Of a stretch of 33,674 nt of DNA, positions 1 to 33,674 are shown in pieces. The notes under the pieces were generated by a model. The model was given only the letters and a program-made list of their open reading frames with translations. It made no database searches and was not told where the DNA came from. Position 1 is the first letter of the stretch, and each line of letters opens with the position of its first letter. Origin of the DNA: Methanobacteriota archaeon (GTDB lineage: Archaea; Thermoplasmatota; Poseidoniia; Poseidoniales; Poseidoniaceae); NCBI GenBank assembly GCA_018645535.1, contig JABGWN010000038.1:1-33674 (forward strand), given 5' to 3'. The translations under genes and the position numbers were made by a program.

Positions 1-119
1 AGATAGGCATTTGCAGCAGTCATGAGAATCCCCAAAACAATTCCGACAACAATTGCTCTCAGAGTCAATTCTAAGGGCTCTTCATCGGCTGGAATGTAGG
101 GTCCATCCAATTCGCTCAT
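1..119 (-). CDS. OPT-family oligopeptide transporter, N-terminal fragment (gene continues off the left edge)
   Basis: Not in the ORF track because it is too short. The reverse complement of 1-119 starts with ATG (117-119) and reads MSELDGPYIPADEEPLELTLRAIVVGIVLGILMTAANAY.. From memory this matches the conserved N-terminus and first TM helix of OPT-superfamily transporters (..(F/L)TLRA.ilG..lG....AANAYLGLK..). Confidence 0.55.
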   Translation of the reverse strand, partial: MSELDGPYIPADEEPLELTLRAIVVGIVLGILMTAANAY

Positions 120-287
120 ACACACCCGAGTCATTGATGGTTTGAGAAAGATTCGGAAACAAATTTTGCATAAAGAGGTATATTTTTATTTTTATTTTCA
201 TGGGAAGTCCTCCATTATAATCATAAATCATAATGTTTCCCAACGGAATGGGTAATCCTTGGTTTTTGACCATTTGAATATCCATGG
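120..287. promoter_or_regulatory. Divergent intergenic region between the OPT gene (-) and the P-type ATPase gene (+), with AT-rich TATA-like tracts
   Basis: Only sizeable non-coding stretch at the left end. It holds AT-rich runs taaagaggtatatttttatttttattttca (171-200) and attataatcataaatcataat (214-234), which could be archaeal TATA/BRE elements for the two divergent genes. No transcription start site can be assigned from sequence alone. Confidence 0.35.
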
Positions 288-3182
288 GTGATATATTTGG
301 TTCAACAAAATTGGCACGCTATGGACAGTGCAGAAGCACTTACAACTCTTGATTCCAATCCTCAAGGACTAGCGCAATCTGAAATCATTGACCGTATAAA
401 TAAGTACGGACCGAATCAACTTGAACAACCTGAGCCGACCTCCGCAATTCTTCGATTTTTGAGTCAGTATAATGACCCACTAAATTATCTGCTAATCGGG
501 GCTGCACTCGTAGCATTAGCGATCCATCCTGAACAACCAGGAGATGCAATATTCATCTTTTTGGTATTAACAGCAAATGCTGTCTTCGGTTTCTGGCAGG
601 AAGGCCAAGCAGAACAAGCAATGGATGCACTCAAGCAAATGAGTATATCCAATTGCGTAACGATAAGAGATGGTTATGAGTCTGAGATTCCAACAGATTC
701 ACTTGTCCCAGGTGATATTGTAAAACTCGAGGAAGGATTGAATGTCCCTGCGGATATACGTCTATTAGAAGTCTATCAGTGCCGGGTTGATGAGTCTGCT
801 TTGACCGGAGAATCTGAGCCGATTACAAAACGTGTGAACCCCTTGGATCCAAACACTCTGCTAGCCGATCGACGGAACATGATGTACATGGGTACAACCG
901 TATCAACGGGCCGTGCAATTGGACTTGTTGTTGAAACAGGTATGACAACTCAGCTGGGCCACATTGCAAGCGATATTTCAGAGGCTGTTACACCAAAAAC
1001 ACCACTCGAATTAAAATTAGAGTCGCTCGGTCGCTTCCTTGGATTTATTGCCCTAATCGTAGCAGTACTTCTCGTATCAATCAAGATGATACTCGCCATT
1101 GGTGGAGAACTAAGTCTTTGGGAAGTTGCAGTTGATCAGTTCATTGTAGCAATAGCAATTTTCGTTGCAATTGTACCTGAAGGTTTACCAATTATTCTCG
1201 TCATAACCCTCGCTCTTGGGATGCGTAATATGGCGCGTCATAAAGCCATTATTCGCCGTATGAAAGCAGTTGAAACACTGGGCTCAACTACAGTCATATG
1301 TTCTGACAAGACAGGTACACTGACTAAAAATGAAATGACTGTTCGACAATTACACACTGTTGAGAGTTTGTACAATGTTAGCGGCGATGGCTTTAGCCCG
1401 AAAGGAACCCTGATTGGCGAAGATGGAGATTTATCCGACCAAGAAATGTCCTCTCTTCAAAGCAATCAATCATTCAGACTTCTCGGTGCATGCCTTTCAC
1501 TTTGCCATAATTCTCAAATTTCAAAAGTTGAAGGTCGATGGTCGGCAATAGGAGATCCTACAGATTCAGCATGTGCGGTTCTAGGATGGAAGTTGAATGG
1601 CCACATTGGCAAATTCGCTCAACGCCATCCAAGAATTCATGAATTTTTCTTCAATACAGAGCGTAAAAGAATGTCTGTCATCCATGAGTATGAAGGTGAG
1701 CGATGGGTCTTTGTCAAAGGTGCAGCGGGCGGATTTGTACCGATTACTACTCACCGATTCAAGGATGGAGAAGTCGTACCAATCGAAAAAGCTGATTTTA
1801 AAGATGCACAGAAAGTTAACGAAGCGATGGGTTCAAAATCGATGAGAGTGATTGCTTTAGCAGCTCGAAAATTAGAACCTGAAGAAGATATGGAAGATAT
1901 TGAAGTTGTTGAAAGCGGATTGATTTTCTTAGGACTTGTGGGAATCATGGATCCTCCAAGACCAGAAGTACGTGATGCAATCAAGATTTGTCAAGATGCT
2001 GGAATTAAGGTGAAGATGATTACCGGTGACCATCATCTAACTGCCGCTGCTATTGGTAAAGAACTTGCAATAAACACCGGTTCGGAATCACCTGTCAGCG
2101 GGGAAGAACTTAGGCAAATGTCCGATGAAGAACTCTCTTCTTCTGTAGAAGGTTCAATCTTTTCAAGAGTAACGCCAGATCAAAAAATGAGGATTGTAGC
2201 CTCGTTACAAGCGAAAGGGGAAATCGTCGCAATGACTGGAGACGGTGTTAACGACGCTCCTGCATTATCAGGTGCCAACATCGGTATTGCGATGGGTATT
2301 GCAGGAACTGATGTGGCTAAAGATGCTGCAGATATGGTTCTTCAAGATGATAACTTCGCAAACATTGTACATGCGATTGAAGAAGGAAGAAAGATCTATC
2401 AAAATATACGCAACTTCGTCCGTTATCAAGTCTCAACGAATGTTGCAGCAGTTGCACTCATTGTCATCTCTACGTTCATATTTGGTTGGAATTTACCGTT
2501 AACAGCAACCCAAATCCTAGTGATCAATATTCTGATGGATGGCCCCCCAGCCGTAGCTTTAGGTGTCGAAAAACGCCATGGGAATGTGATGGGTCGTCCA
2601 CCTAGGCCAGTCGACGAGGGCCTTCCTAATTCGAGAGATATTAGTCTAATCTTTTACCTAGGGGCAGTGATGGTCATTGGCACACTCATAATTTTCTACC
2701 TTTCTGGAGGCGGTGTGATTACAGATGATGCTTGTTCTGTTGGCCCATTAGATACTGGAGAGTACACCTGGATGGAAAGTTGTCTCGCAGGAGAAGAAAG
2801 TGGTATTAGTGACTGGAATAATCATGCCGAAGATCTGTTTTCAAAAGCACAAACAATGACCTTTGCTGTTTTTATCATATATCAGTTATTTAACGTTCTC
2901 AATTGTCGTTCGGGCGATGCAAGTTTATTCACTTTAGGAGTCTTTTCAAATAAAGCCATCAATTATGCTATTCTAATTTCAGCTAGTCTACTCTTCGTGT
3001 TCGTACACTTCGCTTCAAGCACGATTCCACTTGTTGGAATTGAATTCGGAAATTTATTGAGTACAATATCACTTAAATCGACAGATTGGTTTGTCCTGAC
3101 ATTAGTCGCGTCAACGGTCTTTTTGATTGAAGAATTCCGGAAATTTATGATCAATAATGGATTCTTTAACGTCCGTCGTTGA
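288..3182 (+). CDS. P-type (type II, Ca2+/cation-transporting) ATPase
   Basis: 964-aa ORF with the full P-type motif set: TGES (LTGESEP), phosphorylation site CSDKTGTLT, M4 PEGLP (VPEGLPIIL), TGD (MITGDHH), hinge GDGVNDAPAL, and about 10 TM helices. The N-terminus (WHAM..EAL..L.....GL...E...R...YGPNQLE) is typical of Ca2+-ATPase-like pumps. The GTG at 288 keeps the conserved WH; an alternative ATG lies at 321. Confidence 0.9.
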   Translation: MIYLVQQNWHAMDSAEALTTLDSNPQGLAQSEIIDRINKYGPNQLEQPEPTSAILRFLSQYNDPLNYLLIGAALVALAIHPEQPGDAIFIFLVLTANAVFGFWQEGQAEQAMDALKQMSISNCVTIRDGYESEIPTDSLVPGDIVKLEEGLNVPADIRLLEVYQCRVDESALTGESEPITKRVNPLDPNTLLADRRNMMYMGTTVSTGRAIGLVVETGMTTQLGHIASDISEAVTPKTPLELKLESLGRFLGFIALIVAVLLVSIKMILAIGGELSLWEVAVDQFIVAIAIFVAIVPEGLPIILVITLALGMRNMARHKAIIRRMKAVETLGSTTVICSDKTGTLTKNEMTVRQLHTVESLYNVSGDGFSPKGTLIGEDGDLSDQEMSSLQSNQSFRLLGACLSLCHNSQISKVEGRWSAIGDPTDSACAVLGWKLNGHIGKFAQRHPRIHEFFFNTERKRMSVIHEYEGERWVFVKGAAGGFVPITTHRFKDGEVVPIEKADFKDAQKVNEAMGSKSMRVIALAARKLEPEEDMEDIEVVESGLIFLGLVGIMDPPRPEVRDAIKICQDAGIKVKMITGDHHLTAAAIGKELAINTGSESPVSGEELRQMSDEELSSSVEGSIFSRVTPDQKMRIVASLQAKGEIVAMTGDGVNDAPALSGANIGIAMGIAGTDVAKDAADMVLQDDNFANIVHAIEEGRKIYQNIRNFVRYQVSTNVAAVALIVISTFIFGWNLPLTATQILVINILMDGPPAVALGVEKRHGNVMGRPPRPVDEGLPNSRDISLIFYLGAVMVIGTLIIFYLSGGGVITDDACSVGPLDTGEYTWMESCLAGEESGISDWNNHAEDLFSKAQTMTFAVFIIYQLFNVLNCRSGDASLFTLGVFSNKAINYAILISASLLFVFVHFASSTIPLVGIEFGNLLSTISLKSTDWFVLTLVASTVFLIEEFRKFMINNGFFNVRR

Positions 3183-3230
3183 TTGTGGTTACATCCACAT
3201 CTTGATGAAGAATGAGCGTGAGGCATAGGC

Positions 3231-4430
3231 ATGTCCAACTGGAAATCTGCCGTAGTCGATGCAGATAGGAACAAGGATTGGAAAGTTCGCCTAAAGGCCT
3301 CTCTTCAGGATGTTCATTGGTCAGAGTCATTGCAATCTATTGTCAACAAGATTTTAGATGATGAACAACTTGATGCGTCTGATGGTTGCATTTTATTCGA
3401 AACCAAAAATCTGAACGAATTGGGTCATCTTGCTAATTTACACAAATTGGCCATGTTTGGAAACAACGCCTACTTCAATTCTAATGTTCACATTAATCAA
3501 ACCAATATATGCGTACTTGCATGCAGATTCTGTGCATTCAGGAGAGGGCCAAAGGCTTCAGATGCTTACGCATTATCAATCGATACATATCTTTCTGAAC
3601 TCGAAAAGTTTTCTTCATTTGTTAACGAAGTCCATTCGGTTGGTGGGCTCCATCCAGAATGGGATGTTGATCACTATTGTTCATTGTTTGAACGAATCAG
3701 GGAAGAACACCCGCATGTCTCGATAAAAGCCCTCACTGCGGTTGAAATAAAGCATCTTTCTCAAGTTTCTAATCTATCCATAAAAGAGGTATTGATTAGA
3801 TTCAAAGATGCTGGATTAACTTCTTTACCAGGTGGTGGAGCAGAGATTCTAGATGATGATGTACGCCAAGTTATCTGTAACGGAAAGGAATCCAGTCAAG
3901 AATATTTAGACATTCATGAAGCAGCTCATGAGATTGGACTCCCTAGCAACTGTACAATGCTCTTTGGAACAATCGAAACTGCAAAACAACGAGTAGAACA
4001 TATGATTCAATTAAGGGATTTAGGCCACAGAACGAACGGTTTCCAATGTTTTGTCCCCTATCCTTTCCTTCCTGACTCTACACGATTACCTATGGCTCAG
4101 TTATCCACTGGACAAGAAATCCTTAGAGTTATTGCAGTATCCCGCATTATGCTCGATAGTATACCACACATCAAGGCATATCGAATGAATATAGGAGATT
4201 CTATGGCCGAACTTGCATTACAATTCGGAGCAGATGATATTGATGGCACCGTTAAGCAAGAATCAATTATGCATCTTGCCGGTTCTAAAACGCCACTGAA
4301 TTATGGGGTCAATCAACTCGCTAAACTCGTCACTCGCTCTGGGAATATACCTATCAAACGAAATACAACATACTCTGAGTTTGAGGAGTTTGTTCCTGTT
4401 AAAGAACCGCGTAGACTGCCTGTTGTATGA
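3231..4430 (+). CDS. Radical-SAM enzyme of the futalosine menaquinone pathway (MqnE aminofutalosine synthase or MqnC; cannot be discriminated by eye)
   Basis: CxxxCxxC cluster motif in the context HINQTNICVLACRFCAFRRGP, about 400 aa, CofH/MqnC/MqnE-like layout. It lies immediately upstream (9 nt) of an MqnA-like gene. The pre-motif context YFNSNVHINQTN leans towards MqnE, but weakly. Confidence 0.7.
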   Translation: MSNWKSAVVDADRNKDWKVRLKASLQDVHWSESLQSIVNKILDDEQLDASDGCILFETKNLNELGHLANLHKLAMFGNNAYFNSNVHINQTNICVLACRFCAFRRGPKASDAYALSIDTYLSELEKFSSFVNEVHSVGGLHPEWDVDHYCSLFERIREEHPHVSIKALTAVEIKHLSQVSNLSIKEVLIRFKDAGLTSLPGGGAEILDDDVRQVICNGKESSQEYLDIHEAAHEIGLPSNCTMLFGTIETAKQRVEHMIQLRDLGHRTNGFQCFVPYPFLPDSTRLPMAQLSTGQEILRVIAVSRIMLDSIPHIKAYRMNIGDSMAELALQFGADDIDGTVKQESIMHLAGSKTPLNYGVNQLAKLVTRSGNIPIKRNTTYSEFEEFVPVKEPRRLPVV

Positions 4431-4439
4431 GGAATTGAA

Positions 4440-5246
4440 ATGAATTTGGGAAGTGAATTGTTGTGGGCCAATACCATAGGCCGAGTAGCCTTCATGAATT
4501 GCGATCCATTATTTCTTGGACTCGACCCTACATTCAATGTCTTACCAGCACCCCCTTCATGGTTAACTGGGCATCTATTGAGAAGAGATTGCGTTCTTGC
4601 ACCAATACCAGCAGCTGATTTTGCGCGTCACCATCAAGAACTCGTCCTTATACCAGAGATTGGAATAAGTTCGAAAGGTGAAGTTGGAAGCGTACTCGTC
4701 TTCGGAAATCGACCTGTAGAGGAAATGAGAGACATCGCAATGCCCAGTGATTCCGCTTCTTCGGTTGCTTTACTCAAATATCTGTTAAAGGTAAGAGGTC
4801 TTGATCCGCGCCCTGTTGAAATGGGCCCAGATCTTGATAGCATGCTCGATAGATGTGATGGAGCTTTACTGATAGGTGACAGAGCACTTGACAGAGCAAA
4901 AACCAATCCTGAACTTGTTCAATTGGACCTAGGACAAGCGTGGCTTGAGCACTCAGGCCATCCGATGGTGTTCGGAGTATTTGCGGCGAGAAAAGATACG
5001 CCTATTGAATTCGTAAAACGAGCACATTCCGCTTTAATTGAGCGGTTAGAGTTATTTGAAAACGATCCTATGACGAGGGAGAAAGTAATTCTAAATGCGC
5101 ATCAACAGTCTGATATGTCGATTGAACGTATGAATCGATACTTTGGTGAAGTCTTTAATCGACTGGATACTGAACATGTTTCAGGTTTACAAGAATATCT
5201 TACATTATGCTGCGGGATGAAGGAAAAGATAGAATTCATGTGGTGA
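4440..5246 (+). CDS. mqnA: Chorismate dehydratase MqnA (futalosine pathway)
   Basis: 268 aa. N-terminal IGRVAFMNCDPLFLGL and C-terminal LLIGDRAL....DLGQAW...SGHPMVFGVFAARKD match the remembered MqnA signature (i.ylN..Pl; lLIGD.AL; DLg.eW...tGlPfVFA.W). Sits next to the radical-SAM mqn gene. Confidence 0.75.
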   Translation: MNLGSELLWANTIGRVAFMNCDPLFLGLDPTFNVLPAPPSWLTGHLLRRDCVLAPIPAADFARHHQELVLIPEIGISSKGEVGSVLVFGNRPVEEMRDIAMPSDSASSVALLKYLLKVRGLDPRPVEMGPDLDSMLDRCDGALLIGDRALDRAKTNPELVQLDLGQAWLEHSGHPMVFGVFAARKDTPIEFVKRAHSALIERLELFENDPMTREKVILNAHQQSDMSIERMNRYFGEVFNRLDTEHVSGLQEYLTLCCGMKEKIEFMW

Positions 5247-7436
5247 TTATTCTTCATACCTATCCAGAACATTTGACATTTCGACATCTTCAACATCAGA
5301 TGATTGCCGTACAGCCCTGCGCTTTCGTACTGCAGGTTTAGCCTCATCTTCGACTAAACGTCGTCGCTTGGCGACCTTAACTGTGGAATCCTCTTCGGTT
5401 GCGCGTGCCCTTCTCTTCCGAGTTACAGGTACCGGAATTTGATCTCGCTCGGCACGTATAGTTCTAGATCGAATGCGAGGAGAGGGATTCTCAGATTTAT
5501 CTTCCTCTGCAATAATAGATGTTTGAATTCCTTCAATCTCACCAAAAGAGGTATCATCTATTTCTTCATCATCATCAAATGTTTGCTCGTCTTCTTCTTC
5601 GTCATCTAAATTAATTGAATATGTATTTTCTTTATTCTTTAATTTAAGTGCAAAAAACCCAAAGATAAGTATGGATGAAACTATCAGGGAAATGAACCAC
5701 CATGAAGTAAATACGGACGCATCCACCAAATTCTCATTGGCACTCTCAACTTCTTCATTCAAACTTAAGGAGATGGTGTCTTCTTGTAAAAACCAAGGTG
5801 AAAATGATTCGGTTTCATATGCTTGGCCGGATACGGATACTGAAATCGGATGTTGTTCGCTAAGGATTGTGATACTTCCATCAACAGCAGTCGGCTGGTA
5901 TAAAATTCGGACTGCATTGCTGCCAATTTCAATGTCTCCCGTCATGTTAAATTTGGTAGAAATTGAATATCTTATGTGTGTTCTATCGTCATCAACTTGT
6001 GTCAATTCCATGCCTGATATGACGCTACAACTCATTGATAAATAATCTAAAGAAATTCCATTAATATCAATTGCATCTAGGATAGATTTTGAATAATTTT
6101 GTTCATGGATATTCTCGCAATATGATTCTGCAAAGAGCAATGCTTCTTCGGTTGATAGTTTTAGATCGGAATCCAGTGAGTAACGTGATAAGTCTCGGAC
6201 AATTGATGAGTCAGATTTGTTTAGCGTGAAGGTTTCTATTACCTCTAATTCAGATTCATTAAGAATCAAATCCATAGTACGCATGTACGTTTCATCTGGC
6301 AACAAATCACAACTGAAACTTCCTCCTGCATCGCAATTAAGGTCCCAAATATCTTCTATGCCATCTCCGTCATCATCATCATCAATAGAATTTGGAATTC
6401 CATCGCTATCAAAATCAGAACCAGATTCACCTACTCCGTTTCTTAGGTGAATTGAACGATACGTTACAACATGTTCGGTTGTAGAACTGAATAATGCATA
6501 TTCAATAATCCCAGGGCTTGATTCCAACAGTTCAAAATCCGAAAACGGATGAAAAATTGCTACTTCTGTAATTTCACTTGAGTCAGATGAATCATATGTT
6601 GAAAGAAATTGGCCGATGGTGGTTCTATGAGCGTATACATGCTGCCCATTTGAAGACCACTTGTAAGAATTGATACCGGGCACGTCTAAGGGTCTGAGTT
6701 CAGAACCTGACAGGGTCCACTTTCGAATTTTATCTCCATCAATACTCACTGTAAACATGGATTCAGTTGGATCAAATGAACAATCATTAACACTATTATC
6801 GAGGATAAGTTCGTGGTGTATATAATCGCCGTTTGAATTCCAAATCATGAGTCTTCCGTTTTCGTCGGCACCCATTATGTACGAACCAGAAGGTGATATG
6901 TCTGCACATTTTACATTGCCTGATAGATTTCCACTGTACTGAGCTTCGGTACTCAAATCTTCCCGATTGAGTTTGATTAATCCCGTTGTAGGATGGTTTG
7001 TGATCAGTGATGCTCCATTATTTGTCCATGAAAGGAGAACAGCATTAGAAGCAGTGGCCTGAGAAGATATTTTTGTATTGAAAGTATCAGTATCAATTAC
7101 GTAGAACGTATCGGATGCTGTACCGCTGTCCCTGATGGTAAGAGCTAATCTCGAACCATCTGGAGAAAGTGCAATCGACAAAATTTCTTGCTCAAATAAT
7201 TTCGATTGAATGGTATCTTGGTTAGTAGGTGTATATTGGATCAAAGTCTTTCCAAATGAAGCGTAGGCTACTGTTCCGTCTTGATTAAGTTCAATAGACA
7301 TAAAACCTTGGTTTTGTATTCCCGAATCATACGTCGATTCAAAAAATAAATTATTTGAATCTGCACTAATCATAGGAGCCATGAACAGTATGGTCAAAGG
7401 GATGATGAGAAACCTCAACATGGATGACTTCGCCAT
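5247..7436 (-). CDS. Secreted, C-terminally membrane-anchored beta-propeller (WD40/PD40-like) protein with a thrombospondin-type-3-like Ca2+-binding repeat and a highly charged cytoplasmic tail
   Basis: N-terminal signal peptide (MAKSSMLRFLIIPLTILFMAPMISADS). Repeated ..SPDGS.., ..SPSGSY.., ..NGDY.. blade-like segments over about 330 aa. Asp-rich DSDGIPNSIDDDDDGDGIEDIWD (about 6345-6425). One TM helix WWFISLIVSSILIFGFFALKL (about 5640-5705). Tail has an acidic block then a basic block (RKRRARATEE..KRRRLVEDEAKPAVRKRRAV). No family recognised beyond these modules. Confidence 0.7.
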   Translation of the reverse strand: MAKSSMLRFLIIPLTILFMAPMISADSNNLFFESTYDSGIQNQGFMSIELNQDGTVAYASFGKTLIQYTPTNQDTIQSKLFEQEILSIALSPDGSRLALTIRDSGTASDTFYVIDTDTFNTKISSQATASNAVLLSWTNNGASLITNHPTTGLIKLNREDLSTEAQYSGNLSGNVKCADISPSGSYIMGADENGRLMIWNSNGDYIHHELILDNSVNDCSFDPTESMFTVSIDGDKIRKWTLSGSELRPLDVPGINSYKWSSNGQHVYAHRTTIGQFLSTYDSSDSSEITEVAIFHPFSDFELLESSPGIIEYALFSSTTEHVVTYRSIHLRNGVGESGSDFDSDGIPNSIDDDDDGDGIEDIWDLNCDAGGSFSCDLLPDETYMRTMDLILNESELEVIETFTLNKSDSSIVRDLSRYSLDSDLKLSTEEALLFAESYCENIHEQNYSKSILDAIDINGISLDYLSMSCSVISGMELTQVDDDRTHIRYSISTKFNMTGDIEIGSNAVRILYQPTAVDGSITILSEQHPISVSVSGQAYETESFSPWFLQEDTISLSLNEEVESANENLVDASVFTSWWFISLIVSSILIFGFFALKLKNKENTYSINLDDEEEDEQTFDDDEEIDDTSFGEIEGIQTSIIAEEDKSENPSPRIRSRTIRAERDQIPVPVTRKRRARATEEDSTVKVAKRRRLVEDEAKPAVRKRRAVRQSSDVEDVEMSNVLDRYEE

Positions 7437-7501
7437 GTTTCATAATGGTCAATGCAATACTTAAACCATCCCCTCTGTGTATCATTTCTGATACTTGGTT
7501 G

Positions 7502-7512
7502 TATAAAATTTT
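7502..7512. promoter_or_regulatory. Candidate archaeal TATA box in the divergent spacer between the beta-propeller gene and mqnD
   Basis: tataaaatttt lies about 45 nt upstream of the ATG at 7552. It is the only strong TATA-like element in the 115-nt spacer (7437-7551). On the other strand a tttaagtatt element lies 25-35 nt upstream of the 7436 start. Confidence 0.3.
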
Positions 7513-7551
7513 CATCGGTTAGTTCATGAAGGTCTTCAAGTTGGAAAGAAC

Positions 7552-8436
7552 ATGGCATCTTTACCGCTTGATGAGAATGGCAACATGATTGTTCGAATTG
7601 GACATTCTCCAGATCCAGATGATGCTTTTATGTTTCATGCGATGACAACGAATGCATTTCCTACACCAGGATATAATTTTGTTCATGAACTACAAGACAT
7701 AGAGACTCTCAACCATAGAGCCATGCGACAGGAGTTGGAAGTCTCTGCGGTTTCAATTCACGCATTTCCTGACATTGCTGAACATTATGCTTTGATGAAC
7801 TGCGGCGCTTCAATGGGGGAAGGCTACGGTCCTATGATTGTTTCAAAACAAGGCTTGAGCCTAGATGAAGCAAAAGAATCAACCATAGCCATTCCTGGAC
7901 TGAAGACCTCTGCTTACATGGGTCTCAAACTCGCATGGGGAGATGTTAATGTCGAAGTCGTACCTTTCGACGAGATTATTCCACGAATCCTTGACGATAC
8001 CTATTCATGTGGCCTTATTATCCACGAAGGACAATTAACGTACGTCGAACATGACCTGAACGTTCTCATTGACTTAGGAGTTTGGTGGAATGAACGAACC
8101 GATGGATGGCCTATGCCTTTGGGTGGTAACGTTGTCCGCAGAGACTTAGGTGACAAAATTATGGAGGACATAACTATGTACACCAAAATGAGCATCGAAC
8201 ATTCAATTAAACATCCAGAAGAAGCTTTAGAATTCGCAAAAGCATGGGGTAGAGGTATCGATGATGAAACAAATCAAAAATTTGTTACCATGTACGTGAA
8301 TGATCGGACCATTGACTACAAACCAGAAGGTAGAGCCTCAATTCGACGATTCCTAAGGGAAGGAAAAGAAATTGGATTAATAGATCCAGAATTCTCTGAA
8401 GAGTCAATGCAATTTATCGGTGCCACTGAAGAATAG
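7552..8436 (+). CDS. mqnD: 1,4-dihydroxy-6-naphthoate synthase MqnD-like (MqnA/MqnD VitK2-biosynthesis family)
   Basis: 294 aa. RIGHSPDPDDAFMFHAM...F.HELQDIETLN....ELEVSAVS and IIHEGQLTY....L..LIDLGVWWNERTDGWPMPLGGNVVRRDLG match the remembered MqnD pattern (SPCPND.f.f; DIe.LN; liHE.r.ty; DLGewW...TglPlPLG). Confidence 0.7.
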   Translation: MASLPLDENGNMIVRIGHSPDPDDAFMFHAMTTNAFPTPGYNFVHELQDIETLNHRAMRQELEVSAVSIHAFPDIAEHYALMNCGASMGEGYGPMIVSKQGLSLDEAKESTIAIPGLKTSAYMGLKLAWGDVNVEVVPFDEIIPRILDDTYSCGLIIHEGQLTYVEHDLNVLIDLGVWWNERTDGWPMPLGGNVVRRDLGDKIMEDITMYTKMSIEHSIKHPEEALEFAKAWGRGIDDETNQKFVTMYVNDRTIDYKPEGRASIRRFLREGKEIGLIDPEFSEESMQFIGATEE

Positions 8437-8447
8437 GGTGTGTTCGC

Positions 8448-8915
8448 ATGGGTGAAAAACCAGAAGTCAGTGAATACGGCTCTGTTGACCCTGCTCCCGC
8501 ATCTGATGAATCTGATATGGAACATCTGAAATCAATATTGTTTGATGATTCAGCACGGATGTTCGAGCGTATGCGAGTGGTTTTCAAATTCCGTAATATT
8601 CGAACCTCCGATTCATGCCTCGCCCTTTGCAAGGCCTTTTCCTCCAAGAGCGCATTACTAAGGCATGAGTTAGCCTATGTTTTGGGTCAGATGCAGATGG
8701 ATGAAGCACTTCCTTCACTTATCGAGCGACTATCAGATGTTGATGAGCATGTAATGGTACGACACGAAGCAGCAGAAGCGCTTGGTGCAATAGGAAATCT
8801 ATCTGCTCAACCTATATTGGAAAGTTTTCTATCAGATCCATTTGTAGAAGTCAGTGAGTCTTGTGAAGTTGCTCTTGACCTATTGGATTGGGTCGCAAAA
8901 AGTTCCACTCCTTGA
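8448..8915 (+). CDS. HEAT-repeat protein resembling one half of eukaryotic deoxyhypusine hydroxylase (DOHH/Lia1), with both His-Glu metal-ligand motifs
   Basis: 155 aa, ATG preceded by agggtg. SALLRHELAYVLGQMQ (His-Glu at 8664-8669) and VMVRHEAAEALGAIG (His-Glu at 8763-8768), plus SDPFVEVSESCEVALDLLDW, closely match remembered human/yeast DOHH blocks (SALLKHELAYCLGQMQ; PMVRHEAGEALGAIG; DPVIEVAETCQLA / VVRESCEVALDM). The N-terminal YGSVDPAP....LF.......FER.R..F.FRN matches the inter-lobe linker and start of the second DOHH lobe (YLSVDPAPP...LFERYRAMFALRN). Confidence 0.65.
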   Translation: MGEKPEVSEYGSVDPAPASDESDMEHLKSILFDDSARMFERMRVVFKFRNIRTSDSCLALCKAFSSKSALLRHELAYVLGQMQMDEALPSLIERLSDVDEHVMVRHEAAEALGAIGNLSAQPILESFLSDPFVEVSESCEVALDLLDWVAKSSTP

Positions 8916-8972
8916 TAATGATTCAATCACGACATTTTAGAACCTTGACCTTCAGGAGCAAATGGTGAGGAG

Positions 8973-9179
8973 ATGCCACACGAACACGTACAATTAGCTC
9001 AAGCCCCTAATGGTGAGATTGGCCCACGATGTCATGATTGTGGATTACGATTGACTTTTGGCTCATCCATGGTTCTTAATGAGCACTACTATTGTTGGGA
9101 TCATTACGTCGTAAAGACAGGTGCCGATTCTGTTACAGAAGTAAGCACTATGGAACAGAAATTTTACATCAAAAAATAA
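8973..9179 (+). CDS. Small (68 aa) putative zinc-binding protein, unknown function
   Basis: Strong ribosome-binding site (ggtgaggag immediately before the ATG). C-x2-C (CHDCG) ... C-x2-H (YYCWDH) spacing is compatible with one zinc knuckle or ribbon. Lies 40 nt upstream of priS on the same strand. No family recognised. Confidence 0.45.
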   Translation: MPHEHVQLAQAPNGEIGPRCHDCGLRLTFGSSMVLNEHYYCWDHYVVKTGADSVTEVSTMEQKFYIKK

Positions 9180-9219
9180 ATTGGGTTTCGTTCAATAACT
9201 GTCACCTCCTAGTGTCATT

Positions 9220-10419
9220 ATGGCATCACAAGGATGGGCTCGATTTGCGCATCGCTTTGGCCGTTATTATCAAACATCCCAGTTCTGGCGTCCTCCACGG
9301 ATGACCATGCGGGAATGGATGTTCATCCCGTTTGGTGGCGCACCACCTCTAAGACATCGAGCATTCAGAGGGGAAAATGATCTCCGCCAATTTCTCTCCG
9401 AGAGAGCAATGCATTCTTGTTTCTATTCAACTGCTTACTGGAATAAGCCATATGAAATGAAAATGGATGCAAAGGAATGGCAAGGTGCTGATTTAATTTT
9501 TGATTTAGATGGAGATCACCTGCCTGGTGTCACCGACAGAGATTTCCCCGGAATGCTCGATGTAATACGCGACCAAGCCCATGCTCTTTGGAATGATTTT
9601 TTAGAACCTGAATTTGGCTTCAAAAGAGAATTTTTACAAGTCACGTTTTCTGGACATCGAGGGTTTCACCTCCATTATAGAGATCCTTCGCTCTTTCATT
9701 TGGATTCAGAAGCGAGGAGAGAACTCGTTTCGCACATTCGAGGTGAAGGAGTTGATGTATCTGGAGGTCTTGCTCAATATAATGATGTGAATTCTAAAGG
9801 TTGGTCGAAGAGAATTCGTGGCCAAATCCCTACACTGATCGGGAAATTGACCGATATTGCAACAAATGCCGAAGATTCTAAGAGCACACTCAAGACGTTA
9901 CATCTCGAACTTAAAGAACAACTTCGGAGAGAGGGGAAACCCGGACGTGGAATCGCCTCCATTCAAAAATTAGCAGATTTGTTCGTTCATGAGGAACGAC
10001 TGCAACGAGTGCTTGATGGAAAATTTGCTGCGCTTGGGAAGTTGCAAGGATTATTCCTAGATTTGGTTAAATCCGATGCTTCAATCGTTTTAGGGGCTGC
10101 TGGGGAAACTGATGAAGTTGTGACTATAGATGTCCGCAGACAAATCCGATGGCCAACGTCTCTGCATGGGAAAACAGGAATGCGAGTAACAGAATTCGAG
10201 TTAGAACGACTTGATCCTGATCGTTCTAACCCTTTCGATGCACTGAATGAAGCCTTTGTTTTCGGTATGGATAAAAATCTCAAAGTCGAAATTACCGTAG
10301 AAGACGCAATTGTTCGATTTGGAGACAATACACATGAAGTAAAACAAGGAGATGTCATCGATGTGTCTGAATCATCTGCAACTTTTTTGTGTCTAAAAGG
10401 CTGGGGCTCCCTAGTTTAG
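9220..10419 (+). CDS. priS: DNA primase small (catalytic) subunit PriS
   Basis: 399 aa with archaeo-eukaryotic primase motifs: ADLIFDLDGDH (catalytic DxD), SGHRGFHLHY (motif II), and an N-terminal ..YY....REW.F.PFG....RH.AF....L..FL......FYS.AYW block. Confidence 0.85.
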   Translation: MASQGWARFAHRFGRYYQTSQFWRPPRMTMREWMFIPFGGAPPLRHRAFRGENDLRQFLSERAMHSCFYSTAYWNKPYEMKMDAKEWQGADLIFDLDGDHLPGVTDRDFPGMLDVIRDQAHALWNDFLEPEFGFKREFLQVTFSGHRGFHLHYRDPSLFHLDSEARRELVSHIRGEGVDVSGGLAQYNDVNSKGWSKRIRGQIPTLIGKLTDIATNAEDSKSTLKTLHLELKEQLRREGKPGRGIASIQKLADLFVHEERLQRVLDGKFAALGKLQGLFLDLVKSDASIVLGAAGETDEVVTIDVRRQIRWPTSLHGKTGMRVTEFELERLDPDRSNPFDALNEAFVFGMDKNLKVEITVEDAIVRFGDNTHEVKQGDVIDVSESSATFLCLKGWGSLV

Positions 10420-10508
10420 ATTCATGGTCGAAATCTATAATTTTCCTTGTCTTATTTGTGGGAAGGTTCAAGGGCAGCATCATCTCCAAGACATTTAGAG
10501 GTGAGCCG

Positions 10509-11540
10509 ATGCGCCGGAAGAAAAAGAACAAATCACAAAATGTTCCCGCAACCCCGTTGCCTCCAATGCCTGGAATGCCCTTACCACCACTTGCTGGTCA
10601 ACACCCCATGCCTGGCATGCCATTACCTCCATTACAACCGGCTCCTGGAGACTTGCCCTCGGCTCCTTTGCCAGTGGCTCCACCACTTCCAGCGGTACCA
10701 ACGGTGAATGCTCCAGCCACCCCACCAGCACAAGTCACTCCACCAGCACAAGTCACTCCACCTGCTCCATTGCCACAGGCAGCACCTGCTAAAGATTCGA
10801 ATGAATATGGAGACTTATGGGCCAAACGCTCTGCTAAGCCACTTCCTCAAATCTATGGAGCTATTGACAGACTTGGCTCCGGCGAGGCAGGTTCTCTCCT
10901 TGACCGATACTCCGATCGTTTTGGCCACTCGTTGGACAGGGACATCATCGTTTTGAGGAAAAAAGAACGAGAAGATGCTCTAAATGAAATTCGTTCGGAA
11001 CCTGTTGTAGAATTACTTGACGTCGAAGAACCTGACCGTCTTGAGGAAGTAGAAACTGAACTTCGTTCTCTCAAACCGCAGTATGAAGCCGCCAAAGCTT
11101 CCCAAGATAAAGCGGCTCTCAAAACTCTTGTACCTCAACTTGAATCATTAATGCGTGAGAGAAAAGAACTCAAAGGTATTGTATCAGCTCCTAAACCTAA
11201 GAAAGTTACAGTAGTTGAGGTAAATGAAGAATCCGAAGACTCGGAAGAACCTGAAATGGATGATTCAGATGAACTTTTCACTCAATTCTTTACAATCGTA
11301 AATGATCTTCTTGGAGATGAACTTCCAGAAAAGGCAATTGAATCGTTTATGGCTTCTGATGGATTTGAATTATTCAAAGAAGTTGGGGCCGATCCAGCAG
11401 CCATCGATGATGAACGTCGGGGAGAATTTTTCAAAATTATCGATGAGCAATTGGGTAACATGCCAGATGAATCGATAACAGCATTTGTGGATTCAGGTGA
11501 TTTTGCATTGTACAAGCAAATCTCGGAAATGTACGCGTAA
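10509..11540 (+). CDS. Hypothetical protein with a basic N-terminus, about 95-aa polyproline region, coiled coil, acidic linker and a duplicated C-terminal motif
   Basis: The track ORF starts at GTG 10389 and overlaps priS by 31 nt. The ATG at 10509 is preceded by gaggtga and is the more likely start. No Cys and no TM helix. Contains MPGMPLPPL twice, TPPAQV twice, a heptad-like charged segment (EEVETELRSLKPQYEAAKASQDKAALKTLVPQLESLMRERKELK), and two copies of FF.I..(D/E).LG..(L/M)P(E/D)..I..F..S..F.L(F/Y)K at 11286-11384 and 11427-11522. Confidence 0.6.
   Translation: MRRKKKNKSQNVPATPLPPMPGMPLPPLAGQHPMPGMPLPPLQPAPGDLPSAPLPVAPPLPAVPTVNAPATPPAQVTPPAQVTPPAPLPQAAPAKDSNEYGDLWAKRSAKPLPQIYGAIDRLGSGEAGSLLDRYSDRFGHSLDRDIIVLRKKEREDALNEIRSEPVVELLDVEEPDRLEEVETELRSLKPQYEAAKASQDKAALKTLVPQLESLMRERKELKGIVSAPKPKKVTVVEVNEESEDSEEPEMDDSDELFTQFFTIVNDLLGDELPEKAIESFMASDGFELFKEVGADPAAIDDERRGEFFKIIDEQLGNMPDESITAFVDSGDFALYKQISEMYA
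10722..10766 (+). repeat. Direct tandem repeat, 18-nt unit ccaccagcacaagtcact x2 plus a partial third copy
   Basis: 10722-10739 and 10740-10757 are identical. 10758-10766 (ccacctgct) is a diverged partial copy. In frame this encodes PPAQVT-PPAQVT-PPA inside the proline-rich region. Confidence 0.9.
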
Positions 11541-11553
11541 GTGAAGTGATAAA

Positions 11554-12387
11554 ATGGGATTACTCGATAAGGTCGAAACGAAAGATGAAGTTGTCAAAAA
11601 GGCAAAACCTGTTGCAAAGGCAGCAAAAGCGGTAAAAGCAGCACCAAAGAAAGCTACACAAGTTGCTAAGAAGGCAAAGAAAGAATCGAAAATCAAGGTC
11701 AAGAAGGCTCGTCCAGAAGGCCTTTCTTCTGATTTTGAAATCGCATCAAGTTTGAACCGGGTAATATCCTGGTGGGTTAATTTCACAGTGAATTTCTCAC
11801 TTCTAATCGGCGCTCTGGTCATGTCTGTAGCGACTGGTGGTGCAAGCGGAGGTTTTGCAAACACACTCCTATTCGCAGGTGCAGGTTTGATTTTCATCTT
11901 TAACGGCATTGTATTGCCAATATGGACCGGGCGTAATCTCGGCCAATACACATCATCTACGAGATACATACGTGGCGATGGATCAAAACCACTATTCCTC
12001 CACGGATTGTTTGTCAACAATATTGGCGTATCGTCTTTGATTGGATTCATTATGGTATTCACGCAGGCTGGAAAGTTTGCAGAAGGCACTACACCAATTG
12101 TACTGACATCCATTGGAGCACTCTTGATGATTCTATGGATTGTAAACTGGCAATTCTCACGCAACAGTGATTTGCGCCAAGGCCTATTCGATTTAATCTT
12201 CGGAGCATATCTCGTACGATATATTTCCGAAGGAGGAGAAACTTCTGGTTTCCGTGCCCGTCTTGAAAGTATGAGTCAATTTGGTGAGAAGTATGCTCAG
12301 CGTGTTGAAGACAAGAAGAAGGCAAAATCAGCAGCATCAGAAGAAAAGAATGATGAAGAGAAAACTGATTCTGAATCAGAAGATTGA
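11554..12387 (+). CDS. RDD-family-like membrane protein with a histone-H1-like Lys/Ala/Pro-rich N-terminal tail
   Basis: 277 aa. N-terminal tail VKKAKPVAKAAKAVKAAPKKATQVAKKAKKESKIKVKKARP (about 11590-11715), then 3-4 TM helices with RDD-like landmarks (NRVISWWVNF; GRNLGQYTSSTRYIRGDG; RQGLFDLIFGAYLVR), then a Lys/Glu/Ser-rich C-terminus. The RDD assignment is from memory of the family pattern. Confidence 0.6.
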   Translation: MGLLDKVETKDEVVKKAKPVAKAAKAVKAAPKKATQVAKKAKKESKIKVKKARPEGLSSDFEIASSLNRVISWWVNFTVNFSLLIGALVMSVATGGASGGFANTLLFAGAGLIFIFNGIVLPIWTGRNLGQYTSSTRYIRGDGSKPLFLHGLFVNNIGVSSLIGFIMVFTQAGKFAEGTTPIVLTSIGALLMILWIVNWQFSRNSDLRQGLFDLIFGAYLVRYISEGGETSGFRARLESMSQFGEKYAQRVEDKKKAKSAASEEKNDEEKTDSESED

Positions 12388-12414
12388 TTCCATTCACTTT
12401 ACCTCCGATTGATT

Positions 12415-13392
12415 ATGTCCATCAAACGGTTTAGGCCATTTGTTCTCCACCTCTGTATGTGGGTTTCCCTTTTTACATTCAGTCTCTTTATTCCTATTAA
12501 TGCTGCATTGATCTGGATTTGTCTTATTCCAGTTATAATCATTGATTTATGGTTGAGTTTCACACTTGGCCTGATGTTTATATTGCCAATTCAAAGGAAG
12601 ACTCCAGACATTCCAGACCATTTAATATTTGAAGAACAAGATATTGATGGTTACCCAGTACGCTGGCTAAGAACTCCTATGGATAATGGTAAACCCCTAG
12701 CTATACTTATTCATGGTTGGAACTCAAGATCCTTGAATATGGAAGGCCGTTCGAATATTTACATTGACTCGGGTTACAATGTACTCCTCTTTGAAATGAG
12801 GGCGCACGGTGGGAATAAACCGGTCGATCACTGGGCTGCTATGCATGTATGCCATGATTTTGAAAAAGTAATGGAATTGTATTCAGATAACGGTTGGCTG
12901 GAGAATGGTTTCATTGTACACGGACATAGTATGGGTGGTTTCATTGCCCAACGAGGGTTGCGAGTCGAATTAGAAACCTCAAGTAATCTTAAGGGAGTCA
13001 TTCTTGAATCTCCCGTCACCTCATATTCATTGATTAACAATAGAACATGTGAGGTATTGCGGATACCGGAAGTATTGCATCCATGGATGATGAAAAGACT
13101 GCTCCGTCACTATAATTCTATGAATGATTCTGTATACCATATCAAAGATATAGAGTTCTTAGAATCACCTAATTGGGGGCTTCCAGATGCTCCTACGCTC
13201 CTGATACAGGCTAAATTCGATAAAACGCTGGGACAAAAACATTGGAAACATTTAGTAGATGTACATTCCAGGTGTGATTCTAACTTCACGTATCACATTG
13301 TTGAAGAACTAAAACATAGCCAAGAGCGTACCAATAAAGAAAGAGATCAATTAATTCTAGACTGGATGGACGAGGAATCACTCATCTTCTGA
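12415..13392 (+). CDS. Membrane-anchored alpha/beta-fold hydrolase (serine hydrolase)
   Basis: Two N-terminal TM helices. ILIHGWNS oxyanion-region motif, nucleophile elbow GHSMGG, and late Asp/His candidates (AKFDKT, ELKHSQ). The track start at 12409 is TTG; an ATG at 12415 lies 2 codons in. Confidence 0.7.
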   Translation: MSIKRFRPFVLHLCMWVSLFTFSLFIPINAALIWICLIPVIIIDLWLSFTLGLMFILPIQRKTPDIPDHLIFEEQDIDGYPVRWLRTPMDNGKPLAILIHGWNSRSLNMEGRSNIYIDSGYNVLLFEMRAHGGNKPVDHWAAMHVCHDFEKVMELYSDNGWLENGFIVHGHSMGGFIAQRGLRVELETSSNLKGVILESPVTSYSLINNRTCEVLRIPEVLHPWMMKRLLRHYNSMNDSVYHIKDIEFLESPNWGLPDAPTLLIQAKFDKTLGQKHWKHLVDVHSRCDSNFTYHIVEELKHSQERTNKERDQLILDWMDEESLIF

Positions 13393-14415
13393 TGGATTGC
13401 TCGCTTGGACACGAGCCAATTCTCTCATATCATCTACTTCATCTAATTCATCAACAATCTCTTCGCCGAGTAATGTCTCTAGAACATCCTCCATCGTCAG
13501 GATACCGGATGTGCCTCCAAATTCATCTCGGACAACAGCAAATTGCTGTCGTTCTCCAAGGAACATTTCAAGAGCAGAATCTACACTTTGATCGATAGAA
13601 ATAAACTGCACTGGTTTCAAGAATTCCTCGACAATTCTGTCCCATTCATCTCGACTTGCTGCGACAAGGAGTTCAGATCGTATAACCAATCCTTGTACAT
13701 CATCAATTGATTCATTATACACAGGAATACGTGAAAATCGTAGTACTGGATTCTCATCGAGTACCTCTCGTATTGATTTGTCCTTATGGAGAGATGATAC
13801 TACAACGCGTGGCGTCATCACTTCAGTGATTGGAATCTCTCTTAACCTCAATAAATTAAGAATAACAGTTTCTTCATCTTCCATAAGAGCTCCTTCTTCT
13901 TCACCGAGATCTGCTAATGCAGCAAGGTCGTCTCTCGTTACTAATTGGCCATCTGCGCTTGGAAGAATCTTTTTCATCCACTGGATTGGAGCTACAATAA
14001 AAACGAGCAGGGTTGTGATTACAACCAGAGACCTGCCTGTGATTAAAGACAACTGACGCCAATATGCTGTCCCTAGAGTCTTAGGAATAATTTCTGACAA
14101 GAAGAGAACTGCTAATGTAAGTAAGATCGATGCTATTGTAAGGTATTCATTCCCATACACATCTTGTACTTGTGAACCAACACCAGCCGCACCCATGGTG
14201 TGTGCAATGGTATTCAAAGTCAGGATGGCGGTTAGGGGCTTCACTGCGTCGTCAGCTTTCAATTTAGACCATACCACGCCACGCTTGTCTGATTCCTTTT
14301 GCCAAACAGCCACCTGTGTATTTGGAACGGACAGGACAACTGCTTCGAGAATAGAGCATAGAAAGGAGACTCCAATAGCCAAAATTGTATAGAATATTAG
14401 TAATTCAAGGCCCAT
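13378..14415 (-). CDS. CNNM/DUF21 + CBS-pair transporter (HlyC/CorC-type Mg2+/Co2+ efflux family) lacking the CorC_HlyC C-terminal domain
   Basis: N-terminal 4-TM DUF21-like domain with LFLSEIIPKTLG, followed by two CBS-like repeats (EVMTPR...; ..FAVVRDEFGGTSGILTMEDVLE.L.GEI.DE). The ATG at 14415 is preceded by aaggag. The track start at 14472 adds 19 poorly supported residues. Confidence 0.8.
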   Translation of the reverse strand: MGLELLIFYTILAIGVSFLCSILEAVVLSVPNTQVAVWQKESDKRGVVWSKLKADDAVKPLTAILTLNTIAHTMGAAGVGSQVQDVYGNEYLTIASILLTLAVLFLSEIIPKTLGTAYWRQLSLITGRSLVVITTLLVFIVAPIQWMKKILPSADGQLVTRDDLAALADLGEEEGALMEDEETVILNLLRLREIPITEVMTPRVVVSSLHKDKSIREVLDENPVLRFSRIPVYNESIDDVQGLVIRSELLVAASRDEWDRIVEEFLKPVQFISIDQSVDSALEMFLGERQQFAVVRDEFGGTSGILTMEDVLETLLGEEIVDELDEVDDMRELARVQASNPSEDE

Positions 14416-14534
14416 GATGAACGAGTACTCCTTTCCGCAGGTAAACACCCCTAGGAGGACAACGTTATTCAAAATGACGTTCCTTAATCATCCGTAAGGG
14501 TCGAGTTGAAAATGGTTGATTTGTTGGGCAGTGC

Positions 14535-16775
14535 ATGAGCGATGGAGACCACGTGCTAATTTGCGTGGCATGGCCGTATGCAAACGGGCCACTGCATCTC
14601 GGTCATGTGGCTGGATGTTACCTACCACCAGATATTCATGCTCGATTTGAACGATCTCTAGGTAATCGTGTGCTAATGGTTTCAGGTTCAGATGAACACG
14701 GAACACCAATCACTGTCTCTGCAGAACAGGAAGGTATTGAGCCACAAGATGTCGTGAATCGTTTTCATGAAATCAATTCTAAAGCGTTACTCGATCTTGG
14801 ATGTACATGGATGCCAAATGTCGATTCTCGTGGTGTTGAATATGGAGGTTCTCTGTTCAATAGAACGACTGATGTTAGCCACAAACAACGTGTACAATCG
14901 AATTTTAAAGATTTATACGACGCTGGTTTTTTTGAAATGCGAACAATGGAACAATATTACGAATTGAATCCCTCTGGTGGGGGAAGATTTCTCCCTGACC
15001 GATATATCGAAGGTACCTGTCCAAATTGCGAGGCGGATGGCGCCAGAGGTGATCAGTGTGACAGTTGTGGTGCAACTTACGAATCTACAGAACTAAGAAA
15101 TCCTATATCTAAAATGAATCCATCCTTTAAGGTTGAAATTAGGGATACAGAGCACCTTTTTTATCGCCTTGACCTTTTTCAGGAAGCTCTAGAAAAGCAT
15201 GCGAAACAAAGACAATCTGTTTGGAAGCCAAACGTTCGAGCCATGACCAAACAATGGCTGGATATGGGCCTTCGGCCAAGAGCAGTTACAAGAGATTTGA
15301 CATGGGGTATCGATGTCCCAATCGAAGGACAAGATTGGATTGGAAAGTGTATTTATGTATGGTTCGAAGCAGTACAGGGATACCTTACATGTTCCCAGAT
15401 TTGGTCTGAGAAGTATACTGATAATTCCGCATCATGGGAGTCATGGTGGACGAATAATGAACAATCCAATCCACGTCATTACTACTTCTTAGGAAAAGAT
15501 AACGTTCCATTCCATACAGTTATCTGGCCTGCGATATTAATGGGATTAAATCATGTTCGAAACGGTAAAACTGCAAAAGACCCTATCGACTTGCCAGTTA
15601 CTGGAGACCTTCACCTCGAAGATAACGTACCGGCAATGGAATATCTTATGCTTGCAGGGGGCCAATTTTCAAAATCACGAAAACATGCAATTTGGCTCCC
15701 TTCATTCTTGGAACGATTTGACCCAGATACATTAAGATATTATCTAAGTATCAATATGCCTGAAGGTCACGATACTGATTTCACCTGGAAGGAATTCGTA
15801 AATCGAATCAACAACGAACTCATAGCTACGTACGGTAACTTCGTTAATCGAGTAATGTCTCTCACAGCTCGATTGCCACATGATGGAAAATCCCCTCTAT
15901 TACCATTTGATGATAGCGCGCTACACTCAGAAGATATGTTGTTCTTGGAGACTCTACATACAAAAATAACGGATTCATTAAAACGACATCGATACAAAGA
16001 GGCTCTTCGGTTTGCTATGAATGCAGCCCAGCATGGAAATCAAATGCTACAAAATGCTGCGCCATGGAAGCACCTCAAAACTGAGGAAGGTGCTGAAGGC
16101 CGCCATGAAGCTCTTTCTTCACTCGCTTTTGGATGGAGGCTTTGTCGATATCTTGCGGTTGTGATGCAACCATTCTTGCCGTTTAGCTCACATAAATTAT
16201 GGGCCATGCTCGGACTTGAAGGGGAAGTACATCTGCAACCTTGGGAGAGTGCCCTCGATTGGTCTGCAGAAATATGTTCCACGGATGAGAATTATCAACC
16301 ACTTTTCAAACGTTTAGATCTAGAAGAAATTGTTCATGAAGAACAATCACTTGTAGAAGAATCAGAATCATCCACAATCTCACATGGTGTAAAGGGTGGC
16401 AAAAAGGAGAATAAGAAAATGAAAGAAGAACAACCAGAAGGAATTACCTATCTAGAATTTGAAACGTTCATGGAAGTCGAATTGCGCGTAGGAAAAATTG
16501 TAAGTGTCGAAGACCATCCTAACGCTGATCGATTATATGTTGTCAAACTTGATGATGGAACAGATTTGCAGCGTACTATATGTGCTGGAATTAAAGAATA
16601 TTATTCTGTTGATGAACTAATGAATAAGTCAGTTGTCTTTGTTGCGAACCTCAAGCCTAGACCTCTCCGAGGCGTCGTGAGTGAAGGTATGATGCTTGCA
16701 GCAGATGATGGCAACGGTTCAGTGAAATTAGTAACCATCGACGGTGAGATTTCCACTGGATCACTCGTTCGATAA
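14535..16775 (+). CDS. metG: Methionyl-tRNA synthetase with C-terminal Trbp111/EMAPII-like tRNA-binding domain
   Basis: HIGH-type motif (PYANGPLHLGHVAG), zinc knuckle CPNCEADGARGDQCDSCG, KMSKS-type loop (GGQFSKSR), anticodon-binding helical region, and a C-terminal OB domain (VELRVGKIVSVEDHPNADRLYVVKLDDG....ICAGIK.....L....VVFVANLKPRPLRGVVSEGMML). Confidence 0.92.
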   Translation: MSDGDHVLICVAWPYANGPLHLGHVAGCYLPPDIHARFERSLGNRVLMVSGSDEHGTPITVSAEQEGIEPQDVVNRFHEINSKALLDLGCTWMPNVDSRGVEYGGSLFNRTTDVSHKQRVQSNFKDLYDAGFFEMRTMEQYYELNPSGGGRFLPDRYIEGTCPNCEADGARGDQCDSCGATYESTELRNPISKMNPSFKVEIRDTEHLFYRLDLFQEALEKHAKQRQSVWKPNVRAMTKQWLDMGLRPRAVTRDLTWGIDVPIEGQDWIGKCIYVWFEAVQGYLTCSQIWSEKYTDNSASWESWWTNNEQSNPRHYYFLGKDNVPFHTVIWPAILMGLNHVRNGKTAKDPIDLPVTGDLHLEDNVPAMEYLMLAGGQFSKSRKHAIWLPSFLERFDPDTLRYYLSINMPEGHDTDFTWKEFVNRINNELIATYGNFVNRVMSLTARLPHDGKSPLLPFDDSALHSEDMLFLETLHTKITDSLKRHRYKEALRFAMNAAQHGNQMLQNAAPWKHLKTEEGAEGRHEALSSLAFGWRLCRYLAVVMQPFLPFSSHKLWAMLGLEGEVHLQPWESALDWSAEICSTDENYQPLFKRLDLEEIVHEEQSLVEESESSTISHGVKGGKKENKKMKEEQPEGITYLEFETFMEVELRVGKIVSVEDHPNADRLYVVKLDDGTDLQRTICAGIKEYYSVDELMNKSVVFVANLKPRPLRGVVSEGMMLAADDGNGSVKLVTIDGEISTGSLVR

Positions 16776-17393
16776 TCGACGACGTACGGCTTCCATACAA
16801 AGTCTCGAATAGATTTTGGCTTCACCTGATAACTCAGGTAGATGAGTTCTCATCTCAACTCCATACGATTCGGGCAATGAGTTGAGATTAATTTCGATAT
16901 TAAAAATTGCACCTTTGAGAGCTGCAGAAGCTAACAAACCCGCAACACCCACATCAGATACAGCATTGTCATTACCCAATGAAGCCAAATCCGGTAAGAC
17001 TTTCAGAAGATTAAGAGCGTAACAAGCCGTATCATAAGGCACCTTAGCAGCACCCAGCATTGAATTCCTTATTTCTTCTCTTCGTATTGCTTTTTCATCA
17101 TCAGTTGATTTAGGCATCTTGAATCCAGATACAACTGCATCAAATGCTTGGCTATCTAGGGTGGCGAGTTCCAATCCCTCTTCTAAAAGGGGAATAGCAA
17201 TTACATTTACAGAATTAGAAATCTCCCACCCTGCACTGTATTTTTCATTTCCAAGTGTAAGGTCAGCCACCATCTTCGCTAATGCTGCTGCTTGACCTAA
17301 TGCAACACCTGCAGCAGAACCGCCACCTGGTGTTGGAGCACTACTCGCCAATGCAGATTGGAATTCTTTTAGAGTTACATTTGCCCAATTCAT
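16761..17393 (-). CDS. Formimidoyltetrahydrofolate cyclodeaminase (stand-alone FTCD C-terminal domain)
   Basis: 210 aa. F...LAS..PTPGGGSAAGVALGQAAALAKMVADLT is the hallmark N-terminal motif of the cyclodeaminase domain. Its start codon overlaps the stop of the upstream formiminotransferase gene (ATGA, 17390-17393). Confidence 0.8.
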   Translation of the reverse strand: MNWANVTLKEFQSALASSAPTPGGGSAAGVALGQAAALAKMVADLTLGNEKYSAGWEISNSVNVIAIPLLEEGLELATLDSQAFDAVVSGFKMPKSTDDEKAIRREEIRNSMLGAAKVPYDTACYALNLLKVLPDLASLGNDNAVSDVGVAGLLASAALKGAIFNIEINLNSLPESYGVEMRTHLPELSGEAKIYSRLCMEAVRRRLSNE

Positions 17394-18433
17394 TCATCAT
17401 CACCTTCCAAACACCATTCAATAATCCGTTCATGCGGATTGAAATTGTGAATACTACTCAAACCAAGTTTTTCTATCGCAAGAGATACATAGTCTACATC
17501 AGATAAATCATCTGAATCCGCATACCATTTACCTGCTTCTACCATCGATTCTAGAGGGACGAGACCCACTATCTCCGAACCAATGGCTTCCACTCCCATA
17601 TCCCTTGCCAGCGAAGAGATTACATCGTAAGCATGATGAAGATTTGTTGAATTGTATTGTTGAAGATTCATAGATACTTGACTAATGCCGTGAGATTCCA
17701 ATGGAACGCCCATGCCTTGCACATGTTTAAGCAAACCTTGAGTCCTAAACTTGTTACGTTTATTTTCTGATTTCATTAATCTTCCACTAGATCGGACAAT
17801 AGAACCAATTTGTTTTGAGATGACTGCATCCTTTTCGTCTACATTTACATTGTAAGCGATGAGGATATCTCTTGCACCTATCGTAATAGCCCCAGAACCC
17901 TTGGCTAAGTCGTCCCATTCTTTTGTACCAAAATCAGGTAGACGTGTGGATTCACCATGTACTGTTGAATTACCAGTAAAACGATTCATTAAATCTTCAT
18001 ATTCTCCTTTCCTTAGTGTTGATAAAGAACTTCTAGAAACATCAGAGGCAGCTCCACCATACAAAAATACGGGTACTGCCAAATCTCCCACCTTGCGTGC
18101 TACTCGTCGGGCTATGTCTACGCATTGTTCCATAGATGCTCCAGAAATCGGTACGAATGGGCAGACATCTACGCACCCCATTCTAGGATGTTCACCAGTA
18201 TGTTGACTCATATCGATCTCTTGGATAGATGCTTGGATAAGTAAAAATGCAGCATGTTCAACATCTGAAGGATTACCTGCAAATGTGATAACTGTACGGT
18301 TGTAATCAGAATCTGGTTCAATCCCCAATATCTTAACGCCAGGGATACGCGCTGCGTCGACTATACGATGGATTTTCTCAATATCTCTGCCTTCAGAAAT
18401 GTTCGGTACGCATTCAATGATGGACTTGCCCAT
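17390..18433 (-). CDS. Glutamate formimidoyltransferase (stand-alone FTCD N-terminal domain)
   Basis: 347 aa starting MGKSIIECVPNISEGRD, the signature N-terminus of the formiminotransferase domain (ECVPN(F/I)SEGR). Length and the following HPRMG(C/A)VDV.PF(V/I)P block are consistent. Confidence 0.85.
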   Translation of the reverse strand: MGKSIIECVPNISEGRDIEKIHRIVDAARIPGVKILGIEPDSDYNRTVITFAGNPSDVEHAAFLLIQASIQEIDMSQHTGEHPRMGCVDVCPFVPISGASMEQCVDIARRVARKVGDLAVPVFLYGGAASDVSRSSLSTLRKGEYEDLMNRFTGNSTVHGESTRLPDFGTKEWDDLAKGSGAITIGARDILIAYNVNVDEKDAVISKQIGSIVRSSGRLMKSENKRNKFRTQGLLKHVQGMGVPLESHGISQVSMNLQQYNSTNLHHAYDVISSLARDMGVEAIGSEIVGLVPLESMVEAGKWYADSDDLSDVDYVSLAIEKLGLSSIHNFNPHERIIEWCLEGDDE

Positions 18434-18473
18434 GGCTCATGGTTTTGAGCAAGGACTTTGAACATTGACCTTT

Positions 18474-19703
18474 TCATCCATACAATCTATCAGGTGAAGA
18501 GGTAAATCCTCCTCTAGACTTTTTCTTTTGGAGTCGTTGAATCGCTTCCATTACATCAGAATGTTTGACGATACTTCGTTCTTGTCGAATTGCAATCATA
18601 CCAGATTCAACACATACGGCCTTGAGTTCCGCACCACTAAATCCTTCAGTTGCCTGAGAAATTGCTTTTATTCGAACCCCTTTGGTATTCATTGAATTAA
18701 GATGTAATTGAAGAATCTCGGTTCTTGAGACATCATTAGGAATTGGTATTTCGATGATACGATCAAATCTCCCAGGCCTCAGTAAAGCATCATCAAGGAT
18801 GTCCGGCCTGTTAGTGGCAGCGATTATTTTTACATTTTCTAATTCATCAAATCCATCGAGTTCAGCGAGAAGTTGCATTAATGTTCGTTGCACTTCACGG
18901 TCACCGCTTGTCGAACCATCCAATCGTTTTGCTCCAATCGCATCAATTTCATCAAGGAATATTACTGATGGTGATTTTTCTTTTGCCAATGAAAACAATT
19001 CACGAACAAGCCTTCCACCCTCACCAATATATTTCTGGGCCAATTCAGAGCCTACCATTCGAATGAATGTGGCATTTGTATGGTGGGCTACAGCTTTTGC
19101 TAACAATGTCTTACCGCAACCGGGAGGACCAACGAGGAGTACTCCTTTCGGTGCTTTTATACCCACTTTCTCAAAGAGATGAGGTTTCAATAACGGAAGT
19201 TCAATCGCTTCTCGAACTGATAATATTTCTTCATCTAATCCAGCAACCATATCATATGTCGTATCTGGTTTCTCAATCATTTCTGATCCACTAACGATTG
19301 GGTCCCATGCATCATTGAGTACTTCAATAACTGAAAGTGTATCTTGATTCAACGCTACCCGAGTACCTGGTTTTAGCAGGGAAGGCTCAATTCTTTGATT
19401 TAAAGCAACTTGGAAAACAGTACCGTTTGATGAACGTACAATCGCTCTTTCAGGGTCTAGTACATCCTGTAGAGTTCCAATAATCAGAGGAGGAGATCGT
19501 AAGTGGCGCACCTCTTCTTCGAGGCGAGATGCTTGCTTTTTGACACTTCTTAGTTCTGATTCGAGATGTGTCCTTTCGCTAATCAACTCTTGAGTTTTTT
19601 CTTGTAAATTCCTAAATTCTGATTCTAAAACTTGGAGGTCATCATCCTTTGAGGATTTCATTGAATCGGAGCCGCGCTCTACTTCAGTACCCATCGTAAT
19701 CAT
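18474..19703 (-). CDS. pan: Proteasome-activating nucleotidase PAN (AAA+ ATPase)
   Basis: N-terminal coiled coil, OB segment (PPLIIGTLQDVL...AIV.SSNG..F.V), Walker A GPPGCGKT, Walker B VIFLDEIDA, second region of homology, and a C-terminal Hb-Y-X tail (..DRLYG). AGGAG lies 4 nt upstream of the ATG at 19703. Confidence 0.9.
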   Translation of the reverse strand: MITMGTEVERGSDSMKSSKDDDLQVLESEFRNLQEKTQELISERTHLESELRSVKKQASRLEEEVRHLRSPPLIIGTLQDVLDPERAIVRSSNGTVFQVALNQRIEPSLLKPGTRVALNQDTLSVIEVLNDAWDPIVSGSEMIEKPDTTYDMVAGLDEEILSVREAIELPLLKPHLFEKVGIKAPKGVLLVGPPGCGKTLLAKAVAHHTNATFIRMVGSELAQKYIGEGGRLVRELFSLAKEKSPSVIFLDEIDAIGAKRLDGSTSGDREVQRTLMQLLAELDGFDELENVKIIAATNRPDILDDALLRPGRFDRIIEIPIPNDVSRTEILQLHLNSMNTKGVRIKAISQATEGFSGAELKAVCVESGMIAIRQERSIVKHSDVMEAIQRLQKKKSRGGFTSSPDRLYG

Positions 19704-19804
19704 TTACTCCTAACGTCAGTAGTTCATCAACACATCGTTTCCACCATGAGGATTCATTGCGAAGGGTTCATCAATTGTCGAGTTCAGGAGAAAATAGGGA
19801 TACT

Positions 19805-20296
19805 ATGGCGGATTGTGAGTTATGTGGGGCAACAAAGGTATCTACACGGGAACACCGTGTTAACAAAGCAATGTTGGCAATTTGCCAGAGATGCATCGGA
19901 CAACTTAATCTCCAACCTAAGCAAGAAGCGCCTGGCTTATCCAGGGCTCGTTCTACACCTCAGCGAAGTTCGCAACCTTCACGTTCCAAACGAAATAATC
20001 TCATGAATAAAACTGAAAAGGAACTTGCCTCTGACTTCTCTCGCAGAATTACATCTGGCAGGGAATCTAAAGGATGGGACCAAACTCAACTCGCAAAGCG
20101 CATGGCGGAAACTATCAATGTCATCAAATCAGCAGAATCAGGTAAGCCTCCTACAGATGCTGTTATTCGGAAATTAGAAATGATTCTAGGTATTTCTTTG
20201 ATGATTGAATCTGCAAATGACCATGAATCCATGGTTGGCAGATCTGGTCAATCGAGAGGAATGACTATTGGTGACTATCTCAAAGATTTGAGGTGA
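19805..20296 (+). CDS. Archaeal multiprotein-bridging factor 1 (aMBF1): N-terminal zinc ribbon plus C-terminal HTH (XRE-type)
   Basis: Starts MADCELCG....(x22)..CQRC (zinc ribbon). The C-terminal part has GWDQTQLAKRMAETINVIKSAESGK..P......KLE..LGI (cro/C1 HTH). The track start at 19757 adds 16 unsupported residues, so ATG 19805 is preferred. Confidence 0.8.
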   Translation: MADCELCGATKVSTREHRVNKAMLAICQRCIGQLNLQPKQEAPGLSRARSTPQRSSQPSRSKRNNLMNKTEKELASDFSRRITSGRESKGWDQTQLAKRMAETINVIKSAESGKPPTDAVIRKLEMILGISLMIESANDHESMVGRSGQSRGMTIGDYLKDLR

Positions 20297-20300
20297 AGTT

Positions 20301-20846
20301 TTGACAATTCCCCTGCATGCCATCTGGCTTGCTCAAGATGATCCAAAGAAAAATACTGCTGTACGAGCTTCGAAGGATGATTTACTAACGCTCCACAAAG
20401 ATTTCAGAAGACTACCGCGTAAAGGCATCATCCTTGAACCACTCTGCGGAAAGGTATTGGGACCAGAAGACAGAGAATTATTCGAACGAAATGGAGCAAT
20501 CGTCGGACTGGATTGTTCTTGGGCACATATTGAATCCTCAGTGGAGAAAGTAATGAAGCGGACAAGACTTCAAGCCAGAACATTACCACTTCTACTCGCT
20601 GCTAACCCTGTGAATTGGGGTAAGCCATCAAAATTATCTACTGTTGAAGCAATTGCAGCAGCATGCGTTCTGATGGGGGAATATGAACAGGCAGAAATAA
20701 TTCTCAGTAAATTTCGTTGGGGGAATCGGTTCTTAGAACTTAATGCTGAACCATTAGAAGCATATTCGGCTGCTAAGAGTTCTGCAGAATTGGTGGCTTT
20801 ACAGTTTGAATTTTTTGATATTGAGGTCGATGATGATGGAGCATGA
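20301..20846 (+). CDS. tsr3: 16S/18S rRNA aminocarboxypropyltransferase Tsr3 (DUF367)
   Basis: GLDCSW, LPLLLAANPVNWGKPSKLSTVEAIAAACVLMG and KFRWGNRFLELN..PLEAY match the remembered Tsr3 core (DCSW; L.AANPVNYG.P.kLS.vEA.AA...i.G; F.WG..Fl.lN). TTG start 4 nt after the MBF1 stop, preceded by aggtga. Confidence 0.8.
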   Translation: MTIPLHAIWLAQDDPKKNTAVRASKDDLLTLHKDFRRLPRKGIILEPLCGKVLGPEDRELFERNGAIVGLDCSWAHIESSVEKVMKRTRLQARTLPLLLAANPVNWGKPSKLSTVEAIAAACVLMGEYEQAEIILSKFRWGNRFLELNAEPLEAYSAAKSSAELVALQFEFFDIEVDDDGA

Positions 20847-21618
20847 ATATCAACAAATTCCTTTACAGCGATTAGTGGATAATCAATCGAACATTAGATC
20901 TGAGTTAATCGTCCAAGAATCCATCATTACACTCCACTGCATAGGAGAAAGTGGAGCCATAGAACCCCATACATCATTACTCGGAACACCAACAAAAATC
21001 ATGGAATTACATATTGGTCATCTCCTGTGCGAAGGGCTAACTAATTCACTGCCATCAGGAAATGAATTTGAAAACGTTGTTGTGGATGGCAAAGTAAATT
21101 CGTATTATAATTCAAGAATCACCAACCAACCTGAACCTAGACTCATTACCACTTCCTGTGGAGGATGTAATCATCCAGATCTATCAGTTGATCAAATCTA
21201 TGGCAAACAAATCTCACGTAGCAAACAATTATCGCACAGGGAATTAAAAGAAGCTCTTGATGAAATGAGGGGTGGAATGAAACTCTTTGAAGCGACAGGA
21301 GGATGCCACGGTGCTGCTCTTTTGGATTCAACTGGAGATGTTCATTTTGTTGCAGAAGATATAGGTAGGCATAATGCGGTTGACAAAACTGTAGGGTTAG
21401 CCATTCTATCCGGCATAAACGGTTTCAATGAATTCACATTATTGCTTTCAGGAAGATGTGGTTGGGATATCGTAGCCAAAGCCTCTCGTATTGGCATCTC
21501 AAATATTGCATCAGTAGGAGCCTTTTCAAGCGCTGCCATGGAATTGGCACGAGAGAATGGTATCTGTCTCTATGGATTCGTAAGAGAGTCTGGTGCTTGG
21601 AAAGTAGGAATTAATTAG
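20830..21618 (+). CDS. fdhD: FdhD sulfurtransferase / formate-dehydrogenase-family accessory protein
   Basis: Cys loop TTSCGGCN, GGCHGAAL and EDIGRHNAVDK..G, followed by LLSGRCGWDIVAKASRIGI, are canonical FdhD blocks. The ATG triplet run at 20830 (MMMEHEY) overlaps the tsr3 3' end by 17 nt. The track start at 20806 is less likely. Confidence 0.85.
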   Translation: MMMEHEYQQIPLQRLVDNQSNIRSELIVQESIITLHCIGESGAIEPHTSLLGTPTKIMELHIGHLLCEGLTNSLPSGNEFENVVVDGKVNSYYNSRITNQPEPRLITTSCGGCNHPDLSVDQIYGKQISRSKQLSHRELKEALDEMRGGMKLFEATGGCHGAALLDSTGDVHFVAEDIGRHNAVDKTVGLAILSGINGFNEFTLLLSGRCGWDIVAKASRIGISNIASVGAFSSAAMELARENGICLYGFVRESGAWKVGIN

Positions 21619-21647
21619 AATTTCTCCACAAGACTTGATGAACGTTA

Positions 21648-23948
21648 TTGCTTGGCACAGATATGCAGGAACCATCCGAAGGGGTTACACCAGCAGATTT
21701 GAACTCTCTTCGTTTGACTAAAGTAAAGAAAAGTGCTGCGGGTATACCAGCAGCAATATCATCGCTTAATCATGGTATAAGGAAAATGGGAGTTTCTAAA
21801 ACGATCAAGACTCTACTCATGGTTAATCAGAAAGAGGGTTTTGATTGCCCTGGATGTGCTTGGCCGGACCCGAATCACAGAACATCGTTTGAGTTTTGTG
21901 AGAATGGTGCTAAAGCAGTAGCAGACGAAGCTATGAAGGATAGAGTGAATCCTAATTTCTTCAAACGATATGATGTTCAAACTTTGTTGAAGAAATCTGA
22001 TTACTGGCTGAATAAACAGGGACGTATATCGTATCCGATGATACTCAAGTCTGGAAGTTCCAACTACGAACCTATCGCCTGGAATGACGCTTTTGATTTG
22101 ATTTCAGAATCGATAAAATCAATGGAAAAACCCACTCGAGGGGTGTATTACACATCTGGAAGGACTTCGAATGAAGCAGCATTTCTTTACCAAGCCCTTG
22201 TTCGAAGTCTTGGCACCAATAATCTCCCCGATTGCTCAAACATGTGCCATGAATCAAGTGGAAAGGCTTTGGGATCCACAATTGGAATCGGTAAAGGAAC
22301 TGTTCACTTAGAAGATTTCAACAAAAGTGATTTGATCATAGTCGTGGGACAAAACCCAGGGACAAACCACCCTCGTATGCTCACCGCATTAAGAGATGCA
22401 AAGCGAAATGGTTCTAAAATTGTAAATATCAATCCACTGCCTGAAACTGGATTATCTCGATTTAAACATCCTCAAGAATATATGGAATTAGATTTGACAT
22501 CTACCCAACTCTCTGATATGCATTTACAAGTGAAAATCGGTGGAGATGCTGCGCTCTTTCAGGGTGTGATTAAACACCTCTTGGATACCAATAAGTTCGA
22601 CAATAACTTCATTGCAAAGTATACCATTCAATTTGATCAATTAAAGTTGCATATGGACGGGTTTTCTTGGAAACAAGCAATTCAAGATTCTGGGATTTCC
22701 AAAGAGGAGATTATTGCATTTGCAGATATGTGTGGAAGCTCAAATGCTACCATCGCTTGTTGGGCCATGGGTCTTACTCAACATAGAAACGGGGTAGCAG
22801 TAATTCAAGAAGTTGTCAATCTCCTGCTGCTCGGAGGACATATTGGACGGCCAGGTGCTGGTGTTTGCCCAGTTCGCGGACATTCTAACGTCCAAGGTGA
22901 CCGAACAGTTGGCATATGGGAGGCTCCATCTGACAACTTCATTGAAACCATGCAAAACGGACTTGGTTTTGAATTACCAAAGGAACATGGATATGATGTA
23001 GTCGAATCAATACGAGCGATGGAACAAGGAGATGTGGATGTTTTTGTCTGCATGGGTGGAAATTTTTTGTCTGCCACACCTGATACAAGACGGACTGCAA
23101 AATCAATCAAAAATATAAACCTCACAGTACAGATATCAACGAAACTAAATCGCAGCCATCTTATTACAGGAAAAACAGCACTGATTTTACCAGTATTGGG
23201 GCGGACAGAAATTGATCTTCAAGGTTCAAAGAAACAATTCGTTACAGTTGAAAATTCGATGGGTGTGGTTCATAGATCGGAAGGCAAACTTAAACCAACG
23301 TCATCAACATTGATGAGCGAACCATCTATCGTTGCAGAATTAGGACATCGATTAGTTCCAGAGAATCTTCCATGGCTCACTATGTCAAAAAATTATGACG
23401 AAATTCGTGATTTGATGTCACATTCATTAAATGGATTTGAGAATTATAATGAACGCGTTCGTCAAGAAAATGGTTTTTTGCTACCAAATCCACCTCGTGA
23501 TGAGTTGAAATTCCATACCGCCTCTGGTAAAGCCGTATTTTCTATGAATCCTTTACCAGATGTATCTGTTGAAGAAAATGAATATGTGCTCATGACAATG
23601 AGGAGCCACGATCAATATAACACCACAATTTACGGCCTTCATGACAGATATAGAGGGATTCACGGAAACAGGCGTGTTGTTCTAATGAATGCTTTAGATA
23701 TGGCTGAAAAGGGGCTTAAAACGCGAGATATAATTCATCTTGAGAGCCATTTCGAAGGAACAACTCGTCATTCCAATAATTGGATTGTTGTTGCTTACGA
23801 TATTCCTCAAGGAAACATGGGCGCATATTTCCCAGAAGCCAATGAATTAGTTCCGCTAGATTCGGTTGCTGAAAAATCAAATACACCAACATCCAAGTGG
23901 ATTGTAGTTTCATTAACGAAAGACAGTAATGTTCTCGAAGAAGAATAG
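21648..23948 (+). CDS. Molybdopterin oxidoreductase of the YdeP/FdhF-like (TIGR01701-type) family; substrate unknown
   Basis: 766 aa. N-terminal GFDCPGCAWPDP block typical of the YdeP-like clade, Mo-ligand Cys context NMCHESSG, MGD-binding segments (VVGQNPGTNHPR; WAMGLTQH) and a C-terminal beta-barrel domain. Preceded by fdhD. Start is TTG 21648 or ATG 21663. Confidence 0.8.
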   Translation: MLGTDMQEPSEGVTPADLNSLRLTKVKKSAAGIPAAISSLNHGIRKMGVSKTIKTLLMVNQKEGFDCPGCAWPDPNHRTSFEFCENGAKAVADEAMKDRVNPNFFKRYDVQTLLKKSDYWLNKQGRISYPMILKSGSSNYEPIAWNDAFDLISESIKSMEKPTRGVYYTSGRTSNEAAFLYQALVRSLGTNNLPDCSNMCHESSGKALGSTIGIGKGTVHLEDFNKSDLIIVVGQNPGTNHPRMLTALRDAKRNGSKIVNINPLPETGLSRFKHPQEYMELDLTSTQLSDMHLQVKIGGDAALFQGVIKHLLDTNKFDNNFIAKYTIQFDQLKLHMDGFSWKQAIQDSGISKEEIIAFADMCGSSNATIACWAMGLTQHRNGVAVIQEVVNLLLLGGHIGRPGAGVCPVRGHSNVQGDRTVGIWEAPSDNFIETMQNGLGFELPKEHGYDVVESIRAMEQGDVDVFVCMGGNFLSATPDTRRTAKSIKNINLTVQISTKLNRSHLITGKTALILPVLGRTEIDLQGSKKQFVTVENSMGVVHRSEGKLKPTSSTLMSEPSIVAELGHRLVPENLPWLTMSKNYDEIRDLMSHSLNGFENYNERVRQENGFLLPNPPRDELKFHTASGKAVFSMNPLPDVSVEENEYVLMTMRSHDQYNTTIYGLHDRYRGIHGNRRVVLMNALDMAEKGLKTRDIIHLESHFEGTTRHSNNWIVVAYDIPQGNMGAYFPEANELVPLDSVAEKSNTPTSKWIVVSLTKDSNVLEEE

Positions 23949-23957
23949 GTCATTATC

Positions 23958-25223
23958 ATGTCTAGCAATTCCTATGTTCGCTTGGTTAAAACCAATCGAA
24001 ACTACCGTAGATTTTGGCTAGCAGCTTTTGTGTCCATGTTTGGAGAATGGTTCAACACCATCGCACTCTTCGTAATAATTCTAAAATATACTGAATCGGA
24101 ATTACTCCTAGGTATTTTGATGGCAGTTCGGATGGGTTCATTTGCCCTTATGCAACCCCTTTTTGGTTTACTCGCTGATCGTGTAAACCGTAAGAAATTG
24201 ATGATAATCACGAATTTATTCCAAATCGGTTTAGCACTCGCATTTCTCGGTGTAAATGGTCCCGAAGATATGTGGTGGATGTTTACGGTCTCTGGTATTA
24301 TGATGGCTTTACACGGACTGTATGTTACAGCCGAAAGAGCAGCATTGCCGAATATTGTGAGTAAGGAAGATTTGGCTACTGCTAATGCACTAGATAGCGC
24401 TACATGGTCTACAGCATTATGTCTTGGCGCCTTTTCCGGTGGACTAGTCGTATCAGTCTTTGGTGAAAATGTAGCATTCATAATCGATTCAATTACATTT
24501 CTGTTTGGAACATTGATGTTACTTCCTCTTGTCATCCCCCAAACGTTTGATAAATCGAGTGAAGGATCCCTGATTAAGAGTTCTCTAAAGGACATATGGC
24601 TCGGTCAAAAGAGAATACAGAGTGAACCTCGTCTCTTACGAATTATCTTTGCTAAGACATCATGGAATATTGCAGGCGGAGGGCTCGCAGGAGTATTCCT
24701 CGTGTTAGCTGGAAATGAAATCACATTCGTAGGAACCGCTCTTGGATTTGGGATTTTCTTCTTTGCCCGTGGGATTGGCACTGGCATTGGGCCGATATTA
24801 GCCAGAAGTGTGTTTAAGGATTCTACTAAGTGGCCAAAGATGGTTGGATTACTAATTATTGTGAGTGGATTTTTCTATACTCTTGTTGGATTAAGCCTAG
24901 GAGGACCAATTTTATTGACACTTGCGCTTGTAACTTTAGCCCACACTGCTAGTGGCGGAAATTGGGTTCTGTCCACAGTACTTACGCAAGAATGGGTGGA
25001 GGATGAAATGAGAGGCCGTGTTTTCTCAACAGATATGCTTCTCATGTCAATAGGGCAAGTGATCTCAACTATTTCCGCAGGTTATTTGATTGAGGAAGGT
25101 GTTGTTAACCTTCAGCAAGGAATTCTGGCCTATTCGATTCTCATGGTAGTGAGTGGAATCATATTCACACTATGGAATCCTAAGAACCAAGGCAGACTTC
25201 GTGCAGACACTCTGGTGGCGTAA
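23958..25223 (+). CDS. MFS transporter (MFS_3/EntS-like subgroup)
   Basis: 421 aa, about 12 TM helices. The N-terminus NRNYRRFWLAAFVSMFGEWFN and loop GLLADRVNRKKLM are typical of this MFS subgroup. Starts 9 nt after the molybdoenzyme stop. Confidence 0.8.
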   Translation: MSSNSYVRLVKTNRNYRRFWLAAFVSMFGEWFNTIALFVIILKYTESELLLGILMAVRMGSFALMQPLFGLLADRVNRKKLMIITNLFQIGLALAFLGVNGPEDMWWMFTVSGIMMALHGLYVTAERAALPNIVSKEDLATANALDSATWSTALCLGAFSGGLVVSVFGENVAFIIDSITFLFGTLMLLPLVIPQTFDKSSEGSLIKSSLKDIWLGQKRIQSEPRLLRIIFAKTSWNIAGGGLAGVFLVLAGNEITFVGTALGFGIFFFARGIGTGIGPILARSVFKDSTKWPKMVGLLIIVSGFFYTLVGLSLGGPILLTLALVTLAHTASGGNWVLSTVLTQEWVEDEMRGRVFSTDMLLMSIGQVISTISAGYLIEEGVVNLQQGILAYSILMVVSGIIFTLWNPKNQGRLRADTLVA

Positions 25224-27066
25224 AGTAACGTCTGGAATCACTCGATTCATCGATGACATCGAGTTGAAGTGTTGAGGTTGCTCCTTCCTGAATAGTTACA
25301 AGGGAAGAAGTACTTGCTGGAAGATAATCCTCGCCTGTTGAAGTCAATGATAGACGAATAGTATGTCCTTCCAAGAGAACAGCATCAAGGGGCATAAATT
25401 CCATCTTCGCATTTATTGTTTCAAAAATCGGAGTCCAAGTTTGAATTTGATCTCCTCCAGCATGGTATCTCATATCCATGATTGCGTGTCCGATATGTAT
25501 GCATGAATTTTCGAAGCAATCCTCGAGTAATGCGTACAACTGTCCCCCAACAGTGGCAGTCGTAACATCGACATGGAGACGTGGTACTCCTGCAATTCGT
25601 ACGGTCTCAGTAAGTGGCTCAGTTTCCCATACAGGACCTGTCGAAGCATCTGGAAGCACTGTCAAGGACCCTCCAATATTAGATAACTCAGCTCCCAAAC
25701 TTCCAATCCATTCTGTCGTATCTGAAGGAGGGTATCGATCTTCAAGCCTCCATTCACCTAGGTTATCTTGTATCTCTATGTATTGACCAGGTTGTTCACC
25801 ACGATTTTGGAGATAGTATTCGAACCACTCATAGAGATCTTGCATCCAATCATATCGAATCATTTCAGGAAAAGCCTCGCCTCCGCGACCACCCATGTCA
25901 CTACGATCATCAAGTTGAATGGGACGATCTGGGTAATCATGGTCCCATTGACCGAATAGGCCCTTGGCTTCAATTCCTGCATCAATTAGCGAGTTCATCG
26001 TTGGAACCGCCATGTGCGGATCGACGTTCCAATCATGCATTCCTTGAATGAGATAAACTGAACCTTGATAATTCTCCAATACTCTGTCTAAGAAGTATCG
26101 TTCTGCCCAGTAGTCTCCAAATTGTTCAGAACCCAAGAGATAAGCACTCATTCCGGTACCGGGGCCGATGAGGTAATCTGGACATATGTTCTGATAATCT
26201 TCTTCATCTCCATCTAAACCATATGAACCATAAACACCGTTGTGCATAATGGGGGCGCGTGCTTCTGCGCTACCGTTCCTCCACATCAATTCCTTAACGC
26301 CGATAAGTCCTGAAATAGGTACAATCGTTTTCAGATAATCATGTTCTGCCCCAAACATAGCGGCTTGCCATGGAGTTGAGCCATCATAGGATTTACCAAT
26401 CAGGCCTACGTTGCCATTGCTCCAATTTTGCTCACCAAGCCAGCGAACAGCGGCATCATTTCCTAATTGTTCAGCAGTTCCCATAAGATCCATACAATGG
26501 TTCGAACGACCTGTACCTGCAACCGATACTTGTGCGAATGCATATCCATGAGGTAACATTTGTTCAACCATCATCGTTCCGAGCCAACTTCCAGGAACTT
26601 CAATAGTTGGAGTTTCAACAGATGGTTCTTGGAAATATGGTCCGAATTCCGCTATAACTGGAACAGTAATTCCGTCTGGTACATTTGGTCTCCATACAGC
26701 TAAACTAATCAATCCGTTTGGTGCAGCACCACCTTCTTCTAGGGGGAGGATATATTCAACAAAGTGATGCGTAGAATTCCATTCGTTTGGAGTTTCAAGA
26801 ATTTCATAAGGGCCAACCTCCAAAATATATCCAAAGTCTGTATCAACTGTATAGTCTTCGAGATAACGTTCCCAAATTGGAACATTCCCTTGTTCAGATG
26901 AACGATCTTGGACTACATTAACAAATGAATCGCCGAATAATGCAGATACGAATAGGAATACGAGACAAACAGCGATTGTGCTACCTAAAACAGCATTAAA
27001 TGATTGATTATCAGCCCTTTGGACCTTCGAGAAGTCCAATTTCTCATCATCACCATTAACGGTCAT
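25180..27066 (-). CDS. S15-family X-Pro dipeptidyl-peptidase / CocE-NonD-type hydrolase with N-terminal membrane anchor
   Basis: 628 aa. One N-terminal TM helix (AVLGSTIAVCLVFLFVSALF), alpha/beta catalytic domain with nucleophile motif GKSYDGS, and a C-terminal beta-sandwich-like region. Size and order match S15/CocE family members. Confidence 0.75.
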   Translation of the reverse strand: MTVNGDDEKLDFSKVQRADNQSFNAVLGSTIAVCLVFLFVSALFGDSFVNVVQDRSSEQGNVPIWERYLEDYTVDTDFGYILEVGPYEILETPNEWNSTHHFVEYILPLEEGGAAPNGLISLAVWRPNVPDGITVPVIAEFGPYFQEPSVETPTIEVPGSWLGTMMVEQMLPHGYAFAQVSVAGTGRSNHCMDLMGTAEQLGNDAAVRWLGEQNWSNGNVGLIGKSYDGSTPWQAAMFGAEHDYLKTIVPISGLIGVKELMWRNGSAEARAPIMHNGVYGSYGLDGDEEDYQNICPDYLIGPGTGMSAYLLGSEQFGDYWAERYFLDRVLENYQGSVYLIQGMHDWNVDPHMAVPTMNSLIDAGIEAKGLFGQWDHDYPDRPIQLDDRSDMGGRGGEAFPEMIRYDWMQDLYEWFEYYLQNRGEQPGQYIEIQDNLGEWRLEDRYPPSDTTEWIGSLGAELSNIGGSLTVLPDASTGPVWETEPLTETVRIAGVPRLHVDVTTATVGGQLYALLEDCFENSCIHIGHAIMDMRYHAGGDQIQTWTPIFETINAKMEFMPLDAVLLEGHTIRLSLTSTGEDYLPASTSSLVTIQEGATSTLQLDVIDESSDSRRYFTPPECLHEVCLGS

Positions 27067-27114
27067 TGGTTAGCCATCGCAGCCCTATTATTGAATCCGT
27101 CGAAGTATTGAGTT

Positions 27115-29178
27115 GTGAACAATCCTCAAAGGCCATCAATCCTACGCACACCTATGGATGAAGTGGGACGAATCGCAATGATACGTGCTGGATTACCTTC
27201 TCAGTTGCCAAAGCATCCGGGATTAGATGCTTCAGTAGACCATGCGCCTATTCGTAAACAAGTTCTTTCTCCTCAAGAAGAAAGGTTAGCCATAGAAAAT
27301 GCCCTTCGATATTTTCCAGAATCCGCACACAGTACACTCGGCCCGGAATTTCTTGAAGAATTACGGACTTATGGTCGCATTTACATGTATCGTTTCCGCC
27401 CAGATTGTGTGATTAGAGCGCTCCCTATTGACCAATATCAAGCCAATTCAATACAAGCAGCGGGTATTATGTTAATGATCGACAATAATCTTGATCCTTT
27501 GATTGCCCAATTCCCTAATGAACTGATTACATATGGTGGGAATGGCGCAGTATTTCAGAACTGGGCTCAATATTTACTGGTCATGAATTACCTTTCACAA
27601 ATGACTGATGAACAAACACTCGTCATCTATTCTGGCCATCCTCTCGGATTATTCCCTTCGAATAAAAGAGCTCCCCGCGTTGTTGTGACGAATGGTATGA
27701 TGATTCCGAATTACTCATCAGTAGACCACTACGAGCGATTAAACGCAATGGGTGTGACTCAATACGGTCAAATGACCGCTGGCTCGTACATGTATATCGG
27801 TCCCCAAGGTATCGTTCACGGTACAACAATTACGTTGATGAATGCGGCAAGAATGAAATTTGGTATTGCCGCAAATGGTAATCTGGGAGGATTATGTTTC
27901 GTTACCTCTGGATTAGGTGGAATGTCAGGGGCTCAAGCCAAGGCAGCAGTTATTGCAGGAGTGTCATGTATCGTAGCAGAATCAAACGCTATCGCCGCAA
28001 GAAAGCGTCATTCACAAGGGTGGGTTGAACAGATCTCAGAAGATGTTGACGAAGCGATCGATTTGATGCTTGAATCTGCAAACCAAAAGGTTGGCACATC
28101 TATTGGCTTCATTGGCAACATTGTCGAATTATGGGAACGCTTGGTTGAACGAGACGTCATGGTGCATTTGGGGAGCGACCAAACATCCCTGCACAATCCC
28201 TACCAGGGGGGATATTATCCTGCTAATTTATCCTTCGAAGAATCACAAGAACTCATGCATACTAGTCCTGATGAATTTAGATCTGCAGTACAATCAACTT
28301 TGCAAAGACATGTACTTGCAATAAATTCCATGTCTGAAAGAGGTATGTTCTTCTGGGATTATGGTAATGCATTCTTACTTGAAGCGGGGCGTGCAAAAGC
28401 AGATATTTTTAACAAACTCGGAGAATACAAATATCCATCTTACGTTGAAGATATCATGGGCCCATTGTGCTTTGACCGTGGATTTGGACCTTTCCGCTGG
28501 GTTTGTTCATCTGGATTAGCGATTGATTTGCAAGTTACAGATCAAATCGCCTCTGAAACGCTTTCAGAATTGTATGATGTAGAAACAGATGAAGATGTCA
28601 AACAACAAATACGGGATAATCTAAAATGGATTAGAGAAGCAGATTCTCATAAGTTAGTCGTTGGATCACAAGCCCGTATTCTCTACGCAGATGAACGCGG
28701 AAGAAATGCAATTGCAACTAGGTTCAACGAAGCAATTGCTGAAGGACGCATATCTGCTCCTGTAATTCTTGGAAGAGATCATCATGATGTTAGTGGAACC
28801 GATTCTCCATACAGGGAAACTGCGAATATCAGAGATGGTTCAAAATGGACAGCAGATATGGCTGTTCAGAATTTCATCGGAGATGCGATTCGAGGAGCTA
28901 CATGGGTTAGTTTACACAACGGCGGCGGCGTAGGTTGGGGCGAAGTCATGAATGGTGGTTTTGGGATGGTCATCGATGGCTCAGAGGACTCTAAAACAAA
29001 ACTTCAATCAATGCTTCATTGGGATGTAAACAATGGTGTTGCTCGCAGAGCATGGGCTCGAAATTCAGGTGCTGTATCTTCAATAAAAGAAGCAATGAAA
29101 ACGAATGCATCTCTCAAAGTTACGTTACCTAACTCTGTGGATAAAAATCTTCTTCAAGATATTTTCAAAGGTGAATAA
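27115..29178 (+). CDS. hutU: Urocanate hydratase, long (about 680 aa, eukaryote-like) form
   Basis: YGGNG.VFQNW.QY, SGHPLG.FP, MIPNYS, GQMTAGS(Y/W)MYIGPQGIVHGT, GLGGMSGAQ and LHNGGGVGWGE blocks are canonical urocanase motifs. At 687 aa it is clearly longer than the roughly 555-aa bacterial HutU as I remember it. Start is GTG 27115 or ATG 27154. Confidence 0.88.
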   Translation: MNNPQRPSILRTPMDEVGRIAMIRAGLPSQLPKHPGLDASVDHAPIRKQVLSPQEERLAIENALRYFPESAHSTLGPEFLEELRTYGRIYMYRFRPDCVIRALPIDQYQANSIQAAGIMLMIDNNLDPLIAQFPNELITYGGNGAVFQNWAQYLLVMNYLSQMTDEQTLVIYSGHPLGLFPSNKRAPRVVVTNGMMIPNYSSVDHYERLNAMGVTQYGQMTAGSYMYIGPQGIVHGTTITLMNAARMKFGIAANGNLGGLCFVTSGLGGMSGAQAKAAVIAGVSCIVAESNAIAARKRHSQGWVEQISEDVDEAIDLMLESANQKVGTSIGFIGNIVELWERLVERDVMVHLGSDQTSLHNPYQGGYYPANLSFEESQELMHTSPDEFRSAVQSTLQRHVLAINSMSERGMFFWDYGNAFLLEAGRAKADIFNKLGEYKYPSYVEDIMGPLCFDRGFGPFRWVCSSGLAIDLQVTDQIASETLSELYDVETDEDVKQQIRDNLKWIREADSHKLVVGSQARILYADERGRNAIATRFNEAIAEGRISAPVILGRDHHDVSGTDSPYRETANIRDGSKWTADMAVQNFIGDAIRGATWVSLHNGGGVGWGEVMNGGFGMVIDGSEDSKTKLQSMLHWDVNNGVARRAWARNSGAVSSIKEAMKTNASLKVTLPNSVDKNLLQDIFKGE

Positions 29179-29179
29179 A

Positions 29180-30754
29180 ATGATTAAACGAACGATTACT
29201 CTTGATGGAACAACTTTGACTTCATCTGAAGTTTTCGAAGTAGCCACAAATTTTTCTCTTGTGAAAATAGCGGAAGAATCAATGATTCGTGTAAGAAGTG
29301 CACGTTCTGTTGTCGATCGTATATTGCAGGAAGATGAGGTTGTCTACGGAATAAATACTGGTTTTGGTTCCTTGGTCAATACCCAAATCAATTCAGCAGA
29401 GCTAGAAACGCTCCAATTAAATTTGGTACGATCCCATGCGACTGGGTTAGGGGATTTGATGTCCGTAGAAGAGGTCCGTGCAATGATGTGTGTACGAATT
29501 AATTCGCTTGTAAAAGGAAATTCAGGATGCCACCCCGACGTAATTAACCAACTCGTAACATTTCTCAATATGGGAATACATCCAGTAGTACCTCGCATTG
29601 GAAGTTTAGGAGCTAGTGGTGATTTAGCACCTCTCTCCCATTTGGCTTTAGGATTGATTGGCGAAGGCTCAGTTTTGTTTAATGATGAGACACGGAATGC
29701 AAAAGATGTACTCATAGAATGCGAATTACTCCCACTGACATTACGTGCTAAAGATGGTCTTTCCTTGATTAATGGAACCAGTCAAATGACAGGATTCCTT
29801 TGTATTGCGCTAGAACAACTCAAGAACCTTCTCACATATTCTGATCTCGTTGCATGTATGTCGATCGATGCAACCGAGTCTACTCTTACCCCAATGGATG
29901 AGAGAGTACATCGAGCACGCCCTCATCCTGGCCAGATATTTGTTTCAAATAGAATACGCACGATTCTATCGGATTCATCAATTCTTACAACACATAAAAA
30001 TTGCAATCGAGTACAAGATCCGTATTCATTTCGTTGCATTCCACAAGTACATGGAGCAGTTTCCGAGACACTGCAACGTTTGAACGATGTAGTTCATACG
30101 GAATTAAATTCTGCAACGGATAATCCACTCATTTTCCCAGACATATCTAATCCCGGACGGCATGAAATAGTTTCACAAGGGAATTTCCATGGGGAGATTT
30201 TAGCATTAACAGCAGATGCAATGTCCTTGTCTTTGTTTGAAATCGCATCCATAAGCGAAAGGAGAATTGACCAGATGCTCGATCCTAATCGCTTGGCAAT
30301 CAAACCTTTTTTGGCAGAAGATGCAGGACTGGAATCAGGATTGATGATTGTCCAGTATTCCGCTGGTGCCTCGCTTGGTGAATTACACGGTCATGCTTCA
30401 CCGCGGACATCATTTTCCACAACAACATCTGCAGGGCAAGAAGATCACGTTAGTATGGGCTCAACTGCATGTTGGAATTTGCTTCAAGCAGTCCGTCGAG
30501 CCTCAGAAGTAGTAGCATGCGAACTCTTTGTAGCCAGGAGAGGTTTACATTTCATACACAATAAGTCATCAAAACAAATTGAAATTTTAGTTCGTTGTAT
30601 TGATACGATTGTTATCGATGATATATCTGATAGAACAACAAGTTCTGAATTAAGGGACATTGCTACGAAATTGATTCAATCGGCGTGGCTCTCTTTAATC
30701 GAGGCTGAGTCCAGCCGCATACCAAAATTAATCCAAGAAGTATCTCTGTTCTAA
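29180..30754 (+). CDS. hutH: Histidine ammonia-lyase
   Basis: MIO-forming motif GSLGASGDLAPLSHLA, NTGFGS, and NPL(I/V)F..... Q(G)NFHG blocks. The ATG at 29180 lies 1 nt after the hutU stop and follows aaaggtga. The track start at 29105 overlaps hutU and is rejected. Confidence 0.9.
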   Translation: MIKRTITLDGTTLTSSEVFEVATNFSLVKIAEESMIRVRSARSVVDRILQEDEVVYGINTGFGSLVNTQINSAELETLQLNLVRSHATGLGDLMSVEEVRAMMCVRINSLVKGNSGCHPDVINQLVTFLNMGIHPVVPRIGSLGASGDLAPLSHLALGLIGEGSVLFNDETRNAKDVLIECELLPLTLRAKDGLSLINGTSQMTGFLCIALEQLKNLLTYSDLVACMSIDATESTLTPMDERVHRARPHPGQIFVSNRIRTILSDSSILTTHKNCNRVQDPYSFRCIPQVHGAVSETLQRLNDVVHTELNSATDNPLIFPDISNPGRHEIVSQGNFHGEILALTADAMSLSLFEIASISERRIDQMLDPNRLAIKPFLAEDAGLESGLMIVQYSAGASLGELHGHASPRTSFSTTTSAGQEDHVSMGSTACWNLLQAVRRASEVVACELFVARRGLHFIHNKSSKQIEILVRCIDTIVIDDISDRTTSSELRDIATKLIQSAWLSLIEAESSRIPKLIQEVSLF

Positions 30755-31663
30755 CTCATCCAATCCTGTTAGTTGACGTATTCTAAATTGAGCTACTGAC
30801 CGTTCCTGAGAGTCAGTAACATTTTCGGAAACCCAATTATCGAGTTGCACTGCTCTACGTACTTTCTCTTCGATTAGATTGTAGGCTTGATACATGGAGT
30901 CTGTACTAGAGGCATAAAGAGCAGATTCGATCTCGGAAACATCCAATCCCATTCTACGCCATTGAAGCACTCTTCTTTGAAGTAAGGATTTCGAAAAACC
31001 ATTTTCAGGTAACCGTGTAAGAAATAATAATTTGGGAGTTCCATCGTCGTGTAGTTCAATTTCTAAGTTTTCTGATTTTTGTATTCCGATGAAATCAATA
31101 GGCTCATCTTCTATTGAATCCATTTCATCCTCCCAAACGATGTTTAGAATGGGCGCTTCTCTCGTAATTTGATTTAATTCAATTGAACTGAATGAACTTT
31201 CATTGACGGAGAGATATATACTCCAATAAGTGCGGTGTACGGAATCTGAAAGAGTTCGGATAAAACCGAGTAATGAATCGAAACCATGTAAAGATGAAAG
31301 CCATTCTAATCCCTCTAAGAAAATAGTTCCTTTATGATTAGCCAATCTATTTGAGATCAATGATAGCAATGTGTTGTAACTTGGTGGAATCGTACCTTCA
31401 CCTGCTCGATCCGTAAGCCAATAAGTCTCAATATCAATAATATCTAAACGTTCAATTAGTCTTCGCGGTGGCATTCTTGAGATGAAGACTCTGTGAGACG
31501 TCTCTTCATAATCAATCCTATCGAATGCCGATACAAAATCTTCGGTGGATGATAAAAGGAGTGTATGAATTTGGCCTGCCACAATATCGCCTTGAAACCA
31601 CGAGAACACAAGAGATACATAGGTTTCATCGTTAGAATCTTCGTGAAGGATTATAATCGCCAA
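30728..31663 (-). CDS. Cytoplasmic DUF835-like (KaiC/RecA-fold-related) protein with an uncharacterised helical C-terminal domain
   Basis: 311 aa, no TM helix. YWLTDR....TIPPSYNTLLSLI......GTIFLEGLEWL....GFDSLLGFIRTLSDSV......IYLSV......S.IELNQITREA follows the remembered DUF835 pattern (WLT; i.P..L..L; v.ldglEyL; gF..vlkFl..L.D). The C-terminal roughly 110 aa (LLQRRVLQWRRMGLDVSEIESAL...) is helical and unassigned. Confidence 0.5.
   Translation of the reverse strand: MAIIILHEDSNDETYVSLVFSWFQGDIVAGQIHTLLLSSTEDFVSAFDRIDYEETSHRVFISRMPPRRLIERLDIIDIETYWLTDRAGEGTIPPSYNTLLSLISNRLANHKGTIFLEGLEWLSSLHGFDSLLGFIRTLSDSVHRTYWSIYLSVNESSFSSIELNQITREAPILNIVWEDEMDSIEDEPIDFIGIQKSENLEIELHDDGTPKLLFLTRLPENGFSKSLLQRRVLQWRRMGLDVSEIESALYASSTDSMYQAYNLIEEKVRRAVQLDNWVSENVTDSQERSVAQFRIRQLTGLDELEQRYFLD
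31649..31658. promoter_or_regulatory. Perfect 10-bp palindrome GATTATAATC, a candidate TATA element for the 31692 gene located inside the first codons of the divergent gene
   Basis: gattataatc equals its own reverse complement. Its centre lies about 39 nt upstream of ATG 31692, and ggtga sits at 31680-31684. The annotated spacer between the two divergent start codons is only 28 nt (31664-31691) and has no AT-rich element. Confidence 0.3.
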
Positions 31664-31691
31664 GGTGTTGAGTTAGACCGGTGACGATGGT

Positions 31692-33653
31692 ATGACCGAC
31701 GAAAATGAAGAGATAGCAATGGCAGAATGTGGTTCTTGCCGAGCAGTCGTGCCGATTGATTCAGAGAACTGTCCGGAATGTGGAATTTCATTTTCTGGAG
31801 TTTCTGAAGATGCCTTGGGTGAATGTGGTGCATGTAATGCCCTGGTACCTCTTGATTCCACAAAATGCCCTGAATGCGGCGTAGTTTTCGTAGCAGATGA
31901 CGTCATTGATATCTTGCGCACATGGATGGCAACCAATTCTATGGATGTGAAAACTTTGTTTGGTCGATTTGATACAAACGGAGACGGTCGAATTGATTCA
32001 GATGAATTGAAAGCAGGATTACTCTCACTTAACCTAGCAGATTTACCACCGAGTCAAGTTGATAAATTGGTTGCTGCTATTGATGAGGACGGAGATAGTC
32101 TTGTAGATCTACAAGAACTTCAAACAATTATTGGTGGTGAAGAAGAACATGTTGAGCCAATTACAGATGAATCAATCGAGGAAGAAACCGTTCTTGATTA
32201 TAATGAAAATGTACTTTCGAAAGTAATGAATGCTGCAGAGATTAATGATTCCGATAAAGAAGCCTTCATAGCCTTTGCAAAAGATTACAATTCAGATGAC
32301 AATTTATATCTCAAGAAGGAAGAACTAGAAACAGCTGCTGGCGCATGGAATGCTAGAAATGTAGAGGCGCAAACTGACATCCAATCCCACGAATCTGAAG
32401 AAGTATTAGAAGCCCCAGATGAGGAGTCTGAGGAAGAACTGACTGAAGAAGAGCCATCTGAGGAAGAGCTAGTCGAAGAAGAATCTGATGAAGTCTTTGA
32501 AGAACCAGATGAGCAAACAGAGGAAGAAGAATCTGAGGAAGAAATCATTGATGAAGAATCTGCTGAAGAAGTGGTTACTGAAGATCGCAGCCTAAGCCAA
32601 ATTTACGATGATATCTTAGATTCGATTGATGAACAAGATTTAACACTTTCAAATGCATTTGGTAATATGGATGAAGATGGAGATCGAATGATTACGAGAG
32701 TAGAATTGGGCTCTAAACTAGGCCACTTCCTCGACTATGAATTGTCTGAGTCCGAACTCGATTCTATGATGGATTCAATGGATGAAAACTCAGATGGAAA
32801 CATCGATATGATTGAATTCGTCACCTCTATCGAGAATCATGAAGATTCAATTTCGAGTATTGATGATGAGGAAGCTGAAACCGTCAAAACCTTCCCTACG
32901 AAATGGCATACTCGCTTTATGTCGAAGCAATGGCATGATGTATTCTGGCCATTAATTCACACAGGATTGGTTATAATGATCATTGCGGCTTTAGCAAACG
33001 GATTATTCCCCTTCGTTGATGGTGAAGGCGGCACAGTAGAATTAGAAACTGAGGCTGGAGATGGATGGATGAATGCGGACGGTATCGTCATCGACGAAGG
33101 CCAAGCATACCCTTGTGATTCAACAGTGCAGGTTGGTGAGTGTAAGAACTCATTAACACCACTTGCTGGTGATGCAAGTTCTATGCCAGGTGGATTCTAT
33201 CTTGACGGAATATTCCTCATGCTACTTTCAACCATCGGATTGATTGGAAGTTTGTACACGCATCTCGTTTTAGCACCATCTTGGAGAGCCCGTGTCAAGG
33301 CTATGAAAGAAGTAAGTGAAGATAAGGCAGAAATCCAAGAATCACTCGAAGATGATGATGTAATTGAAGAGTCAGAAAATGAACAAGAAGCAGACGAATC
33401 AGAAATCGAAGACTCAGATGATGTAGAGTCTGAAGGTGAAGAAATGGATGACGGTTTAGATGAAGAAGAATCTAGTTCAAAAAATGAAGAACTTGACATT
33501 GGATCATACGTTGGCGTTGACATTGATGGAGAGGAATATTACGGGACAATCGTAGAATTTGATGATGATGAAGAAACGGTAACAATCGAGGAAGAAGAAT
33601 CTGGTGACGAAATAACAGCTTACCAAGATGAAATGTTTGTTCCAGAGGATTAA
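31692..33653 (+). CDS. Hyper-acidic membrane protein: double zinc ribbon, two EF-hand pairs, two TM helices and a small C-terminal beta (SH3/Tudor-like) module
   Basis: Two CxxC-x10-CPEC zinc ribbons (CGSCRAVVPIDSENCPECG; CGACNALVPLDSTKCPECG). Four canonical 12-residue EF loops: DTNGDGRIDSDE (31971-32006), DEDGDSLVDLQE (32082-32117), DEDGDRMITRVE (32670-32705), DENSDGNIDMIE (32781-32816). A Glu-rich linker (about 32380-32560). TM helices about 32940-33020 and 33190-33280. Acidic tail ending GSYVGVDIDGEEYYGTIVEFDDDEETVTIEEE. Confidence 0.75.
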   Translation: MTDENEEIAMAECGSCRAVVPIDSENCPECGISFSGVSEDALGECGACNALVPLDSTKCPECGVVFVADDVIDILRTWMATNSMDVKTLFGRFDTNGDGRIDSDELKAGLLSLNLADLPPSQVDKLVAAIDEDGDSLVDLQELQTIIGGEEEHVEPITDESIEEETVLDYNENVLSKVMNAAEINDSDKEAFIAFAKDYNSDDNLYLKKEELETAAGAWNARNVEAQTDIQSHESEEVLEAPDEESEEELTEEEPSEEELVEEESDEVFEEPDEQTEEEESEEEIIDEESAEEVVTEDRSLSQIYDDILDSIDEQDLTLSNAFGNMDEDGDRMITRVELGSKLGHFLDYELSESELDSMMDSMDENSDGNIDMIEFVTSIENHEDSISSIDDEEAETVKTFPTKWHTRFMSKQWHDVFWPLIHTGLVIMIIAALANGLFPFVDGEGGTVELETEAGDGWMNADGIVIDEGQAYPCDSTVQVGECKNSLTPLAGDASSMPGGFYLDGIFLMLLSTIGLIGSLYTHLVLAPSWRARVKAMKEVSEDKAEIQESLEDDDVIEESENEQEADESEIEDSDDVESEGEEMDDGLDEEESSSKNEELDIGSYVGVDIDGEEYYGTIVEFDDDEETVTIEEEESGDEITAYQDEMFVPED

Positions 33654-33674
33654 GTTTGACCGATCTATTACAGA

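What the first reader, a model, noticed from the sequence alone, without database searches (positions are those of the whole stretch)
8448..8915. Half-length, eukaryote-type deoxyhypusine hydroxylase (DOHH) homologue: candidate for the unassigned archaeal hypusine hydroxylase
The 155-aa ORF aligns block for block with one lobe of eukaryotic DOHH as I remember it. It keeps both His-Glu iron-ligand motifs of a lobe (RHELAYVLGQMQ and MVRHEAAEALGAIG), the terminal DP.VEVSESCEVALD helix, and the inter-lobe linker signature SVDPAP...LF....FER.R..F.FRN at its N-terminus. Eukaryotic DOHH is about 300 aa, has two pseudo-symmetric 4-HEAT lobes, and builds its di-iron site from four His-Glu pairs, two per lobe. 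A single-lobe protein with two His-Glu pairs could rebuild that site as a homodimer and would resemble the pre-duplication ancestor. To my knowledge archaea are generally reported to encode deoxyhypusine synthase but no recognisable DOHH, although hypusine has been detected in some lineages. The gene has its own ATG and Shine-Dalgarno-like site and starts 11 nt after mqnD, so no N-terminal lobe lies upstream and there is no sign of a frameshifted remnant.
Basis: partly seen in the sequence, partly recalled or inferred. Interest (0 to 1): 0.72.

Follow-up and report, generated by a model that had tools for sequence, protein, structure and literature searches.

The report
Half-size deoxyhypusine hydroxylase in marine archaea
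Marine Group II archaea (Poseidoniales) carry a conserved 155-residue gene that matches one of the two lobes of the eukaryotic iron enzyme that completes the hypusine modification of translation factor 5A, an enzyme the literature says archaea lack, so it probably works as a pair of identical subunits.

Summary
ORF 8448-8915 (+) encodes 155 aa that match human deoxyhypusine hydroxylase (DOHH, PDB 4d4z) at E=1e-62. It aligns to both lobes: 41% identity to the N-lobe and 45% to the C-lobe plus linker. Generic HEAT proteins score far lower. The AlphaFold model (pLDDT 93.7) superposes on one DOHH lobe (TM 0.90, 1.4 Å).

Both His-Glu pairs, the substrate-binding Glu and Gly equivalents, and the SVDPAP arm are invariant. 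The gene is single-copy and under strong purifying selection (dN/dS about 0.05). It always follows mqnD and occurs in at least 180 species genomes of Poseidoniales, in both families.

A published MGIIb MAG table lists this gene together with aIF5A and two deoxyhypusine synthase genes. The paper's text never mentions it.

In its core the protein is neither N-type nor C-type. It is closer to each eukaryotic lobe (43-46%) than the lobes are to each other (37.5%).

Best reading (about 0.58): a homodimeric di-iron DOHH that hydroxylates deoxyhypusinated aIF5A.

The family was seen only in Poseidoniales, not in the Crenarchaeota where hypusine was detected. Dimerisation, iron binding and activity are untested.

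The parts
8448..8915 (+). CDS of the single-lobe DOHH homologue (155 aa; four HEAT-like helical hairpins plus an N-terminal arm)
   Evidence: ORF. Human DOHH 4d4z at E=9.9e-63. AF2 model pLDDT 93.7 with 8 helices. Foldseek top hit 4d4z: TM 0.90, rmsd 1.4 Å. dN/dS median 0.05.
8481..8498 (+). SVDPAP motif (residues 12-17) in the N-terminal arm, homologous to the inter-lobe linker of eukaryotic DOHH
   Evidence: Aligns to human 'SVDPAP' in the linker. S12, D14, P15, A16 and P17 are invariant in the 54-sequence alignment that includes eukaryote-type proteins. D14-P17 are ≥99% identical in 80 species. pLDDT is about 86 in the model.
8661..8696 (+). First His-Glu motif, RHELAYVLGQMQ (H73, E74, G80). 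It is equivalent to human H56/E57/G63 and H207/E208/G214.
   Evidence: Alignment to both human lobes. Invariant in 80 species. Residue roles in human DOHH from PMC9117371.
8754..8795 (+). Second His-Glu motif, MVRHEAAEALGAIG (H106, E107). It is equivalent to human H89/E90 and H240/E241.
   Evidence: residue roles from PMC9117371.
8835..8879 (+). C-terminal helix DPFVEVSESCEVALD, a DOHH-type lobe terminus
   Evidence: Aligned to human DPERVVRESCEVALD and DPVIEVAETCQLAV. E137, S138, C139, V141, A142 and D144 are ≥99% conserved.
8437..8440 (+). GGTG Shine-Dalgarno-like element in the 11-nt gap after the mqnD stop codon
   Evidence: Sequence. The same TAGGTG context occurs in close orthologues.
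7552..8436 (+). mqnD (1,4-dihydroxy-6-naphthoate synthase), the invariably adjacent and probably co-transcribed upstream gene
   Evidence: PF02621 at E=1.8e-63. TTHA1568/MqnD 2czl at E=1e-48. Adjacent in 79/80 loci and kept adjacent after rearrangement in MGIIb.

Best explanation
The gene encodes a single-lobe member of the deoxyhypusine hydroxylase (DOHH) family that is specific to Poseidoniales (Marine Group II archaea). Each subunit supplies one set of two His and one Glu iron ligands (H73, H106, E107). It also supplies the Glu and Gly residues that hold the deoxyhypusine side chain in the human enzyme (E74, G80).

Two identical subunits are proposed to associate head-to-head, as the N- and C-lobes of the eukaryotic enzyme do. 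This would rebuild a symmetric oxygen-activating di-iron centre. The enzyme would then hydroxylate the deoxyhypusine residue that DHS places on the conserved lysine of aIF5A (loop SKSKPGKHGSAKAR), giving hypusine in these aerobic surface-ocean archaea.

Shown here: family membership, fold, conservation of ligand and substrate residues, purifying selection, single copy, and presence of aIF5A and DHS in the lineage.

Inferred: homodimerisation, iron content, O2 chemistry and the aIF5A substrate.
For: - Sequence: E=9.9e-63 to human DOHH, with both lobes matched over their full length. Identity is 41% to the N-lobe and 45% to the C-lobe.
- Fold: AF2 model at pLDDT 93.7. The best PDB match is 4d4z (TM 0.90, rmsd 1.4 Å over 147 columns); the next matches are designed alphaRep proteins at TM about 0.69.
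- Catalytic and substrate residues: H73, E74, G80, H106 and E107 are ≥99% identical in 80 species. They correspond to human H56/E57/G63/H89/E90 and H207/E208/G214/H240/E241. In the human enzyme six of these anchor the di-iron centre, and E57, E90, E208, E241 and the glycines bind the deoxyhypusine side chain (PMC9117371). All 13 columns that are ≥90% conserved in both eukaryotic lobes are kept.
- The gene is functional: intact in 80/80 species, dN/dS median 0.052. The exact protein is indexed in 220 blocks of the assembly collection.
- One lobe only: no second copy within ±10 kb. The loci inspected show one hit each.
- Pathway context: Poseidoniaceae and Thalassarchaeaceae aIF5A carry the canonical hypusination loop. 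The MGIIb MAG SIMO Bin 19-2 has this gene (KO K06072, next to mqnD), aIF5A, two DHS genes (one next to SAM decarboxylase) and low but non-zero transcript coverage (PMC9723583 supplementary file 4).
- The symmetric, neither-N-nor-C character of the core fits a subunit that must play both lobe roles.
Against: - No dimer model, metal analysis or activity assay could be done.
- A single lobe carries a 2-His-1-carboxylate set that could in principle bind one iron as a monomer.
- The only conserved neighbour is mqnD, a menaquinone gene, not a translation or polyamine gene. aIF5A and DHS are not linked to it.
- Early amino-acid analyses found mainly deoxyhypusine, not hypusine, in Euryarchaeota including Thermoplasmatales, the nearest tested relatives. 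No data exist for Poseidoniales.
- Transcript coverage in the one published data set is low.
Confidence: 0.58

Rival explanations
1. The fold and metal site are the same, but the substrate is different. The protein would be an oxygenase or accessory factor tied to futalosine-pathway menaquinone biosynthesis or quinone modification, expressed from the mqnD operon.
For: - mqnD is immediately upstream in 79/80 MGIIa loci, with an 11-nt gap in the window.
- In MGIIb loci L085/L086 the neighbourhood is rearranged, with priS and the small zinc-ORF upstream on the opposite strand and mqnA and mqnC downstream and convergent. The mqnD-half-DOHH pair stays intact with a 0-nt gap. In SIMO Bin 19-2 the two ORFs overlap.
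Against: - The residues that bind the deoxyhypusine side chain in human DOHH (E57/E208 and G63/G214 equivalents) are invariant. Identity of 41-45% to the human lobes argues for an unchanged substrate.
- As far as I know, the futalosine pathway has no step that needs such a hydroxylase (own knowledge).
- A gene without its own promoter, 0-11 nt behind mqnD, would stay linked to it whatever its function.
Confidence: 0.14
2. It does not form a homodimeric di-iron site. It works as a monomer with a mononuclear 2-His-1-carboxylate iron, or as a heterodimer with another, more divergent HEAT-repeat partner encoded elsewhere in the genome.
For: One lobe carries exactly two His and one Glu ligand. Only ±10 kb around the gene was searched for a partner. 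Dimerisation was not modelled.
Against: - No second DOHH-like gene appeared among the loci of the GTDB scan.
- Among the 150 best representatives at 50% clustering, the only half-size ones are two Poseidoniales-type clusters.
- The mosaic N/C character of the core fits a subunit that fills both positions.
- In the human enzyme the two lobes together form the site (PMC8153317 and PMC9117371).
Confidence: 0.13
3. It is a generic PBS-lyase-type HEAT-repeat scaffold (CpcE/NblB/MTH187-like) with no catalytic role, or an inert fragment of a transferred eukaryotic gene.
For: Pfam recognises only HEAT_2, HEAT_PBS and HEAT. NCBI names it 'HEAT repeat domain-containing protein' or 'PBS lyase'.
Against: - NblB and CpcE models score 24 and 19 bits against cut-offs of 300 and 330. 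The PDB CpcE hit is E=1.5e-6 against 1e-62 for DOHH.
- The HE pairs are invariant and dN/dS is about 0.05 across at least 80 species.
- Synteny is conserved in both Poseidoniales families.
- Transcripts were detected.
Confidence: 0.03
4. Origin rival, about history rather than function. The gene is the C-terminal half (linker plus C-lobe) of a eukaryotic two-lobe DOHH. It was captured by an ancestor of Poseidoniales and then re-shaped by homodimer constraints. It is not a survivor of the pre-duplication form.
For: - The N-terminal arm is homologous to the eukaryotic inter-lobe linker, including the invariant SVDPAP.
- Affinity to C-lobes is slightly higher: 45.6% against 42.7% identity, and 89.6 against 81.1 bits, with C higher in 52 of 75 proteins.
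- Among prokaryotes I saw the family only in one archaeal order, whereas every named two-lobe relative I checked is eukaryotic.
- 41-45% identity is high for an ancient vertical relationship.
Against: - With the linker excluded, a lobe-type log-odds classifier gives C-lobes +66±18 (minimum +17.5) and N-lobes -63±18 (maximum -23.8). The Poseidoniales halves score -19 to +5. Of the discriminating columns, 13 favour N and 9 favour C.
- The half is closer to N-lobes (42.7%) than C-lobes are to N-lobes (37.5%).
- From mean distances it joins the N-C internal branch about midway, 0.11-0.12 from either crown (my arithmetic on the distances).
- It is not nested in any C-lobe subgroup with support.
Confidence: 0.45

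Closest known systems
Eukaryotic deoxyhypusine hydroxylase (human DOHH, PDB 4d4z/4d50; yeast Lia1)
   Same: HEAT-repeat lobe fold (TM 0.90, rmsd 1.4 Å). 41-45% identity to each lobe. Both His-Glu motifs of a lobe, the GQ motif, the RHE..EALGAIG motif, the C-terminal ESCEVALD helix and the SVDPAP linker motif are all present.
   Different: It has half the length: four hairpins in one lobe instead of eight in two pseudo-symmetric lobes. The di-iron site therefore cannot be built by one chain. It is archaeal and sits behind mqnD. Its core is neither N-type nor C-type. Activity is untested.
PBS-lyase-type HEAT repeat proteins (CpcE/CpcF, NblB; Pfam HEAT_PBS PF03130) and the alphaRep proteins designed from them
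   Same: The same repeat type. Pfam HEAT_PBS and HEAT_2 match. Structural matches have TM about 0.6-0.7.
   Different: They have no His-Glu metal motifs. Scores are far below family cut-offs (24 against 300 bits for NblB, 19 against 330 for CpcE). Sequence identity is 22-31% against 45% to DOHH.
MTH187 (PDB 1te4), a small archaeal HEAT-like repeat protein of 131 residues
   Same: It is a small, single-domain archaeal HEAT_PBS-type protein of similar size.
   Different: The similarity is only marginal (E=0.005). No DOHH-type motifs were detected at the sequence level. Its function is unknown.
Bacterial multicomponent di-iron monooxygenases (methane and toluene monooxygenases)
   Same: According to PMC9117371, the DOHH active site resembles their non-haem di-iron O2-activating centres.
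   Different: The protein fold is unrelated: a four-helix bundle against a HEAT solenoid. This is an analogy of chemistry only.

Membership tests
Deoxyhypusine hydroxylase (DOHH/Lia1) family | Sequence similarity to DOHH lobes clearly above generic HEAT-repeat similarity | tested here: met
   E=9.9e-63 to 4d4z, with 116 and 96 bits per lobe. Each alphaRep repeat segment scores about 15-26 bits. Identity is 45% and 41%.
Deoxyhypusine hydroxylase (DOHH/Lia1) family | Strictly conserved His-Glu motifs, two per lobe, that supply the iron ligands | tested here: met
   H73-E74 and H106-E107 align to H56-E57/H89-E90 and H207-E208/H240-E241. They are ≥99% identical in 80 species.
Deoxyhypusine hydroxylase (DOHH/Lia1) family | Residues implicated in binding the deoxyhypusine side chain (E57/E208, E90/E241 and the conserved Gly of LGQ) | tested here: met
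   E74, E107 and G80 are invariant. Residue roles are taken from PMC9117371.
Deoxyhypusine hydroxylase (DOHH/Lia1) family | Eight HEAT hairpins arranged as a symmetric dyad of two four-repeat lobes in one polypeptide | tested here: not met
   The protein has 155 aa, eight helices (four hairpins) and one lobe. There is no adjacent second lobe in the window or in 80 loci.
Deoxyhypusine hydroxylase (DOHH/Lia1) family | Lobe fold superposable on a solved DOHH structure | tested here: met
   Foldseek: 4d4z_A/B at TMq 0.90-0.91, rmsd 1.4 Å, 147-149 columns, from a model with pLDDT 93.7.
Deoxyhypusine hydroxylase (DOHH/Lia1) family | Two Fe per active enzyme and O2 activation through a peroxo-diiron(III) species | not testable with these tools
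   This needs the purified protein.
Deoxyhypusine hydroxylase (DOHH/Lia1) family | Hydroxylation of deoxyhypusine on IF5A | not testable with these tools
   A biochemical assay or metaproteomics is required.
Deoxyhypusine hydroxylase (DOHH/Lia1) family | Substrate pathway present in the same organisms (IF5A with the target lysine loop; deoxyhypusine synthase) | tested here: met
   Poseidoniaceae and Thalassarchaeaceae aIF5A carry SKSKPGKHGSAKAR. SIMO Bin 19-2 lists aIF5A (K03263), two DHS genes (K00809) and this gene (K06072). DHS and aIF5A were not found in this window itself.
Phycobilisome lyase / NblB HEAT_PBS proteins | Match to the CpcE, CpcF or NblB equivalog models at their cut-offs | tested here: not met
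   NblB scores 23.8 bits against a cut-off of 300. CpcE scores 19.1 against 330.

The most novel reading that the evidence does not exclude
The Poseidoniales protein is a living representative, or close sister, of the single-lobe homodimeric ancestor from which the two-lobe eukaryotic DOHH arose by tandem duplication and fusion. The hypusine hydroxylation step would then have existed, or been exchanged, between marine archaea and the eukaryotic stem before the last eukaryotic common ancestor. Fully hypusinated aIF5A would exist today in one of the most abundant archaeal groups of the surface ocean.
Probability: 0.25. Interest if true: 0.85.

Novelty: new variant of a known kind. Interest (0 to 1): 0.66.

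Why it matters
Reviews and primary papers up to at least 2021 state that no DOHH orthologue exists in Archaea. This gene is a clear exception. It is conserved across an entire, globally abundant order.

If active, it would be three things:
- the first archaeal DOHH;
- a natural, perfectly symmetric 'half enzyme' for studying how a HEAT solenoid builds a di-iron oxygenase site;
- a direct window on how the two-lobe eukaryotic enzyme arose.

The prediction can be tested without cultivation. Express the 155-aa protein with Poseidoniales aIF5A and DHS, or look for +87 Da against +71 Da on the aIF5A loop peptide in ocean metaproteomes.

It does not solve how Crenarchaeota, including anaerobes, make hypusine.

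Tried and rejected
AF2 coordinates are not exposed, so no docking or metal-geometry check was possible.
- tblastn for DHS and aIF5A in the window and in 80 Poseidoniales loci found nothing. They are not linked to this gene. DHS is also not next to aIF5A in the Poseidoniales loci.
- I tried to extend the window with the look-up of encoding contigs on end genes. Three look-ups failed on start-codon differences. One returned a contig that ends just upstream of the window region.
- The neighbour-joining tree of 75 N-lobes, 75 C-lobes and 10 halves recovers the halves as a clade in 121 of 200 bootstraps. Their attachment is not resolved (N 28/200, C 25/200), so I rely on identities and the log-odds classifier. 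A first attempt with Biopython NJ timed out.
- Strict 'signature columns' gave only three (two C-like, one N-like), too few to decide.
- Literature searches for DOHH or hypusine with Poseidoniales, Marine Group II, MGII, Asgard or Thermoplasmatota, and for K06072, found nothing relevant. Wolff 2007, Kim 2006 and Park 2006 are not held.
- NCBIfam has no model that separates MqnA from MqnD here. PDB matches settled it.
- Contamination or a chimeric eukaryotic fragment is rejected. Synteny is identical in 80 independent MAGs and the region's GC (0.43) is similar to the rest of the window (0.39-0.45).
- The genome-contig scan used peptides of this protein only, so it finds close relatives. Distant single-lobe homologues in other archaea could have been missed. 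The representative search lists only the top 150, where two-lobe proteins outrank any distant half-size protein.
Full report
**1. What is in the sequence**

The window is a 33.7-kb archaeal fragment at about 42% GC with no tRNA genes. It carries these genes:
- futalosine-pathway genes: an MqnE/MqnC-type radical-SAM enzyme at 3231-4430, MqnA at 4440-5246 and MqnD at 7552-8436;
- DNA primase PriS at 9220-10419, MetRS, a PAN-type proteasome ATPase and Tsr3;
- a histidine-utilisation set.

It starts 11 nt after the mqnD stop codon. The gap begins with GGTG. No other stretch of the window resembles either lobe of human DOHH.

**2. It is a DOHH lobe, not a generic HEAT protein**

- Pfam has no DOHH-specific model and reports only HEAT_2, HEAT_PBS and HEAT.
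- Against all PDB sequences the top hit is human deoxyhypusine hydroxylase (4d4z/4d50) at E=9.9e-63. The query aligns twice: to the N-lobe (96 bits) and to linker plus C-lobe (116 bits). Designed alphaRep proteins reach 15-26 bits per repeat segment, and CpcE reaches E=1.5e-6.
- NCBIfam NblB and CpcE models score 24 and 19 bits against cut-offs of 300 and 330.
- An AlphaFold2 model built on a 54-sequence alignment has mean pLDDT 93.7 and eight helices. Foldseek against the PDB puts 4d4z first (TM 0.90, rmsd 1.4 Å, 147-149 columns, 45% identity). The next hits are alphaRep-type proteins at TM about 0.69.
- The 147-149 aligned columns cover nearly the whole 155-residue model, so most of the N-terminal arm (residues 1-23) must be included. 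I infer that the 'linker' packs on its own lobe as it does in the human enzyme.

**3. Residue mapping**

The alignments contain no gaps. With the 5-residue offset of the PDB chain, the mapping is:

| Query | Human N-lobe | Human C-lobe |
|---|---|---|
| H73 | H56 | H207 |
| E74 | E57 | E208 |
| G80 | G63 | G214 |
| H106 | H89 | H240 |
| E107 | E90 | E241 |

PMC9117371 states that H56, H89, E90, H207, H240 and E241 anchor the di-iron centre. It also states that E57, E90, E208, E241 and two conserved glycines bind the deoxyhypusine side chain. It prints the N-lobe glycine as G65, whereas by symmetry with G214 I place it at G63.

One lobe therefore offers two His and one Glu ligand plus half of the substrate pocket. 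By itself it cannot make a di-iron site.

**4. A conserved family of Poseidoniales**

- A search of 5.8 billion proteins returned more than 2000 hits. The best ~100 are 155-162 aa long. NCBI names them 'HEAT repeat domain-containing protein' from Candidatus Poseidoniaceae, Euryarchaeota or Methanobacteriota archaea. JGI names them 'deoxyhypusine monooxygenase'.
- A scan of one genome per GTDB species found 180 genomes with a close relative. The 80 best are all Poseidoniales MAGs, apart from three contigs filed in bacterial bins that show the same archaeal synteny.
- A second search seeded with the more distant representative P0217 recovered a 159-aa subfamily. It includes a protein named from Candidatus Thalassarchaeaceae, so both families (MGIIa and MGIIb) have the gene.
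- At 50% clustering the whole family collapses into two representatives. The other 148 of the best 150 representatives are two-lobe proteins of about 290-340 aa, partial, extended or fused two-lobe forms (200-800 aa), or giant HEAT arrays that lack the DOHH RHE..EALG motif and carry at most a few stray His-Glu pairs. The two-lobe proteins that carry a name are eukaryotic.
- The gene is intact in 80/80 species. 54 of 155 positions are ≥99% identical, including D14-P17, H73, E74, G80, Q81 and H106-A111. Pairwise dN/dS has a median of 0.052 over 69 pairs with 0.05<dS<1.5.
- There is no second DOHH-like segment within ±10 kb in any locus.

**5. Genomic context**

- In MGIIa the order is mqnE/C - mqnA - (a β-propeller surface protein in half of the loci) - mqnD - half-DOHH - a 68-aa Cys/His ORF - priS. 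This holds in 79-80 of 80 loci.
- In MGIIb loci L085/L086 the region is rearranged. priS and the small ORF lie upstream on the other strand. mqnA and mqnC lie downstream and convergent. mqnD and the half-DOHH stay together with no gap. Both rearrangement breakpoints flank the pair, so the two genes form a unit that is very probably co-transcribed.
- This is the only contextual hint for function and it points to menaquinone rather than translation. I treat it as a rival explanation. However, a gene without its own promoter, 0-11 nt behind mqnD, would remain linked whatever it does.

**6. Is the substrate pathway present?**

- Neither DHS nor aIF5A lies in the window or the 80 loci.
- A degenerate DNA pattern for the hypusination loop retrieved 120 aIF5A loci from metagenomes. 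Sixteen form a marine group of 126-128 aa with the loop SKSKPGKHGSAKAR. Exact look-up shows their clusters carry NCBI names from Candidatus Poseidoniaceae, Thalassarchaeaceae and Poseidoniales.
- One aIF5A cluster member (P0474) and one half-DOHH (P0333) both list a longest contig of 1,598,520 bp. They are probably on the same near-complete genome.
- The supplementary gene table of PMC9723583, for the MGIIb MAG SIMO Bin 19-2, lists gene 936. It is a 480-nt HEAT protein with KO K06072 'DOHH', directly beside mqnD (gene 937). The same table lists aIF5A (gene 1092, K03263) and two DHS genes: gene 886 next to S-adenosylmethionine decarboxylase, and gene 1182. All show low but non-zero transcript coverage.
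- The main text of that paper never mentions hypusine, DOHH or HEAT.

**7. Ancestor or truncated copy?**

I split 75 two-lobe representatives into N- and C-lobes and aligned them with 10 Poseidoniales halves over 120 core columns, linker excluded.

Mean identities:

| Comparison | Identity |
|---|---|
| half to N-lobes | 42.7% |
| half to C-lobes | 45.6% |
| N-lobes to C-lobes | 37.5% (38.2% within the same protein) |

- The half is closer to each lobe than the lobes are to each other.
- A log-odds classifier of lobe type gives C-lobes +66±18 (minimum +17.5), N-lobes -63±18 (maximum -23.8) and the halves -19 to +5. Among the discriminating columns, 13 favour N and 9 favour C.
- From the mean distances, the halves join the N-C internal branch about 0.11-0.12 from either crown (my arithmetic). 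NJ bootstraps do not resolve the attachment.
- On the other side, the N-terminal arm is homologous to the eukaryotic inter-lobe linker. Raw scores lean slightly to the C-lobe, which is higher in 52 of 75 proteins.

Both histories remain open. One is a pre-duplication-like single-lobe form. The other is an old capture of the linker plus C-lobe half, later symmetrised by homodimer selection. I lean slightly away from a recent truncation and cannot decide further with these tools.

**8. Mechanism proposed**

Two identical subunits associate as the N- and C-lobes do in eukaryotic DOHH. This gives four His and two Glu around two irons and two copies of the Glu/Gly substrate-binding set. [quoted passage not shown]

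The steps shown and the steps inferred are listed under the best explanation above.

Poseidoniales are described as surface-ocean (photo)heterotrophs (abstracts listed), so an O2-dependent enzyme is plausible there.

**9. Relation to what is known**

- PMC5178350 (2016), PMC7432094 (2020) and PMC8153317 (2021) all state that no DOHH orthologue or homologue has been found in Archaea.
- Hypusine was detected in Crenarchaeota, and mainly deoxyhypusine in Euryarchaeota including Thermoplasmatales.
- The Poseidoniales gene is therefore an undiscussed exception. It does not explain crenarchaeal hypusine.
- Automated pipelines (JGI, KEGG) already assign the DOHH label. I found no paper that comments on it.
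- It fails one defining feature of the DOHH family, the two-lobe eight-repeat chain, and meets the others that could be tested. I file it as a new single-lobe variant of a known enzyme family.

**10. Verdict**

- Confidence that this is a single-lobe DOHH-family protein under selection is about 0.97.
- Confidence that it acts as a homodimeric di-iron hydroxylase of aIF5A-deoxyhypusine is about 0.58.
- Interest is 0.66. It is a clear exception to a repeated statement in the field and is directly testable by expression or metaproteomics. It is already auto-annotated, confined to one uncultured order, and does not resolve the classical archaeal hypusine puzzle.

Noticed in passing
window 8973-9179 (+); L085 8855-9049 (-): A small conserved ORF of 68 aa with CxxC...CWDH (zinc-ribbon-like; weak Pfam LIM hit, E=0.028) sits directly upstream of priS. 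It is conserved in 79/80 Poseidoniales loci. A 64-aa ORF occupies the same position upstream of priS in the rearranged MGIIb loci; its homology to the 68-aa ORF was not checked. It may be a primase-associated zinc protein. It has no family assignment in Pfam or NCBIfam.
   Followed up: partly
L085/L086 9143-10480 compared with window 7552-8915: The mqnD-half-DOHH pair survives rearrangement breakpoints on both sides between MGIIa and MGIIb. The gap is 0 nt in MGIIb and 11 nt here, and the ORFs overlap in SIMO Bin 19-2. This suggests an operon whose functional logic (menaquinone plus hypusine?) is unexplained.
   Followed up: partly
PMC9723583 supplementary file 4, SIMO Bin 19-2 genes 886 and 1182: This MGIIb MAG carries two deoxyhypusine synthase paralogues (both K00809). 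One is adjacent to S-adenosylmethionine decarboxylase. The other has its best hit to Ignicoccus. Why there are two is unknown; one could be a homospermidine-synthase-like enzyme.
   Followed up: no
window 5247-7436 (-): A 729-aa WD40/β-propeller protein with an N-terminal signal-like segment, a C-terminal membrane anchor and an acidic/basic tail is inserted between mqnA and mqnD. It is present in only 40 of 80 loci, so it is a variable insertion in an otherwise fixed gene order.
   Followed up: no
L014, L016, L047: Three contigs with full Poseidoniales synteny are deposited in MAGs labelled Rhodobiaceae, Salipiger bermudensis and Yoonia sp. They are almost certainly binning contamination in public bacterial MAGs.
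   Followed up: partly
P0264 (159 aa): This second half-size representative has an aberrant internal stretch (RALRVEKSCWTTVHRCPLSGF) where the family has the conserved FKLRN...CLALC helices. It is probably a frameshifted or low-quality assembly (cluster of 2), not a real variant.
   Followed up: no
window 10389-11540 (+) and 11554-12387 (+): Two conserved ORFs downstream of priS have no Pfam or NCBIfam match. The first has a long Pro/Ala-rich low-complexity N-terminal half. They are conserved in 67 and 63 of 80 loci.
   Followed up: no
window 27115-29178 and 29105-30754 (+): The mechanically called urocanase and histidine ammonia-lyase ORFs overlap by 74 nt. No gene with exactly the 549-aa HutH product is on record, so the real HutH start is probably further downstream.
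   Followed up: no
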